Source: Dehalococcoidia bacterium
GTDB lineage: Bacteria; Chloroflexota; Dehalococcoidia; Plut-88900
NCBI GenBank assembly: GCA_965197645.1
Contig: OZ240219.1
Span: 2,784,001 to 2,848,000, forward strand
Length of the DNA stretch: 64,000 nt
Direction: 5' to 3'
Shown: positions 1 to 64,000 of the stretch, in pieces
Numbering within the stretch: position 1 is the first letter of the stretch
Layout: each line of letters opens with the position of its first letter
Translations under genes and position numbers: made by a program
The notes under the pieces: model-generated
Told to the model about the DNA's origin: nothing
The model's input: only the letters and a program-made list of their open reading frames with translations
The model's database searches: none

Positions 1-30
1 CCTCAGCTTGTTTCGGTAGGACGGAAGTTT

Positions 31-125
31 TTGTCCCAGCCACCCACCCTCGGATCGTTCGGTGGATAAGGGGGCACATCCCCCTAGCCCCCTGCCAGAG
101 GGAAGTTTCCCTCTGGACTCCCTCT
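31..125. repeat. Intergenic palindromic repeat family A, copy 1
   Basis: tgtccca-ccacc-ctcgga...gggggcaca...ccagagggaa...ccctctggactccctc recurs at 2837-2930 and 18942-19036. Confidence 0.8.
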
Positions 126-171
126 ATATGGCTCCTGGGACAGGCAGCCCTCCCCAGGTAGGCTGGTTGAA

Positions 172-285
172 CATGGGGTGTGCAGAGGGGCGAAGCCCTT
201 TTGCCGGGAGTCTGAGGGTGTCCCTCAGAAATCATTTCTTTTTCTGCCCCCTTCCTGGCCAGGAAGGGGCCAGGGGGATGGTCGC
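172..285. repeat. Intergenic repeat family B, copy 1
   Basis: ggggtgtgcagag...gccgggagtctgag...ccccttcctggccaggaagggg...ggggatggtcg recurs at about 34928-35063. Confidence 0.8.
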
Positions 286-309
286 GAAAAGGGCAGCTGG
301 GGCGGTCAG

Positions 310-753
310 CTAGCGGGCCCAGGCGACGGCGTGGCCGACGATGACCGGCAGCTTGTCCTGGTTGGTGCAGAGGAGATTCATCTCGTAACGGACGTCTTCC
401 TCCTCCTTGCTCTTATCGACGATCTCCAGGTCGATGCTCAACCGGTTGCCGGGAAACACCGGCTTGACGTACTTGGTGAAGAGGGTGCCACCCGCCAAGT
501 AGCCGTCGCCGAAGAACTCGGTCAGATAGCGAGCTATCTCCGAGGTGGTCTGGGACCCATCGGCGATAACGTCCGGCAACCCGACGCTGCGGGCGAACTC
601 GGGGTCGGTGTGGATGTTGGGCGGAAGCTTCGCTTTGCCGTGCTCCACGTCCGACAGGTTCAGATGAAAGGCAGTGATGTTCTCCCTTGTAATCTCGAAA
701 GCCGGCGCCGGCAGCTTGTAACCCACCTGCAGGTCTTTTGTCGCTTGGGTCAT
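310..753 (-). CDS. MaoC-family (hotdog-fold) dehydratase
   Basis: NIHTDPEFARSVGLPDVIADG hydratase-like motif and KPVFPG. Confidence 0.8.
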   Translation of the reverse strand: MTQATKDLQVGYKLPAPAFEITRENITAFHLNLSDVEHGKAKLPPNIHTDPEFARSVGLPDVIADGSQTTSEIARYLTEFFGDGYLAGGTLFTKYVKPVFPGNRLSIDLEIVDKSKEEEDVRYEMNLLCTNQDKLPVIVGHAVAWAR

Positions 754-1154
754 CGTTCTCCTACCTTCCTGTAGGTATCCAGCCCTTCCTGACTGTACCG
801 GGCCACCTCTTCGCCGGCGGCATCATTGAACGTGAACTCGGAGACGGTGTACTCTCGCTCCCTCTTCACGTATCTCTTGATGAGCCGCCCGGTCACCGCC
901 AGCTTCTCTCCGATCCTGACCGGGCGGAAAGTGGTCAGATCGAAAGTCGACTGCACTGCGTCGTCGCCCTTTTTGGACGGGGTTTCCGATTTCCATCTCA
1001 GCATCATCGTCAGGCCGAAGAGCATGGCTGGAGGCACGTAATCTACAGCTTCGTCGTACGTAGCCCCGGCCCATCGCTGGACCATCTCCGGCGTAACCGT
1101 GATCTCTACCGGGCCCACCTCTTTCAGAGGCGGGCCGTTGGAACTGCTACTCAT
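750..1154 (-). CDS. MaoC-like hotdog-fold protein, partner of 310..753
   Basis: FRPVRIGEKLAVTGRL hotdog strand pattern; ATGA overlap with the downstream gene. Confidence 0.7.
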   Translation of the reverse strand: MSSSSNGPPLKEVGPVEITVTPEMVQRWAGATYDEAVDYVPPAMLFGLTMMLRWKSETPSKKGDDAVQSTFDLTTFRPVRIGEKLAVTGRLIKRYVKREREYTVSEFTFNDAAGEEVARYSQEGLDTYRKVGER

Positions 1155-1198
1155 TGTTTATGTAAACTCCTTCATCTATCTACTTCCCCTTTACGCCT

Positions 1199-2761
1199 CT
1201 ACATCTCCTCGGGTTCCAGAAACATCCCAATCTCGCTCATGCTGACACCGTCTACGGCGATCTCCGGGGCATACACCACCTCGTCGGCGGCCCAGACCAG
1301 GGTGCCCTTTTGCTCCCCGGTAACGCCTATGACGTTATTCAAGATATTGTTGATGTTGTCGTTGATCCTTATGGTGTTGGGCTTGACAGGAGCGGTGATC
1401 TCGCCGTTCTCGATCAGGTAGGAATCGGCTACCACGGTGCAGGTGAAGTCACCGGCTGCGAGGGCGTTGATGGGGTAAGTGTACCAGATGCGCCCCACGT
1501 ATATGCCGTTTCCAACCCGGCGGGCCAACTCCTCGATGTTGCAGGGTTCCGACCCCTCGACGATTACGTTAGTGGCGAAGATGCCCGGCTGTGATTCGAA
1601 GCTCCTTCCTCCTCCTCGCCCGAACCGGAACCCGTTGCGGGGCGCCATGGCGGAGGCATACTCAGCCGGATCGACGCCCAGCTTCTCGGCTCCCTTCGGG
1701 TCTCCCAGTATCCGCTGGGTCTCGTAATGGTTCGACATCAGCCCAACCAGCACACCGTCCTTGATCAGGTCGGTCCTGCCTGTGGGGACGCCTTCGCAGG
1801 TGATGTTCTTGGTCCCCATCAGGCCCGGAGCGAACCCATCGTCGTAGATGTTGAGCTGCTCCGAGGCCACCTTCTGTCCCAGCATGCCCATGAACGGCGA
1901 GCTCAGGGAGTAGAAAGTTCCGGTACTTACGCTGGGCAGCACGAGGTTGTTTATCAGATCGGTCACCGGCTGACGGCCGAAGATCACTTTGTGCTTGCCG
2001 CTGGGCACTCGCTGCCCGCCCATGGCATCTATGGAGTTGCGAGCAGCCGACTCGCCCGCTGCGCCGATGAAATCGGTCAGCTTGGTATCGGCGGACCATC
2101 CCGTGCCCTTGGAATCGGCCCCCTCCACCATCGCCGTCACGAAGGACATCATCAGGGTAGATTCATCGGACTGGACCCTGGGCATGAGTGTAGAGCCGAT
2201 GGCGATGCGCTCCTGAAGAATGGTCACGTCGCCGCCGATGATGAGGCCCATATCCTTGACCTTGTACCGCTCCCTCGCGGCAAGCAGCAGGCTCTCCGAG
2301 CTCTGGAACGTGTCCAACGCCCGCTCTATGGTCGTCCACCCGACGTCCACCAGGTCCTCGTCCTTGATGTTCATCAGGCTGGGGTCGTGGTACTTGGGGC
2401 GCCTGGCAGCGCCGTCCATCTGCCGGGGCAGGGACACGAACTCCGGGTCCCGTACAGCGCCTTTGCGGGCCTTCTCCAACGCCCTCTGTGCCCCTTCGAC
2501 GGACAGGTTGCTCGGCTCACTCCCGAACCCAATCTTGACCCCGTCCTGGGACTTGAAGACCGCCCGAATGCCCAAGCCGTAGGCCTCGCTGGACTTAGGC
2601 TCCTCAAGCCCGTTGCAGGGTATGTGAGAGGTGTAGTTGAGGCGGGTGGTCAGGTTGCCGTTACAGGCCACGAACACCTCGGCGTCCTGAACGTCGCCGA
2701 CGCCCTGCAGGTACTCGAGAGCCTCACGGACCGACCTCGTAAGGTCTTTCAGCGGTTTCAA
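1199..2761 (-). CDS. TldE/PmbA-family protein
   Basis: TldD/PmbA signatures (EGVPTGRTDLIKDGVL, YLIENGEI..PVK) without HExxGH; adjacent to TldD. Confidence 0.85.
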   Translation of the reverse strand: MKPLKDLTRSVREALEYLQGVGDVQDAEVFVACNGNLTTRLNYTSHIPCNGLEEPKSSEAYGLGIRAVFKSQDGVKIGFGSEPSNLSVEGAQRALEKARKGAVRDPEFVSLPRQMDGAARRPKYHDPSLMNIKDEDLVDVGWTTIERALDTFQSSESLLLAARERYKVKDMGLIIGGDVTILQERIAIGSTLMPRVQSDESTLMMSFVTAMVEGADSKGTGWSADTKLTDFIGAAGESAARNSIDAMGGQRVPSGKHKVIFGRQPVTDLINNLVLPSVSTGTFYSLSSPFMGMLGQKVASEQLNIYDDGFAPGLMGTKNITCEGVPTGRTDLIKDGVLVGLMSNHYETQRILGDPKGAEKLGVDPAEYASAMAPRNGFRFGRGGGRSFESQPGIFATNVIVEGSEPCNIEELARRVGNGIYVGRIWYTYPINALAAGDFTCTVVADSYLIENGEITAPVKPNTIRINDNINNILNNVIGVTGEQKGTLVWAADEVVYAPEIAVDGVSMSEIGMFLEPEEM

Positions 2762-2836
2762 CTAGCTAGAGTCCTCTTTGTTGTTTCGGCATCGAGCCAG
2801 TGTTATCTGGAGCCTGTCCCAGAAGAACAGATGTCT

Positions 2837-2930
2837 TTGTCCCAGCCGCCCACCCTCGGATGTTTTTGTAGATGGGGGCACATCTCCCATACCCCCTGCC
2901 AGAGAGAAATTTCCCTCTGGACTCCCTCAA
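2837..2930. repeat. Intergenic palindromic repeat family A, copy 2
   Basis: Similar to 31-125; lies between tldD and tldE. Confidence 0.8.
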
Positions 2931-2974
2931 TACGGTATTCCGAGATATGCCCATCTAGGAAGGCTACCCGCAGG

Positions 2975-4540
2975 CTAGCTGCCCGTTATCTTGGCCCTGC
3001 TCCGCAGGGTCGGGCCGCCGTTGCCCAGCTTCTTCACCTGCATCGGCTGGCCCTTGCCACAGTTGGGTATCGGGTAGAGGCGGAAGTCGTTGCCCACGCC
3101 GTCCACGTTCATGAAGAAATCACGACTATCGGCGGTTATGCCACCGTTTCGATACAGCTGTCCCAACTCGCCGTTTTTGATCTCGTAGGTCTTCATAGCC
3201 GAGATGCGGAAATTCTCCCTGGACTCGGCAATCGAGGGGATGCGATGCCCCGCCATGTAGTAGCCGTGCTCCACGTCGCGGATCATTTCTTGGGGGTCCT
3301 GCTGGCCCGGCCCAAACACGGTGTTGGACATGCGGATCAGGGGCACCAGAGCTGCATCGGTGGCCTTGTACGATCCGTTGGGCTCCTCGCCCAGTATCGC
3401 CGCCGATTGCCGGCTGTTCATGAATCCCTCGAACACACCCTGGTTGATGTGCACTACTTTCTTCGCCTGCGTGCCCTCGTGGTCGTACTTGTAGTGGCCG
3501 TAGCCGGGCAGCGTGGGGTCCGAGTAGGCGTTGACCATGGGAGAGGCCACCTGTCGGCCGATCTGGTTATCGTCCAGGCCCTTGAACAGCCAGGTGCGCC
3601 CCGCGTAGGCCGTCTCCATCTTCAGCGCCCGGTCGCCCTCCACCGGATGGCCCACGATCTCGTGGACCAGGAGGGTGTTGTAGTGAGGGTCGGTAACGAC
3701 CACCACGTCCTCGTCGCTTGTCTTCAGGGGTTCGGCGTTGGCCAGCTCCACCGTGTCGCGGGCCAGATCGAGGGAGAAGGTCATCAGGTCTGGGTTCTGT
3801 ATGTACTCATCCTGGAAACCCTTTTCTAACACTTCCCAACCCCGCTGATGGCCGATGAAGTCGTAGAGCTCCTGGCTGCCGCTTTCGCTCTGCGCCACCA
3901 CGTAGCTCATCCCCTGGGTCATGGCGAAGGTCTGGTCGATGTTGGCCCCCTCCGAGCTGCAAAACAGCTCCCGATCAAGGGAGGTCAGCCCGAACACGAA
4001 GTTGAACATCACCTGGGAGTCCGAGTCGCCTACTGCCTTGGAGGTATCGGTAACGCATCTCACCACGTCGCCCAGGGGCACGGCCCTCGGGTCGGACTCG
4101 TATATCGCAGGAACGGTATCCTGGAACACATTGGTCGGAGCCAGCTGGGAGTCGTACAGACTGTCCGCCAGCACCGAGTACCGCCCTTTCGCCAGGTGTT
4201 TCCGCTCCGCATTGGCCATGGCCCTGCGATAGGCGTGTCTGACACCCGCTTTGAGCAATTTGTGCAGATTGTCCAGATCGGCACTGCCCAGCTGCTGGCC
4301 GAAGTAGCCGGGCGCCGCAATCCTGTCGCCCGCCAGGACCCTCACGCCGAAGGAGATGCCGTAGTCCTCGGCGCTGTTCTTCTCCACCCCGTTCTCGGCC
4401 ACTGCCCCTTTTCCTTCGCTCACCTCCAGCCTGATATCGGCATATCGAAGGCCTCTCTGCTTCTTCGCATAGCTGGTGGCAACGTCGTATACCAGGGGTT
4501 TTATGTCGTCGACAATGTCTACGGAGACCGTGGTAGCCAT
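2975..4540 (-). CDS. tldD: TldD-family metalloprotease
   Basis: HEIVGHPVEGDR zinc motif, RMSNT and CGKGQP. Confidence 0.9.
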   Translation of the reverse strand: MATTVSVDIVDDIKPLVYDVATSYAKKQRGLRYADIRLEVSEGKGAVAENGVEKNSAEDYGISFGVRVLAGDRIAAPGYFGQQLGSADLDNLHKLLKAGVRHAYRRAMANAERKHLAKGRYSVLADSLYDSQLAPTNVFQDTVPAIYESDPRAVPLGDVVRCVTDTSKAVGDSDSQVMFNFVFGLTSLDRELFCSSEGANIDQTFAMTQGMSYVVAQSESGSQELYDFIGHQRGWEVLEKGFQDEYIQNPDLMTFSLDLARDTVELANAEPLKTSDEDVVVVTDPHYNTLLVHEIVGHPVEGDRALKMETAYAGRTWLFKGLDDNQIGRQVASPMVNAYSDPTLPGYGHYKYDHEGTQAKKVVHINQGVFEGFMNSRQSAAILGEEPNGSYKATDAALVPLIRMSNTVFGPGQQDPQEMIRDVEHGYYMAGHRIPSIAESRENFRISAMKTYEIKNGELGQLYRNGGITADSRDFFMNVDGVGNDFRLYPIPNCGKGQPMQVKKLGNGGPTLRSRAKITGS

Positions 4541-4625
4541 GGGGGTAGTCCTTCTAGATGGGGAGGTGGGCTAATTGTACCAAAGTCTGTGGCCACTTTC
4601 GAACGGTCGGGTGCTAGAATGTGAC

Positions 4626-4778
4626 ATGGCTCAAGCGCCCGACGATGCGCAGGAAGAGATCAGGATGGAGCAGCAGCGCATCGATGCCTGCGATATCTGC
4701 GGCGCCACCACCGACGAGGTGCACTGCAAGGTAATATGCCCCAACTGCGGTTACACTAGGGACTGCTCCGATCCCTGA
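4626..4778 (+). CDS. Small zinc-finger protein (CxxCG...CKxxCPNCG..RDCSDP)
   Basis: Cys-rich zinc-ribbon pattern; start is 4626 or 4665. Confidence 0.7.
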   Translation: MAQAPDDAQEEIRMEQQRIDACDICGATTDEVHCKVICPNCGYTRDCSDP

Positions 4779-4807
4779 TCCGGTCAGCCGGCGCCAACTC
4801 ACAACAA

Positions 4808-4832
4808 AGGGCCTGGCTCATTGCCAGGCCCT
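4808..4832. terminator. Intrinsic terminator hairpin between convergent zinc-finger and ferredoxin genes
   Basis: agggcctggc-tcatt-gccaggccct 10-bp stem; T-rich tail on the minus strand. Confidence 0.7.
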
Positions 4833-4859
4833 ATCGGTTAACGGAGCCGTTTCCTACTG

Positions 4860-5108
4860 CTAGTCCTTGAAATAGTTGATGTTGATATCGTAGTACTGGG
4901 CCCAGTACCCCGGCACTTCCGATTCCTCGAAGATGGCGGTCACCGGACAAACGGGCTCGCATGCAGCACAGTCGATGCACTCATCGGGGTCTATGTACAG
5001 CATGTCCTCCCCCTCGCCATCGGGAGGGATGATACAGTCCACGGGACAGACCTCGACACAGGACAGATCTTTAACACCGATGCAGGGCTCAGCGATGATG
5101 TAAGTCAT
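4860..5108 (-). CDS. fdxA: 7Fe (3Fe-4S/4Fe-4S) ferredoxin, FdxA type
   Basis: [18 protein letters not shown] and [16 protein letters not shown]. Confidence 0.9.
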
Positions 5109-5238
5109 CTAGGAAGGGCCTCCAAAGTACTCAGATTCCAGCCTCGTCTTGATCTTTCTCGTGCTGTAGGACACGGCGAGTTATTTTAATACGTAATCCA
5201 ACAATAGACAAACTGCTTTTGCAGCATTTCCAACCGGG

Positions 5239-6930
5239 CTACCCGGTCACCGCTCCCCGGGACGCCGACGATGCCAGCTTGGCGTACTTGGCCAGCACCC
5301 CGGTAGTGTAGTTTGGCGGCATTGGCTTCCACTCCCGCAGGCGCCGGTCCATCTCACCCGCATCCACGTCCAGGTCCAGGCGACGGTTGGGTATATCGAA
5401 GATGATGGTATCGCCTTCCTCGACTACCGCCATCGGTCCGCCGACGGCAGCCTCCGGCGCCACATGTCCCACCATCAACCCCCGTGTAGCTCCCGAGAAC
5501 CGGCCATCGGTAATGAGGGCCACGTCTTCGCCCAGGCCCTGACCCACAATGGCCGCTGTCACCTGGAGCATCTCCCGCATCCCCGGACCCCCTTTAGGGC
5601 CTTCGTACCGCAGGACTACGATGTCGCCGGCTTCGATCTCTCTGCGTTGGACCGCTTCGAAGGCGTCCTGCTCGCGATTGAAAACCCGGGCCCTGCCCCT
5701 GTGCACGTGCTGCAGATGCTCGACCTTCGATAGCTTTACCACCGAACCCTCGGGTGCCAGGTTGCCCTTCAGGATTACCAGCGAGCCGTGGGAGCTGAGA
5801 GGACTCTCGACGGTGTGAACGATGTCCCGGCTGCCGTCGTCCTGAACGGAGGCCAGGTTCTCTGCGATGGTCTTGCCGGTAACGGTCAGGGCGTCCCCGT
5901 GGAGAAGGCCCGCGTCCAGGAGCCGCTTCATCACCAACGGCACGCCGCCGGCCCGGTTCAGGTCCGCCATCACGTACCTTCCACCCGGTTTCATATCGGC
6001 GATATAGGGGACCCGTTCCGCTATCCGATCGAAATCTTCGATGTCCAGCTTGACCTGCGCCTCGTGGGCGATGGCCAGGAGATGCAGGACCACGTTGGTC
6101 GAACCACCCATGGCCACGGCAACCGCTATCCCATTCTCGAACGCCTCACGGGTAAGGATGTCCCGGGGCCTGATCCCCTTCTCCAGTACAGACATCACCG
6201 CCGCGCCCGCCCGCTCCGACGCGTCCAGTATCTCTCCTTCGACGGAGGGCAGAGATGAGGTGGCCGGCAACGCCAAGCCCATAGCCTCGATGGTCGATGA
6301 CATGGTGTTGGCGGTAAACATCCCCGCGCAGGAGCCGGCTCCCGGACAGGCCGCACATTCGATCTCCCTCAGCTCATCGTCGTCGATGCTGCCCTTGGCA
6401 TGGGCCCCGATGGCCTCGAAGACGTCCTGGATGTTTATGTCTTTGCCCTTGTAGCTGCCCGGCAGGATAGTACCGCCGTAGACGAACACCGATGGGATGT
6501 TCAACCTCGCTACTGCCATTACCGTGCCGGGCATGTTCTTATCGCAACCGGCCACGGTGACCAGTCCGTCGAAATACTCCGCGTGGGAGACCATCTCTAT
6601 AGAGTCGGCGATTATCTCCCGACTGACCAGCGAGGCCTTCATGCCTTCGGTGCCCATGGAGATGCCGTCGCTGACGGTGGGGGCGCCAAACACGAAGGGG
6701 GTGCCGGCGGCGTTCCTGACCCCTTCCCGGACCTTCTGCACCAGGCCGTCCAGGTGAACATTACACGGCGTAATGTCGCTGGCCAGGTTGGCTATGCCGA
6801 TGAACGGCTGCGCCAGCTCTTCGTCGCCCACTCCCACGGCTCTGAGCATCGCCCTGGCGGCTGCCCTGTCGGGGCCTTCCATTACCTGACGGCTCCGGTG
6901 CTTTACGTCCATTTTGGTGTCTGTAGTCAT
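5239..6930 (-). CDS. ilvD: Dihydroxy-acid dehydratase
   Basis: [32 protein letters not shown] and TDGRFSG; GGAGGAG RBS before ATG at 6930. Confidence 0.95.
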
Positions 6931-7202
6931 GGCGCTCCTCCAGACCAAACGGATTGTTTATCGCCTGGAATCGTCTCTGATTTGGTCTCATAGTAACATA
7001 GAAAAAAACAGGTTGACGATTTTCCCCAGTCACTTAGAATGGGTCTGCGTCCCTTTGGGGAAGGGGCGAGTCCGTCCGGTACACGTCCTTATCTATCTTT
7101 CGGGGTCGATTCGCTACGACAACCTAAGTCCCCGCTCTGGACCAAGGCCTGCGGGGGCGAGTTCCGAGAAACAGAATGAGTACGCTGCACAGGAGGTGCA
7201 CA

Positions 7203-8009
7203 ATGACCTACGAGACCATAACCGTCGAGAGGGAGGACCGGGTGGTCAGGCTGACGCTGAACAGGCCCGACAAGCTCAACGCCATCAACGCCCAGATGGA
7301 AAGTGAGCTCTCCCAGGTAATCCCGGAGCTCGACCGGGACGATGAGATCGGAGCAGTGGTTGTGACCGGCGCAGGCCGGGCCTTTTGCGCCGGGGGAGAC
7401 GTATCCCAGCTGCCGGGTAACGTATCCAAGCAGGACCAGGGGTCTCCTAACGTGGACGACATTCGCCGGGGTTTCCGGGGCGCACAGTCGGTGGTCCTGG
7501 GCCTGCAGAGGATGCAGAAGCCGGTCATAGGGATGATGAACGGCGTGGCGGCGGGAGCCGGATTCGATATGGCCTGCGCCTGCGACATTCGCATCGGTAC
7601 GCCAAAGTCCCGCTTCATGTCCGCCTTCGTGCGGGTGGGCCTGTTCCCGGGATGGGGAGGCCTGTGGCTGTACGCAAAAGTCCTGGGCGTTCCCAAGGCC
7701 GCGGAGCTCCTCTTCACCGGCGATTTCCTGGAAGCCGAGGAGGCCCATCGGTTGGGCATGCTGAACAAGCTGGTCGCCGAGGAGGAGCTGGAGGAGGTAA
7801 CCATGGAGATGGCGAGGAAGATCGCCGATGGCCCTCCCATCTCCCTGCGTCTGTCCAAGCTGATGCTCTACAAATGCCTGGAGATGGACCTGGAAACGGC
7901 GATGCAGATGTCGGCGGCGCTGGAGACGATAACCCTCACCTCGGAAGACCACCGCGAGGGTGTAGCCGCCTTCCGAGAAAAGCGAAAGGCCGCCTACGAA
8001 GGGACGTAG
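7203..8009 (+). CDS. Enoyl-CoA hydratase/isomerase (crotonase family)
   Basis: LNRPDKLNA, GRAFCAGGD and AFREKRK; AGGAGG RBS. Confidence 0.9.
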   Translation: MTYETITVEREDRVVRLTLNRPDKLNAINAQMESELSQVIPELDRDDEIGAVVVTGAGRAFCAGGDVSQLPGNVSKQDQGSPNVDDIRRGFRGAQSVVLGLQRMQKPVIGMMNGVAAGAGFDMACACDIRIGTPKSRFMSAFVRVGLFPGWGGLWLYAKVLGVPKAAELLFTGDFLEAEEAHRLGMLNKLVAEEELEEVTMEMARKIADGPPISLRLSKLMLYKCLEMDLETAMQMSAALETITLTSEDHREGVAAFREKRKAAYEGT

Positions 8010-8075
8010 CCCCTCCGTCTAACGGCGAGCCGAAGGGACCGGCACCTTCTCTGGCCCTCGCCGGCCAGACCTGGC

Positions 8076-8119
8076 TAGATTGCCACGCCCCGACTTCGTC
8101 GGGTCTCGCAATGACGAGG
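8076..8119. repeat. REP-like palindrome family C (gattgccacg-ccccgacttcgtcggg-tctcgcaatgac)
   Basis: Recurs at about 40383-40421 and, inverted, twice within 46197-46510. Confidence 0.85.
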
Positions 8120-8213
8120 CCGTTGTTGCGAGCGACGGGGTAGTAGGTCCTGAGTGGGTTTGGGGGACTTCGCCCCGTCTTCTCTCCTGTTATGGGTGCA
8201 GGGCGTCGCCCTG

Positions 8214-9413
8214 CTAGGCCGCCTTCTCGAAGATGGCGGCCAGCCCTTGCCCTCCCCCCACGCACATCGTCTCCAGACCGTAGCGTACCTCCCGCCGCCT
8301 CATTTCGTGAAGCAGGGTAGCCAGAATTCGGGCTCCGGTAGCCGCTATCGGATGGCCCAGCGAGATGCCGGACCCGTTGACGTTCACTATCTCGTCGTCG
8401 GGTAGGTCCCAGCCCTGGAACACGGCCAGCACCTGGGCGGCGAAGGCCTCGTTCAGCTCTATCAGACCGATGTCGCTCCAGTTGAGGCCCGTCTTCTCGA
8501 ACAGCTTCTTGACCGCGGGCACCGGCCCGATGCCCATATATCTCGGGTCCACCCCAGCCGAGGCCCATCCACGCAGGTAGGCCATCGGCTCCAGGCCCAG
8601 CTCGTCCAGCTTGTCGGCGCCCACCACCATGCAAACGGAGGCGGCATCGTTCTGGCTGCTGGCGTTGCCCGCCGTCACCGTGCCGTCCTTGTTCACCGGC
8701 CGAAGCTTGCCCAGCCGCTCCAGAGTGGTCTCCTTCCGAGGCCCTTCATCGGTATCGAACATTACCGGGTCGCCCTTGCGCTGGGGTATGGGCACCCCGA
8801 CGATCTCTTCCTCGAACTTTCCCTCTTCAGATGCGGTAGCCGCCCTCTGGTGGCTCCGCAGGGCCAGCTTGTCCTGCTCCTCGCGAGGGATCTCGTACTG
8901 CTGGGCGAGGTTCTCCGCCGTGTCCACCATGCTAGATATCCGCCCGAACCTATCATCGGGGGACATGGTCTCTCGGCCTCTCACCAGCCGGTCGTGGAAA
9001 GGCATCGAACCGAACCGGCCACCCCACCGGGCATCGGTTACGTAGTACTCGGCGGTGCTCATGCTCTCCACCCCACCGGCGATGACCACGTCGGCGTTTT
9101 CCGTTTGCACCAGCATGGAGGCGTTGAGGATAGCCTGGAGCCCAGAGGAGCAGCGGCGGTCGAGCTGATATCCGGTAACCTCGATGGGCAGGCCGGCCTT
9201 GAGCGAGCAGAGCCTGCCGATGGCCGGATTCTCGCCGCTGGGATAGCTGTGGCCCAGCACAACCTCGTCCACCTTTTCGCCGTCCAGGCCGGTGCGCTTC
9301 AGCACCTCTTCGATCACGATGGTGCCCAGCTCCTCGGCGGGAATGTCCTTGAGCGAACCTCCAAACCTGCCTACTGCGGTCCGCACAGGCGAGACTATGG
9401 CTACTTCACGCAT
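8214..9413 (-). CDS. Acetyl-CoA C-acyltransferase (thiolase)
   Basis: RRCSSGLQA, NEAFAAQ, GHPIAATG and MCVGGGQG. Confidence 0.95.
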   Translation of the reverse strand: MREVAIVSPVRTAVGRFGGSLKDIPAEELGTIVIEEVLKRTGLDGEKVDEVVLGHSYPSGENPAIGRLCSLKAGLPIEVTGYQLDRRCSSGLQAILNASMLVQTENADVVIAGGVESMSTAEYYVTDARWGGRFGSMPFHDRLVRGRETMSPDDRFGRISSMVDTAENLAQQYEIPREEQDKLALRSHQRAATASEEGKFEEEIVGVPIPQRKGDPVMFDTDEGPRKETTLERLGKLRPVNKDGTVTAGNASSQNDAASVCMVVGADKLDELGLEPMAYLRGWASAGVDPRYMGIGPVPAVKKLFEKTGLNWSDIGLIELNEAFAAQVLAVFQGWDLPDDEIVNVNGSGISLGHPIAATGARILATLLHEMRRREVRYGLETMCVGGGQGLAAIFEKAA

Positions 9414-9470
9414 GGCTGGGTACCCTCCTGAAACCGGATGACGCCCGAAACTAGATGACGCCTCTGCCCG

Positions 9471-10286
9471 CTAGCCCACCGGCGCAGTGCGGGTATATTC
9501 AGCCAGATATCCGGGCCTGTACTGCCGATCTTCCCAGTTAGGATCGTCCTCGTCCCAGACGTAGGGAAGGGTGACAATCGAGCCTGGAGTGTCCATGGTC
9601 GTCAGCGCAGCGAAAGCGTCCCGTATTATGCTGCGCTGGAGCTCGGGCTCGTTGGGTTTTCCCGTCTGATGGCCCATGGGATAGTTGACGAAAACGGCCC
9701 GGGGAGGTTTAACGGCCTTCGTAATATCCAGGCCGGACGACATCGTGAGAGTTGGGATCCCCGCCTCTTCGATTACCCTGGAGATCAGTCCTACGGACTG
9801 ATGGCAGACCGGTCAGGCAGGCACCAGGTAGACAAGGTCGGCTTTCAGATCCTGCACGTGCTCCAGCAGCTGCGGCGCAAGACGCTGTTGCACCCTCCTC
9901 ACCGAGTAGATGCCGCCCATGAAGCTGAAGGCTCGTTCCGCCAGGCTCCCGAACAGTCCCTCCTCCTCCAACTCTCTCATCCGTTCCAGCGGGAACACGC
10001 AGTTGGGGTCTTTTACGGCGTCATCGATCTGATACCCGAAGTGGGACACACTCATATCCGATACGGCCGTGTCCCTGGGGATCTCGCGGAACGATGCATC
10101 GTTCTTGAAATGGAAGGGTTCCTGGTCACGATGGTAAACCCCGCCCGAGCTCATCAGCACCACCTTGCTCTCCTGGAGCGGCTTGGTGAGGGGCGTCCAT
10201 GGGATATCCTCGTTGTGCACCCAGCGATAGGGAGCTGTATCGGGGTAAAGCTCTCTGGTCCTCGGGATGTAGTCTATAGGGGACAT
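9471..10286 (-). CDS. Selenoprotein of the glycine/betaine/D-proline reductase B family (PrdB-like); Sec at TGA 9813-9815
   Basis: ORFs 9813..10286 and 9471..9743 are in the same frame; read-through gives LVPA-U-PVCHQSVGLISRVIEEAGIPT. Confidence 0.85.
9784..9802 (-). promoter_or_regulatory. Putative bacterial SECIS hairpin
   Basis: ATCAGTCC-GTA-GGACTGAT perfect 8-bp stem starting 10 nt after the UGA, with G in the loop. Confidence 0.7.
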
Positions 10287-10349
10287 CTCTTACTCCTCGT
10301 TCGATAAGCTAGTTAACAATACTACACTATCCACCGGCCCGGAGTCATT

Positions 10350-10976
10350 TCATTTCTCGGCTCTACCTCTCACCACGTAGACCGGGTCCGTATAGAAGCT
10401 CTCACGCCGGCCTATGTCCAACAGCGTTACATCGCTCCACTTCTCCGATGCACCAAAGTATTGCTCGATCAATCGACCCCTCTGCTCATCGTCTAGCGCC
10501 TTCCACACCGCGACGGCCTTGGTGGGAAACATCCGGTTGGAGTAGATCACCTGGAACCAACCATTGGGACGAAGGACCCGGTGCACCTCTCCGAAGACCT
10601 CCACCGGCCTCGTCATGTACTGGATGGAGACCGTCACCACCGCCGCATCGAAGCTGCCGGTCCGGAAGGGAAGCGCCCTATCCTTCCGGTTCAGGTCGTG
10701 GACAACCCGGTCGTCGAGCTGCGGGTTCTCCGCCATCTCCTTGCCGTTCAACCCCAGGCCCACCAGGCTTTCTACCGGGTGGCCCTCCGGCATGTGGGAC
10801 CGCCAGCTGCTCATCAGATCGAGGACCCGGCCGTTTTGAGGCAGGCTCTCAGACAGGTATTCCCCTATAGCGGCGATGGCATGATCGTCGATATGGACCA
10901 CCATGCGGGGCTCAATATAGAAGAGTGTATCGTTCCTCTCGTCTTCGCGACGGAACCACCGCTCGTCAAAGGTCAT
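10350..10976 (-). CDS. SAM-dependent methyltransferase (type 11-like)
   Basis: FYIEPRMVVHIDD, VLDLMSSWRSH and SNRMFPTKA family motifs. Confidence 0.85.
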   Translation of the reverse strand: MTFDERWFRREDERNDTLFYIEPRMVVHIDDHAIAAIGEYLSESLPQNGRVLDLMSSWRSHMPEGHPVESLVGLGLNGKEMAENPQLDDRVVHDLNRKDRALPFRTGSFDAAVVTVSIQYMTRPVEVFGEVHRVLRPNGWFQVIYSNRMFPTKAVAVWKALDDEQRGRLIEQYFGASEKWSDVTLLDIGRRESFYTDPVYVVRGRAEK

Positions 10977-10985
10977 CGCACCGCC

Positions 10986-11651
10986 CTAGTAGCTCTTCCA
11001 AGCCTCTTCAATATCCGACGAGTCGACCACCCACACCAACCGCTCCAGAAACTTCATGGCGTCATCGTGGAGATCGGGTTGCCTGGCGCCGACCAGGTCG
11101 CGGGGCACGATAGGAAAGAAACCGACGCTTACGGCGTGCCATGCCGTCGGCAGTATCCCCACCTCGGTGGCGATGCCGGTATGAATGATCGTCTTTATGC
11201 CGTTGGACCGGAGTATCAGCTCGAAGTTGCTGTTGATGAAGGTGTTGGTGCGGTACTTGTTGATGACTATTTCGCCTTCCCGCGGCGCCAGCTCGTCGAT
11301 AGTCTGGCATCCCCAGGTGCCGATCACCCCAGGATTGGCATGGTCCTGCTCCGTCGGATCGCTGACCATGGCCCACCGCTTGCTGGTCATGGGATCGTCG
11401 TAGGAGCCCAGGTCCGGGAGGTCCGTGTAGCTGGTGTACATCACCTTCACGCCGTGCTCTCTGGCAGTGTCCACGAACTCGATCATCGGTTGGAGGATCC
11501 GGGACACGTCCAGCTTCTCGCCGGCCTTGAAGAAAGCCCCGTCCTCCGCCAGAAAATCGTTCTGCATGTCGTGGACCATCACCACCGTATGAGCGGGATT
11601 CACCATCTCCTGGACCGTTTCGAATATCTCTCTGCCCTTGAGGTTATACAT
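10986..11651 (-). CDS. Isochorismatase/cysteine-hydrolase family protein
   Basis: VHDMQNDF, GTWG, KYR and TGIATEVGI; the usual catalytic Cys appears to be replaced by Gly. Confidence 0.8.
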   Translation of the reverse strand: MYNLKGREIFETVQEMVNPAHTVVMVHDMQNDFLAEDGAFFKAGEKLDVSRILQPMIEFVDTAREHGVKVMYTSYTDLPDLGSYDDPMTSKRWAMVSDPTEQDHANPGVIGTWGCQTIDELAPREGEIVINKYRTNTFINSNFELILRSNGIKTIIHTGIATEVGILPTAWHAVSVGFFPIVPRDLVGARQPDLHDDAMKFLERLVWVVDSSDIEEAWKSY

Positions 11652-11666
11652 GCCTTGATTTGCTCC

Positions 11667-12740
11667 TTACTCCCACCGGAACGCCCTGGCGGCCAGGGCG
11701 AAGGCCAATACCGTCCACACGCCCAGCCCCAGGAAGTCCCAGCCTATGCCGGCGATGCTTTCCCCTTGCACTGCCACCTCTCTCACTCCGTGGACCAGGT
11801 AGGTCAGCGGCAGATATTGCACCACCGCCTCCACAGGCCCGGGCAAAATGTCGATGGGGAAAAACACGCCGGAGAGAAACATCATAGGCAGGGCTATCAC
11901 ATTGGTCAACGGCGCCCCCACCTCCTCCGATTTAGCGTATCCGGAGATTGCAAAACCCATCGACAGGAACAGTACGCCGCCCACCACGGCCAGCAGCAAC
12001 AACACCCCGACGTTCCCCTCTACGTTCAGGTCGAAGACCAGCACGGCAACTCCCAGCAGTACGACCGTCTGAAGTATCGAAGCAATGAGCCGGGTCAGCA
12101 CCTGACCGGTGAGGAATTGGTGAGGCCTTATAGGTGTTGCCTTGAGCCTGCGCAGGACCCCCTGGTTTTTGTACTGGATGAATGTAAATGTGACCCCGAA
12201 TATCCCCGTCTGCATCACAGACATGGCTATGACCCCCGGTACCAGGAAGTCCACGTAGTCCAGCCCGCGGCTGCTCACCGTCTCGCCTTCAAAGGTGAAG
12301 AGCCGCTCCGTCCCCGTCAGGTCCAGGTTCATCTGCTCCAGAAGGCTCCTCACTATCGAGGCGCCGACACGAGCTTGCTCCAGCCTCGCATCGTTGAAGT
12401 ACCCCTGGACGGTGGTCAACGAGCCCGCCTCCCCGAACCCGGCGGGCAGCACCGCCACCAGGTGCCGGTCGCCCTCCTCCAGCATGGCTATCTCCGTCTG
12501 CCTGGAACCATGGGAAAGATCGATTATGTCCAGTTCCTCCAGCTCTAATATGAACGTGGCCGACGCCTCGTTGCCGGCCTCGTCGACTATCCCCAACTCC
12601 ACCTCCGAAAAGGAGCCGAAGTCCACCAGCCCGAAGATCACGATGAAGATCAGTGGGAACAGCAACGTCCAGAACAACGCCTGGGGGTTGCGGAAATATA
12701 TCTTGAAGGAGGCTATCGTTAGCGAAAGGGTGGGCTGCAA
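11667..12740 (-). CDS. ABC-2 type transporter permease
   Basis: Multiple TM segments; GVLRRLKATP and FLSGVFFP. Confidence 0.9.
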   Translation of the reverse strand: MQPTLSLTIASFKIYFRNPQALFWTLLFPLIFIVIFGLVDFGSFSEVELGIVDEAGNEASATFILELEELDIIDLSHGSRQTEIAMLEEGDRHLVAVLPAGFGEAGSLTTVQGYFNDARLEQARVGASIVRSLLEQMNLDLTGTERLFTFEGETVSSRGLDYVDFLVPGVIAMSVMQTGIFGVTFTFIQYKNQGVLRRLKATPIRPHQFLTGQVLTRLIASILQTVVLLGVAVLVFDLNVEGNVGVLLLLAVVGGVLFLSMGFAISGYAKSEEVGAPLTNVIALPMMFLSGVFFPIDILPGPVEAVVQYLPLTYLVHGVREVAVQGESIAGIGWDFLGLGVWTVLAFALAARAFRWE

Positions 12741-12741
12741 G

Positions 12742-13500
12742 CTATCCCTCTCGCAAGCTCTTGCCCGTCAGATCGATGAACACGTCTTCCAGGTTTGCAC
12801 CTCTGAACGCCCTCGTCTTGTTGAAGCCCCTGTCCAGCAACTCGTCGATGAGGGCGTCGGGGCTTTTCATCGCCACTATCCGGCCCTCATCCATAATCGC
12901 CACCCTATCGCACAGCTCCTCGGCCTCCTCCATGTAGTGGGTGGTCAGAAGAACGGTCTTGCCGTCCTCCCGAAACCTCTTGATCAGGTCCCACATGTGC
13001 CTTCGAGACTGGGGGTCGAGACCGGTGGTGGGCTCGTCAAGGAACATCACCAACGGGTCGTTGACCAGCGCCGTAGCTATGGACAACCTCTGTTTCTGGC
13101 CGCCCGAGAGCTGTCGGTACTGAGACCTGGCCTTATCTCCCAGCTCCACCTGCCCCAGGATCGCTGCCGCGTCGACTCTATGCCCGTACATGTCGCCGAA
13201 CAGCTTCACCAGCTCCAGCAAGTTAAGCCTATCGAAGAAGGCCGCCGACTGCAGCTGCACACCGATGATCCCCTTCACCCCGTGGGGGTCTATCGCTACG
13301 TCGATGCCGTTTATCAGCGCTTCCCCCGAGTCCGCATCCCGCATCCCCTCCAGGATCTCCACCGTGGTGGTCTTGCCCGCGCCATTGGGGCCCAGGATGC
13401 CGAACACCTCGCCCTGTCCCACCTCGAAGGACACGCCGTCCACCGCGGTGAGCGAACCGTATCGCTTGACCAGCTCCGTCACTTGAATCATAGGCTCCAT
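12742..13500 (-). CDS. ABC transporter ATP-binding protein (export type)
   Basis: GPNGAGKTT, LSGGQKQR and DEPTTGLD. Confidence 0.95.
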   Translation of the reverse strand: MEPMIQVTELVKRYGSLTAVDGVSFEVGQGEVFGILGPNGAGKTTTVEILEGMRDADSGEALINGIDVAIDPHGVKGIIGVQLQSAAFFDRLNLLELVKLFGDMYGHRVDAAAILGQVELGDKARSQYRQLSGGQKQRLSIATALVNDPLVMFLDEPTTGLDPQSRRHMWDLIKRFREDGKTVLLTTHYMEEAEELCDRVAIMDEGRIVAMKSPDALIDELLDRGFNKTRAFRGANLEDVFIDLTGKSLREG

Positions 13501-13613
13501 ACGCCGGAGAAATATATCATAAGTACCCATCTCCGATGGGCCGCTCAATCTTCCGCTTGCAATCGGCACTATCGAAAAGTAGAGTAGACAAAACGAGTGG
13601 GCGGGTGAAGCAC

Positions 13614-14060
13614 ATGCCTATCGAGCGGGTGGGACACGTGGTCCTGAAGATGAGAGACCTGGACAAGGCGAAGCAGTTTTACGGGGGCGTCCTGGGCATG
13701 CAGATAGCCGACGATGAGGACTTCGGAGTCTTCTTTCGCTTCAACGATTACCACCACGATATCGCCGTATTCAAGGTGCCGGATGACGCCGAGCTTCCCA
13801 AGGAGGACCAGGTGGGTCTGGCCCACGTAGCGCTGGTGGCCGACAGCCTGGAAACGGTAAAGGGGATGTATCGTCGCCTGAAGGAGCAGGGCGTCGAGGT
13901 CACAGGGACGACGGACCACGGCGTTACCAAGAGCCTCTACTGCAAAGACCCCGAGGGCAACGAGATTGAGATCTACTGCGAGGTGCCGGAGGTAAGCTGG
14001 CAGGACGCAGGGACGGTCGCCGTCGATGAACCGCTGGACCTGGAGTCGGTCAAGGCCTAG
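13614..14060 (+). CDS. VOC/glyoxalase family protein
   Basis: GHVVLK, HHDIA, HVAL and SLYCKDPEGNEIE. Confidence 0.85.
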   Translation: MPIERVGHVVLKMRDLDKAKQFYGGVLGMQIADDEDFGVFFRFNDYHHDIAVFKVPDDAELPKEDQVGLAHVALVADSLETVKGMYRRLKEQGVEVTGTTDHGVTKSLYCKDPEGNEIEIYCEVPEVSWQDAGTVAVDEPLDLESVKA

Positions 14061-14126
14061 CCGTCTGGATCAGGCCTCACTCCCCGGGGTCTTTCACCAC
14101 CGTACAGTTGCCTACGCACCCGCCCG

Positions 14127-15290
14127 TCAGTGGACGATGATCTCTCGGGGGGCGTGGGTTATCAGCTCCGGCCCATCGTCGTGGATGATGGCCTGCTCGC
14201 CCAGCGCCATCGTCAGCCCGGCTTCCCGGTCCACCAGCACCATGTGGGTGAAGAAGGTCATGTTCGGCTCCAGGACCAGCGGATTGTCCCGGATGATCAT
14301 CGGGTGCTCCATCCAGGTGGGCGGCCAGGTTGCTCCCATGGTGTAACCGCAGGCGTTCAGTATGGCGTGACCGAGACCCCGCCGGGTGAAGGTATCGGCG
14401 TGGGCAGCGAACATGTCTCCCACCGTGTTTCCCGGTTTCATCGCCCCCTGGATGGCGCCCAGGGCCTCGATGCAGGCCTCCAGCATCCTTTCGTAGCGCG
14501 GATCGATATTGGGGCCGGTGAGCACTATCGCCATGCTGGCCGCGTGGTAGTGCCGGTATCCGGTTGCGATCTCATAGGTAACCTGGTCGTTCTCACCTAT
14601 CTTGCCCCGGCCGGTGGCATAACGGCCCAACAACGCCTTTTCCCCGGCTCCCGTCACCCACCTCGATGCAGGCGGGTCGCCGTCCATCCTCCAGTTCAGG
14701 CCATGCATCTCGGCGAGGATATCCCCCTCGTTGGCTCCTGCTACCGTCCCATCGATGCCTATCTGCAGCACGGCGTCGCAGATCTCACCCGCTTTACGAA
14801 GGTAGTCTATCTCCTGGGGACTCTTCACCACCCGCAGCAGGCGTATCAGGTCCGATACGTCCACCAGCTCGCAGAACTCGTCCAGGGCGTCCTGCAGCTC
14901 CCTGTACATCCGGGCGGTAAGTCCGTAGGTATCGTACTGGATGCCGATGCGCTTGCCCCGCATTCCGTGGCTCTCCAGCATGTCCCGCACCGCGTTCACC
15001 GGCGGATTATCGGGACTGTCCACCCAAAGCTGCACGTCCTCGCAGATGGAGGAGTACTTGATGCTGCTCAGGTCCGCCGACCTCGAAACATGGGTCAGCT
15101 GCCCATCGACACCGATGAACATGTTGTGAAATATGACGAACCCGTCCGTGTCCAGGCCGCACAGCCAGTACATGTCTTCGATCTTGAACAAGAGCATGCC
15201 GTCCAGGTCCCGTTTGGCCAACTCTTCCCTGACCCGCTTCTGGCGCTCCTCGAACTCCTGGAGCGAGAAATGGATGTGCGGCTCGGCCAT
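14127..15290 (-). CDS. M24 Xaa-Pro peptidase/creatinase family hydrolase (ectoine hydrolase-like)
   Basis: FSLQEFEERQ N-terminus, RVVKSPQEI and GYTMGA..PPTWME. Confidence 0.8.
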   Translation of the reverse strand: MAEPHIHFSLQEFEERQKRVREELAKRDLDGMLLFKIEDMYWLCGLDTDGFVIFHNMFIGVDGQLTHVSRSADLSSIKYSSICEDVQLWVDSPDNPPVNAVRDMLESHGMRGKRIGIQYDTYGLTARMYRELQDALDEFCELVDVSDLIRLLRVVKSPQEIDYLRKAGEICDAVLQIGIDGTVAGANEGDILAEMHGLNWRMDGDPPASRWVTGAGEKALLGRYATGRGKIGENDQVTYEIATGYRHYHAASMAIVLTGPNIDPRYERMLEACIEALGAIQGAMKPGNTVGDMFAAHADTFTRRGLGHAILNACGYTMGATWPPTWMEHPMIIRDNPLVLEPNMTFFTHMVLVDREAGLTMALGEQAIIHDDGPELITHAPREIIVH

Positions 15291-15294
15291 CTGT

Positions 15295-15864
15295 CTACCC
15301 TTCCCTTTCCAGCGCTTCCTTGACCTCACGGTAGGCGACCTTAGTCACCCGGTCCGTGATCTGCGGCTTGATGCCCGTGTCCTCCACCTTCATGGTAACG
15401 AACGTAGGCCCCGTCATCTCCAGGATATCCGCCATACGAAGGGCCAGCTCCTCCAGATCATCGAACTCGAGGGTATTGGGATATCCCGCCGACCTGGCCA
15501 GTCCCGCAAAAGAGAGCCTGTCTACCCCCGGCACCGGCTGCCCGCCGCTGAGGCCGTAGATATCGTTCTGATAGAGAAAGTGGACCAGGTTGGGCGGCGA
15601 CTGGTTCGCTATGGTCACCAGCGACCCCAGGTTCATCAGAAGACTGCCGTCCGAGTCCACTACGATCACCTTCCTGTTGGGCTGGGCCAGCGCCAAGCCC
15701 AGTCCTATGGATGAGGCCTTGCTCATGGAGTTGATCAGCGGCAGGTGAAGCTCCTGTTTGTCGGAGATCGAGTCCCACAGGGTGTAGGGCGTCTCGGTAG
15801 TGACGACCAGAGCGTCTCCCTGGTGGCGGGCAATGAGCTTCAGCGCCTCGATGCCGGGTATCAT
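15295..15864 (-). CDS. TPP-binding decarboxylase beta subunit (ComE/phosphonopyruvate decarboxylase-like)
   Basis: DSDGSLLMNLGSL TPP motif and YGLSGGQP; ATGA overlap with the alpha subunit. Confidence 0.8.
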   Translation of the reverse strand: MIPGIEALKLIARHQGDALVVTTETPYTLWDSISDKQELHLPLINSMSKASSIGLGLALAQPNRKVIVVDSDGSLLMNLGSLVTIANQSPPNLVHFLYQNDIYGLSGGQPVPGVDRLSFAGLARSAGYPNTLEFDDLEELALRMADILEMTGPTFVTMKVEDTGIKPQITDRVTKVAYREVKEALEREG

Positions 15865-16370
15865 TCCTGCTGGTATTCGGCGCCGATCAGGGCGGCCACC
15901 GGCCTCGATATTCGTTGTGCTTCGTGATAGGCCTGGGATATCTTCGGGACGTCTTCGTCGGTCTCGACAAGGTGGTAGTCGATCCCCCACGCTTTGAGTA
16001 TAGGTTCCAGGTAGGTGGCCGCCGAGTCCACGATGGGCCCCTCTCGCCTCCAGCCCCTGTACCCGACCAGCAGCAGCAGGGGAAGACCCACCTCCAACGC
16101 CAGTCCTCGTATCGCATCCCCGGACTCGTAAAGTCCGGTGCTCTGCATGAGGCACGCCGGTCTCTGACCCCCCAGCAGCAGTCCCATGGCGATGGGCACG
16201 GCCTCCCCCTCTCGGCACACCTGCACCAGTTTCACCGACGTGTCTGCGGCCACGGTGTCGTAGAGAAACCGGCTCTCCGTATCGGGAAGCCACACGATGT
16301 GACTTATCTCCAGCTTCTTGAGCTCTTCCAGTACGCGGGCCGGTGTGAGAACTTTTCGCTCGGTGGTCAT
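15861..16370 (-). CDS. TPP decarboxylase alpha subunit (ComD-like)
   Basis: WLPD, VCREGEAVPIAMG and MQSTG. Confidence 0.8.
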   Translation of the reverse strand: MTTERKVLTPARVLEELKKLEISHIVWLPDTESRFLYDTVAADTSVKLVQVCREGEAVPIAMGLLLGGQRPACLMQSTGLYESGDAIRGLALEVGLPLLLLVGYRGWRREGPIVDSAATYLEPILKAWGIDYHLVETDEDVPKISQAYHEAQRISRPVAALIGAEYQQE

Positions 16371-17368
16371 AGCCGGTACACCCTCACCGCGGTGTCGTGG
16401 AACAGCGAGCCCAGCTCAGACGCCGAGAACCCCTTCGCCACCCGCTTGAAGGCGTTCCAGAGGACGGTGTAGGAGCCCGATACCTTGTCCACCGGAAAGT
16501 TGCTTTCGAACATACACCGTTCGGGACCGAACTTCTCGACGCAGAAGAGGTAGTAGGGAGACATGGCCTCAGCCATCTCCTCAGAGGCAGGCGGTGCGCT
16601 GCGCTTATGCCAAGCGAAGCCGCACATGGACATGCCCAGCCCACCCAGCTTTACCGTGACGTTGGGACATTCGGCCAGCTCCGAGATGCCGCGGACCCAC
16701 TCTTGATACACCTCTTCCCGCTTGCCAACGTAGGGCCCGATGCCAAGCAACCCTCCTACGTGGTTGAGAATGATCGAGACGTCCGGGAACGACTTCGCCA
16801 GGTCGGCCAGCTCCGAGAGTTGGGTGTGGTACAACCACGCCTCGTAGCTCAACCCGTAGCTCTGGAGACAAGCGAATCCCTCCCGGTACTTGGAGTCCAG
16901 CAGCAGCCCCTGGGGAGCGTTTCGGTACCTGCGTATGTCGGGACTGGCGTCCCATGGACAGGCGTGCCGAATTCCGCGGAACCTGCCCTCGCTGGCGGCG
17001 ACGTGGGCCTCCAGTACCGGCGCGACCGATTCTCCCAACGTGAAATCGGCGAAGCCGACAATACCGGCGCATACATCGATGCTATTGTCCGACCGGCCGG
17101 CGTTCTCGCTGGCGACGGCTGCCACGAACTCGGTCTCGCCGACGGGCTGCATCTCCACCGGGCCCGACTGACGGTACATGGCCTGACACTCGACGAACAC
17201 CGTCTTTACAACGTTATGGCCGCCCCCTATGTCCTGCAGTAGCTCATCGAGGAGGTATCGGTCGCCATTTATGTCCCACAGGTGATGGTGAGGATCGCAG
17301 ATGGCAAGGTCCGGGTCTATGGGGTCTTCGATGGTCAGCCCGAGCCAGTCTTCCCTTGCGTTTGCCAT
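16367..17368 (-). CDS. Amidohydrolase family 2 protein
   Basis: DPHHHLWD, ILNHVGG and MFESNFPVDK. Confidence 0.9.
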   Translation of the reverse strand: MANAREDWLGLTIEDPIDPDLAICDPHHHLWDINGDRYLLDELLQDIGGGHNVVKTVFVECQAMYRQSGPVEMQPVGETEFVAAVASENAGRSDNSIDVCAGIVGFADFTLGESVAPVLEAHVAASEGRFRGIRHACPWDASPDIRRYRNAPQGLLLDSKYREGFACLQSYGLSYEAWLYHTQLSELADLAKSFPDVSIILNHVGGLLGIGPYVGKREEVYQEWVRGISELAECPNVTVKLGGLGMSMCGFAWHKRSAPPASEEMAEAMSPYYLFCVEKFGPERCMFESNFPVDKVSGSYTVLWNAFKRVAKGFSASELGSLFHDTAVRVYRL

Positions 17369-17411
17369 ATCGGTCCTTCAGATCCCCTGCACTCGGCTCC
17401 AGGTTTCCTCG

Positions 17412-18899
17412 CTACTCTCTTATACGCAGAGTAGACACCTCGCCCGAATCTATATCGGCCACCCGGATGGCGTGATTGTTCGTGTCCGCTATGTAGAGCT
17501 TTCCATCGGCGGCGCTTATGCCACCCGGCTCGTGGAAGGTCACCGCGTCCTCGTACCCGTCGCCGTGCCCAACCTCTCCCGTGCCAAGCAACGTAGTGAC
17601 CTCCCGGGTTTCGGGGGCCAGCCGCTTGATCTTGTTGTTGTAGGTGTCGGTCAGGTAGACAGCCCCATCGTGATGGGCGACACACTGGACGTGCTGCAGC
17701 CGCGCCGAGGCCCCGTCTCCATCGATGTCCCCAAACTCGAACAGCCCCTCCCCCACCAGGGTCGTCACGTTGCCCCTGGGATCCAGGTCGGCCATCCGTA
17801 CCGAGCTGGTCTCGCTATCGGCAAAGTAGAGCATGCTGCCATCGGTGGTGATGCCCGTCGGCTGTGCCAGCATGGCCGAGTCCAGCGGGCCGTCGGAGAT
17901 GCTTTCCCTTCCGTTGCCGGCGTAGGGCCCTACTCGGCCCTTTTCCAGGTCCATCGCCCAGAGCTGGTGAAAGCCCGCCATCGCTATGTAGAGGGTCCCG
18001 TTCAACTGGGTCAGTGCCCACGGCGAGTTGAGGGCCGTCGATGATGCCTCGCCTCCCCCGTGGAAGAACCGTGCCTGCTCGCCCACACCGGCGATGGTCT
18101 CCACCATCTTGCCTTCAATGTCCACTTTGCGGATGGCGTGGTTCTCCGTGTCGGCGACGAACAGGGCGCCGTTGCTGGCGGCCATTCCGTGGGGGTGGTC
18201 GAACCGGGCCGTCTCGAAAGACCCGTCCAGAAGCCCTTCCTCCCCCTCGCCGATGACGTCCTGAATGCGTCCTTCCATATCCGTGACTAGCAGCCGGTTG
18301 TGGCCCGTATCGGCGATGAAGATCCTGCCCAAGGCGGGGTCTGCCAGCACCTTCTCGGGGAAGGAGAGCCACGCCCCCTCTTCCTGCTTCGCCCCGACGA
18401 CGCCGGGCAGAGGCGATCTGTCCAACGTGCCCCGCTCCTCAAACTCCCGGACGATATTTGAGACCAGGTTATCGAACGCCTCGTAGGTGATCTCGCCCTC
18501 GTGCTTGCCCAGCACGTTGCCTTCGGGATCGATGATGAAGAGGCTGGGCCAGGCCCGGGCGGCGTACTGGCTCCATATCATGAAGTCTCTATCGTTGATA
18601 ACGGGATGCTCGATGCCGTACCGCATCACCGCCTTGGCCACGTTGTCAGTCTCCTGTTCGGAGGTGAACTTGGCCGAGTGGACCCCGATGACCACGAGCT
18701 CTTGGGAGTACTTTCGCTCCAGTTTCCGCAACTGCGGAAATATGTGCATGCAGTTGATTCAGCAGTATGTCCAGAAGTCCAGGATGACCACTTTCCCGCG
18801 GAGCTCTTCCAGGCTCAGGGGCCGGTCCACGTTGATCCAGTCCAGGTCCATGGGAAATGCGGGGGCATTTACGGTGCCTACCAGCGTCTGTTGCGCCAT
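17412..18899 (-). CDS. Thioredoxin-like + NHL-repeat protein (NHLRC2/SOQ1-like) selenoprotein; Sec at TGA 18759-18761
   Basis: Upstream in-frame extension from ATG 18899 (RBS GGAGAGGA) gives LDFWTYC-U-INCMH, matching the family WTYCCINC motif; NHL repeats ([17 protein letters not shown]). Confidence 0.85.
18723..18740 (-). promoter_or_regulatory. Putative bacterial SECIS hairpin
   Basis: TTTCCGC-AGTT-GCGGAAA stem-loop starting 18 nt after the UGA, with GU in the loop. Confidence 0.7.
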
Positions 18900-18941
18900 T
18901 CCTAGTTCCTCTCCAGGCCTGTCTCAAAATGACGGATGTCT

Positions 18942-19036
18942 GTGTCCCAACCGCCCGACCTCGGACGGTCTCATAACTGGGGGCACACACACCCGGACCC
19001 CTTGCCAGAGGGAAGCCTCTTTCTGGACTCCCTCAA
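18942..19036. repeat. Intergenic palindromic repeat family A, copy 3
   Basis: Similar to 31-125 and 2837-2930. Confidence 0.75.
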
Positions 19037-19094
19037 CGCAGGGTTTCGGGACAGGCCTCTCTATGTTATCAACCACTTTCAGATCTGCAAGCTG

Positions 19095-20225
19095 CTACAC
19101 CTCAAGCGTTATCCGGTCTCTGTACAGGTCCATCGAGTTGTCCCACAGGATCTTCCGCTTCGCATCCTCGGGGATGGGCCGCCCCAACAGCTCGTTTACC
19201 GCACCCGGGAAGGGGGCGTCGGGGTGGGGGTAGTCCGTGTTGAAGATTATGTTACTACCCTCCAGATAGTCGACCACCAGGGGCAACGTGCCTTCATCGG
19301 CGTCGCACGATACCGAGCATTGACGGTAGAAGTAGTCGCTGGGCTTCATCGACACCGAGGCCCCGTGCATGAAACGGGCCTGCCTGCCGGTGCCGTGGTC
19401 GTCCAGGCGGGCCAGCCAGTAGGGCACCCAGCCTGCGTTGGCCTCGTAGAACCCGCACCGCAGGTTGGGATAGCGCTCCAGCACGTCGCCGAAGATCAGG
19501 TCGGCCAGGGACAACATCAGGTCCACGGGGAAGGAGATGGCGTGGGCCACAGTCTTCATCTCCCCCTGGTACTGGCCAAAGAGGGAGTCCTGGGAGCCTC
19601 CGCCGTGGAAGGCGGCGGGCAGGCCTTCGCTCTCCAGCAGCTGCCACAGGCCCTCGAATTTATCGTCGCACCACTTCTGGCCCTCTCCCAAATCTATGAA
19701 CCCCGCCAGGGTCACCGCCGCCACTGCCGGATTGGAAGCTATGCGGTTCACCTCTCGCAGAGCCTCCCCGCCGTCACCCGGGCTTGCCAGCGCCACGAAC
19801 GATACTCTGCCCGAAGAGTCGCTGCAGAAGTCGGTGGCCCAGTTGTTGTAGGCCCGTACTAGGGCCGCCTGCAGATTGATGTCCTTTATGGAGTTGGATG
19901 TGGCAAGAGCCCCGTTGGTGGGGAAGCAGACCTGAATGTCCACTCCTTCGTCGTCCATATGGTCCAGGCGGCTGGGCATGCTCCACCAGCTGCGGTACGC
20001 CTCGCCGTAGCGCTCCTCCATATCGACGTAGCACTCCTCGCCAAAGGTGCTTTCGTAGCCCTCGGGAAAGATCTCGCAGGGGGCGTAGTTGTGGAGCGAC
20101 CTGCTGACGTGTCCGTTGACCTTGGGCGCCCTATCCTTGAAGGCGGGCTCGGTGTAGTTGTCCCACATATCCATGGGCTCGAGCATGTGGCCGTCGCCGT
20201 CGATGATCTTGAATCCGTTCTTCAT
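19095..20225 (-). CDS. Amidohydrolase family 2 protein
   Basis: IDGDGH, EANAGWVPYWL and TDYPHPD. Confidence 0.9.
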   Translation of the reverse strand: MKNGFKIIDGDGHMLEPMDMWDNYTEPAFKDRAPKVNGHVSRSLHNYAPCEIFPEGYESTFGEECYVDMEERYGEAYRSWWSMPSRLDHMDDEGVDIQVCFPTNGALATSNSIKDINLQAALVRAYNNWATDFCSDSSGRVSFVALASPGDGGEALREVNRIASNPAVAAVTLAGFIDLGEGQKWCDDKFEGLWQLLESEGLPAAFHGGGSQDSLFGQYQGEMKTVAHAISFPVDLMLSLADLIFGDVLERYPNLRCGFYEANAGWVPYWLARLDDHGTGRQARFMHGASVSMKPSDYFYRQCSVSCDADEGTLPLVVDYLEGSNIIFNTDYPHPDAPFPGAVNELLGRPIPEDAKRKILWDNSMDLYRDRITLEV

Positions 20226-20283
20226 AGTTCGCCTCGATTACCTACTACTTGGGGAGCCTATCTCTTCACCGGGGAAACTGTGT

Positions 20284-21267
20284 CTAGTTCGCTACCACGC
20301 GGATTACCCAGACGCCGGGAAGGCCATCCATCATCAGGCTCCAGCTATCGCCGCCATCCTCGCTCCGGTAGATCTCGCCATCGGTGTTGCCGGCATAGAC
20401 CACGTCGGGATTGTTGGGGTCAATGGTCAGGCCCCGCACCATGCCGTGGAACATATCTGGCAGGCCGTTGGTGAGAGGTTCCCACGTATCCCCCGCATCG
20501 TTGCTGCGGTAGATTATCGCCTCGGCGCCGGTGGGACGGCTGAAGCTGGGGGGCGGATCGCTGGCGGCTGCAGTGAACACCACCTGCGGATCGTCCGGCC
20601 TGACCACCACCGGATGAGTGTAATCGTTATTGATCCCTTCGAAAGCAAACTTCCAGGTCTTGGCCCGGTCCGTAGAACGATAGAAGCCCTCCCCCGTGGT
20701 GGAGTAGACGATGTCCGGATTGCCCGGATTGCCCAGCAGGTAGTGAACGTCCTCGTAGATGCCCTCGCCGTACTCCTCCCACGTATCGCCGCCGTCCAGG
20801 CTGCGGAGAATTCCTCCCACCTCGACACCGGCGAACACCGTCTGAGGATCTCCCGCCACAAAGCTGAACGTCCTGACGTGAGCAACGAAGGGCGGCGCCG
20901 GGAAGGACCAGTTGGAGTAGTTGGGGACCTCCTTGACCTCGGTCAGCTCCTGCCAGCTGTTGCCGCCGTCCAAGCTGCGGAAGACGCCGGCGGGTTCGGT
21001 GCCGGCGAACAGCACCGATGGATCGTGGGGCGAGACCGCCAGCCCGCGGACATCAGCCTCCAGGGTCCTGCTCCACGAGTTCAAAGCGCCCTCCGATTTG
21101 TACACCCCGTCCCGCGGCAGACCGGTGTACAGCCTGCCACTCTCGGTAAGCTCCAGCTTCTCGATGAACTTGTCCTCCAGCCCCGAGTCTGTCGTCTCCC
21201 ACGAGCCGTTGCCGCCCTCCAGGGCCAAGATGCCGGACTCGGTGCCTATGTACAGCTTTGTACCCAT
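20284..21267 (-). CDS. BNR/Asp-box beta-propeller protein (YCF48/WD40-like)
   Basis: Repeated RSxDGGxTW Asp-boxes. Confidence 0.8.
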   Translation of the reverse strand: MGTKLYIGTESGILALEGGNGSWETTDSGLEDKFIEKLELTESGRLYTGLPRDGVYKSEGALNSWSRTLEADVRGLAVSPHDPSVLFAGTEPAGVFRSLDGGNSWQELTEVKEVPNYSNWSFPAPPFVAHVRTFSFVAGDPQTVFAGVEVGGILRSLDGGDTWEEYGEGIYEDVHYLLGNPGNPDIVYSTTGEGFYRSTDRAKTWKFAFEGINNDYTHPVVVRPDDPQVVFTAAASDPPPSFSRPTGAEAIIYRSNDAGDTWEPLTNGLPDMFHGMVRGLTIDPNNPDVVYAGNTDGEIYRSEDGGDSWSLMMDGLPGVWVIRVVAN

Positions 21268-21499
21268 ACCTTCGCTCCCTCCCTTATCCATCTGCGTCTC
21301 CACGGAGTCCTGGGGAATTTCTAACATTATATAGTATTAGCGCCGTACACTTTTCCAGTAGAGGCCTGAATTCCATCCCAAAGACCGGGTGAGCGCCGAC
21401 CACTTGACCTGTCGGTCTGCGAACCTTAAACTAACGATAGTTAGTTGTAAGGTTAGTCTGTAGAGAAACCACCGAAACGCAACACGAGGGAGAAGAGGC

Positions 21500-21844
21500 A
21501 TGATCACGGTAACACCCGTAGCTCTTGGCAAGATCAAGGAGTTCATGGTAGAGCAGGACGAGGCGGAAGCATCCCTCAGGGTGATGATAGCCGGGATGGG
21601 CTGCGGCGGACCTCAGTACATGATGAGCTTGGACGACGAGACCAAGGAAGAAGACCTCCAAGTCCAGCACGACGGCATCACTATCATCGTCGACCCTCAG
21701 AGCGCCCCAATGCTCGAGGGCTCGGAGATCGACTTCGTCGAGTCTCTGGACAAGTCCGGCTTTACGGTCAACAACCCCAACTTCGAGATGCCTGCCGGTG
21801 GTGGCGGCTGCGGAGGTAACTGCTCCTGCGGACGCGGCGGCTAG
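21500..21844 (+). CDS. HesB/IscA/ErpA-family Fe-S assembly protein
   Basis: GMGCGGPQY, IDFVESL..SGF...NPN and C-terminal CGGNCSCG. Confidence 0.85.
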   Translation: MITVTPVALGKIKEFMVEQDEAEASLRVMIAGMGCGGPQYMMSLDDETKEEDLQVQHDGITIIVDPQSAPMLEGSEIDFVESLDKSGFTVNNPNFEMPAGGGGCGGNCSCGRGG

Positions 21845-21867
21845 ACCCGTTTCCTCCAAACGACTTC

Positions 21868-21902
21868 AAAGGGCCGGCCCGATGTAATCGGGCCGGCCCT
21901 TT
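21868..21902. terminator. Bidirectional intrinsic terminator
   Basis: aaagggccggcccgat-gta-atcgggccggcccttt perfect 16-bp inverted repeat between convergent genes. Confidence 0.85.
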
Positions 21903-21921
21903 AGCTTTCCAACGAGCTCGA

Positions 21922-22419
21922 CTACAGACTGCCGCCCATGAAGTCCAGCGCCAGCTGCAACGCTCTATCGGCAGTGCGGTTCATGTTTCCCACCCGGTCC
22001 GTCGAGTTCCAGTTCTCCTCGATGACGAACTCCCGACCGTCACGGCTGGCCAGGGCTATTGTTACCTCACCGGGCATCTTGCCGCTCCGCCCGCCCGTAG
22101 GCCCCGCCCATCCCGACTCTGCCAGGGCGATGTCGCTATCCGTAAAGGTGCGCACGCCTCTGGCCAGGGCCTTGACCACGTTGGGCCCGCCCGGCCCTTC
22201 CTCGTCCATCAGGCTGCTCGAAACCCCACCGATATCCTTCCATAGGGCCATGCTCTCGTAGCAGATGATGCCGCCTACGAAGAACCTGGAGGCGCCCGGC
22301 ACCGAGATCAGCTTGCTTCCCAGCAGTCCTCCCGTGTCCACCTCCCCGACGCTGACCGTCCAGCCCCTCTCCAACAGCTGTTGCGCTACCGCTTCTGCCA
22401 GGTCCGGCTTTCCCGTCAT
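21922..22419 (-). CDS. CinA/PncC-family protein
   Basis: EVDTGGLL, PGASRFFVGG and SGWAGPTGG. Confidence 0.8.
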   Translation of the reverse strand: MTGKPDLAEAVAQQLLERGWTVSVGEVDTGGLLGSKLISVPGASRFFVGGIICYESMALWKDIGGVSSSLMDEEGPGGPNVVKALARGVRTFTDSDIALAESGWAGPTGGRSGKMPGEVTIALASRDGREFVIEENWNSTDRVGNMNRTADRALQLALDFMGGSL

Positions 22420-22443
22420 GGCGATGGTCCTTCGGCTCCAGCG

Positions 22444-24462
22444 TTACGGCTGGACCCGTTTGCGTTTGTTGGATATGTAGTCGACCAGGATATACTCGCC
22501 GAGCCGCTCCGGCGTGGTGTAGAAGGCCCGGCCCTTGTTGATCTTCGTTACCTGGTTGACGAAATCCATCAGATAGTAGCTGGTGTCCAGCATGAAGATG
22601 TTTAGCGTGATGGCATCACGAGTGACCCGTTTGACCTCCCGGAGAGTGGCCTGGACCGTTTCCATGCTGGGGGGATACCAGAAGAAGGCCTGGTTGTCTT
22701 CCAGGTGGGCCGTGGGTTCGCCGTCGGTGACCATTATTATCTGCTTGTTATCGCACTTTCGCTTGGCCAAGAGCTTCCGAGCCAGCATCAGGGCGTGATG
22801 CATGTTGGTGCCGGGATAGTCTCCAGCGCAGTCGACTTCGGGTAGCATCTCGGCCTTCAGCTCCTGGGCGTACGCCGCGAACCCGATTATGTAGAAATCG
22901 TCCCGGGGGAACTGGGTAGTTATCAGGCTCTGCAGAGCCAGGGCCACCTTCTTGGCTCCAAACCAAGCGCCGCTTATGTCCATCGAGCGGCTCTGGTCCA
23001 GCAGCAGTACCGTAGCGCTGCGTGTGACGTGCTCCGGGCGGTAGATCTCCAGGTCCTCCGGGAGGAGCTTCACCGGCACCCCGGCACCTCCCCTCTCGAC
23101 CGCGTTGAGTAGGGTCTTTTGCATATGAATAGAGAAGGGGTCTCCGTACTCGTAGGTCTTGGTCTCGTCTATGTCCTCAACCGCCAGACCCCGATTGCGT
23201 ATGTCGTGGGCCCCTTGCCTGTCTTTTTTCAAGTTCTGGAATATGTCTCGAAGGGCCTTCTGACCTATGCGTCGCAGCCCCTTGGGAGTCAGCTCCAGCC
23301 GGTTGCCTCTGTGACGGATGTATCCCGCCTCCTCCAGCTCCTTCACCAGGTTTTCCAGCGCCTCGATCTCCTGTCTAGCCTCATCTCCTAGGACCTGCTG
23401 GATCTTCTCCGTATCGATCCCCTCCAGGGCACGGCTACGCATCGCCTGTTCCAGCTGCTTCTCCAGCGATTCCACATCCTGGAGCTGCTCCATCAGCTTC
23501 ATCGCCTCTTCCCAGGAGACCTGCTCTTCTCCCTGGAAGGGGTACAGGTCTCGAAACTCCTCCGAGGGGAACAGTGACTCCAAGTTCATTGCCATTTCGC
23601 CCAGCAGGTCCCGAAGCTCGTTGTCCAGTATTTGAGACTCCAACAGGTCCTGCAGGGACTGCTGCATCTCCGGCGAGAGGCTGTCCATCAAAGACTGCAT
23701 CTGGCCTATCTGTCTCTGGAGCTGCTCTATGAAGTCCTCCAGGTTATCGGGAGCTCCGGGGAAGAACTGGCCGTACCGCTGCATAAAGCCCTGGTAGTCG
23801 GGATCGAGGCCCATGCGCTGTTGCTCCATCATCTCGTTCAGCGCCTGGAGCATGTCTTTCATGGCGTCGAGCTGCTCCGGAGTCATCTGCTTGAGCCGCT
23901 CCTCCATGTCCTTGACGTAAGGCTCCAGCATTCGCTGGCGGAGCATATCGAGGAGCTCTTGGAACTCCTGGCGCGCCTCGTCATCGACGAAATCGTAGTC
24001 GCTCAGTGCTTTGACGGTGCCACCGAAGCTGTCCGGCAGATCGTCGAGGAACTGTTGCTTCTTCGATACCATATCTTCGAGCAGCTTCTTGAGGCTATCG
24101 CCGTCTTCTACGTCAGCCGGCGCCTCCTTGGAGGCGTCATCCATCCTCTTCTCCAGCCCCTCCCGCTCCTTCTGTACTATCGAGTCCAGCTTGTCCTTCA
24201 GCTCATCGAACATCGAGTCCAGGTTGTATTGGCCCAGCTGCTGGTCCCGCTTCTGCTTGAGGCGCTTCAGCAGGTCTTTCAGTCCGGCCATGCGCTGACC
24301 CTGGCGGGTGGTCATGCCCCGCTCCATCATTCGTCTCATGGCGGTCTGCAGATCGCCGTAAGTGAGCAGGTCCTGCTCCAATGCGTCAAGCAGCTCCTCC
24401 GGGGCTATCTGGAAGGGTTCACTGCTGCCGTCCCAACGTGAGTATCTGTAGCTAATGACCAT
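22444..24462 (-). CDS. VWA-domain protein with coiled-coil N-terminus (Rv0959-like)
   Basis: YRYSRWDG N-terminus; MIDAS DQSRSM, GTN and VTDGEPT. Confidence 0.85.
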   Translation of the reverse strand: MVISYRYSRWDGSSEPFQIAPEELLDALEQDLLTYGDLQTAMRRMMERGMTTRQGQRMAGLKDLLKRLKQKRDQQLGQYNLDSMFDELKDKLDSIVQKEREGLEKRMDDASKEAPADVEDGDSLKKLLEDMVSKKQQFLDDLPDSFGGTVKALSDYDFVDDEARQEFQELLDMLRQRMLEPYVKDMEERLKQMTPEQLDAMKDMLQALNEMMEQQRMGLDPDYQGFMQRYGQFFPGAPDNLEDFIEQLQRQIGQMQSLMDSLSPEMQQSLQDLLESQILDNELRDLLGEMAMNLESLFPSEEFRDLYPFQGEEQVSWEEAMKLMEQLQDVESLEKQLEQAMRSRALEGIDTEKIQQVLGDEARQEIEALENLVKELEEAGYIRHRGNRLELTPKGLRRIGQKALRDIFQNLKKDRQGAHDIRNRGLAVEDIDETKTYEYGDPFSIHMQKTLLNAVERGGAGVPVKLLPEDLEIYRPEHVTRSATVLLLDQSRSMDISGAWFGAKKVALALQSLITTQFPRDDFYIIGFAAYAQELKAEMLPEVDCAGDYPGTNMHHALMLARKLLAKRKCDNKQIIMVTDGEPTAHLEDNQAFFWYPPSMETVQATLREVKRVTRDAITLNIFMLDTSYYLMDFVNQVTKINKGRAFYTTPERLGEYILVDYISNKRKRVQP

Positions 24463-24585
24463 CTTGTCCTCTGGCCGTCTGCTCAGGCGTCCACTTCGTC
24501 GAGCCGTCCCTTGCAGGATACCACAGACCACCGACTTGAAGTCCGTCTCCCCGCTATTTGTTGCGCTGTCCGGTCCCAGCCGGCT

Positions 24586-25509
24586 TTACGTCCTCAAGCT
24601 TGCCACGGTGGCCTCGAGACCCTCTGCCAGGTGCATCCGGGGCCTCCATCCCAGCTCCCGCTCGGCTTTCGAGCAGTCGAGGTAGGTCCTCATCACCTCC
24701 CCGTCTCTGGGCGGGGCGTAGTAGGGTTCTTGCGCGAAACCGGTGATTCGCTTCAGAAGTTGAAAAATGGAGTTAACCGTCGTACCCACTCCGGTGCCGA
24801 TGTTGTAGGCCTGACCGTCGCCCTTCTCCATACACCGCAGACAGGCGTCCACCACGTCCTCTACGTATACGAAGTCCCGCTCCTGGTCACCGGTGCCGAA
24901 GATAGTAACCCTCTCTTGTTTGAGCAGCAGCTCGGTGAAGATGGCCACCACGCCGGCCTCTCCGTGAGGGTCCTGTCTCGGGCCGTAGACGTTGGCAAAT
25001 CGCAGGGTGGTGTACCTCAGCCCGGACAGCCGGTTGTAGGTGGGCAGATACAGCTCGACGGCCAGCTTGGAAATGCCGTAGGGCGACATGGGGTTCAACG
25101 GGTGCGATTCGGCACAGGGCAACGTTCGGGGCTCGCCGTAAATCGCTCCGCCGCTGGATATGTTGATGAGCTTCTCCACCTCGTTGTTCCGGCAGTGGTC
25201 CAACAGATGGAGCGATCCGATCAAGTTAACGTCCGCGTCCTGGGTCGGCTGGCCCATGGATACGGCTATGCTGGTCTGGGCCGCAAAGTGGAAGACGAAC
25301 CGAGGCTGCTCTTCCTGGAACACCCGGCCGAGCCTCGGGTCCCGGATATCCAGGTCTATTAGCTGGGCCTCTCCGTTGACGTTGTCCTGCTTACCCACGA
25401 CCAGGTTGTCTACCGCCAGAACCTGGAACCCTCGCTCGACCAGAAGGTCCACCATATGGGAGCCTATGAAACCAGCCCCACCGGTCACCATAACCTTGTC
25501 GCCAGCCAT
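24586..25509 (-). CDS. NAD-dependent epimerase/dehydratase (GalE-like)
   Basis: TGGAGFIGSH, YGISK and NVYGPRQDPHGEAGVV. Confidence 0.9.
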   Translation of the reverse strand: MAGDKVMVTGGAGFIGSHMVDLLVERGFQVLAVDNLVVGKQDNVNGEAQLIDLDIRDPRLGRVFQEEQPRFVFHFAAQTSIAVSMGQPTQDADVNLIGSLHLLDHCRNNEVEKLINISSGGAIYGEPRTLPCAESHPLNPMSPYGISKLAVELYLPTYNRLSGLRYTTLRFANVYGPRQDPHGEAGVVAIFTELLLKQERVTIFGTGDQERDFVYVEDVVDACLRCMEKGDGQAYNIGTGVGTTVNSIFQLLKRITGFAQEPYYAPPRDGEVMRTYLDCSKAERELGWRPRMHLAEGLEATVASLRT

Positions 25510-25715
25510 CTCGATTACGCCTCCAGCCGACCTTAGCCACTAGCCTTACGAACTGAGGCCGATTTTATCACCTCTCACAACTGGAATGGGTGAGGATGTT
25601 GGACGTTTACTTGGACACCTACTATCATTGGCGCAGCGTTGTTCAGGGGGACCTGAGTTCTTCAGGTGCTCCAGCGTTTTTCGGGACTGTAAGGGAGTTT
25701 TCGGAATAGGTCGTA

Positions 25716-26921
25716 ATGAGTGTAGCCGCACCCGGGCGTCGTAAATTCTTCTTTTTGTTCGCGCTGCCCGCAGGTCATGCCAGCGTCGACTGGCTGGGTT
25801 CCGGAATGTTCCTTCTGGCCCCTGCCATCGCCTTTCACGGCTCGGAAATCAGCCCGGTCCAGATAGGGCTTCTCTTCACCATACGCACCGTCGTCTCCAG
25901 CATGGCCTACATCCCGGCAGGGCTGATGGGCGACAGCATGCGCCGACAAGGCCCTACCATGTTGACCACGTTCTGGTGGGTGGGTCTTGCAGGAGTGGGC
26001 GCCGCCTTTGCCCCCAACTACTGGCTGCTGGTCCTGGCGCTGACCTTCAGCACCTGTGGCAGCACCTTCTGGCACCCCTTCGCCATGGGGTCTATGGCCC
26101 AGCAGATGCCGGAACGCAGGGCCACAGCCATGGCGGTCCACGGCGCGGGCGGCACCGTTGCCGAAGTCTTCGCTCCCCTGCTGATCGGCTTTCTCCTCGC
26201 AACCACGGGGTGGCGGGAAACGTTGTTCATCAACGCTCTGTTTCCTCTCTTGGCCGGCATCGCCCTCATCCAGCTGCGCTCCCTGACCCGAACCGATGGC
26301 GAGACCAGCATATCCATGAAGGACTTCAAGCAGCTGGCCCGGTTCGCCAAGCGACCGGTAGCCCTGGGTATCCTGCTCGCCATGGTGTTGTTCAACATGT
26401 CCACAATAGCTTTCATGAGCATGACGCCCCTCTACCTGAAAGAGGTAAAGCTGTTCTCCTCCGTAGAGGCGGGCATAACCTTAGCGGCTCTGCTGCTTGC
26501 AGGAACCATCGGTTCCCTGCCCATCGGAGCGCTGTCGGACCGCCTGGGTAGAAGACCCGTCGGGCTGGTGGGCCTAGGCATCGGAGGCGCCGCCCTGTGG
26601 GCCGTGACGTTGGCGCCGGGAAACGTCCTGATGGTCGGTGCGATGCTGGTAGCCGGATTCTGCATGATCTCGATGCGGGCGATACTAACGGCCGCGGCCC
26701 TGGACGTAATGCGCCAGCGAGAAGCCACTGTTATCGGGTTCCTATTCGCCATCGGCGAGGGGGTGGGGGCCGTGGGCAGCGTTATCGCCGGAGTCATAGG
26801 GGCCGTCAGTTTGAGCTGGGCGCTGGTCTTCGCCGCTATCCTCGCCTTTGGCGCTGCGGCTGTTATGGGAGCAGTCCCGTTGAACCGGACATCCATGAAA
26901 CCCATTCCTCCAACCCGGTAG
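25716..26921 (+). CDS. MFS transporter
   Basis: About 12 TM segments; GALSDRLGRR motif. Confidence 0.85.
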   Translation: MSVAAPGRRKFFFLFALPAGHASVDWLGSGMFLLAPAIAFHGSEISPVQIGLLFTIRTVVSSMAYIPAGLMGDSMRRQGPTMLTTFWWVGLAGVGAAFAPNYWLLVLALTFSTCGSTFWHPFAMGSMAQQMPERRATAMAVHGAGGTVAEVFAPLLIGFLLATTGWRETLFINALFPLLAGIALIQLRSLTRTDGETSISMKDFKQLARFAKRPVALGILLAMVLFNMSTIAFMSMTPLYLKEVKLFSSVEAGITLAALLLAGTIGSLPIGALSDRLGRRPVGLVGLGIGGAALWAVTLAPGNVLMVGAMLVAGFCMISMRAILTAAALDVMRQREATVIGFLFAIGEGVGAVGSVIAGVIGAVSLSWALVFAAILAFGAAAVMGAVPLNRTSMKPIPPTR

Positions 26922-27008
26922 GTCGCATACTACGCCTTCCGCCGTTTGCATTCCCACCCCTGATCTCATATATTGGGCGTCGGGCCCGACCCAGTCGATA
27001 CCTTACCC

Positions 27009-28049
27009 ATGACCTCAACCGGAGAAAGTACAGGCACGGCTCCGAATATCGTCGTTATCGGCGGTGGCACCGGTAACTACGTCGTGCTCAAAGGCCTCAA
27101 GCAACACACACCCAACCTCACCGCTATTGTCGCCATGAGCGATAGTGGAGGAAGCTCCGGACGCCTGCGGGACGAGCTGGGTCATCTGCCCCCCGGCGAC
27201 CTGAGACAGTGCCTGGTTGCCCTGGCCCCGGACAGCCACTCTGACCTCATCCTTCGCCAGCTGTTCGACTATCGCTTCGACCGGGGCACAGGCCTGGAGG
27301 GCCACAGCTTCGGCAACCTGTTCCTAGCCGCGCTAACAGAGATTTCCGGCAGCATCGCCGACGCCATCCTGGAGGCCGGCAGAATGCTCAATATCAAGGG
27401 CAGGGTCTTGCCGGTGACCCTGACCAAGACCAACCTTCACGCCAAGCTGGTTGATGGCTCCGAGGTGATCGGAGAAGCCAGCATCGACGTCCGGCGGGAG
27501 AAAGTCGGCGTCCGAATCGACTACGTTTACCTGAGTCCCAAGGCCTACATACATCCTCCGGCCATCACGGCTATCCAGGAGGCGGACCTGGTAATCATGG
27601 GCCCTGGAGACCTGTACACCAGCATCATCCCCAATCTGCTCGTCGACGGTCTCAGTGACGCCATCCGCCACTCCAATGCCCAGGTGGTGCACGTATGTAA
27701 CCTGATGACCAAGCCCGGCGAGTCCGATTCCTTCAAGGCCTCCGACTTTGTGAAGGAGGTCACGGAGTACATGGGCGCCGGCGCCCGCATCGATCACCTG
27801 CTTCTCAATACCGCTCCCATGCCGCAGAAGCTGGTGGACCGGTACAAACGAGCCGATGCCTACCCCGTGGAAGCGGACATCGACGAGTGCCGGGCCATCG
27901 TGCCCAACATCGTCCAGCTGCCGATGCTCGCTTCAGGGGCCACCCTGCGCCACGACTCCTATGCCCTCGCTCAAGCGATCATGGAGATAGCAGGGTCGGC
28001 GTCCTTCCGATCGAAGGACGCCACCGGGGCCGAGCTGGCCGCCGGTTAG
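27009..28049 (+). CDS. yvcK: YvcK/CofD-like gluconeogenesis factor
   Basis: GGGTG, DSGGSSGRLR, GHSFGNL and GPGDLYTSIIPN. Confidence 0.9.
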   Translation: MTSTGESTGTAPNIVVIGGGTGNYVVLKGLKQHTPNLTAIVAMSDSGGSSGRLRDELGHLPPGDLRQCLVALAPDSHSDLILRQLFDYRFDRGTGLEGHSFGNLFLAALTEISGSIADAILEAGRMLNIKGRVLPVTLTKTNLHAKLVDGSEVIGEASIDVRREKVGVRIDYVYLSPKAYIHPPAITAIQEADLVIMGPGDLYTSIIPNLLVDGLSDAIRHSNAQVVHVCNLMTKPGESDSFKASDFVKEVTEYMGAGARIDHLLLNTAPMPQKLVDRYKRADAYPVEADIDECRAIVPNIVQLPMLASGATLRHDSYALAQAIMEIAGSASFRSKDATGAELAAG

Positions 28050-28057
28050 CTCACCCC

Positions 28058-28107
28058 CCGCCCGGTCTGTTTGCCCTGCCACCCACCCCGGATTGCATCC
28101 GTAGGCG
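28058..28107. repeat. Intergenic repeat family D (ccc..ccaccccggattgcatccgtaggc)
   Basis: Recurs at about 31630-31680 and, inverted, at about 54760-54810. Confidence 0.75.
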
Positions 28108-28157
28108 TCATGCCCCCTACCTCAAGAAGGGTCTTACTTACGAGGAAATCAATCGTG

Positions 28158-28163
28158 TATACT
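28158..28163 (+). promoter_or_regulatory. Putative -10 element (TATACT) of the retron operon
   Basis: Located 5 nt before the first arm of the a1/a2 repeat; weak -35 (TTACTT at 28134). Confidence 0.45.
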
Positions 28164-28168
28164 TCCAA

Positions 28169-28318
28169 ATGAGTCGCCTGCAGCACAGGATTAATCGTTG
28201 CCGCTGATCCAGCGGTGACCTTTGCCGAGGTTGGCTCTACGCTCGGTGCTGAGTCAGTATCCATGATTCCACTGGCACCATTTCCGAGGAAAGCGAAATT
28301 CAGTTGCAGGCGACTCAT
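28169..28318 (+). ncRNA. Retron msr-msd non-coding RNA
   Basis: ATGAGTCGCCTGCA (28169-28182) and TGCAGGCGACTCAT (28305-28318) form a perfect inverted repeat; internal hairpins at 28201-28215, 28224-28247, 28245-28279 and 28281-28292; directly upstream of the RT. Confidence 0.8.
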
Positions 28319-28323
28319 ATTTT

Positions 28324-29916
28324 ATGTTTGACGCACAAAACATCAAGCCAGCACTAACTCGAAGCTCCGACCAATTTCAGGAGCTATTTTGGACCCTCAA
28401 ACGGCCTGAAGACATAGCTGACATGCTCGAAGTCTCCTATCGTGATCTCAACTATTGGATCTATCGCACCCCTGAACCGAGACGATACAGTGCATTTCTT
28501 GTTCCCAAAAAGAGTGGAGGGTCGCGCAGGATTGATATACCCAACACCAATATCAAGATATTGCAAAAGAAATTGAACCAGGTGTTGCGGTCAGTCTATC
28601 GTACCAAGCCGAGTGTGCATGGATTCGTAGTGGGGAAGAGCGTACGGTCTAACGCCCAGCAACATGTAGGGAAGCGTTGGGTATTCAATATCGATCTTCA
28701 AGACTTCTTCCCCTCGATCAACTTCGGACGAGTACGGGGCATGTTCATGGGTAAGCCGTACCACCTGCCCGAGAAAGTGGCAACCGTATTAGCCCATCTT
28801 TGTTGCTTCCAGGGCCATCTTCCGCAAGGTGCTCCCACGTCTCCGGTCATCAGCAACATGATCTGTGCCCAGATGGATAGCCAGTTGCAGCAACTAGCTC
28901 AGAGGAATGGCTCAATTTACACTCGATACGCCGATGACATAACGTTCTCTACTAATTGGAACAGGGTTCCGCTGGAGATATCCGCCACCAACAGCGTAAA
29001 TCAGATAATCCCAGGAGATAAACTCCGCCAGACAGTCGAGCAAAACGGTTTTTCAATAAACAGCAGGAAGGTGTGGTTGCGCGGCCGACACCGTCGGCAA
29101 GTAGTGACAGGTGTTACGGTCAACGATTACCCGAATTTGCCGCGGAAATTCACGAATCAGATACGGGCGATGTTATACGCATGGAGGGAACATGGGCTAT
29201 GTGCGGCCCAAGAACATTGGGCGAAAAAGCACTCTACCAAGCATCGAGTTTCTTGGCGAACCTATCATCAATTCAAGCGAGCTCTAAAGGGTAAGATTGA
29301 GTATTTGGGGATGATAAAGGGTCAAGATTCCCACACCTATCTTAAGTTTCTTGACCAATTGGGTGACTTGGACATCACCCTTACTCACGGAAAAGGAACA
29401 CCGTTACGGCAGCTCCTTCGACGTTATGACCAGTTATCGATTGAGAATGAATTGATTAGCCACCAGGCCCGAGGCTATTGTCTTGAAGAGATTATGAATG
29501 GTTTGTTTGAGCTGTCCGGGATTCTGGTTAAGGCCAGCTTCACCAGGAACGCAGGCGGTGAACAGATCGATGGGGCATTCGAGTTCGGAGGCTGGTACTA
29601 CTTGGTCGAGTGCCGATGGCGGTCCAAGAAAGCAAGTAAGAGTGATGTAGACGGGCTACGGGGCAAGTTAGATCTGTCCGGCGCTCAGACAATGGGTTTG
29701 TTCATTTCGGTAAACGGATGGTCTCAACATGTCGTGAATCTGCTCAAACAGACTCCAGATAAGAAAGTGTTGTTAATGAACGGGGACGATATTCGTGCGG
29801 TGTTAAAGAAAGACATTTCTTTTGGTTCCCTGCTTCAGGCTAAAGTCGAAGCACTGAATCTTCAATCCGAGCCCTTTGTTGGTGTCGCCGACATCCTCTC
29901 GAAGGAGTCTCTTTAG
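28324..29916 (+). CDS. Retron reverse transcriptase fused to a C-terminal Mrr-like PD-(D/E)xK endonuclease domain
   Basis: NAQQH (region X), DLQDFFPSI, LPQGAPTSP, YADD and VTG (region Y); C-terminal RGYCLEE...EQIDG...YLVECRW...GLFISVNGW. Confidence 0.9.
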   Translation: MFDAQNIKPALTRSSDQFQELFWTLKRPEDIADMLEVSYRDLNYWIYRTPEPRRYSAFLVPKKSGGSRRIDIPNTNIKILQKKLNQVLRSVYRTKPSVHGFVVGKSVRSNAQQHVGKRWVFNIDLQDFFPSINFGRVRGMFMGKPYHLPEKVATVLAHLCCFQGHLPQGAPTSPVISNMICAQMDSQLQQLAQRNGSIYTRYADDITFSTNWNRVPLEISATNSVNQIIPGDKLRQTVEQNGFSINSRKVWLRGRHRRQVVTGVTVNDYPNLPRKFTNQIRAMLYAWREHGLCAAQEHWAKKHSTKHRVSWRTYHQFKRALKGKIEYLGMIKGQDSHTYLKFLDQLGDLDITLTHGKGTPLRQLLRRYDQLSIENELISHQARGYCLEEIMNGLFELSGILVKASFTRNAGGEQIDGAFEFGGWYYLVECRWRSKKASKSDVDGLRGKLDLSGAQTMGLFISVNGWSQHVVNLLKQTPDKKVLLMNGDDIRAVLKKDISFGSLLQAKVEALNLQSEPFVGVADILSKESL

Positions 29917-30079
29917 TAGGCTCTAAACATTGGCCAACTTTTCAAATTTGTGACATTGTTCGCCCACGTTGACGCAGATTGCTCAATTCGATTACCGACC
30001 ACAACCCACCGGAACCGGGGGACTTGTTATGAGCGCTAACGCATCTCAGCCGAGCCCTCACTAGGCTAGCTCACCCAAG

Positions 30080-31474
30080 CTAGGCCGTATAGCGGTACCC
30101 GGTCTTTTCCTGCTTGCTCTTGTTGAGACTCCGGTTCAGATGGAGCCCCTCCAGAACAAACTCGATGGCCGAGGCCGCCGATGCAGATTCCTTATCGCAT
30201 CCCAGGCGCTTCACCGCCTCGTCGACTCCATCCAGGGATCTGAGCGATCGAGCGAAGGACCGGGACGCCTTGAATTCCGAGGTCTCAAAGGTAAATCCGG
30301 TCTCGAATTTTTGGACCACCTCAGCGAAGTCCTCTTTGGCGAAGTACCTGTTGAAGACGTTGGCCGCGGCCCTCTTGATCAGCTCCTCCAGAATCTGCTC
30401 GGCCCGCTCCTCTTCCACCGTCTCCAGCTCCAGTTTCCCGATGGTCGAGGACGCAATGTAGGGCAGATCGGACATCCTGGGCGCCACGACCCTCTCCTTG
30501 TTTCTGATGGAGCGGCGCACTGCGTTTCCCACTATGCTTTCGTAGTTGGCCGTAGAGATCCGAACGCTGACCCCCGAGCGCTGGTTGATATCGGGGCTGT
30601 TCCGGGCCAGGTTTGTGATCTCGGCGATGATCTCCTTCATGAACTGGGGGATCACAGTGGTGCGCCCATCGTCGAACTTCGTGCGCTCCATGTCCATGAT
30701 CTCTATCTCGACGTCCGGGCTCAGGGGGTAGTGGGTCCTGATCTGCGCTCCGTACCTGTCCTTCAGGGGAGTGATGATCCGGCCCCGGTTGGTATAGTCT
30801 TCCGGGTTGGCGCTGGAGACGACGTATACATCGAGGGGCAGCCTCACCCGGTATCCCTTGATCTGTATGTCCCGCTCCTCCATCAGGTTGAACAGGCCCA
30901 CCTGGATACGCTCGGCCAGGTCCGGCAGCTCGTTAATGCAGAATATCCCGCGGTTGGTCCTGGGGATCAGGCCGAAGTGGATCGTCAGCTCATCGGAGAG
31001 GTACCTTCCCTCCGCCACTTTAATGGGGTCGATCTCGCCGATCAGGTCGGCGACGGTGATGTCCGGAGTTGCCAGCTTCTCGCCGTACCGTTCGTCGCGC
31101 GGAAGCCAGTCTATCTCCGTCTCGTCGCCCTGCTGCTCGACCTTGTCGATACACGGCCTGCATATGGGAGCGAAGGGATTGTCGCTTATCTCGCAACCCT
31201 TGATAACGGGGACCTCCTCATCGAGAAGGCCCACCAGCGCCCGGATAATCCGGCTCTTGGCCTGGCCCCGTTCCCCCAGTAAGATTATGTCCTGGCCGGC
31301 CAGGATGGCATTCTCTATCAACGGGATGACGGTCTCATCGTATCCCATGATCCCGGGAAAGACCGGCTCATCGTTTTCCAATCTGGTGATGAGGTTCTTC
31401 CTCAGCTCCTCGCGCACCGTCAGGACCGGATACGACTCCTTTTTCAGATCACCGATGGTCTTCATCTTCGCCAT
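30080..31474 (-). CDS. AAA+ ATPase, Mg-chelatase/MoxR-like (Rv0958-like)
   Basis: GERGQAKSR, INELPDL and NPEDYTNRGRI. Confidence 0.85.
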   Translation of the reverse strand: MAKMKTIGDLKKESYPVLTVREELRKNLITRLENDEPVFPGIMGYDETVIPLIENAILAGQDIILLGERGQAKSRIIRALVGLLDEEVPVIKGCEISDNPFAPICRPCIDKVEQQGDETEIDWLPRDERYGEKLATPDITVADLIGEIDPIKVAEGRYLSDELTIHFGLIPRTNRGIFCINELPDLAERIQVGLFNLMEERDIQIKGYRVRLPLDVYVVSSANPEDYTNRGRIITPLKDRYGAQIRTHYPLSPDVEIEIMDMERTKFDDGRTTVIPQFMKEIIAEITNLARNSPDINQRSGVSVRISTANYESIVGNAVRRSIRNKERVVAPRMSDLPYIASSTIGKLELETVEEERAEQILEELIKRAAANVFNRYFAKEDFAEVVQKFETGFTFETSEFKASRSFARSLRSLDGVDEAVKRLGCDKESASAASAIEFVLEGLHLNRSLNKSKQEKTGYRYTA

Positions 31475-31629
31475 TGCCGACTCCTCAGCTTGTAGAAAGC
31501 TAATCGGGGCTTTGAATTAGTTAACGAATGGGGGAGGATTTCGGGCGCTTCCGAACTTGTCCGATGCCCGGCGTCCACGTCCCATGTTCCCAAAAACCCG
31601 ACTTGCCTGTCAAGGAGAATGGCCCGCTC

Positions 31630-31680
31630 AACCCCAGGTTGGTTTTCCCTCCCGACCACCCCGGATTGCATCCGTAGGCT
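31630..31680. repeat. Intergenic repeat family D copy
   Basis: ccctcccgaccaccccggattgcatccgtaggc. Confidence 0.7.
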
Positions 31681-31793
31681 CTCCGTCCCCGCGGGTTCGT
31701 TTTGTACCATGGACTCCAGTATCGGGGCGGCGCCAGGCCGGAGATGAGCTCGCTTGCGCTCTCCTCCAATATGCGGTTAGTCTAGCTTCTATC

Positions 31794-32978
31794 ATGGCTG
31801 AATCGCAGCCACTCACAGTTCGCCTGACCGATATCGGCCCCGGTGGCGCCGCCCTGGGACGGAAAGATGGCCGGGTCGTCTTGGCGCCTTACGGCATACC
31901 CGGCGAGACCGTGTGCCTCAAGATTACCCGGTCCAAGGGAGACCGCCTCGAAGGCACAGTAACCCAGGTCCTCCAGCCGTCTCCTCACCGCATCTCCCCA
32001 CCCTGCCCCTATTTCGGCGCATGCGGAGGGTGCCAGTGGCAGCACATAGACTACGAGCACCAGCTGGAGCTGAAACGACGCATTTTGAAGCAGCAGCTCG
32101 AGAGAATAGGTGAAATACAGTCCCCCTACGTTCCGCCGACCCTACCCTCCCCCCAACAGTGGAACTATCGGAACCACGCCCGCTTCAGCACGGGCCGCAA
32201 CAACGAGCTCGGTTTCATCGAGACCGATGGCCGCAGGTTTCTGCAGGTGGACTCGTGCGGCCTGATGCATCCGCAGATCAACCGCACGTTGGCAAATCTG
32301 CAGGGCAAGGGGAGCCGGGCCCACCAGGTCTCGGTGCGGTATGGAACGGGAACGGGGGAGACCATGATCCAACCTGCGCAATCAGCAATCGATTGCGAAC
32401 CCTCTCAATCCTACTTCTCGGAGACCCTGTTCGGATACCGGTTCAGAGTATCCGGCCCGTCCTTCTTCCAGGTCAACACCCCCCAGGCCGAGCAGCTGAT
32501 CGCCGCGGTCCGAGACCGGCTCGACCTGAAAGGCAACGAGGTGCTGGTGGATGCTTACGCCGGCGTCGGCACCTTTGCTGTCCTCCTAGCTCCTTATGTC
32601 AAACAGGTCATCGCCATCGAGGAATCCTCTGCCGCTGTTTCCGACGGCCGGGTCAACTGTGCCCCATTCAAGAACATCGAGATAGTCATCGGCAAGACCG
32701 AAGCGGTCCTTCCCCGCCTTGAAGAGCGGCCCGACGCCGTCATCCTGGACCCTCCTCGCATCGGCTGCCGCGAGGAGGTTCTCGATGCGCTGATGTCCCT
32801 GGCACCGCGGCGCATCGTGTACGTCTCCTGCGATCCCGCCACCCTCGCCCGGGACCTGGGCATCCTGTGCAAGCGGGGCTATCGACTGCTGGAGTCCCTG
32901 CCCGTCGACATGTTCCCCCAGACCAACCACATCGAGAGCGTCAATACCCTGGTCCGACGGGACTCCTTTGAAATCTAA
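31794..32978 (+). CDS. rlmD: 23S rRNA (uracil-5)-methyltransferase RlmD/TrmA family
   Basis: TRAM domain, CPYFGACGGCQWQH, SFFQVN, LDPPR, YVSCDP and DMFPQT. Confidence 0.9.
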   Translation: MAESQPLTVRLTDIGPGGAALGRKDGRVVLAPYGIPGETVCLKITRSKGDRLEGTVTQVLQPSPHRISPPCPYFGACGGCQWQHIDYEHQLELKRRILKQQLERIGEIQSPYVPPTLPSPQQWNYRNHARFSTGRNNELGFIETDGRRFLQVDSCGLMHPQINRTLANLQGKGSRAHQVSVRYGTGTGETMIQPAQSAIDCEPSQSYFSETLFGYRFRVSGPSFFQVNTPQAEQLIAAVRDRLDLKGNEVLVDAYAGVGTFAVLLAPYVKQVIAIEESSAAVSDGRVNCAPFKNIEIVIGKTEAVLPRLEERPDAVILDPPRIGCREEVLDALMSLAPRRIVYVSCDPATLARDLGILCKRGYRLLESLPVDMFPQTNHIESVNTLVRRDSFEI

Positions 32979-33612
32979 CCCCATCCCTCCCCTAATCCTC
33001 GCTTCCGCCTCTCCCAGGCGGCGCGAGATCCTGTCCCGGTTGGGTGTACCCTTTTCGATAGTCATCTCCGAGGTCGACGAGAGTACCTTCGGGACCGCCA
33101 ACCCCGAAGATCTAGCCCGCACCCTCGCCCTTGGCAAAGCCGAGGAGGTGCACAACCGGTGTCCCACCTCGACCGTCCTGGGCGCCGACACCGTAGTCAG
33201 CCTGGATGGTGTGGCTTTGGGTAAACCCGCTGGACCGGACGATGCTCAACGCATGCTGTTCGCCCTCCGGGGCCGTACGCACACGGTGGTCACCGGCATG
33301 GCCCTCATATCCGAGGACGGGGCAGCCCCGGTGGTGCACCACGTATCCACCAGGGTTACTATGCGTCCCTACACCCTATGTGAGATAGACCGATACGTGG
33401 CATCGGGCGACCCGTTGGACAAGGCCGGGGCCTACGCCATCCAGGACGCTGACTTTCACCCGGCCGCCAGCTTCGATGGCTGCTATTGGAACGTGGTCGG
33501 TCTTCCCGCCTGCCAGGTGGTCGATGCGTTCCGCCGAATCGGCTTCAGGATCGTACCGGACGGCGCTTTGACCTCTCAGTGCACACCTGCGGTCTGTCCC
33601 CTCCAGCGATAG
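32968..33612 (+). CDS. maf: Maf-family nucleoside triphosphate pyrophosphatase
   Basis: LASASPRR, GADTVV and DKAGAYAIQ. Confidence 0.9.
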   Translation: MKSNPIPPLILASASPRRREILSRLGVPFSIVISEVDESTFGTANPEDLARTLALGKAEEVHNRCPTSTVLGADTVVSLDGVALGKPAGPDDAQRMLFALRGRTHTVVTGMALISEDGAAPVVHHVSTRVTMRPYTLCEIDRYVASGDPLDKAGAYAIQDADFHPAASFDGCYWNVVGLPACQVVDAFRRIGFRIVPDGALTSQCTPAVCPLQR

Positions 33613-33616
33613 CGTG

Positions 33617-34864
33617 TCAGCCGGCTCCACTTTTCGCCTCGACTACCGCCGCCGGCCTCCTCCTGGGGAGGAACATGGCCGCGAAGGTGATCAATAGAGG
33701 GAAAAGGGAGCTGACTATCAGCGCGGCCTCCAGGTCCGCCGTGGTGTCCTGTATGAATCCCACCGTGAGTGGACCCAGCACCCCGCCTCCCCAGAACATC
33801 GTCATCATCATCGATTGGAAGACCGCTGACTCCCGGGGCGTGCTACCCGGCAGCTCGAAGGGCACCGAGCTGAAGATGGTCCAAAAGGCGCCCCTGAAGA
33901 TCCCGTTGACAAAGAACATCAAGATCAGCAGCGGTATGAAATCGCTAAACAGCAGACCCATGTACGTTCCGGTCATACCCAGGCCCAGCACTATCAATGG
34001 AAGCCTGTTTCCCTTCGTCCTGGACATCACCGGCACGATGACAAGGCCGCCGGTCGCCACCACTACGCCGAGTATCCCTATCAGGAAGCCCGAAACCACC
34101 AGCGACATGTCGAAGGTCTCCTGCATAAACGTAGGCCAGAAGGTGATCTGGGCCATCTGCGCAAACGCGTACCCCACCATCCCAATCCCCACCAGCCACG
34201 GCTCCCGATACTTGAACAGCCCCTGTATTGGAGGTCCTGCATCGGACTGGGCGTCCTCGGACCCATCATCCGCTTTCCCCTCCTTGCCCAGCAACACCCA
34301 GGCCGCCGTTAGAGCCACGTTCAGCCCAGCCAGGGTGTAGGTCGTCTTCCGCCAATCGTCGCCGAAGGCGTCCAGCAAGAAGGGAGTGACCACAAATGCC
34401 AGCGACAGCGAAAGTCCGAAGATAGCATTGAGAAGGCCGAAGTAAAGCACCACCTCCCGGCCCCTCAGCCACTGGCGGACCAGCAGAGCTCGCGGCGGGT
34501 CCCTGGCCACCAGCGTCAGGCCGAAGACTATCCGGCCGGCCAGCAACATGGCGAAGGTCGGGGCCCATCCCTGCAGGAAAACCAACACGCTGCCGACGAC
34601 GAAGGTAATGGTGGTGGTCATCTTCGGGTTGTACCTGGACAGCCACCATCCAAAGGGGAGAGACGCGACGAGGCTGCCGATCACCGCAGACGATCCAAGC
34701 CAGCCCTGCTCCGCAGGAGACAGCCCCATCTCCTCGGTCATCGATGGCAGGAGGATTCCGAGCACCATGGCGCTCATCGTCGCCACGGCGTGACCGATGG
34801 AATAGGTGGTCATTACCACCCACTTCTGGTACGGGGTTCCCGGTTCGGTCCGCTTCTCTACCAT
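33617..34864 (-). CDS. MFS transporter (paralogue 4)
   Basis: About 12 TM segments; LSPAEQGWLGSS shared with neighbouring paralogues. Confidence 0.85.
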   Translation of the reverse strand: MVEKRTEPGTPYQKWVVMTTYSIGHAVATMSAMVLGILLPSMTEEMGLSPAEQGWLGSSAVIGSLVASLPFGWWLSRYNPKMTTTITFVVGSVLVFLQGWAPTFAMLLAGRIVFGLTLVARDPPRALLVRQWLRGREVVLYFGLLNAIFGLSLSLAFVVTPFLLDAFGDDWRKTTYTLAGLNVALTAAWVLLGKEGKADDGSEDAQSDAGPPIQGLFKYREPWLVGIGMVGYAFAQMAQITFWPTFMQETFDMSLVVSGFLIGILGVVVATGGLVIVPVMSRTKGNRLPLIVLGLGMTGTYMGLLFSDFIPLLILMFFVNGIFRGAFWTIFSSVPFELPGSTPRESAVFQSMMMTMFWGGGVLGPLTVGFIQDTTADLEAALIVSSLFPLLITFAAMFLPRRRPAAVVEAKSGAG

Positions 34865-34927
34865 AGCGCCCGCCAGACTATATCCCATCCTGGGCCGGGA
34901 TGGGTATCTCACAGGCTTGATGAGTTA

Positions 34928-35063
34928 TGGGGTGTGCAGAGAGGCGAAGTCCTTTTGCCGGGAGTCTGAGAGCCTGCCCTGAGCCCGCCGAAGGGGTGTC
35001 CCTCAGGAGTTACCTCTTTTTCTTTCCCCTTCCTGGCCAGGAAGGGGACCAAGGGGATGGTCG
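34928..35063. repeat. Intergenic repeat family B, copy 2, with an inserted cctgccctgagcccgccgaagg module
   Basis: Aligns with 172-285 except for an internal insertion of about 25 bp. Confidence 0.8.
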
Positions 35064-35084
35064 AAGCGGTGTCTCAACACCTTG

Positions 35085-36314
35085 CTAGTCCAGGGAGACG
35101 GCCATCTGCCGCTGTTGGGGCCGAGAGATCATAAGCCCCGTCGCAACCATGGTCAGCCCGAACAGGGACGTGATCACCAGAGAGGTGGCAAGGTCTCCGG
35201 TGGCTTCCTGCAGGAAGCCTGCAGATACCGGCCCTATCGCCCCTCCCAACCAGGCGCACATCATTATCACGGCCCCGGCTACGGCTATCTCCCGCGGCTT
35301 TATGCCGGGCAGCTCGAAGGGTATGGTCATGATGATCGGATAGAACAGGGTGCCCATGCCATTGACCAGGAACAGAGGAATGAGCAGCGATACCGAGCCC
35401 GTAGAGACCATGCCTATCGAGGTCAATACCGTGATCAACCCCGATACGGCGACCACCGGCTTTCTTATGTCACGTTTCGCTATGTACATCGCCGCCAGGA
35501 CGCCCCCGATGGCCCCCACCACCCCCGTTATCGCCTGAATAGAACCGGAAATGGTCAGCGGTATGTCGTACTCGTCCAGCATCAGGGTGGGCCAGAAGGT
35601 GATCATGGCGTTCCAATTGATGCTGACCCCCAGCATCCCGATCCCCACGTACCAGATGTCGCTGTGCCTGAGCACGTTTCTGAGAGGCGGCCGCGTCCGC
35701 AGACCCTCCCACTGCCGGTACTCCACGGTCGTCCGCTGTCGACCCAACAACTGCCAGGCGACTGCGATTCCAGCGAAGATGAAGCCGTACACCATCAGCG
35801 CCATGCGCCAGCTATCATCGAACCACACCAGTAGAAAGGGCGTCAGGAGAAAACCTGTGGTTATGGCCAGGCCGAAGGTGGCGCTGTAGACGCCGTTGGC
35901 GATCATGATCTCCTTCCGGGGAAACCACTGGGCGAACAGCATCGCTCGGGCAGGCTCTCTTGCCAGCACTGCCACCCCGAACAGGAACCTGGCCGGCAAC
36001 AGGATGGCGAAGATAGGGGCCCAGCTCTGCAGGAAGATAAACCCCGTTCCCAGCAGCAGTGTGATAGTGATCAGTACCTTGGCGTTGAACCTCGTCAGAA
36101 ATATGCTCATGGGTATCGAGAAGATCAGATTGGCCAGCAGGGCCGAGGAGCCCAGCCAGCCCTCTTCAGAGGGAGATAGGCTCAGGTCCGCTGATATCGA
36201 GGGCAGCAGCACGCCCAGCGTGGTGACCAGCATGAAGCTGAACAGGTTAGATATCCCCACCATACCCAGTACTACGTACCGGTACGGCTGAGGCCTGGAT
36301 TCCGCCTGTTCCAT
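35085..36314 (-). CDS. MFS transporter (paralogue 3)
   Basis: About 12 TM segments; LSPSEEGWLGSS and REPARAM. Confidence 0.85.
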   Translation of the reverse strand: MEQAESRPQPYRYVVLGMVGISNLFSFMLVTTLGVLLPSISADLSLSPSEEGWLGSSALLANLIFSIPMSIFLTRFNAKVLITITLLLGTGFIFLQSWAPIFAILLPARFLFGVAVLAREPARAMLFAQWFPRKEIMIANGVYSATFGLAITTGFLLTPFLLVWFDDSWRMALMVYGFIFAGIAVAWQLLGRQRTTVEYRQWEGLRTRPPLRNVLRHSDIWYVGIGMLGVSINWNAMITFWPTLMLDEYDIPLTISGSIQAITGVVGAIGGVLAAMYIAKRDIRKPVVAVSGLITVLTSIGMVSTGSVSLLIPLFLVNGMGTLFYPIIMTIPFELPGIKPREIAVAGAVIMMCAWLGGAIGPVSAGFLQEATGDLATSLVITSLFGLTMVATGLMISRPQQRQMAVSLD

Positions 36315-36320
36315 TATCTG

Positions 36321-37616
36321 CTAGGAGGCGGACTCGGGGTTGCCGGCGCCCACAGGTTCCAACTGCATTTCACTTCTGTTCGGAGACCGCATAAACAGGG
36401 CCCCGAAGACCAACGACAGACCGGCGAAGGATAGGATCACCATCGTAAGCTTCAGGTCGCCGGTAATCTCTTGGAGTATTCCCGCCAGTGCGGGCCCAAT
36501 CGCTCCTCCGGCCCACATGCTCATCTCGTAAAACGCTACGGCTACCGCTATCTCTCGAGGCTTGATCCCCCGGAGCTGGAAGGGTACCGTCATCAGCACG
36601 GGGAAAAACGACCATCCCGTACCGTTCAGCACGTTCAACACCCATAGCAACGGCACCGATCCTGTTAGCGACATGGCGGCGGAGGTGGAAGAGGTCAGGA
36701 TCCCGCAAAGCACCAGAACGTGTCGGCCTAGGCCCCATCGGGCTGCGGCGAATGCGAAGATTAGGCCGAACACCGATGACATTATTCCACCGAGCGCCAG
36801 CATCGTCCCCGACGTCACCAGGGATATGTCGTAGTAGTCTAGCATCAGGGTAGGCCAGAAGGTGGCGATGCTCATCCACAGCATGTTTGCCCCGACCAGA
36901 CCCATTGACATCCCCCACAGCTCCCGGTATCGAAGTAGACTGCGAAGCGGCGTTCCCTCCTGGGAGCTGGCTGCTTGACGGTATCGCCTAGTGATCCGTT
37001 CTCTTCCGAAGATCTGCCAGGCCACACCTATGGCCAGGGTTGCTATCGCGTATATATAGAAAGCAGTCCTCCAGCCATCATCGAACCACAGCAGCATGTA
37101 GGGCGTCACAAAGAACCCGATGCCGATGGCTACCCCTATAGTCCCGTTCAACACGCCGTTGACCAGCACTATCTCTTCTCGGGGGACCCATTGCTGGGTC
37201 AACATCGCCCGCGCCGGTTCTCTCGCCATGCCTGCCACACCAAAAAACACCCTTCCGACCAGCAGCAAGGCAAACACCGGCGCCCAACCCTGGACGAATA
37301 GGAAGAAGGCGGCCGCTGCCAGGGTGATGGACACCACCAGCTTGGCATTGAGGCGGGATATCCACCAGCCCAGCGGTACGGAAACTACAAGATTGGCCAG
37401 TATAGCCGACGACCCGAGCCATCCCTGCTCGGAAGGCGACAGGCCTAGATCATTCGAGATCGAGGGCAACAGTACCCCCAAGTTGAACAGCACCAGGAAG
37501 TTGGCCAGCGTAGCCAGGCTTAGAATCGAGATTATGACAACTCGATAAGGCTCGGGCTTAACCTCGCCACCCACTGCTTGACCGACGTCATCCGTCTGTT
37601 CTATACCCTGGGACAT
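36321..37616 (-). CDS. MFS transporter (paralogue 2)
   Basis: About 12 TM segments; close paralogue of 37977..39299. Confidence 0.85.
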   Translation of the reverse strand: MSQGIEQTDDVGQAVGGEVKPEPYRVVIISILSLATLANFLVLFNLGVLLPSISNDLGLSPSEQGWLGSSAILANLVVSVPLGWWISRLNAKLVVSITLAAAAFFLFVQGWAPVFALLLVGRVFFGVAGMAREPARAMLTQQWVPREEIVLVNGVLNGTIGVAIGIGFFVTPYMLLWFDDGWRTAFYIYAIATLAIGVAWQIFGRERITRRYRQAASSQEGTPLRSLLRYRELWGMSMGLVGANMLWMSIATFWPTLMLDYYDISLVTSGTMLALGGIMSSVFGLIFAFAAARWGLGRHVLVLCGILTSSTSAAMSLTGSVPLLWVLNVLNGTGWSFFPVLMTVPFQLRGIKPREIAVAVAFYEMSMWAGGAIGPALAGILQEITGDLKLTMVILSFAGLSLVFGALFMRSPNRSEMQLEPVGAGNPESAS

Positions 37617-37837
37617 TCGATCCTTCCGAGGTTAAGAAAAGGGCCGGAGCCCTCAAAGAAACGGTTTAACCCCCGTGGCTCCGGCAGGCGGCCCCTCTCG
37701 ACTCTGGCGGGCAGCATTGTATCACGCCCGGTTCCAGGCGCCCCTCGATGCACCTGACCGCTCTGAGTGCCTTGGCCTGCCAGCGCTTGGGCATCTGAGG
37801 GAATCGCATAACAGCCCCTCACCGGGTATGAGCTTCG

Positions 37838-37969
37838 TAGATCGTCGGATATCGAAGGCAGCTGCACGCCGAGGGTGGTGACCGGCATGAAGCTGAAAAG
37901 GTTAGCCATCCCCAACATACCCAGTACTGCGTACCGGTGCGGCTGAGGCCCGGATTTCGCCTGTTCTAT
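37838..37969 (-). pseudogene. Truncated 5' remnant of an MFS gene paralogous to 35085..36314
   Basis: Translates as IEQAKSGPQPHRYAVLGMLGMANLFSFMPVTTLGVQLPSISDDL versus MEQAESRPQPYRYVVLGMVGISNLFSFMLVTTLGVLLPSISADL; ATG changed to ATA, similarity ends after about 44 codons. Confidence 0.85.
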
Positions 37970-37976
37970 ATCTCTC

Positions 37977-39299
37977 TTAGGAGATGGGGCCAGGGTCGCT
38001 GGCGCTCCGGAGGGGTGCGAGCTCTATCGATGATGTGGTCCCCAGGGGATCTCTAGCAGAGTCCAGCGACCGCACGAACAGGGCTCCTAAGACGAGGGAG
38101 AAGCCGCAGGGAGATATCACAATCAGGGTAAACTGAAGGCTGTCCGTTATCTCCTGCAATATCCCGGCCAACGCCGGGCCGACGGCACCGCCCGCCCACA
38201 TCGCCGTCTCGTAGAAGCCCACCGCCACCGCTATCTCTCGCGGTTTGATCTTCGGCAGGTAGAACGGCAACGTCATCAGCAGTGGGAAGAAAGACCACCC
38301 AATGCCGTTGAGTATCGTCAGTACCGTCAGCAGCAGCATTGAGTCGGTCAGCGTCATTGCGATGGAGGTGGTAACAGTGAGAACACCGCAAAGCACAAGG
38401 ATAGGCCTGCTTACGGCCCATTTGTAAGTGGCCCAGGAGAAGAGGAGTCCAAAGACGGCAGTTACCACACCGCCCACCGCCAACAGGGTTCCGGAGGCGA
38501 ACAACGATACTTCGAAATCCTCTAGCACTTGGGTTGGCCAGAAGGTGACGAATGCCATCCACAGCATGTTGGCCCCGAACACTCCAAAGCCCATGGCCCA
38601 CAGCTCCCCATATCGAAACAGGCTGCGGAGTGGATTGCCCTGTTGAGAGCCGGTCATTCGACTGTACTGCTTCGTGATCCGCTCTCGCCCCATCAGATGC
38701 CAGATGACGCCGATGGCCAGGGTTGCAGCTGCATACACGTAGAAAGTCGCCCTCCAGTCGTCATCGAACCATACGAGCATGAGAGGGGTAAGAAACAGCC
38801 CTACGGCTATCGCCATCCCGATGGTGCTGGTGAGCAGGCCGTTGACCAGCACCACCTCTCGTTTGGGGACCCACTGCTGGGTCAGCATAGCCCGCGCAGG
38901 CTCGCGGGCAACGCCCAAGATGCCGAATAGGACCCTTCCCGCCACCAGGACGGCAAAGATCGGGGCCCACCCTTGCACGAAGAGGAAGAGGGCAGATCCT
39001 ACCAGGGTTATGGTCACAATCCACTTGGCATTCATCTTGGAGAGCCACCAGCCCAGCGGGAGGGAGACGATTAGATTGGCCAGGATGGCGGACGAGCCCA
39101 GCCAGCCCTGCTCGGAGGGTGAAAGGCCCAGGTCTTCGGAAATCGAGGGCAGGAGTACGCCGAGATTGAACAGTATGAGGAAGTTGGCCAGGGTCGCCAG
39201 GCCCAAAATCGAGATTATGACAAAGCGATAACGCTCAGTCTTAAGCTCGCCACCCACTGTCTGACCGACGCTATCCATCCGTTCTGTGCCCTTGGACAT
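37977..39299 (-). CDS. MFS transporter (paralogue 1)
   Basis: About 12 TM segments; LSPSEQGWLGSS. Confidence 0.85.
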   Translation of the reverse strand: MSKGTERMDSVGQTVGGELKTERYRFVIISILGLATLANFLILFNLGVLLPSISEDLGLSPSEQGWLGSSAILANLIVSLPLGWWLSKMNAKWIVTITLVGSALFLFVQGWAPIFAVLVAGRVLFGILGVAREPARAMLTQQWVPKREVVLVNGLLTSTIGMAIAVGLFLTPLMLVWFDDDWRATFYVYAAATLAIGVIWHLMGRERITKQYSRMTGSQQGNPLRSLFRYGELWAMGFGVFGANMLWMAFVTFWPTQVLEDFEVSLFASGTLLAVGGVVTAVFGLLFSWATYKWAVSRPILVLCGVLTVTTSIAMTLTDSMLLLTVLTILNGIGWSFFPLLMTLPFYLPKIKPREIAVAVGFYETAMWAGGAVGPALAGILQEITDSLQFTLIVISPCGFSLVLGALFVRSLDSARDPLGTTSSIELAPLRSASDPGPIS

Positions 39300-39528
39300 T
39301 CGATCCTTCTGGGGTGAAGAAAAGGGTAGGAGCCCTCAACGAAACAGTTTACCCCCGCGGCCCCGGCCGGTGGCCATTGTATCACGTCCGGTTCAAGCCA
39401 CTTTTGACTCCCCTCGATGGTGGCTTAGCTACAAACCCTCTGTTATACTCGTAGGCTGAGGGGCAGCCTCCCCCAGGCTGCCAGCTACTTCGGTCGAGTC
39501 GAGAAGCATCTATCCCAGGATTGTCCCT

Positions 39529-40194
39529 ATGGACGATATAGCCGAGCTAGAACCAACTGCCAATCAGGACGTAAGTCCGGAACAGGATCCTTCCGCCTGG
39601 TCTGTGGCACGGACTGTCTTGCGCAAGACCCCGATACGCGAAGAGCACATCGTCATCGCGGTGATCGTGCTGGCCGTAGGTCTCAGCATCGGAGTTTTCT
39701 TCCTGAAGGACACCATCCTCAACGTTGCCAACCTCAACACCGTAGGCTATGCAGGAGTATTCGTATTCACCTTCCTGGGCGCCGCCACCATATTCCTTCC
39801 CAGCGGAGGCAGCGCAGCCGTCATCCTATCTGGTGCAGTCCTCAACCCGGTCCTTGTGGGACTGCTGGCGGGAGTAGCGGCCGCCCTGGGAGAACTGACG
39901 GGATACGTCTTGGGTTACGAAGGCAGTGGCATTCTCGAAAAACGGATCAAGATGTTCCCCAAGGTCAAGGGATGGATGGAAAAGCGCGGCGCTCTGACCA
40001 TTTTTGTTCTCTCTGTACTGCCCAATCCACTGTTCGATGCGGCAGGACTAGCAGCAGGGGCCATCCGATTCCCGGTGCGAAGGTTCTTCTTCTTTTGCTG
40101 GTCAGGAAAGACCATTCAAGCGTTGGCCGGGGCCTTCATAGGCGCTCTGGGGTCCGACTGGCTCGTCGGCCTGGCTGAGGGTGTCCTGGACTAA
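39529..40194 (+). CDS. VTT/DedA (SNARE-associated) membrane protein
   Basis: GELTGYVLG and SVLPNPLFDAAG; extended -10 TGTTATACT at 39441. Confidence 0.8.
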   Translation: MDDIAELEPTANQDVSPEQDPSAWSVARTVLRKTPIREEHIVIAVIVLAVGLSIGVFFLKDTILNVANLNTVGYAGVFVFTFLGAATIFLPSGGSAAVILSGAVLNPVLVGLLAGVAAALGELTGYVLGYEGSGILEKRIKMFPKVKGWMEKRGALTIFVLSVLPNPLFDAAGLAAGAIRFPVRRFFFFCWSGKTIQALAGAFIGALGSDWLVGLAEGVLD

Positions 40195-40257
40195 GCTCGT
40201 CTCAGGACCCCGCATGGAGGAAACCCAGAGGGTCCCTCTCCCCGAACCGATTGATGA

Positions 40258-40421
40258 AATAAGGGTGTGCAGAGGGGCTGGGGGACGTGCCCCCAGATCC
40301 AAAACGTCTCGGGGTGGGTGGGAGGGAAGAAGTACCCGGGGTGGGGTATGCGCTTCTGCCGATCCAATTGCCAGACTTGGCTGGATTGCCACTCCCCGAC
40401 TTTGTCGGGGCTCGCAATGAC
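40258..40421. repeat. Composite intergenic repeat cluster (parts of families A, B and D plus a family C palindrome)
   Basis: gggtgtgcagagggg, gggggacgtgccccca, ggggtgggtgggagggaa and gattgccactccccgactttgtcggggctcgcaatgac. Confidence 0.7.
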
Positions 40422-40496
40422 AAAGGTATGAACCCCGGCTGATAGTTGCTGTCGTTGCGAGCGAGGGGAGAGTTCGTCCTGAGGGGGCTGAACCCC

Positions 40497-41507
40497 CTAG
40501 TACAGGTGGCAGGCCACGGCGTGCCCCTTGCCCGTCTCCTTCAACGGCGGTATCACCTCACGGCACACGTCCATGGCATATGGACACCGGGGATGGAACG
40601 TGCACCCCTTCGGCGGGTTCAGCGGGCTCGGCACGTCTCCCGTCAGGATTATCCTCTCCCTCTTCGCCTCCACCACCGGGTCAGGTATCGGCACCGCCGA
40701 TAGCAGCGCCTTCGTGTACGGGTGCTGCGGGTCCTCGTACAGCTTGTCCCGGTCCGTTACCTCCGCCAGCTTACCCAGATACATCACCGCCACTCGGTCC
40801 GATATGTGCCTCACCACCGATAGATCATGCGCTATGAACAGATACGTCAGATTGAACTGCTCCTGCAGCTCCTGCAGCAGATTTATCACCTGCGCCTGGA
40901 TCGATACATCCAACGCCGATACCGGCTCGTCACACACTATGAACGACGGGTTCACCGCCAACGCCCTCGCTATCCCTATCCTCTGCCTCTGTCCTCCACT
41001 GAACTCGTGCGGGTACCGGTCCACCATGTACGGGTTCAACCCCACCACCTGGAACAGCTCCTGCACCCTCTCCTTCCTATCCTTTCGCTCCCCTATCTTG
41101 TGTATCGTCAGCGGTTCCTCCACTATCGCTCCCACCGTCATCCGAGGGTTCAATGAGCTGTACGGGTCCTGGAATATCACCTGCAGCTCTCTCCTCAAAG
41201 GCCTCATCGCCTTCGTCGATAGCCGCGTCAGGTCCTTCCCCTTGAACATCACCTCCCCATCCGTAGGCTTGTACAGCTGCAGTATGCATCTCCCCGTCGT
41301 CGTCTTCCCGCACCCGCTCTCTCCCACCAGTCCCAGCGTCTCTCCCTCCATTATGTCGAAGGTCACCCCATCCACCGCCTTCACCTCTCCAACCTTCGCC
41401 TGGAAGATGATCCCCTTCGTCACCGGAAAATACATCTTCAACCCATTGATGCTCAGCAGCGTATCTCCGCCCCTCGCTCCGTTGCCCTCAGACCCGTTGG
41501 TTGTCAT
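40497..41507 (-). CDS. oppF: Oligopeptide/dipeptide ABC ATPase (OppF/DppF)
   Basis: [22 protein letters not shown] and C-terminal CTFHPRC...C...ACH. Confidence 0.9.
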
Positions 41508-41511
41508 TTCC

Positions 41512-42510
41512 TTAGCTCCCTCTCTCTCCGTTGCCGGCCGTCGTCACGTCCACCAGGCATGCCGCCGTGTGTCCCTCTCCCATCTCCACCAGCTCCGGGT
41601 CCGTCTCCGCACACTCATCCACCGTGAACCGGCACCTAGGCCTGAACGAGCATCCTCCAGGCTTGTGCGCCAGGTCCGGCGGCATCCCCTCTATCGGTAT
41701 CAGCCTCTCCCTCATGCTCTCGTCCAGCCTCGGCACTGACCCCAGCAGCCCCAGCGTGTACGGGTGCCTCGGCGTCCCGTATACGTTCACCGCCGTCGAG
41801 CTCTCCACTATCCGTCCCGCATACATCACGTTCACGTTGTCCGCATACCTCGCCACCACACCCAGATTGTGCGTGATCACCACCACCGCCGTTCCCCTCT
41901 CCTTCGTCAGCCGGCTTATCAGCTCCAACAGCTGCGCCTGTATCGTCACGTCCACCGCCGTCGTAGGCTCGTCCGCCAGCAGTATCTTAGGCTCGCAGCT
42001 CAGTGCTATCGCTATCATCACCCTCTGCCTCATACCCCCGCTCAGCTGGTGCGGAAAGTCGTCCAACCTCCTACCCGCATCCGGTATCCCCACCTCCTCC
42101 AGCAGCTCTCCAGCCCTGGTGTTCGATGCCCTGCTGTCCATCCCCAGGTGAAGCTCCAACGCCTCCGTTATCTGCCTGCCTATCGTCAGCACAGGGTTCA
42201 ATGACGTCATCGGCTCCTGGAACACCATCGCCAGGTCCTTACCCCTCCTCCTCCTGATCTCGTCTGCACTCAGCTTCAGCAGGTCCACCCCCTCCAGCAG
42301 CACCTCTCCTCCCACTATCCTTCCCGGCGGCGATGGGATCAGCCTCATCAGCGATAGCGCACTCACGCTCTTGCCGCACCCGCTCTCCCCCACCAGCCCC
42401 AGTGTCTCTCCCGCTTCCACGCTGTACGTCACCCCGTCCACCGCCTTCACCACCCCGTCTTCCGTGTAGAAGTAGGTCTTCAGGTCCTTTACTTCCAGCA
42501 ATGGCGCCAT
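41512..42510 (-). CDS. oppD: Oligopeptide/dipeptide ABC ATPase (OppD/DppD)
   Basis: [18 protein letters not shown] and LSGGMRQR. Confidence 0.9.
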
Positions 42511-42812
42511 GCTCTACTCCTAACTCAAGAATGGTTTGACTAATTATTCGGAAAGACTCGCATCATTATAAACGTACTAGCAAGCTGCCGGTTGATGTCT
42601 GTCGACATGAGTCTACCGGATCTCCTATTCGCCTGCGGTACCAACGTAGACGATAAGGCGGCGGCGCATGAGCCTCTGCGGACATCATGAAGACCCTAAC
42701 GCTCCACCTCAACGTCTCCATGGAATCGTTTCCAGCGGTAGTCCGGGGACGCCCTGTGCAAAGGGTATAATGAGGGCCAGCCCAACCGGACCGCAATAAG
42801 AGGAGGAATCTC

Positions 42813-44327
42813 ATGCCAGTCAGACATCCCACGCTAGAAGAGCTGGAACGCATCGCCGACGAGTACAACATGACTCCCACCTACGATGATCTGGAGTCCT
42901 TCAGCGGGCTTATGACCGGCGTAATCGACTCCTACGACCGGATCGATCAGCTCACCGAACCCACCCTGCCGGTGAAGTATCCTCGCAGCCCGGGCCACCG
43001 GCCTCAACCGGAGGACAACCCGCTGGGCGCCTGGTACTGGCGCACCGAGATCAAGGGAGCGCCGGAGGGGCTGCTGGCGGGTAAGACCGTGGCGATAAAG
43101 GACAACGTCTGCGTGGCCGGCGTGCCGATGATGAACGGCACCAGCGTCCTCGAAGGCTACGTTCCGGAGATCGATGCCACCATCGTAACCCGCATCCTGG
43201 ACGCCGGGGGCACGATCCTCGGAAAGGCCGTCTGCGAGAGTCTCTGCTTCTCGGGTGGGAGCCACACGTCGGACACGGGCCCGGTGCACAACCCCGTCAA
43301 TCTCGAGCATACTGCTGGCGGCTCCTCCAGTGGGAGCGCCGCCCTCGTCGCTTCCGGGGACGTCGATGTCTCCATCGGAGGCGATCAGGGCGGTTCCATC
43401 CGCATCCCAGCCCACTGCTGCGGCATCTACGGACTCAAACCCACCTACGGCCTGGTACCCTACACGGGCATTTTCCCCATCGAGCTGACCCTGGACCACA
43501 CGGGTCCCATGGCCCGGACCGTACTGGATGTCTCTCTGATGCTAGAGGCCATCGCCGGGCCGGATGGACTCGACCCTCGTCAGGGTGCTGGCCTGCAGGC
43601 GGAGGCCTACAGCCAGGCCCTTACCGGCGACATAGACGGGCTGCGGATCGGCATCGTCGAAGAGGGGTTTGGCTGGCCGGACCTCTCCGAGGAGGATGTG
43701 GACGAAACGGTTACCGAGCAGGCCCATGCCTTCGAGAGGTTGGGAGCCCAGCTAAGCAATATCTCCATTCCCTGGCACAAGGACGGCATCCACCTCTGGA
43801 ACGCCATCGCCCTGGAGGGCGCCACAAAGCTGATGATCGCCGGCAACGGCATGGGCACCAACTGGAAAGGTCACTACATCACCAGCCTGCTGGACGTTTT
43901 CGGCAGAAGCCGTCGCACCAGGGCCGACGACATGTCCGAGACCACCAAGCTGGTCGTGCTCTTGGGCCAGTACATGCAGGACCGATATCACGGCCGCTAC
44001 TACGCCAAAGCCCAGAACCTGGCTCGAAGCCTGACCGCTGCCTACGACGAAGCCCTCAGGGACGTGGACCTGCTGGCTATGCCCACCCTGCCCAAGAAGG
44101 CGACCCGCATACCCCCTCCAGACGCCAGCCGGGAGGAATACACCGCCCGGGCCTTGGAGCAGATCCCCAACACCTGCCCCTTCGATATTTCTGGTCACCC
44201 GGCGATAACCATACCCTGTGGCACTTCCCAAGGTCTGCCCATAGGCCTGATGCTCATCGGCCGGATGGGTGAGGACGCCACCGTGCTCCGCGCCGCTGAC
44301 GCCTACCAGCGCCGGCTGGCTGTTTGA
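42813..44327 (+). CDS. Amidase (amidase-signature family)
   Basis: KDN, GGSSSGS and GGDQGGSIRIPA. Confidence 0.95.
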   Translation: MPVRHPTLEELERIADEYNMTPTYDDLESFSGLMTGVIDSYDRIDQLTEPTLPVKYPRSPGHRPQPEDNPLGAWYWRTEIKGAPEGLLAGKTVAIKDNVCVAGVPMMNGTSVLEGYVPEIDATIVTRILDAGGTILGKAVCESLCFSGGSHTSDTGPVHNPVNLEHTAGGSSSGSAALVASGDVDVSIGGDQGGSIRIPAHCCGIYGLKPTYGLVPYTGIFPIELTLDHTGPMARTVLDVSLMLEAIAGPDGLDPRQGAGLQAEAYSQALTGDIDGLRIGIVEEGFGWPDLSEEDVDETVTEQAHAFERLGAQLSNISIPWHKDGIHLWNAIALEGATKLMIAGNGMGTNWKGHYITSLLDVFGRSRRTRADDMSETTKLVVLLGQYMQDRYHGRYYAKAQNLARSLTAAYDEALRDVDLLAMPTLPKKATRIPPPDASREEYTARALEQIPNTCPFDISGHPAITIPCGTSQGLPIGLMLIGRMGEDATVLRAADAYQRRLAV

Positions 44328-44409
44328 CGAGTCACACCACCGAGACTAGACTGGGCCTATCACCCCTCACACCCCGGCGGCCTGTTATCGAAGTGAAGGA
44401 GCCCGAGCT

Positions 44410-46158
44410 ATGACCACCACAGTCGAAGGCCAGATCAAAGTCGGAATGCTGGAAGAGGTGAAGGCCAGGGGATGCACCGTGGTAACCGGCGCGGGCCGCA
44501 CCATTGCCGTCTTCCACCACCAGGACCGGGTATACGCCGTCGACAATCGATGTCCCCACATGGGATTTCCGCTGGAGCAGGGCACAGTCAAGGATGGCCT
44601 CCTGACCTGCCACTGGCACCACGCCAGGTTCGATCTGGAGAGCGGCGGCACCTTCGATCCCTTTGCCGATGACGTCCGGGCCTTCCCCGTATCCATCGTC
44701 GACGGCCAGGTGTGGGTTAACCCGTCGCCCCCGAACCGAGACGAAATTGAACACTGGACCCATCGTCTACGGGACGGCATGGAGCACGATATCCGGCTCG
44801 TAATCGCCAAGTCCGTGCTTGGCCTCAGCTCAGCCGGGGCCGATCCCGCCGTATCCCTGCAGACGGGCGCCCATTTCGGCACGACCTACTCTTCGACCGG
44901 CTGGACCCCGGCCATGACCATGCTCACCTGTATGGCCAACATACTTCCCCATCTCAACGATGAGGACAAACCCCTGGCCCTCTACCAGGGCCTGTTCAAG
45001 GTCTCCAGGGACACTGCGGGTAGGCCACCCCGGTTCGACATGGAGCCGTTGCCCACCAACGAGACCCGTCCCGAGGCTTTCAAGGCCTGGTTCCGGGAGT
45101 TCATCGACGTGCGGGACGCCGACGGCGCCGAGAGGTGCCTTCGCACCGCCATCGACCTTGGCATCCCCGAGGTAGCCATCGCCGGTATGATCTTCGCCGC
45201 CGCTACAGACCACATCTACATCGATGGTGGCCACACCGTCGACTTCATCAACAAGGCCTTCGAGCTGGTGGACCATATCGGCTGGGACGGCGCCGGACAC
45301 GTCTTGACCAGCCTGGTTATGGGGATGACTTCGGCCCAGCGGAGTGAGGAGCTCAACTCCTGGCGAAACCCCATCAACATCGCCGAAATGACGTGGCAGG
45401 CCCGGGAAGAGCTTCCAACCCTGTACGAACAGGGGAAGAGAAACGGGAACGGCTGGGACGATGAGGAGGGGTTGGCCTGGCAGATGCTGGAGGACGATCC
45501 TGCCAGCACCCTGGAGGATCTGAAGGAGGCCGTCAAAGCGGGCGCCACACCAGAGGCGTTGGGCTCCGCCGTCGCCTATGCCGCCTTCCTGCGAATGGCC
45601 CGCTTCCACACCTCCAACGAGTTCGGCGACTGGGACACCGTTCACAACACTCTGACCGCCGCCAACGCCCTGCACCAGGCCCTCAGGAGAGCGCCCTCCG
45701 TCGAGCTCCTCAGGGCGGTCTTCGATACGGCCATGAGCATCTACCTGGACCGGTTCCTCAACATGCCCGCCCAACGGATACCCCAGCCCAATGGCGCCGG
45801 CGCCGATACGGATGCCCATCTCGGAAGCATCCTGGACTACATGAACGTGCAGCAGCAGGTGGAGGAGGTGGCCGCTCAGGTCTCCTCCTACGTCTCGGAT
45901 GACGGAGACCCGGACCGCCTGCTTGGCGTCATGGCCCACGCGCTGCTCAGAGAGGACCTGGACTTCCACGCCTTCCAGATAGTCGACGCTTGCTTCAGGC
46001 AGTACAACCTGCGTAGAGGCACCGAGTCGGGACGGCACGTCCTCATAGGAATGTCCCGGTTCCTGGCGGCCCACTGTCCCACACCGCGAGAGGTGGGGCA
46101 GACCTACGACATCGCTCTGCGTCTCCAGCGCGGTGAGGAGATCTTCCGGGACAACTGA
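44410..46158 (+). CDS. Rieske [2Fe-2S] domain protein with a large helical C-terminal region
   Basis: CPHMGFPL...CHWHHARF Rieske motif; His-containing helical segments. Confidence 0.8.
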   Translation: MTTTVEGQIKVGMLEEVKARGCTVVTGAGRTIAVFHHQDRVYAVDNRCPHMGFPLEQGTVKDGLLTCHWHHARFDLESGGTFDPFADDVRAFPVSIVDGQVWVNPSPPNRDEIEHWTHRLRDGMEHDIRLVIAKSVLGLSSAGADPAVSLQTGAHFGTTYSSTGWTPAMTMLTCMANILPHLNDEDKPLALYQGLFKVSRDTAGRPPRFDMEPLPTNETRPEAFKAWFREFIDVRDADGAERCLRTAIDLGIPEVAIAGMIFAAATDHIYIDGGHTVDFINKAFELVDHIGWDGAGHVLTSLVMGMTSAQRSEELNSWRNPINIAEMTWQAREELPTLYEQGKRNGNGWDDEEGLAWQMLEDDPASTLEDLKEAVKAGATPEALGSAVAYAAFLRMARFHTSNEFGDWDTVHNTLTAANALHQALRRAPSVELLRAVFDTAMSIYLDRFLNMPAQRIPQPNGAGADTDAHLGSILDYMNVQQQVEEVAAQVSSYVSDDGDPDRLLGVMAHALLREDLDFHAFQIVDACFRQYNLRRGTESGRHVLIGMSRFLAAHCPTPREVGQTYDIALRLQRGEEIFRDN

Positions 46159-46196
46159 CCGCTGCTTGGGTCGAGGCCACACCCGCATACGATGGT

Positions 46197-46510
46197 CAAC
46201 GGTTAGACCGAGCCCGTACCCTCGTCATTGCGAGACCCGACGAAGTCGGGGCGTGGCAATCTGTCAATTCCAGTCGTTGACCCCGCAGCGTTGTATACCC
46301 CACCTGCCTGGATTGCTTCGCTCTCTTCCACTCCCCACAGGACAGACTCACCCACCCTGGCAACTGCGGCAACGGTTAGACCGAGTCCGTACCCTCGTCA
46401 TTGCGAGACCCGACGAAGTCGGGGCGTGGCAATCTGCCAATTCCAGTCGTTGACCCCGCAGCGTTGTATACCTCACCTGCCTGGTTTTGTTCCCTCTCCT
46501 CCTCTTCCCC
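46197..46510. repeat. Tandem duplication (period 173 bp), each unit carrying a family C palindrome
   Basis: caacggttagaccgag... begins at 46197 and 46370; about 140 bp near-identical. Confidence 0.9.
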
Positions 46511-46562
46511 AGCTCTCAGTATTTCACGCCATATGGCGAATGATGAGCGGGGCAAGCTATCC

Positions 46563-46633
46563 TTGACTCGTTGGCGACAATGTGATAAAAATAACACACT
46601 AATTCCGCTATAATCTTACAACCGGGTTATAAT
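46563..46633 (+). promoter_or_regulatory. AT-rich promoter region of the tetrapyrrole operon with a TGTGA-N6-TAACA palindrome
   Basis: TTGACT at 46563, TATAAT at 46609 and 46628, TGTGATAAAAATAACA at 46581-46596. Confidence 0.5.
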
Positions 46634-46668
46634 TTACACAGATAATTGTAGTTTCACCCAGATTTCTG

Positions 46669-47346
46669 ATGCCAAAATACTATCCCGCCTTTCTGAATGT
46701 GGACGGTCAGCCCTGTTTGGTCGTGGGTGGCGGCCCCATCGCTGAGCGCAAGGTCAAGACATTGTTGGACTCGAATGCACGGGTTACCCTCATAAGCCCC
46801 CAGATTACCTCCCGGCTGAAACGGAGGGTGGACAAGGGCCAGATCACCCACCTGGACCGACCCTACGAGCAGGGCGATCACCGGGGACAGTACCTCCTCA
46901 TCGCCGCCACCGACGATATGAAGCTCAATCGTAACATCGGCATCGAGGCCCGGGCCGATGGTGTCCTGGTAAACGTGGTGGATGACCCGGACTACTGCGA
47001 CTTCATCGCTCCTTCCATCGTCCAGCGCGGCGACATCACATTCGCCATCTCCACCGGTGGAGGAAGCCCTGCCCTGTCTCGATGGCTGCGCACTCGGTTA
47101 CAGTCCGAGTATCCCTCGGAGTACGGTAAGCTGGCGGCCCTCCTCGCCCAGGTCAGGGTACAGCTTCGCAAGGAAGGCCGGAGGATAACCGCCGCCCGCT
47201 GGCAGAAATCCATCGATCTGGACCTGGTATCGCTGCTGAAGAAGGGCAGGAAGAAGGAAGCCAGGGAAAGGCTGGTTGCCTCCCTGACCAACAAAAAACC
47301 TTCCTCCCGCCGGCGGACACAGAGTGAAGAGGCCCGGATTGAGTAG
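46669..47346 (+). CDS. Precorrin-2 dehydrogenase/sirohydrochlorin ferrochelatase (SirC/Met8p, CysG N-terminal part)
   Basis: VVGGGPIAERK, NVVDDPDYCDFIAP and ISTGGGSP. Confidence 0.9.
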   Translation: MPKYYPAFLNVDGQPCLVVGGGPIAERKVKTLLDSNARVTLISPQITSRLKRRVDKGQITHLDRPYEQGDHRGQYLLIAATDDMKLNRNIGIEARADGVLVNVVDDPDYCDFIAPSIVQRGDITFAISTGGGSPALSRWLRTRLQSEYPSEYGKLAALLAQVRVQLRKEGRRITAARWQKSIDLDLVSLLKKGRKKEARERLVASLTNKKPSSRRRTQSEEARIE

Positions 47347-48262
47347 ACCCCTGGTCATAGGCACCCGGGGAAGCGCCCTCTCCCTCAAGCAGGTGGACGA
47401 GTTTACGGACCTGTTCAAACGTCGCCATCCCGATCACTCCTTCGAGGTCAAGGTGGTTAGCACCATGGGCGACCGAGACAAATCGGCGCCTATATCACGA
47501 TTCGGTTCGAAGGGTGTCTTCGTAGCGGAGCTGGAAAAGCAGATAGAGCAGGGCGCCATCGACGTAGCCATCCACAGCCTGAAGGATATGCCCAGCGAGG
47601 AGATGCCGGGTTTTCGCATCGCCGCCGTTCTCCCCAGGAGCGACCCCAGGGACGTACTTGTTACCGCCGGCGGCCTTGCTCTCGATCAGCTGCCAGGAGA
47701 AGCCCGGTTGGGCTCGGGCAGCCCCCGCAGGTCGGCGCAGGTCAAAGCCGCCAGGCCCGATCTCCTCGTTCAGGACATCCGCGGTAACATCGACACCCGC
47801 ATCCAGAAGGTGCGTCGCGGCGACTACGATGGCGCCATTCTCGCCGCCGCGGGCCTGATAAGAATGGGCTGGCAGGACCAGATCGCCGACTATCTACCCG
47901 TTGACGTGTGCATGCCTGCGGTCGGCCAGGGCGCCCTCGCCATTGAGATTAGGGAAGACGACCCGGAAACCTGGGACCTCGTCAAACCCCTGGATGACCC
48001 TCCCACCCGCCAGGCCGTGGAAGCCGAAAGATCCCTGTTGAGGAGCATGGGAGGAGGTTGCCTCGCTCCCATCGCTGCCTACGGCGCCAACGAGAATGGC
48101 CGACTGCGCCTCCGAGGTATCGTCGCCGACCCTCATACTCATGAAATTATCAGGGCCGAGGTCACCGACCCTACGGCTTCTCCACAAGACCTGGGTGCAC
48201 AGTTGGCGAAAAAGCTCTTCTCCCTTGGCGCCGCCAGGGTATTGGAGGCGGTGAGCGGATGA
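47324..48262 (+). CDS. hemC: Hydroxymethylbilane synthase
   Basis: GTRGSAL, HSLKD, RGNIDTR and GGGCLAPI; start could be TTG at 47339. Confidence 0.95.
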   Translation: MKRPGLSRPLVIGTRGSALSLKQVDEFTDLFKRRHPDHSFEVKVVSTMGDRDKSAPISRFGSKGVFVAELEKQIEQGAIDVAIHSLKDMPSEEMPGFRIAAVLPRSDPRDVLVTAGGLALDQLPGEARLGSGSPRRSAQVKAARPDLLVQDIRGNIDTRIQKVRRGDYDGAILAAAGLIRMGWQDQIADYLPVDVCMPAVGQGALAIEIREDDPETWDLVKPLDDPPTRQAVEAERSLLRSMGGGCLAPIAAYGANENGRLRLRGIVADPHTHEIIRAEVTDPTASPQDLGAQLAKKLFSLGAARVLEAVSG

Positions 48263-49785
48263 ATGCCCCAGGAAGGGTTTCGCTGGTAGGGGCCGGGCCC
48301 GGCGACCCGGGGCTCATCACCGTCAAAGCCCTGGAGTGCATCCGGCGAGCCGACGTCCTCGTCTACGATCGCCTGGTGAATGAAACTCTCCTCCGTCACG
48401 CCGGGTCCGACTGCGAGCTGGTGTACGTCGGCAAACAACCGGACAACCACGTAATGAGTCAATCCGAGATAAACGGCTTGCTCGCGGCGAGGGCCAAGAC
48501 CGGCAAATACGTGGTGCGACTCAAAGGCGGCGACCCCTTCATATTCGGGCGAGGAGGCGAGGAGGCGGAGGCGCTGGTCTCTGAAAGCATACCCTTTGAC
48601 GTTGTCCCCGGCGTCTCCTCCGTATCGGCGGCTCCCGCCTACGCCGGCATCCCCTTGACCCACCGAGATATGTCATCGTCCCTGGCCATAGTCACCGGCC
48701 ACGAGGACCCGTCCAAACCCAGCTCGGCCGTGGACTGGGCGAAGCTGGCCACAGCCACCGATACCCTCATCATACTAATGGGAGTAGCCAACCTGCCGGA
48801 TATAGCCCAACTGCTGATGGAGCACGGCCGCTCACATGACACCCCCGTAGCACTGGTCCGATGGGGCACCACGTCCAACCAGGAGACCCTGGAGGGTACG
48901 CTATCGGACATCGCACGGAGAGTGGCGGAGACCGGCTTCTCGGCGCCGGCCGTCATCATTGTCGGCGACGTAGTCCGGCTGCGGGACAGGCTCAACTGGT
49001 TCGATGCTAGGCCCCTGCTGGGCAAGCGGGTGCTGGTCACCCGCAGCCGAAAGCAGGCCAGCGCCATCTCGGCCCTCCTGGCCGACAAAGGCGCCCAGGT
49101 CATCGAGCTGCCCGCCCTTGAGGTCCGGCAGGACCAGGACAACAGGAATGCCATCGATGCCGCCATCGACAGACTCGCCGGCTACAACTGGGCGGTGTTC
49201 ACCAGCGTAAACGGTGTCGAGTGTTTCTTGGATGCGCTGGACTCCAGGGGCCTGAACGGTAGCTCTCTGGGCCACCTCAAGCTGGCGGCCATCGGGCCTG
49301 CCACCGCCGCAGCCCTCGAATCGAGGGGCCTCAGGGTTGACCTGGTGCCGGACGAGTACGTCGCGGAAACCCTCGTCGAGCATTTCAAGGACGAGAATAT
49401 CGAGGGCCAGAGGTTCTTGCTGCCCAGGGCGGTGGGGGCACGGGCTGTACTCGTCAAAGGGCTTACGGCCCTGGGCGCCGTCGTAGATGAAGTCCCAGCC
49501 TACCGCGCCGAGCTTCCCTCGCAGGCCGCCATCGACGCCCGATATACCCTGATAAACGAAGGAGTGGATATCGCCACCTTCGCCAGTTCGTCCACCGTCA
49601 GGAACCTGGTCCACATCCTGAACGGCACACTGGATTCTCTCAAAAACTCCTGCATAGCCTGTATCGGCCCCGTGACGGCGGACACGGCCAAGGAGCTGGG
49701 CCTGAGAGTAGACGTAGTAGCATCGGAGCACACCATCCCCGGTTTGGTCGGCGCCATAGTAGACCACGTAAGGAGCGCGACATGA
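48259..49785 (+). CDS. cobA: Uroporphyrinogen-III C-methyltransferase / uroporphyrinogen-III synthase fusion (CobA-HemD)
   Basis: GAGPGDPGL and RLKGGDP, then VLVTR, FTSVNGV and FASSSTV. Confidence 0.95.
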   Translation: MNAPGRVSLVGAGPGDPGLITVKALECIRRADVLVYDRLVNETLLRHAGSDCELVYVGKQPDNHVMSQSEINGLLAARAKTGKYVVRLKGGDPFIFGRGGEEAEALVSESIPFDVVPGVSSVSAAPAYAGIPLTHRDMSSSLAIVTGHEDPSKPSSAVDWAKLATATDTLIILMGVANLPDIAQLLMEHGRSHDTPVALVRWGTTSNQETLEGTLSDIARRVAETGFSAPAVIIVGDVVRLRDRLNWFDARPLLGKRVLVTRSRKQASAISALLADKGAQVIELPALEVRQDQDNRNAIDAAIDRLAGYNWAVFTSVNGVECFLDALDSRGLNGSSLGHLKLAAIGPATAAALESRGLRVDLVPDEYVAETLVEHFKDENIEGQRFLLPRAVGARAVLVKGLTALGAVVDEVPAYRAELPSQAAIDARYTLINEGVDIATFASSSTVRNLVHILNGTLDSLKNSCIACIGPVTADTAKELGLRVDVVASEHTIPGLVGAIVDHVRSAT

Positions 49786-50810
49786 AGTCCAGCGTAGAGA
49801 GGTTGATCTCCGGCCAGGGCACCGGATTCCCCATCCAGCGTCTGAGGCGTCTAAGGCGCAGCAGAACACTGCGCGGCATGGTCGAAGAGACGACGCTCAA
49901 CGCCCGTGACTTCGTCTATCCCATCTTCGTCACCGAGGACTACGGCCACCGGCGGGAGATCCCCTCCATGCCCGGACAGTACCAGCTCTCCCTGGACAAA
50001 GTGGCCGCCGAGGTCGAAGAGGTGGCCGCACTGGGAGTTCCGGCCGTCCTGTTGTTCGGTCTGCCTGCCGTCAAGGACGGCGCCGGCGCCGAAGCCTACA
50101 ACCCTCGAGGAGTGATCCAGCAGGCGGTCACCAACATCAAGCAGGCCGTCCCCGATATAGTCGTCATCACCGATGTCTGTCTATGCGAGTACACCGATCA
50201 CGGCCACTGCGGAGTCCTAGATGGAGACTACGTCGACAACGACGCCACCCTGGAGCTGCTGGCTAGGGCCGCCCTGACCCACGCCGAAGCCGGCGCCGAT
50301 ATCGTCGCCCCATCCAACATGATGGACGGCACTGTGGGCGCCATCCGCACCCTCCTCGACGAGAATGGTCTCGACCTGGTGCCCATCATGGGCTACTCCG
50401 CCAAGTACGCCTCGGGCTTCTACGGCCCCTTCAGGGACGCCGCCGGCTCCACCCCGTCCTTCGGAGACCGAAGGGCCTACCAGATGGACCCGCCCAACGT
50501 TCGGGAAGCCCTTATGGAGATAGAGTTGGACATCCGGGAGGGAGCCGATATAATTATGGTCAAACCCGCCCTGGCCTATCTGGATGTCATATCCAAGGCC
50601 AGGGAAGCCTACAACCAGCCGCTAGCGGCCTACAACGTCAGTGGGGAGTACGCCATGGTCAAAGCCGCGGCCCGCAACGGGTGGCTCGACGAGCGGAAGA
50701 TAGTTACGGAGATACTCACCGGAATCAAGCGAGCCGGAGCCGACTTCATCCTCAGCTACCACTCCAAAGAGGTCGCCTCCTGGCTGAGGGAAGAGAGTCT
50801 GGCCAGATAG
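49782..50810 (+). CDS. hemB: Porphobilinogen synthase
   Basis: DVCLCEYTDHGHCG, MVKP and YNVSGEYAM. Confidence 0.95.
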   Translation: MKSSVERLISGQGTGFPIQRLRRLRRSRTLRGMVEETTLNARDFVYPIFVTEDYGHRREIPSMPGQYQLSLDKVAAEVEEVAALGVPAVLLFGLPAVKDGAGAEAYNPRGVIQQAVTNIKQAVPDIVVITDVCLCEYTDHGHCGVLDGDYVDNDATLELLARAALTHAEAGADIVAPSNMMDGTVGAIRTLLDENGLDLVPIMGYSAKYASGFYGPFRDAAGSTPSFGDRRAYQMDPPNVREALMEIELDIREGADIIMVKPALAYLDVISKAREAYNQPLAAYNVSGEYAMVKAAARNGWLDERKIVTEILTGIKRAGADFILSYHSKEVASWLREESLAR

Positions 50811-50811
50811 C

Positions 50812-51396
50812 ATGAGTAAAGTAAGACTCGCCCTGAAAGAGTGGGCGATAATAACCAAGGCCTTGGACAGAGGCCGGCAGATACTGCTCATTCGCAAGGG
50901 GGGTATACGGGAGCAGCAGAAGCGATTCGTCATCGAAGGCGATCAGTTCCTGCTCTACCCTTCTTACGAGCACCAGAAACCGGACCTAGTAAAGCCCGAG
51001 TTCCACGGGGAGCTGGGGAGTCTTCTAGCCTCTCACACCGATGACGGCACCCTTACCATTGCCAACCTAGCCAGGGTGGAAGACGCCCTTGAACTGACCG
51101 AGCCGGAAGCCGTCGACGCCCTCTCCCCCTTCTACATCTGCACCAACGACTACGCCCAGTACCGGCTTCGCTGGAGGCCGAAACAGCCCCTCTCGGTACT
51201 GCTGCTTAGGGTCTACCGGCTGCCCGAGCCCAGGACCCTGCCGGTGCTGGAACGATATGGGGGCTGCACCTCTTGGGTGGAGTTGGAGCAGGCTATCGAC
51301 ACCACCGGCGCGGCGCCCGTCCTCACCGACGATCAGTTCAATGACAGCGTGGAAGCCATTCGCCAATCTATAGAGCAGTACAAAGTCCTCGCATGA
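50812..51396 (+). CDS. DUF1802 family protein
   Basis: ALKEWA, LIRKGGI and YGGCTSWV. Confidence 0.85.
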   Translation: MSKVRLALKEWAIITKALDRGRQILLIRKGGIREQQKRFVIEGDQFLLYPSYEHQKPDLVKPEFHGELGSLLASHTDDGTLTIANLARVEDALELTEPEAVDALSPFYICTNDYAQYRLRWRPKQPLSVLLLRVYRLPEPRTLPVLERYGGCTSWVELEQAIDTTGAAPVLTDDQFNDSVEAIRQSIEQYKVLA

Positions 51397-51457
51397 TCGA
51401 ATACCTGCCAGCGCTGCGGCACCGTCCTTAGCAGAGTGAAGAGTCCACAAAGTAACC

Positions 51458-52450
51458 ATGAAATACAGAACGATACCCAACACCGACATCCAAGTCTCCG
51501 AGACCGGCTTCGGCACCTGGACCCTCATCAGCGATTGGTGGGGCCTCGTCACGGAGGAGCAGTCCATCAACCTGGTCCACAAGGCCCTGGACCTGGGCAT
51601 AAACCTGTTCGACACCGCCGACCAGTACCGCTCCGGCGAGAACGAACAGGTGGTGGCCAAGGCCCTAAAGGGTGTGCGCAACGAGGTAGTGCTCACCACC
51701 AAGTTCGGCTACGATTTCTACACCTTCCAGGCCCGTATCCGTCATCAGGAGAAGCCCCAGAACTTCGAGCCCGAGTTCATTCGCACTGCCTGTGAGAAGA
51801 GCCTCCAGCGCCTGGACACCGACTACATCGATATCTACCAGCTGCACAACCCCCGCATACCGGTGATAGAGCGGGATGAAGTCTTCGAGACGCTGGAGCG
51901 CCTGGTTGAAGAGGGAAAGATCAGGCACTACGGGGTCGCCATCGGTCCCGACATAGGCTGGTTCGAAGAGGGCCAAGCGGCTATGGAAGATCGAGGGGTC
52001 ACCAGCGCCCAGATCATCTACAGCATCCTGGAGCAGGACCCGGCCCGGGCCTTCTTCCCCATCGCTAAGGAATCGGGCACCGGCCTGCTGGTCCGGGTCC
52101 CTCACGCCAGCGGCCTGTTGGACGGAACGGTGACCAAAGACACCGTCTTTCCTGAGACGGACCACCGCAGCCATCGAAAGAAGGAGTGGCTGGACGAAAG
52201 TTTGCAGAAGGTGGAACAGGTCCAGTTTCTCACCCAGGACCGGGATATGACCATCGGCCAGGCGGCGTTGAAGTTCTGCCTGGCGCAGGAAACGGTATCG
52301 TCGGTGCTTCTGACCGTCACCACCGAGGAGCAGCTGGAGGAGTTTACCGCCGCCCCTGAACTTCCCGATCTCCCCCAAGAAGAACTTGACCAAGTCTATG
52401 AGCTCTACGACCGCAACTTCGACGTAACCCCCGTAACCCCGGCATCTTGA
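51458..52450 (+). CDS. Aldo/keto reductase
   Basis: GFGTW, FDTADQY and RLDTDYIDIYQLHNP. Confidence 0.9.
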   Translation: MKYRTIPNTDIQVSETGFGTWTLISDWWGLVTEEQSINLVHKALDLGINLFDTADQYRSGENEQVVAKALKGVRNEVVLTTKFGYDFYTFQARIRHQEKPQNFEPEFIRTACEKSLQRLDTDYIDIYQLHNPRIPVIERDEVFETLERLVEEGKIRHYGVAIGPDIGWFEEGQAAMEDRGVTSAQIIYSILEQDPARAFFPIAKESGTGLLVRVPHASGLLDGTVTKDTVFPETDHRSHRKKEWLDESLQKVEQVQFLTQDRDMTIGQAALKFCLAQETVSSVLLTVTTEEQLEEFTAAPELPDLPQEELDQVYELYDRNFDVTPVTPAS

Positions 52451-52460
52451 GGTTTACTTT

Positions 52461-53459
52461 ATGACAACCACAGTCCTGGACCAGCTCAACGAGACCGATA
52501 AGAAGCTCCTGAACCTCCTCCAGTGGGAGTTTCCCATGGTGGAGCAACCCTTCGCCGCCATCGGCGAGAGCGTCTGCCTCAGTGAGCAGCAGGTCATCGA
52601 TAGGGTCACCGAGCTGAAAGACGCCGAGATCATACGGGAGATCAACGCCATCTTCGATACCCGGCGTCTCGGCTACAAGAGCTCCCTGGTCGCTGCGCGC
52701 GCCGCCGAGGGCAAGGTGGACGAAGTGGCCGACGTAATAAGCCAACACCCGGGCGTAAGCCACAACTACAAGCGGGACCACCATTTCAACATCTGGTTCA
52801 CCCTCGCCGTGCCCCCGGAGCAGGAGCTGGACGAGGAGTTGGAGAAGCTGGCGGCACGGGCTGGGACCGAAAAGTATCGCCTGTTGCCCACCAAGCACCT
52901 GTTCAAAATCGGTGTCAAGCTGGACATGTCCAAGGACGAAGAGACCCTGAGGCCCGAACACCGGGCCAAGGAGACCCGTTCCGACCGGGGACCCTTGACC
53001 GAAGGCGACCGGATCTTCATCCGGGAGACGCAGCAGGACCTCCCCCTCCAACCCCGCCCCTTCGATGACATGGCCCGTAATCTCGGAATGACCGTCGAGC
53101 AACTCCTGTCCAGGCTGGAGGAGTTCCAGCAGGCCGGGCTGATGCGTCGCTACGCGGCCATACTCCGGCACCAGAAGGCCGGTTTCGTAGCCAACGGAAT
53201 GGTCTGTTGGAAAGTACCCGAGGACCGGATATTGGAGGTGGGAGAAATCGCCGCCTCCTTCCCCCAGGTAAGCCACTGCTATCAGCGCCCCACCTATCCG
53301 GACTGGCCCTACAGCCTGTTTAGCATGATCCACGCCCGGAACGAGGAAAAGTGCAAGCGGATAGCGAAGCAGATATCAGAGAAGACCGGCTTGACCGATT
53401 ACGCCATCCTCTTTAGTACCAAGGAGTACAAAAAGGAGCGGGTCAAGTACTTCGTCTAG
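52461..53459 (+). CDS. Fused siroheme decarboxylase AhbA-AhbB (NirDL/NirGH-like)
   Basis: Two Lrp/AsnC-like halves: VSHNYKRDH.FNIWFT and VSHCYQRP..PDWPYSLFSMIH. Confidence 0.85.
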   Translation: MTTTVLDQLNETDKKLLNLLQWEFPMVEQPFAAIGESVCLSEQQVIDRVTELKDAEIIREINAIFDTRRLGYKSSLVAARAAEGKVDEVADVISQHPGVSHNYKRDHHFNIWFTLAVPPEQELDEELEKLAARAGTEKYRLLPTKHLFKIGVKLDMSKDEETLRPEHRAKETRSDRGPLTEGDRIFIRETQQDLPLQPRPFDDMARNLGMTVEQLLSRLEEFQQAGLMRRYAAILRHQKAGFVANGMVCWKVPEDRILEVGEIAASFPQVSHCYQRPTYPDWPYSLFSMIHARNEEKCKRIAKQISEKTGLTDYAILFSTKEYKKERVKYFV

Positions 53460-53469
53460 GCCCGCTTGT

Positions 53470-53940
53470 CTAGTCCGAACCGAGAAAGCTCCTGAGGTAA
53501 CCGGCGAAGCTTCTCATCTGGTCTGCGTCATCCAGCCCCGATTCCCAGTAGAACCGAGTGTTATCAAGAAACCAGACGTTGAATTGTATCTCGGTACCCT
53601 TCCTGACTGAACCTTCGTGGTTGCCCACGTCCACACCCTTGACGTGATCCAACTCAACCAGCGTGACGAGGTAGTGCTTGTTGTCGACCAGGAGGGTTAC
53701 CAGCAGATCGTCCGTGGCCGCCGCCAACTCGATCCTGTCTCTCTTGACAATGAACAGCCACTGTCTGGGTACGGCAGGACCGAGGAGAGACCGGAACTCG
53801 CTCCACCCAGGGGATAGGCGGGGCAGATTATTGTTGTCTATCTCCTCCCGTACCCTCTTCTCCAGCGAGCCGCCGGAGATAGGTGCCACTTTGAGAGAAC
53901 TCCTCCCCTCCCACTTTTCCATAGCGCTAACGATGGACAA
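53470..53940 (-). CDS. Hypothetical protein
   Basis: 156-aa ORF filling the gap between genes; no recognisable motif. Confidence 0.5.
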   Translation of the reverse strand: MSIVSAMEKWEGRSSLKVAPISGGSLEKRVREEIDNNNLPRLSPGWSEFRSLLGPAVPRQWLFIVKRDRIELAAATDDLLVTLLVDNKHYLVTLVELDHVKGVDVGNHEGSVRKGTEIQFNVWFLDNTRFYWESGLDDADQMRSFAGYLRSFLGSD

Positions 53941-53979
53941 CCAGCTAAGACAGGCCGGATGCTATAGTGAGAGGCTCGG

Positions 53980-54081
53980 CTAGTCCTCTTCGGGCTCGGG
54001 GCCGGTCATCTTGTTCTTCAGCTTGAGCAGACCGACTACCAGCAGTCCCAGAATAGGGATGAGAAGCAGCTTCTTCTTCAA
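53980..54081 (-). CDS. Small single-TM peptide, 33 aa (MKKKLLLIPILGLLVVGLLKLKNKMTGPEPEED)
   Basis: AGGAGG RBS upstream of a TTG start; below the ORF-track length cut-off. Confidence 0.6.
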   Translation of the reverse strand: MKKKLLLIPILGLLVVGLLKLKNKMTGPEPEED

Positions 54082-54459
54082 CGCCTTTTACCTCCTGCAC
54101 CTCCGGATTGGAGGAGAGATTTGAGCATGGATGGTCTATATTTCTCGACTCCCGACAAAGATATTATATGCATCCGGCGTCTCTCTACGCAACCATTGGA
54201 TAAGCCATTCTCCCATCGCTTGCAGAACGCCGATGCGAAAGCTACTATATGCCTGCTTCAGATGGGGCACCATCGGTCGCGTCTGCACCAACATCATGTA
54301 GCCGCGCGATGTCAGGTCTCGAAACCAGAGGCTGATGCGGTCGCCGACCTGGCGCTAGGCCCGATGTCAGATCCGTCGAAGGCGTTCTTCCCAATAGAGC
54401 GGAGCCTGAATTACATTGAGGCTCCGCACTACGACATCTTGAACAGGAGCTTTATGTAA

Positions 54460-54672
54460 ATGGCCAACGTTTCGTGGCAGGATATAAGCCAGCACGTGCA
54501 GGACGCCTTTGATACCACCGGTAGGGTGGAAAGGCGGGTAATCTTGGAATTCGCCGAAGCCGCCAACGCCCCCGATGACATTATCGACGCCATAGATGCC
54601 GTCGGCTCTCGCGTCTTTCCCGACGTGGAGTCAACCAAGTCGTTCCTGGAGTCTCAGGGCGAAATCTCCTAG
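54460..54672 (+). CDS. Small protein, DUF2795-like
   Basis: AGGAG RBS; AEAANAPDDIIDAI pattern. Confidence 0.6.
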   Translation: MANVSWQDISQHVQDAFDTTGRVERRVILEFAEAANAPDDIIDAIDAVGSRVFPDVESTKSFLESQGEIS

Positions 54673-54759
54673 CTGCTCCGTGTTGACGGGGTGTTGAACA
54701 ACCTGTTCGGCCATCCGCCAGCCCCTTTCCGGCTGTACAGTGTCGAGGGTCGGGAGCGG

Positions 54760-54810
54760 TCGGATGCAATCCGGGGCGGGTGGGAGGGAAAACCCACCCG
54801 GGGCGGGGCA
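54760..54810. repeat. Intergenic repeat family D, inverted copy
   Basis: cggatgcaatccggggcgggtgggagggaaaacc. Confidence 0.7.
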
Positions 54811-54819
54811 ACTGGGGAA

Positions 54820-55644
54820 TCAGTCCTCTCTGTGCTTCTCAGCCTGCTCCCGCGCTGCCGCTAACATCCGAGCGAATGTATCCTCGACGTTGCTCTTCTC
54901 GAGGACGGCCAGCCCTGCAGCGCTCAAACTCCCCGGTCTCGCCGCGTCGAGTATAAGCTCCCCCACCATCTCGGACGTAAAGCCCATCTCCTCCATCATG
55001 CGCCCTGAAGATCTGAATGTGCTGAGCACGATCTTCCTGGACAGCTCCGGAGAGAAGCCGTTTTCCTGCCCGAACTCTATCAAGGCCTTGGCCAGTGGCG
55101 CAAGAAACGGGTAGCTGCAGGCGTGCAGGATCACGAAGGAGTCCATCGCATCCTCGTCTATCACCACCACCTCCTCGCAGAAACGGCTCCAGTAATCCTC
55201 GAGGTCCCGTATCCTGGCCGGGTCCGTGCCCGGCTCAGCATGTATAGCCAGGAACCCAGCTTTGATCCTGATAAAGGGCGTGGGAAACACCCAGACAAGG
55301 GTGCACCTGGATGGAAGATAGGGACGATACAGGGACAATCTGAGAGAAGAAGCGCCTGTTGCCACGATCTGGTCATCCCGAACGGTTGGGCCTATCTGTT
55401 CCATCAGCCCTGTCATCTGGTCGGGCTTGACCACCGGGTAGATCAGGTCGGCATCGGTGCAGGCTTCCAGGTTGTCGGCGAGTACGGGAATCCGGTACCT
55501 CTCTTCCAGCTCGGCGCGCCTCTCCGCCCGCCGATGGCTTGCTACCACCTGCACTCCCCTAGCTCGCTCCTCATCCGTGGCGAGGACCCTGATCAGCTCC
55601 TCGCCGTACCGGCCCGCCCCGATTATTGCGACCTTCCTGATCAT
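54820..55644 (-). CDS. Pyrroline-5-carboxylate reductase-like protein (divergent)
   Basis: IIGAGRYG, VVKPD and RPGSLSAAGL (ProC SPGGTT-like motif). Confidence 0.7.
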   Translation of the reverse strand: MIRKVAIIGAGRYGEELIRVLATDEERARGVQVVASHRRAERRAELEERYRIPVLADNLEACTDADLIYPVVKPDQMTGLMEQIGPTVRDDQIVATGASSLRLSLYRPYLPSRCTLVWVFPTPFIRIKAGFLAIHAEPGTDPARIRDLEDYWSRFCEEVVVIDEDAMDSFVILHACSYPFLAPLAKALIEFGQENGFSPELSRKIVLSTFRSSGRMMEEMGFTSEMVGELILDAARPGSLSAAGLAVLEKSNVEDTFARMLAAAREQAEKHRED

Positions 55645-55651
55645 CTCCCGG

Positions 55652-56734
55652 CTACACCGGCGCTTTCAAGGGTTCCGGGAACCGGATGCCCAGCTCTCCG
55701 GCCAGCTCCGCCAGGCTATCCACAACGTTCGGGTGCAATGGTATGCCCAGGCGAGACCGCTCAAGGAACGTCTCATGCTCTTTCTGCCCGGGCACCAGGA
55801 CCCGCTCCTCGCCTTCCAGAGTGGGAGTGGCCTTTAGGGTCGCCAACATCTCGTCCATCATCGTCTTGAACTCGTCTACCGGGCGGAAGGCGTCGACCCT
55901 GATGGCCCCGAAGAAGTGGCTCATCTCCAACGTCTCCCTGGACAGTAAGGCGCCGAACCCAGCGCCGGACAGGACCCCCGATAGGATGTCCACCAGAATG
56001 GCCAGTCCGTACCCCTTATGGTTGCTCAGCTCCACGGACGATCCGAGGGGAAGAAGGCCCCCGCCCTCCCAGTAGGAGTTGGGGTTGTTGGTAGGGTTGC
56101 CATCCCCATCTATAGCCCAGCCCTGAGGAATGGCCTCTCCCTTTCGGCGGGCGATCTCCAGCTTACCAACGGCCACCGCGGTGCTGGCCATGTCCAGCAC
56201 GTAGGGAGGCTCCTTGTCCGTCGGTGCGGCAAAGCTCATCGCGTTTGATCCCAGCCGGCGTTCCACGCCAAAGGTGGGCACCATCACCGGCGGAGTGTTG
56301 GTCATGGCTAAGCCTATCATATCGTGAGGCAAAGCCATCGCTGCGTAGTACCCGGCGGCGCCAAAATGGCGGCTGTTGGTGACCGATACCATACCGATTC
56401 CGCTCCGCGATCCCTTCTCGATGGCAAGCTCCATCCCCCTGTGGGCCACTAGCAGGCCCAGCCCGCCGTCGCCGTCTACGAGGGCCGTGGTGGGCGTTTC
56501 CCTGACCACCTTCCAGTCCGGGTGCGGATTGACTATGCCCTTCTGAAGCCCGCCCGCGTAGGACCGATGGGCCGGTAGATGGGCTATGCCGTGGGAATCT
56601 ATTCCTCGCAGGTCGGCGTCCACCAGGACCTCCGCCGCCAGCCTGGCATCGCCGGGCGGTAGCTGTAAGTGGCCAAAAACCTCCGCAGCAAGTACTCGCA
56701 GGTCTTCTGCTTTGTATCGCAAGTAGCCTGTCAT
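55652..56734 (-). CDS. Ldh_2 family oxidoreductase (malate/lactate/sulfolactate/ureidoglycolate dehydrogenase-like)
   Basis: RGIDSHG, NSRHFGAAG, DMAST and HKGYGL. Confidence 0.9.
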   Translation of the reverse strand: MTGYLRYKAEDLRVLAAEVFGHLQLPPGDARLAAEVLVDADLRGIDSHGIAHLPAHRSYAGGLQKGIVNPHPDWKVVRETPTTALVDGDGGLGLLVAHRGMELAIEKGSRSGIGMVSVTNSRHFGAAGYYAAMALPHDMIGLAMTNTPPVMVPTFGVERRLGSNAMSFAAPTDKEPPYVLDMASTAVAVGKLEIARRKGEAIPQGWAIDGDGNPTNNPNSYWEGGGLLPLGSSVELSNHKGYGLAILVDILSGVLSGAGFGALLSRETLEMSHFFGAIRVDAFRPVDEFKTMMDEMLATLKATPTLEGEERVLVPGQKEHETFLERSRLGIPLHPNVVDSLAELAGELGIRFPEPLKAPV

Positions 56735-56906
56735 CTATTCCCCGTGACCTTCCGGGCATCTCCTTCGAGTAACTGCGGTCCCACTGCCCGATTTGGCATT
56801 CTACCTACTCTATCTACCATTTGGAAGCGCCACCCACGCCTAAGCGTTTCCTTTTTCAGGCTGTTATACTGGTCTATAGGATATTGATCTTAATCGGAAT
56901 AATCCA

Positions 56907-57773
56907 ATGGACAGTCTTCAATTTCTGGAAATGCCCGATCTCAGGAGCCCCTCCGTAGTAGTTGGATTCTCCGGCTGGGCCAACGCGGGAGAGATCTCTT
57001 CCGGCACCGTCGGCTATCTGAGGAAGCGGTTGAAGGCCGTCAAGTACGCCGCCATCGACCCTGAGCTCTTCTACGACTTTACCTCGGTGCGCCCTCAAGG
57101 CCGGATATCCGGCGGGGTCGAGCAGGAGTTCCAGTTCGTCTCCAACGATTTCTACTACTGGCAGGTGCCCCACGCCGACAACGATCTCGTTCTGTTCCTC
57201 GGCACCGAGCCCCAGCTGCGGTGGAAGGAGTTCACCAACTGCTTCTTCTCCGCTATAGAACCCTTCGAACCGGTCCGGCTTTGCGTCCTGGGCAGCTACT
57301 ACGATTCCAATCCCCACTCCCGCCCCACCCAGGTCTCGGCCGCTGTCAACGACGCCGCCTACAAGGCCGATCTGGAAGATCACGACGTCCACTTCACCGA
57401 CTACCGCGGTCCCGCCTCCATTCACTCCATGCTCCAGCACGCATGCAGAGAGCGAAGCATGCCCTCTTTCGGGCTGTGGTCGGGCACTCCTCACTACCTC
57501 CCCACCGCCAATCCCAAGGCTTGGCGGGCCGTATTGAATCGTCTCCTGCCCATCCTCGGCATTGATCTGGACCTGGATGACCTTCGTCGTCGGGGTGAGC
57601 AGCTGGACCGCCAGGTTGCCCAGGCCCTGGTACAGAACCCCAAACTGCGGGACTACGTCAAACAGCTGGAGGAGTCCATAGAGGCCGAGGAGGAGCAAGA
57701 ACCGCTGCGCAGCGACGAAATCATCCAGAGCTTGGAGGATTTCCTGAGAAAGAAGCAGCAGGAAGGCCCCTAG
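56907..57773 (+). CDS. PAC2 family (proteasome assembly chaperone-like) protein
   Basis: FSGWANAGE, YDFTSVRP, GTEPQLRW and PHYL. Confidence 0.85.
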   Translation: MDSLQFLEMPDLRSPSVVVGFSGWANAGEISSGTVGYLRKRLKAVKYAAIDPELFYDFTSVRPQGRISGGVEQEFQFVSNDFYYWQVPHADNDLVLFLGTEPQLRWKEFTNCFFSAIEPFEPVRLCVLGSYYDSNPHSRPTQVSAAVNDAAYKADLEDHDVHFTDYRGPASIHSMLQHACRERSMPSFGLWSGTPHYLPTANPKAWRAVLNRLLPILGIDLDLDDLRRRGEQLDRQVAQALVQNPKLRDYVKQLEESIEAEEEQEPLRSDEIIQSLEDFLRKKQQEGP

Positions 57774-57850
57774 TCACCCCTCATCTCCTCTGCTCCGTTC
57801 AGGCAGAGGCCATGCCGATGCAGGGCTGGTGAGAGAGCCGCCCGCCTCCC

Positions 57851-58168
57851 TTACGCGTAGGGCCCCAGGAACGTACCACCGATTACGTGCAGGTGCCCGT
57901 GCTCCTGGCTCTGCAAGCCGTCCGGCCCGAAGTTGGAAATCAGCCGGAATCCACCGGGCGAGTACTTGTTCCCCATCTCCACGGCCACCTTGCCCACCCT
58001 GTCCATGTCTCGCCAGAACTCCTCCTGGGTCAGGTGCTGTTTCCGCACGACGAGCAGCATGAGAGGCACCCACTTCAGCACGTTGTCGAAGACGATGATA
58101 TCGTCATCCTCGTACCTCACGTTGGCGGGTTCGGTCCCCTGAATTATGTCGCAGAAAACGCAGGCCAT
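57851..58168 (-). CDS. HIT family protein
   Basis: CVFCDI N-terminus and HGHLHVIGG. Confidence 0.9.
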   Translation of the reverse strand: MACVFCDIIQGTEPANVRYEDDDIIVFDNVLKWVPLMLLVVRKQHLTQEEFWRDMDRVGKVAVEMGNKYSPGGFRLISNFGPDGLQSQEHGHLHVIGGTFLGPYA

Positions 58169-58175
58169 GGCGTGG

Positions 58176-59588
58176 CTAGCTCGAGCTTCGCCTACCGGCA
58201 GGGTCGCCGGCGGCATACTCTGTAGGTGTGGACCAGTTGCGATAATCGGGTGCGGTGATGCGGACCAGCGTAGTCACCCGGTCATCCTCCATACGAGAGC
58301 TCAGCCTCGAGTCGATCTCCTCCAGGGCCAGGGTGGTAGTAATGACGGTGGGTAGCCGGCTGTTGTAGCGATGGTTGAACAGCTGGTGCAGCTTCTCCCT
58401 TGCCCAGGGGGTGGCGCTGTGTTCACCGTAGTCGTCCAGGATCAACAGGGGCGCCATCCTGGCCTTGTTGAACATATCGTCGTAGGTGGTCCGGCTTTCC
58501 GGGGCGAAGGTGGAACGAAGGTGGTCCAACAGATCGGACACTAAGATAAACACCACCTCGGTCCCTTTGTTTCTCCGATAATGCCCTATGGCCGCAGCCA
58601 GATGCGTCTTGCCCCGTCCCGTATGGCCCATGAACACTATCCATCCGTCGGGAGACTCGGCGAAAATCCGGGCCTGCCGGAATGCGTGGTCCAGGTTCTC
58701 TGCCTGCTTCCCCTTCAGATTCCGCCCCCTTCGCTGGAAGGTTTCGAACCTCATCTGGGCCGGCAGGGAAAGGTCCAGGGTGTCCGGGGTGTTGGGGATA
58801 AACGAGCGTTTCTCCGTTGTATACACTTTCGAGAAAGCGGGGTCCGTGAGACGGCTGTGCAATCTTTCGTCGAGCCGTTCCAGGGAGACGTTGGTGGTTA
58901 CTACCGTGGGCAGTTGGGCGTTGAATCTATGATTCAGCAGCTGGAACAGCTTCTCCGCAGCCCAGGGAGTGCTGGACTGGGTGCCGAGATCGTCCAGCAC
59001 CAGGAGGGGAATGTTTCGCACTTGCTCGAAGAGATTGTCGTATGACACGTCGCTGGACGGCGAGAAGGTGGAACGAAGATGGTCCAGCAGGTCCGGCACC
59101 ACCATGAAATAGGTCTGCAGGCCCCGCTCCATGCACACGTTGGCGATGGCCGCCGCCAGGTGGGTCTTGCCGCTGCCGCTGGCCCCCACCAGAACGAACC
59201 ACCCTTCGGGTTCTCGGGCGTAGCCCCGGGCCGCCTGCAAGGCGTTGGTAAACAGGTACTGGTTCTCCGGGTGAGCGCTCTTGCCCTGGGGCGCCAGCCT
59301 ATCGAAGGTGAGGCGGGTTAGAGGGCCCAGGTTGCTGAAGCGCCGCAACCGATCGGTCTTCTGGTCCTCCCACACCTCAATTGCACACCGGCAAGGCACC
59401 GCCTTGCCGTAGTCGGGGTGTCCCACGACAACGTCCGGGGTAACCCATCCGGTCATGTTGCAGACCGTACATCCCTCCGCCCGTGGCCCATCTTCAAGAT
59501 CGACGTCGTTTAAGGGGAGTTCCGAACCGATCTCGGAAGTACTTTTCGTTATCTTCATCCTCGCCAGGATGTCGTCTATCTTCTCCAC
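58176..59588 (-). CDS. DnaC/DnaI-like helicase loader with two tandem AAA+ domains
   Basis: N-terminal CxxC...CxC; Walker A GASGSGKT and GHTGRGKT; Walker B LVLDD and LILDD. Confidence 0.85.
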   Translation of the reverse strand: MEKIDDILARMKITKSTSEIGSELPLNDVDLEDGPRAEGCTVCNMTGWVTPDVVVGHPDYGKAVPCRCAIEVWEDQKTDRLRRFSNLGPLTRLTFDRLAPQGKSAHPENQYLFTNALQAARGYAREPEGWFVLVGASGSGKTHLAAAIANVCMERGLQTYFMVVPDLLDHLRSTFSPSSDVSYDNLFEQVRNIPLLVLDDLGTQSSTPWAAEKLFQLLNHRFNAQLPTVVTTNVSLERLDERLHSRLTDPAFSKVYTTEKRSFIPNTPDTLDLSLPAQMRFETFQRRGRNLKGKQAENLDHAFRQARIFAESPDGWIVFMGHTGRGKTHLAAAIGHYRRNKGTEVVFILVSDLLDHLRSTFAPESRTTYDDMFNKARMAPLLILDDYGEHSATPWAREKLHQLFNHRYNSRLPTVITTTLALEEIDSRLSSRMEDDRVTTLVRITAPDYRNWSTPTEYAAGDPAGRRSSS

Positions 59589-60204
59589 TATCCTTGCCCC
59601 GCGTTTCCCAGCTTCTCAGTATCGCTTCCACGTAGCTCCAGCTCCGAGCGTTATGCACCACCGCTTCCCCTATGGCCTCGGCTATCCAGTCCCCCGGATA
59701 AAGGGTCTCCGCCGCTTTAATCCTGTCCGCTACCAGGGGAGTCAGCACTCCTATGTTGTTTTCGTACAGGCTGAACACATCGCCCGGGGCCTTCTGAGCC
59801 ACCGCCTCCACCGATGGGAGGGCGCCTATGGAGATCTCCCCGTTCCGAATCCTCTCCACTGCCTGCCGGCCCGACTCCGTGTTGACGAAGTACAGCCGAT
59901 GCCTTGCATCGGCCCCCTCCAATGTCAGATCGAGCAGCAGCCGCCTGTCCACCGCCTTCTCCAACCCGCGCTCGAGAGCGTCCGTGCCATCGTCTCCCAG
60001 CCCGGTCATAAGGGCCCTATCGGACGCGAGTTCGTCGAATGTGACGAACTTGGGGTTCTCCTTCTTCCTGTAAACCGACCAGAAGATATGCAGTACAACC
60101 TTCAACTCCGCCAAGTCATCGATCTTCGCCAGAAGCGACGCGAAGAACACGTTGGGAATGGGGGTATTCTGGGTCCCGGAGGGAAAGCCGCTGAATTCAG
60201 GCAT
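59494..60204 (-). CDS. dnaD: DnaD domain protein
   Basis: TPIPNVFF, LYENNIGVLTP and SWSYVEAILRSW. Confidence 0.85.
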   Translation of the reverse strand: MPEFSGFPSGTQNTPIPNVFFASLLAKIDDLAELKVVLHIFWSVYRKKENPKFVTFDELASDRALMTGLGDDGTDALERGLEKAVDRRLLLDLTLEGADARHRLYFVNTESGRQAVERIRNGEISIGALPSVEAVAQKAPGDVFSLYENNIGVLTPLVADRIKAAETLYPGDWIAEAIGEAVVHNARSWSYVEAILRSWETRGKDSGEDRRHPGEDEDNEKYFRDRFGTPLKRRRS

Positions 60205-60210
60205 CGGCCC

Positions 60211-61587
60211 CTACGCGGCTGTCAGGGCTAGGGGTTCGAACTTGGCCAGCTTGTCTTTGAAATGGAGGCGTACCGTGTCCGTGGGACCGTGACGGTGCTT
60301 TCCAATGATGATGTCCGCTATGCCCTTGGGATACATGGCTAGGTTGCCCTCGCCATCCCTCTCGCCGTGGCTCTTGTACCAGTCCTCTTCAGTGTAGTAG
60401 AAATCGTCCCGGTAGATGAACATCACCACGTCCGCGTCCTGCTCTATGCTGCCGCTCTCCCTGAGGTCGGACAGCAGGGGCCGATGGTTTGGGCGTACCT
60501 CCGGGGCCCGGCTGAGCTGGGACACCGCCAGCAGCGGAACGTTGAGGTCTCTGGCCAGCCCCTTCAGGGACCGTGAGATATCACTCATCTCCTGGACCCG
60601 GTACTCCGTCCCGGAAAGCATCAGGCCGATGTAGTCCACTATCACCAGGTCCACCCCGTGCTCCATGTGAAGGCGTCTCGCCTTGCTCCGCAGCTCGACG
60701 ATGTTCATGAAAGGGGAGTCGTCGATGTATATAGGTGCTTCGGCCAGCTTACCCGTGGCCTCGATTATCATCTGCTCATCTATCGTCCCGAACTGGCCCA
60801 ATCTCAAGCTCTGGGTATCTACACCGGACTCGGAAGAGAGCAGCCGTTGCACCACCTGCTCTTTGCCCATTTCCAGGCTGAAAATGGCCACGTGAGCATC
60901 CTGCTGTATCGCCGCGTTCCGTGCAATATTCAGTGCCAGACTGCTCTTGCCCAGGCTCGGCCGGGCTGCCAGGACAACCATGTCCGAGCGATGCAGGCCC
61001 CCGAGAAGCCCGTCCAACTGCCGAAATCCCGTAAGCACCAGCGGAACACGCCCGCCTTCCGTTTCCGGCCCGAACCCGCGCTCATCCAGGTACTGGTCCA
61101 GCACGTCGCTGATGTGCACGAAATCCCTGGAGCTTTGCCCCCTGCGCAGCTTGAACAGGATATCCTCGGCCCTGGTCAGGGCCTCGTCCTCGTTCGGGCC
61201 GGCCTCGTAGCCTATACCGGCTATCTCCCCGGCGGACTCGATGATCCGGCGCATCATCGCCAGCCGGTGCACGATCTTGGCGTAGTGAGCGATGTGGACC
61301 GAGGTGGGTACCGTCGATACCAGGTGACTGAGGTAAGCCGGGCCGCCGATGCCCTCCAGCCTACTCAATCTCTCCAGCTCCTCCGAGACCGATATCTGGT
61401 CGATGGCCGTGGCCCTCTCGAACAGGTTGTAGCAGGCCTCGAAGCACCAGCGGTTACGTTCGCGGTAGAAGTCGTCTACGGATATCGTCGGGGCGATGGA
61501 GGGCATGGCCTCCCCATCGATGAGCAGGGAACCGATGACCGCCTCTTCGGCGTGGATGTCGTGGGGTGGAAGCCTCTCTTCGTACAA
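60211..61587 (-). CDS. dnaB: Replicative DNA helicase
   Basis: AARPSLGKS, SQLSR and DLRESGSIEQDAD. Confidence 0.97.
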   Translation of the reverse strand: MYEERLPPHDIHAEEAVIGSLLIDGEAMPSIAPTISVDDFYRERNRWCFEACYNLFERATAIDQISVSEELERLSRLEGIGGPAYLSHLVSTVPTSVHIAHYAKIVHRLAMMRRIIESAGEIAGIGYEAGPNEDEALTRAEDILFKLRRGQSSRDFVHISDVLDQYLDERGFGPETEGGRVPLVLTGFRQLDGLLGGLHRSDMVVLAARPSLGKSSLALNIARNAAIQQDAHVAIFSLEMGKEQVVQRLLSSESGVDTQSLRLGQFGTIDEQMIIEATGKLAEAPIYIDDSPFMNIVELRSKARRLHMEHGVDLVIVDYIGLMLSGTEYRVQEMSDISRSLKGLARDLNVPLLAVSQLSRAPEVRPNHRPLLSDLRESGSIEQDADVVMFIYRDDFYYTEEDWYKSHGERDGEGNLAMYPKGIADIIIGKHRHGPTDTVRLHFKDKLAKFEPLALTAA

Positions 61588-61589
61588 AC

Positions 61590-62990
61590 CTAGCTCTCGG
61601 ACTCCTCTTCGCCGGCCTCATCCGCGGCGGTGCTCTTGGGGCTGCGGCGCTTGGCCCTCTGTACCGCCGCCTGCACAGCGGCCTGGTCCACCTCTTCCTG
61701 GTCGGTCGAGGCCCGGGCCCTAGCACGAGACCTACGGGGAGAGGCCGCCGTCTCCTCCTCTTCGGCTGTTGGGGCCTCCTCTTCGGCGGTCTCCGCGACC
61801 TCCACCATGGTCTCCGGTTCCTCTTGTTCTGCGACTGTATCCTCTGCAGGCCCTTCGTCTACAGCGACCGGTTCCTCGACGGCTACTGCCTCCTCTGCCT
61901 GGGCAACCTCGGCGACCGCTTCTTCCTCTTCCTCCAGTGTCTCCTCCGCCTGGGCAACTTCGGCGACCGCTTCTTCCTCTTCCTCCACTACCTCTTCCGC
62001 CTGGGCAACTTGGGCAACCTCGGCGACCGCTTCTTCCTCTTCCTCCACTGCCTCCTCCGCCTGGGCAACCTCGACTACCGCTTCTTCCTCTTCCTCCACT
62101 GCCTCCTCCGCCTGGGCAACCTCGACTACCGCTTCTTCCTCTTCCTCCACTGCCTCCTCCGCCTGGGCAACCTCGACTACCGCTTCTTCCTCTTCCTCCA
62201 CTGCCTCTTCCGCCTGGGCAACCTCGGCGACCGCTTCTTCTTCTTCCTCCACTGCCTCCTCCGCCTGGGCAACCTCGACTACCGCTTCTTCCTCTTCCTC
62301 CACTGCCTCTTCCGCCTGGGCAACCTCGGCGACCGCTTCTTCCTCTTCCTCCACTATCTCTTCCGCCTGGGCAACCTCGGCTACTGTTTCTTCCTCAGTG
62401 GTAGACTCAGCCACAGCAGTCGCCTCTTCGTCCTCGGCGGCAAGAACCTCCTCTATGGTAGGTTCGGCAGCGGGCGCGGCCACAGCCTCCGCCTTGGCCC
62501 GCCGTTTGGGCTTCTTGACCTTCTTTTCCACCTCCTCTTCCAACACCTCCACCGTGATAGAGGCTGAAATCTCCGGACTCAACCGGATGGGTGCCTCGTA
62601 GGTGCCTATGGCTTTGATAGGTCCTTCGATAGCCACCTCTCTGGCTGTTACATCCTGGTCGGTGGCTCTCTTGATCTCCTCGGCGATGGCCGCAGCGGAA
62701 ACCGACCCGTACAGGGTGCCGGAGGGGCTGGTCCGGGCCTTGATGGTAATGGTCAGCCCCTCAAGCTCCCGACCGAGGGCCTCGGCCCTGGACTCCGCGT
62801 TCTCAGACCGGAATGCAGCCTCCCTCTTCAGGGTCTCCACCCGGCGCAGCTGCTCTTTGGTCGCCGGAACAGCCAGCTGTTGGGGCAGCAGGTAGTTACG
62901 AGCGAAGCCGTTCTTTACGTCTCTCACGTCCCCTGCCGAAGCAACGTTGGGGACCTCTTCAAGAAATAGTACTTTCAAGGGATTCTCCAC
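61590..62990 (-). CDS. rplI: 50S ribosomal protein L9 with a long acidic repetitive C-terminal extension
   Basis: VKNGFARNYLLPQ and LYGSV; about 310-aa Glu/Ala/Val tail. Confidence 0.92.
   Translation of the reverse strand: MENPLKVLFLEEVPNVASAGDVRDVKNGFARNYLLPQQLAVPATKEQLRRVETLKREAAFRSENAESRAEALGRELEGLTITIKARTSPSGTLYGSVSAAAIAEEIKRATDQDVTAREVAIEGPIKAIGTYEAPIRLSPEISASITVEVLEEEVEKKVKKPKRRAKAEAVAAPAAEPTIEEVLAAEDEEATAVAESTTEEETVAEVAQAEEIVEEEEEAVAEVAQAEEAVEEEEEAVVEVAQAEEAVEEEEEAVAEVAQAEEAVEEEEEAVVEVAQAEEAVEEEEEAVVEVAQAEEAVEEEEEAVVEVAQAEEAVEEEEEAVAEVAQVAQAEEVVEEEEEAVAEVAQAEETLEEEEEAVAEVAQAEEAVAVEEPVAVDEGPAEDTVAEQEEPETMVEVAETAEEEAPTAEEEETAASPRRSRARARASTDQEEVDQAAVQAAVQRAKRRSPKSTAADEAGEEESES
61885..62395 (-). 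repeat. Coding 51-bp tandem repeat (~10 units, EEEEEAV[A/V]EVAQAEEAV)
   Basis: cgcctgggcaacctcg...cttcttcctcttcctccactgcctc recurs every 51 bp; one unit has an extra 9 bp. Confidence 0.95.
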
Positions 62991-63070
62991 AAACTCCGAT
63001 TAGTCCACTGAAATCACATTATATTCCAGTGACGGCGAGCCGGACAAGAAGAGAGGAACGCGGGAAATGG

Positions 63071-64000
63071 CTATTTCAGAGCGTCGTCCAAGCCGGTAGT
63101 CCAGACCGTCTTTACTTCCTCCAGGGACATGTCCAGCCACGGCGCTATGACGAGGCGGTCGCCACCAACCACCCCCAGCTCCTTCACGGGAACATCCGCT
63201 TCACCGGCCGCTTTCCGTACCTCGGCAGCATCGTCCGGCTGGACTGAAACAACGATGCGGGACTGCGCCTCACCGAACAAGAGAGCATCCCAACGCGTGT
63301 CGCCGTCCAATCGGCCCTGGAAACCCGCCCCGCCTTTGATGCTGCATAGTGCCAGGGCCACGGCCAAGCCACCCAGGGAACAGTCGTGGGCCGACCTGAC
63401 CATTCCTTGATCGATCAGCCCGATGCAGCACTCCTGTACCCTCTTTTCCAGGGCCAGGTCCAACACAGGCTTCCCGGCGACCTTCCCATGGACTACCTCC
63501 AGGTACTCGCTTCCCCCCAGCCCGGCATCTCCGTCCCGGCCGCCCAACAGCAGTACCGCGTCTCCGGTCTCCCGAAATCCCATGTCACAGGCCTTGTCGA
63601 TCTCCTCGAGCAGGCCCAGCATCCCGACAACAGGAGTCGGGTACACCGGCTGGTCGCTGGTCTCGTTGTATAGGCTCACGTTGCCGCTGATCACGGGAAC
63701 TCCGAGCTCCCGGCAGGTATCGGCCATTCCGCGGATGCACTCCTCCATGCGGTAGTACACCTCGGGCTTCTCCGGGTTGCCAAAGTTGAGGCAGTCCGTG
63801 ACGGCGATCGGTCTCGCCCCAACGCATGCCACGTTGCGGGCCGCTTCGGCCACAGCGATGGCCCCTCCAACATAGGGGTCCAGGTAGCAGTACCGTCCGT
63901 TGCCATCGGTGGTCAGTGCTATCCCCTTGGACGTGCCCTTTATCCGCAGCACCGCCGCATCCGATCCCGGCGGTATCACCGTGTTGGTCTGCACCTGGTG
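63071..64000 (-). CDS. purL: Phosphoribosylformylglycinamidine synthase subunit PurL (3' part; runs off the window)
   Basis: DCLNFGNPE, GNVSLYNE and SAHDCSLGGL. Confidence 0.95.
   Translation of the reverse strand, partial: HQVQTNTVIPPGSDAAVLRIKGTSKGIALTTDGNGRYCYLDPYVGGAIAVAEAARNVACVGARPIAVTDCLNFGNPEKPEVYYRMEECIRGMADTCRELGVPVISGNVSLYNETSDQPVYPTPVVGMLGLLEEIDKACDMGFRETGDAVLLLGGRDGDAGLGGSEYLEVVHGKVAGKPVLDLALEKRVQECCIGLIDQGMVRSAHDCSLGGLAVALALCSIKGGAGFQGRLDGDTRWDALLFGEAQSRIVVSVQPDDAAEVRKAAGEADVPVKELGVVGGDRLVIAPWLDMSLEEVKTVWTTGLDDALK

Follow-up and report, generated by a model that had tools for sequence, protein, structure and literature searches.

A single-gene retron with a reverse transcriptase fused to a predicted Mrr-like nuclease module in an uncultured Chloroflexota genome

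Introduction

Could a single gene that joins a reverse transcriptase (RT) to an Mrr-like restriction-endonuclease domain make up, together with one non-coding RNA, a complete retron with its own effector? The question is raised by a locus in an uncultured Chloroflexota genome, which we analysed within a stretch of 64,000 nt (hereafter the window; the parts of the retron and its flanking repeats are given on the + strand). A first-pass annotation had proposed a self-contained retron beginning at position 28169, with a fused DNase as the toxic effector. We revisited this proposal with profile searches, structure prediction, RNA covariation and comparison of related loci. The locus is a real retron. 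The reading that we prefer, with a probability of roughly 0.65, is that of a single-gene retron in a ~2-kb island, consisting of an msr-msd RNA and an RT with a fused Mrr_cat nuclease that would be caged by msDNA and serve in anti-phage defence.

Results

The reverse transcriptase belongs to a known retron lineage

The RT-Mrr fusion gene is an open reading frame of 530 aa (28324–29916), of which aa 1–350 (28324–29373) constitute the retron RT part according to PADLOC matches and motifs. The RT contains the retron-specific region X (NAxxH) as NAQQH at aa 110–114 (28651), the catalytic YxDD as YADD at aa 202–205 (28927) and the retron-specific region Y as VTG at aa 261–263 (29104); the positions that the first-pass annotation had given for the three motifs proved exact in the translation. 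Residues N110, A111, H114, Y202, D204, D205, V261, T262 and G263 are invariant among 31 aligned homologues. Pfam RVT_1 covers aa 60–251 (E 4.6e-20). The PADLOC retron models matched with E-values between 1e-132 and 1e-52, led by RT-Protease_XI (1.1e-132), RT-TIR_XII (3.9e-130) and RT-Toprim_I-C (2e-116), all of which aligned to aa ~20–352 only, whereas the NCBIfam models of non-retron RTs were far weaker (group II intron, 3.2e-16; Drt2, 1.2e-9; Drt3a, 2.1e-8). The earlier assignment to retrons thus stands: the RT is a member of the lineage that contains types I-C (TOPRIM), XI (protease) and XII (TIR).

A conserved and covarying RNA precedes the gene

The msr-msd non-coding RNA lies directly upstream of the RT gene (28169–28320), where its fold and covariation define it. 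The segment folds with an energy of -69.8 kcal/mol (z = -6.2), and none of 200 shuffled sequences folded equally well. It is closed by an inverted repeat of 14 nt, the a2-like 5' arm (28169–28182) being 100% complementary to the a1-like 3' arm (28305–28318), which ends 5 nt ahead of the start codon. The proposed start of the retron at 28169 therefore coincides with the first base of a perfect inverted repeat closing a structured msr/msd-like RNA. In an RNAalifold consensus of 11 loci, namely that of the window and ten related ones, compensatory changes were found in 18 of the 32 pairs, and the closing stem of 15 bp covaries across the loci. Inside it, a conserved msr hairpin, TTGCCGCTGATCCAGCGGTGA (28198–28218), is near-invariant in the 11 loci, with its 9 pairs mostly unchanged. 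The msd stem-loop (28240–28290) keeps a conserved base (CGCTCG / CGAGG) and varies from locus to locus in the length and sequence of its interior; by analogy with other retrons, the msDNA is presumed to be copied from it. The RNA is thus conserved and covarying, and its a1/a2 inverted repeats close it in the retron layout.

We built a covariance model, R1, from this conserved RNA, leaving the homologous locus L024 out of the build. R1 gave its top score of all loci in the window (151.5 bits at 28164–28325) and, in the independent homologue L024, recovered the RNA immediately ahead of the RT (81.3 bits, E 6.9e-20). Related RTs whose C-termini differ are likewise preceded by a match (L009, 1.3e-17; L035, 1.7e-10; L022, 3.6e-9), and weak matches directly precede three of seven RT-protease genes (L037, 4.8e-4; L013, 0.011; L036, 0.059). 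A search of two type I-C loci (L040 and L041) with R1 gave no match, and no Rfam family was found over 27000–31000 at E <= 10. A -10-like box, TATACT (28158–28163), lies 5 nt upstream of the RNA and is the putative promoter of the retron transcript; most of the 11 aligned loci have a TATA(C/A)(A/T)T-like box at the equivalent position. A strict scan for sigma-70 promoters and terminators returned neither on the + strand for this unit. Among public sequencing runs, no RNA data set was found to contain the locus.

The C-terminal module is predicted to be a restriction-fold nuclease

Residues 380–530 (29461–29913) form a module assigned to the Mrr_cat type of PD-(D/E)xK nucleases by Pfam, AF2 and Foldseek. 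The match to Pfam Mrr_cat (PF04471) at aa 384–492 is weak, with E 4.5e-5 and 24.0 bits against a curated cut-off of 21; it spans profile positions 6–113 of 115, and homologues reach 47 bits against the same profile. At E <= 1, Pfam found RVT_1 and Mrr_cat in the whole protein and nothing else, with no TIR, Toprim or protease domain. The AF2 model of the C-terminal domain (pLDDT 94.1, pTM 0.90) orders the elements of the nuclease domain as H31-48, E68-72, E75-82, H90-101 and E107-113. Restriction-fold nucleases top its Foldseek matches: 12 PDB chains were retrieved at E <= 1e-3, including Cdn1, MspJI, AF1548, the R2 retrotransposon protein, VC1899, HindIII and BspD6I, with moderate TM-scores of 0.33–0.56. 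Among the structural neighbours, Cdn1, Can1, Can2 and VC1899 are cyclic-oligonucleotide-activated nucleases, and the titles of the deposited structures describe Can1 as a DNA nuclease. When the domain alignment was used for a sequence-profile search of the PDB, no nuclease came up, and the only hits (E 0.11–0.85) sat in extra alignment columns. As modelled, the C-terminal domain is a restriction-endonuclease fold with an alpha-beta-beta-beta-alpha-beta core and conserved acidic metal-binding residues, in line with the earlier Mrr-like assignment, for which the strings RGYCLEE, EQIDG, YLVECRW and GLFISVNGW had been cited; all four were confirmed in the translation.

Homologue statistics point to a putative active site composed of E413, D416 (29569–29571), E429 (29608–29610) and R431 (29614–29616). 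Over 266 homologues, the acidic residues are near-invariant: D416 is Asp in 254, E429 is Glu in 260 and E413 is Glu in 237. In the sequence E429-C430-R431, Arg stands where the canonical catalytic Lys would be, so the substitution of ECR for ExK that had been pointed out at the outset is correct. Position 431 is occupied by Arg in 159 homologues, Lys in 102 and Cys in one, with a gap in four, and the two basic residues switch between very close relatives, for instance ECR in P0003 and ECK in P0005. Catalysis by the Arg form of the module is putative, as read from these alignments.

A low-GC island separates two housekeeping genes

The retron occupies an island of ~2 kb, of which the RNA and the gene take up 1.75 kb, between a CofD-family gene and an AAA_5 ATPase gene. 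The unit holds no other gene and no separate effector gene lies nearby, as had been claimed. The two flanking genes adjoin each other, with the 2-kb segment absent, in 10 of 11 same-family genomes, and window positions ~28119–30111 had no match in any relative. The GC content is 0.47–0.54 within the island and 0.57–0.64 outside it. By these signs, a low-GC segment of 2 kb has been inserted between two housekeeping genes. No integrase or mobility genes are found in the island, and the genomes G000 and G232 each contain one match to the unit.

An imperfect direct repeat of 28 nt (family D1) flanks the island, with 71% identity between the copies, a spacing of 2020 nt and TAGCTCACCC at the end of both. 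The left copy (28029–28056) spans the 3' terminus that the CofD-family gene has today, with the stop codon at 28047–28049. The right copy (30049–30076) may represent the 3' terminus that this gene had originally, now displaced, and the island may end there on its right side. The exact 10-mer of the repeat is not significant alone, being equalled in 20 of 200 shuffles. The homologous unit at L001 has a perfect flanking direct repeat of 28 nt that was equalled in none of 200 shuffles. Flanking target-site-like repeats as a general feature were not borne out: among 10 loci tested, L001 alone stands out, and the other 8 loci gave no significant flanking repeat.

The fusion and the module occur in other contexts

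Homologues of the RT-Mrr fusion number in the dozens in metagenomes and form a large and diverse family that is frequent in environmental bacteria, where they carry only the database name "reverse transcriptase domain-containing protein". A single clade for all RT-Mrr fusions was tested and not upheld. The reading frames of two related loci, L008 and L015, are apparently interrupted. The nuclease module is elsewhere fused to NACHT/nSTAND NTPases matching PADLOC Avs2, to TPR, to OLD-type TOPRIM and to FHA. There are also non-RT relatives of ~315 aa (P0035), and a Protein Atlas search with their N-terminal 150 aa found no named family. In STAND defence proteins, Mrr_cat is listed beside TIR and SIR2 among effectors that can take one another's place (Rousset et al. 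2022), and the module has been described as a swappable death effector in STAND-type proteins (Rousset 2022; Kaur et al. 2020 eLife).

Discussion

How might the RT-Mrr retron work? One transcript would carry both the msr-msd RNA (28169–28320) and the RT-Mrr gene, and the RT would copy the msd into msDNA. The RT-msDNA complex would keep the fused nuclease inactive until the phage brings in a factor, most likely a nuclease of its own, that damages or titrates the msDNA. The freed nuclease would then cut nucleic acid, most likely DNA and possibly RNA, and thereby abort the infection. We infer this mechanism of an msDNA-caged nuclease from analogy with two described retrons. In Eco2 (type I-C), msDNA is described as caging a fused TOPRIM nuclease, and the phage protein DenB as degrading the msDNA (PMC12916289); in type IX, an msDNA scaffold is described as occluding a HEPN RNase, the msDNA being cut by a phage nuclease (bioRxiv 2026.07.14.737667).

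The substrate is where the same retron could be read differently. The nuclease of Eco2 is reported to cut tRNA rather than DNA (PMC12916289), so the label "DNase", which the first-pass annotation had used for the fused domain, is a guess. The fused domain might in practice be an RNase, for example a tRNA-cutting one, since both the TOPRIM of Eco2 (PMC12916289) and the HEPN of type IX (bioRxiv 2026.07.14.737667) are described as acting on tRNA, and the module comes without a recognisable DNA-reading domain, Pfam finding RVT_1 and Mrr_cat only. Its structural neighbours by Foldseek are, however, mostly DNA endonucleases (MspJI, HindIII, FokI, BspD6I, McrC, NucS and R2), and we regard an RNase as possible though rather unlikely. 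The missing DNA-reading domain, on an enzyme that would hold single-stranded DNA with a locus-variable hairpin interior, also makes a guided reading possible, in which msDNA is both the cage and the specificity element, and the complex is a DNA-guided or DNA-structure-directed nuclease cutting nucleic acid that pairs with the msDNA. We consider such guidance very improbable. Another doubt concerns activity itself. R431, in place of the canonical Lys, is the majority form, which could indicate a domain that is catalytically dead in the Arg form and serves as a nucleic-acid-binding or oligomerisation module, with defence exerted by binding or sequestration. But Lys and Arg alternate in close relatives while E413, D416 and E429 stay near-invariant, as one would expect if the metal-dependent site is live and Arg can replace Lys. 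In a dead site the acidic positions should have drifted; the reading of a dead domain is thus disfavoured, and we find it unlikely.

The insertion invites two further readings that would deny the locus a role in defence or a function altogether. The unit might be a self-mobile retroelement with an R2-like domain order, which would insert by nicking the target with its nuclease and by target-primed reverse transcription. Foldseek matches to the R2 retrotransposon protein (8iby_C, 6.6e-4; 8gh6_A, 7.0e-4), the lack of an integrase and the flanking repeats, imperfect here and perfect at L001, are consistent with it. Yet the RT scores as a retron RT and not as that of a retrotransposon or group II intron, the RNA has the closed a1/a2 retron layout, the unit is present in a single copy in each of G000 and G232, significant flanking repeats are missing at the other 8 loci, and the island takes in the promoter region ahead of the transcript, a part that would be missing from an RNA-derived copy. 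Alternatively, a small island without mobility genes, related to loci with apparently interrupted frames, might be the decaying, non-working remnant of a larger mobile element. Against decay, the open reading frame is intact and of full family length, all the invariant family residues checked are present, and the RNA of the window scores higher against R1 than that of any other locus. Decay is thus barely credible to us, and self-mobility is the least probable of all the readings considered.

The msDNA-caged, anti-phage retron therefore remains our preferred reading, and its architecture appears to be new. As had been suspected, the fusion falls outside the standard retron types, matching none of the 13 that Mestre et al. 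2020 list in their Table 1. In the main texts searched, no paper described an RT-Mrr retron. The two new retron lineages of Toro 2026, as described there, come from Bacteroidota/Bacillota, and their defining feature is a separate WYL or DnaB_C gene; the words "nuclease", "Mrr" and "Chloroflexota" are absent from the main text of that paper. The RT-Mrr fusion is a domain swap inside a retron lineage already known to exchange its C-terminal effectors, and a restriction-fold nuclease would be the fourth effector, beside TOPRIM, protease and TIR, in a lineage known for single-gene RT-effector fusions. A well-supported RNA is now in hand for the RT-Mrr group, and its model also gives weak matches ahead of some type XI RT-protease genes. 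The 1.75-kb unit, with a defined RNA and one gene, is a candidate compact producer of msDNA for retron-based editing and is readily testable. The alternation of Lys and Arg at the catalytic position offers a natural experiment in PD-(D/E)xK chemistry, and, if the msDNA-guided reading were true, the RT-Mrr family would be a natural, self-loading and programmable nuclease.

Comparison with known systems

Several known systems share parts of the RT-Mrr retron. Type XI provides the best PADLOC match to its RT and, at some RT-protease loci, weak matches to its RNA model, but RT-Mrr has no protease domain, and the PADLOC XI models align over profile positions 6–322 of 510 only. No RNA was reported for type XI in the 2020 classification, as given in Mestre et al. 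2020. Type XII (RT-TIR) shares the RT lineage and is likewise a single-gene system, whereas RT-Mrr lacks the TIR domain according to Pfam; the NCBIfam model Retron_TIR_antiphage (NF042941) reaches 367.6 bits against a cut-off of 600, over profile positions 3–325 of 464.

Outside retrons, Avs2-like or NLR-like STAND NTPases carry a homologous nuclease module, as in P0254 and P0263, where Mrr_cat is joined to an NTPase matching PADLOC Avs2. In those proteins the module is N-terminal and the sensor is an NTPase with repeats, whereas RT-Mrr would use the RT and msDNA. The type IV (modification-dependent) enzymes Mrr, MspJI and AspBHI share the Mrr_cat family catalytic domain and its fold. They have a DNA-reading domain of their own, unlike RT-Mrr, which has the catalytic domain alone behind the RT, with Lys changed to Arg. 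The R2 non-LTR retrotransposon protein shows the same order of an RT followed by a PD-(D/E)xK endonuclease and a structural match at E ~7e-4, but its RT is of a different class, and RT-Mrr has an RNA of its own, a single copy and no sign of retrotransposition.

Type I-C (Retron-Eco2/Ec67) differs in its nuclease, which is a TOPRIM domain and not the PD-(D/E)xK fold predicted for RT-Mrr, and in its RNA, the RT-Mrr model finding nothing at the two type I-C loci. The NCBIfam model retron_Ec67_fus (NF038237) covers the RT part only, at profile positions 8–318 of 572, with 338.4 bits against a cut-off of 450. Despite these differences, type I-C has the same overall plan, with one gene downstream of the RNA, an RT of the same lineage and a nuclease fused to its C-terminus, and Eco2 is the likeliest mechanistic model for the RT-Mrr retron.

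RT-Mrr carries a retron reverse transcriptase

An intact open reading frame at 28324–29916 (+) encodes RT-Mrr, a 530-residue reverse transcriptase (RT) in which Pfam places RVT_1 at residues 60–251 (E 4.6e-20) and Mrr_cat at residues 384–492 (E 4.5e-5; 24.0 bits against a curated cut-off of 21). The coordinates that the first-pass annotation had assigned to the RT motifs proved exact in this frame, and the motif residues are invariant across 31 aligned full-length homologues (mean column identity 67%). The best PADLOC models, RT-Protease_XI (1.1e-132), RT-TIR_XII (3.9e-130), and RT-Toprim_I-C (2e-116), each align to residues ~20–352 only, the RT part. The NCBIfam retron models also match the RT part, all below their curated cut-offs (TIR type 367.6/600, Ec67 type 338.4/450, St85 type 207.2/235), and matches to group II intron and DRT models score much lower. 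By its sequence, the RT is a retron RT from a fusion-prone lineage. In the classification table of Mestre et al. 2020 (PMC7736814), RT clade 8 includes types I-C (RT-TOPRIM), XI (RT-protease), and XII (RT-TIR) as its three listed C-terminal fusions, and this Table 1 is without a restriction-fold fusion.

A tree was computed from the N-terminal 370 residues of 51 proteins. Of these, 28 are RT-Mrr (16 from the set of 31 aligned homologues, 11 divergent representatives, and L024 from a different Chloroflexota genome); the others are 7 RT-protease, 2 I-C, one partial XII, 5 proteins whose tails lack annotation, 1 RT-AAA_5, 3 RT-only, and 4 distant RTs. The protein from the window belongs to a compact cluster of 16 RT-Mrr sequences, separated from the others at 100/100 support, and the divergent RT-Mrr proteins are scattered among RT fusions to protease, TIR, TOPRIM, and other domains. 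The Mrr label requires seven changes on the tree, and a single Mrr clade appeared in 0 of 200 bootstrap trees. Constraining all RT-Mrr proteins to one clade was rejected by the AU test (delta lnL 40.6, p = 0.018). The outgroup sits on a very long branch with two of its rows placed inside, so the tree is read as unrooted and gives no direction of change.

A conserved ncRNA precedes the RT gene

A perfect 14-nt inverted repeat (28169–28182/28305–28318, +) closes a 150-nt structure, the msr-msd ncRNA, whose 3' end lies 5 nt ahead of the RT-Mrr start codon. The fold has a z-score of −6.2, with none of 200 shuffles equally stable, and no Rfam family matches it. Scanning one genome per species recovered 15 related loci, chiefly from Dehalococcoidia, SAR202, and other Chloroflexota, with one from Thermodesulfobacteriota. 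Nine have full-length RT-Mrr matches, and an additional one (L006) is truncated by the contig end; the same ncRNA lies upstream in all ten. Over these ten and the window's own locus, RNAalifold predicted 32 pairs, 18 of which have at least one sequence changed on both sides with pairing kept. The closing 15-bp stem differs in sequence between loci and retains pairing, and the msr hairpin shows nearly no variation. The central stem-loop, with a conserved base and variable interior, behaves as would be expected of the msd, the presumed msDNA template.

A covariance model built on these 11 sequences was searched across 38 sources, giving rough E-values. It placed the ncRNA immediately 5' of the RT in L024, which had been left out of its construction (81.3 bits, rough E 6.9e-20). 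It also matched upstream of related RTs with non-Mrr tails (L009, L011, L010, L035, L022, L025/L034, L026, and L033) and found no match in the two I-C loci or the one XII locus searched. Weak matches lay immediately 5' of three of the seven RT-protease genes searched, all canonical type XI: L037 1243–1379 (E 4.8e-4), L013 2792–2944 (0.011), and L036 1367–1511 (0.059), with E-values again rough. The type XI entry of Mestre et al. 2020 (PMC7736814) reports no recognisable ncRNA.

Several of these loci share the RT and ncRNA lineage and carry other tails. L025 1429–3252 (= Herpetosiphon aurantiacus pHAU01 Haur_5150, L034), L026, L009, and L011 encode closely related RTs (45–51% identity in the RT part) with C-terminal domains of 230–250 residues that match nothing in Pfam. 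For the L025 tail, the Protein Atlas neighbours by structure and by features lie in AAA_21 proteins, in their TOPRIM/OLD-like regions (TM by query 0.77–0.85, feature scores <0.9), a lead only towards a TOPRIM/OLD-like domain. L035 1480–3738 (Nostoc sp. HK-01 plasmid4) fuses the RT to an AAA_5 ATPase (753 aa), and in L022 and L033 (Geminocystis and Picosynechococcus plasmids) an RT-only gene is followed by a hypothetical gene and then an ATPase gene. The 13-type table of Mestre et al. 2020 (PMC7736814) includes neither architecture.

The unit is a recent insertion

Genes for a CofD-family protein, an AAA_5 ATPase (next to a VWA gene), and a tRNA methyltransferase flank the ncRNA and RT-Mrr gene. 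G+C content is 0.47–0.54 over 28000–29999 versus 0.57–0.64 on both flanks. The CofD and ATPase genes are only a few hundred bases apart in 10 of 11 same-family genomes, and ~28119–30111 has no match in any of the 30 relatives compared; the retron unit, which contains no further gene and no recombinase, was therefore inserted recently. An imperfect 28-nt direct repeat lies on both sides, and its right copy looks like the original CofD gene end, displaced. The short G+C-rich intergenic sequence right after the CofD stop codon (28054–28117) has five more partial copies in the genome (35–64 nt, 77–89% identity), two of them in the window (31634–31679 and 54761–54808), and looks like a dispersed REP-like repeat. 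Because it separates the CofD gene end from the low-GC retron, the true left edge may lie near 28118. On another Dehalococcoidia chromosome (L001), a homologous unit lies between perfect 28-nt direct repeats (2698–2725 and 4700–4727, 2002 nt apart), a repeat length reached by none of 200 shuffles; this suggests site-specific insertion of a ~2-kb unit, though without an encoded recombinase.

The module has a nuclease fold and a broad distribution

AlphaFold2 modelling of residues 350–530, with 36 diverse relatives in the input alignment, gave a helical lead-in followed by an alpha-beta-beta-beta-alpha-beta core (pLDDT 94.1, pTM 0.90). Foldseek matched 12 PDB chains at E <= 1e-3 (Cdn1, MspJI, AF1548, R2 retrotransposon protein, VC1899, HindIII, and BspD6I) and, slightly more weakly, FokI, AspBHI, Can1, McrC, NucS, and Can2, with moderate TM-scores of 0.33–0.56. 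Across 266 homologues, three acidic residues of the nuclease module (residues ~380–530) hardly vary: E413 is Glu in 237, D416 is Asp in 254, and E429 is Glu in 260. The canonical Lys position, R431 here, is Arg in 159 and Lys in 102 (21 and 39, respectively, among homologues with an RT motif). Because Lys and Arg alternate there even between near relatives in the 31-homologue alignment, we read these residues as a putative, still functional active site that would accept either Arg or Lys.

With residues 360–530 as query, 275 of 764 candidate proteins matched at E <= 1e-3; RVT_1 occurs in 47 of the 120 matches listed, the window's own protein counted. Many of the others listed are ~310–320 residues long and ~50% identical over the module, and their N-terminal half lacks annotation. 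The commonest non-RT carrier (P0035, P0064, and many others, ~305–320 aa) joins a ~150-residue helical N-terminal domain outside known families to the module by a coiled-coil-like linker; it occurs in Binatia, Myxococcota, and many metagenomes and may be a single-gene defence protein yet to be characterised. In a full scan of 1.84 billion cluster representatives, 1905 matched at E <= 1e-3; 650 of these also passed 1e-10, and 48 passed 1e-30. RT fusions account for 12 of 28 representatives hand-picked for Pfam as longer or unusual; other partners among these are NACHT or nSTAND NTPases, TPR, OLD-type TOPRIM, FHA, and DUF3226, and one module protein has integrase repeats. The module–NTPase fusions match PADLOC Avs2, and for the module by itself the sole match, a weak one (4.7e-4), is to the candidate system PDC-S02. 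For all 11 divergent RT fusions, the top PADLOC score is a XI or XII RT model. The full-length fusion is rare in the phylum: of 401 genomes sampled, 2 have it, G000 being one. In two Dehalococcoidia assemblies (L008 and L015), tblastn covers query residues 2–524 and the longest reading frames reach just 245 and 387 residues; these copies may be frameshifted, or the two assemblies may contain errors.

Comparison with known retrons

An RT-Mrr or RT-PD-(D/E)xK retron did not turn up in the literature searched, the retron classifications of Mestre 2020 and Toro 2026 among it, although the supplementary tables of these two may list such proteins; database names of RT-Mrr proteins are generic only. 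Mestre et al. 2020 (PMC7736814) remark that some RTs have extra C-terminal domains, "many probably related to nucleases". For these reasons, RT-Mrr is a real, sizeable, so far unclassified retron architecture that is conceptually expected and whose mechanism is proposed. Computation establishes the parts list and the conservation of the parts. By analogy with the published accounts of Eco2 (PMC12916289) and type IX (bioRxiv 2026.07.14.737667), the msDNA–RT complex would hold the fused nuclease in check until the msDNA is damaged by a factor from the phage, probably a nuclease; the fused nuclease, once released, would cut nucleic acid, DNA or RNA, and thereby halt infection.
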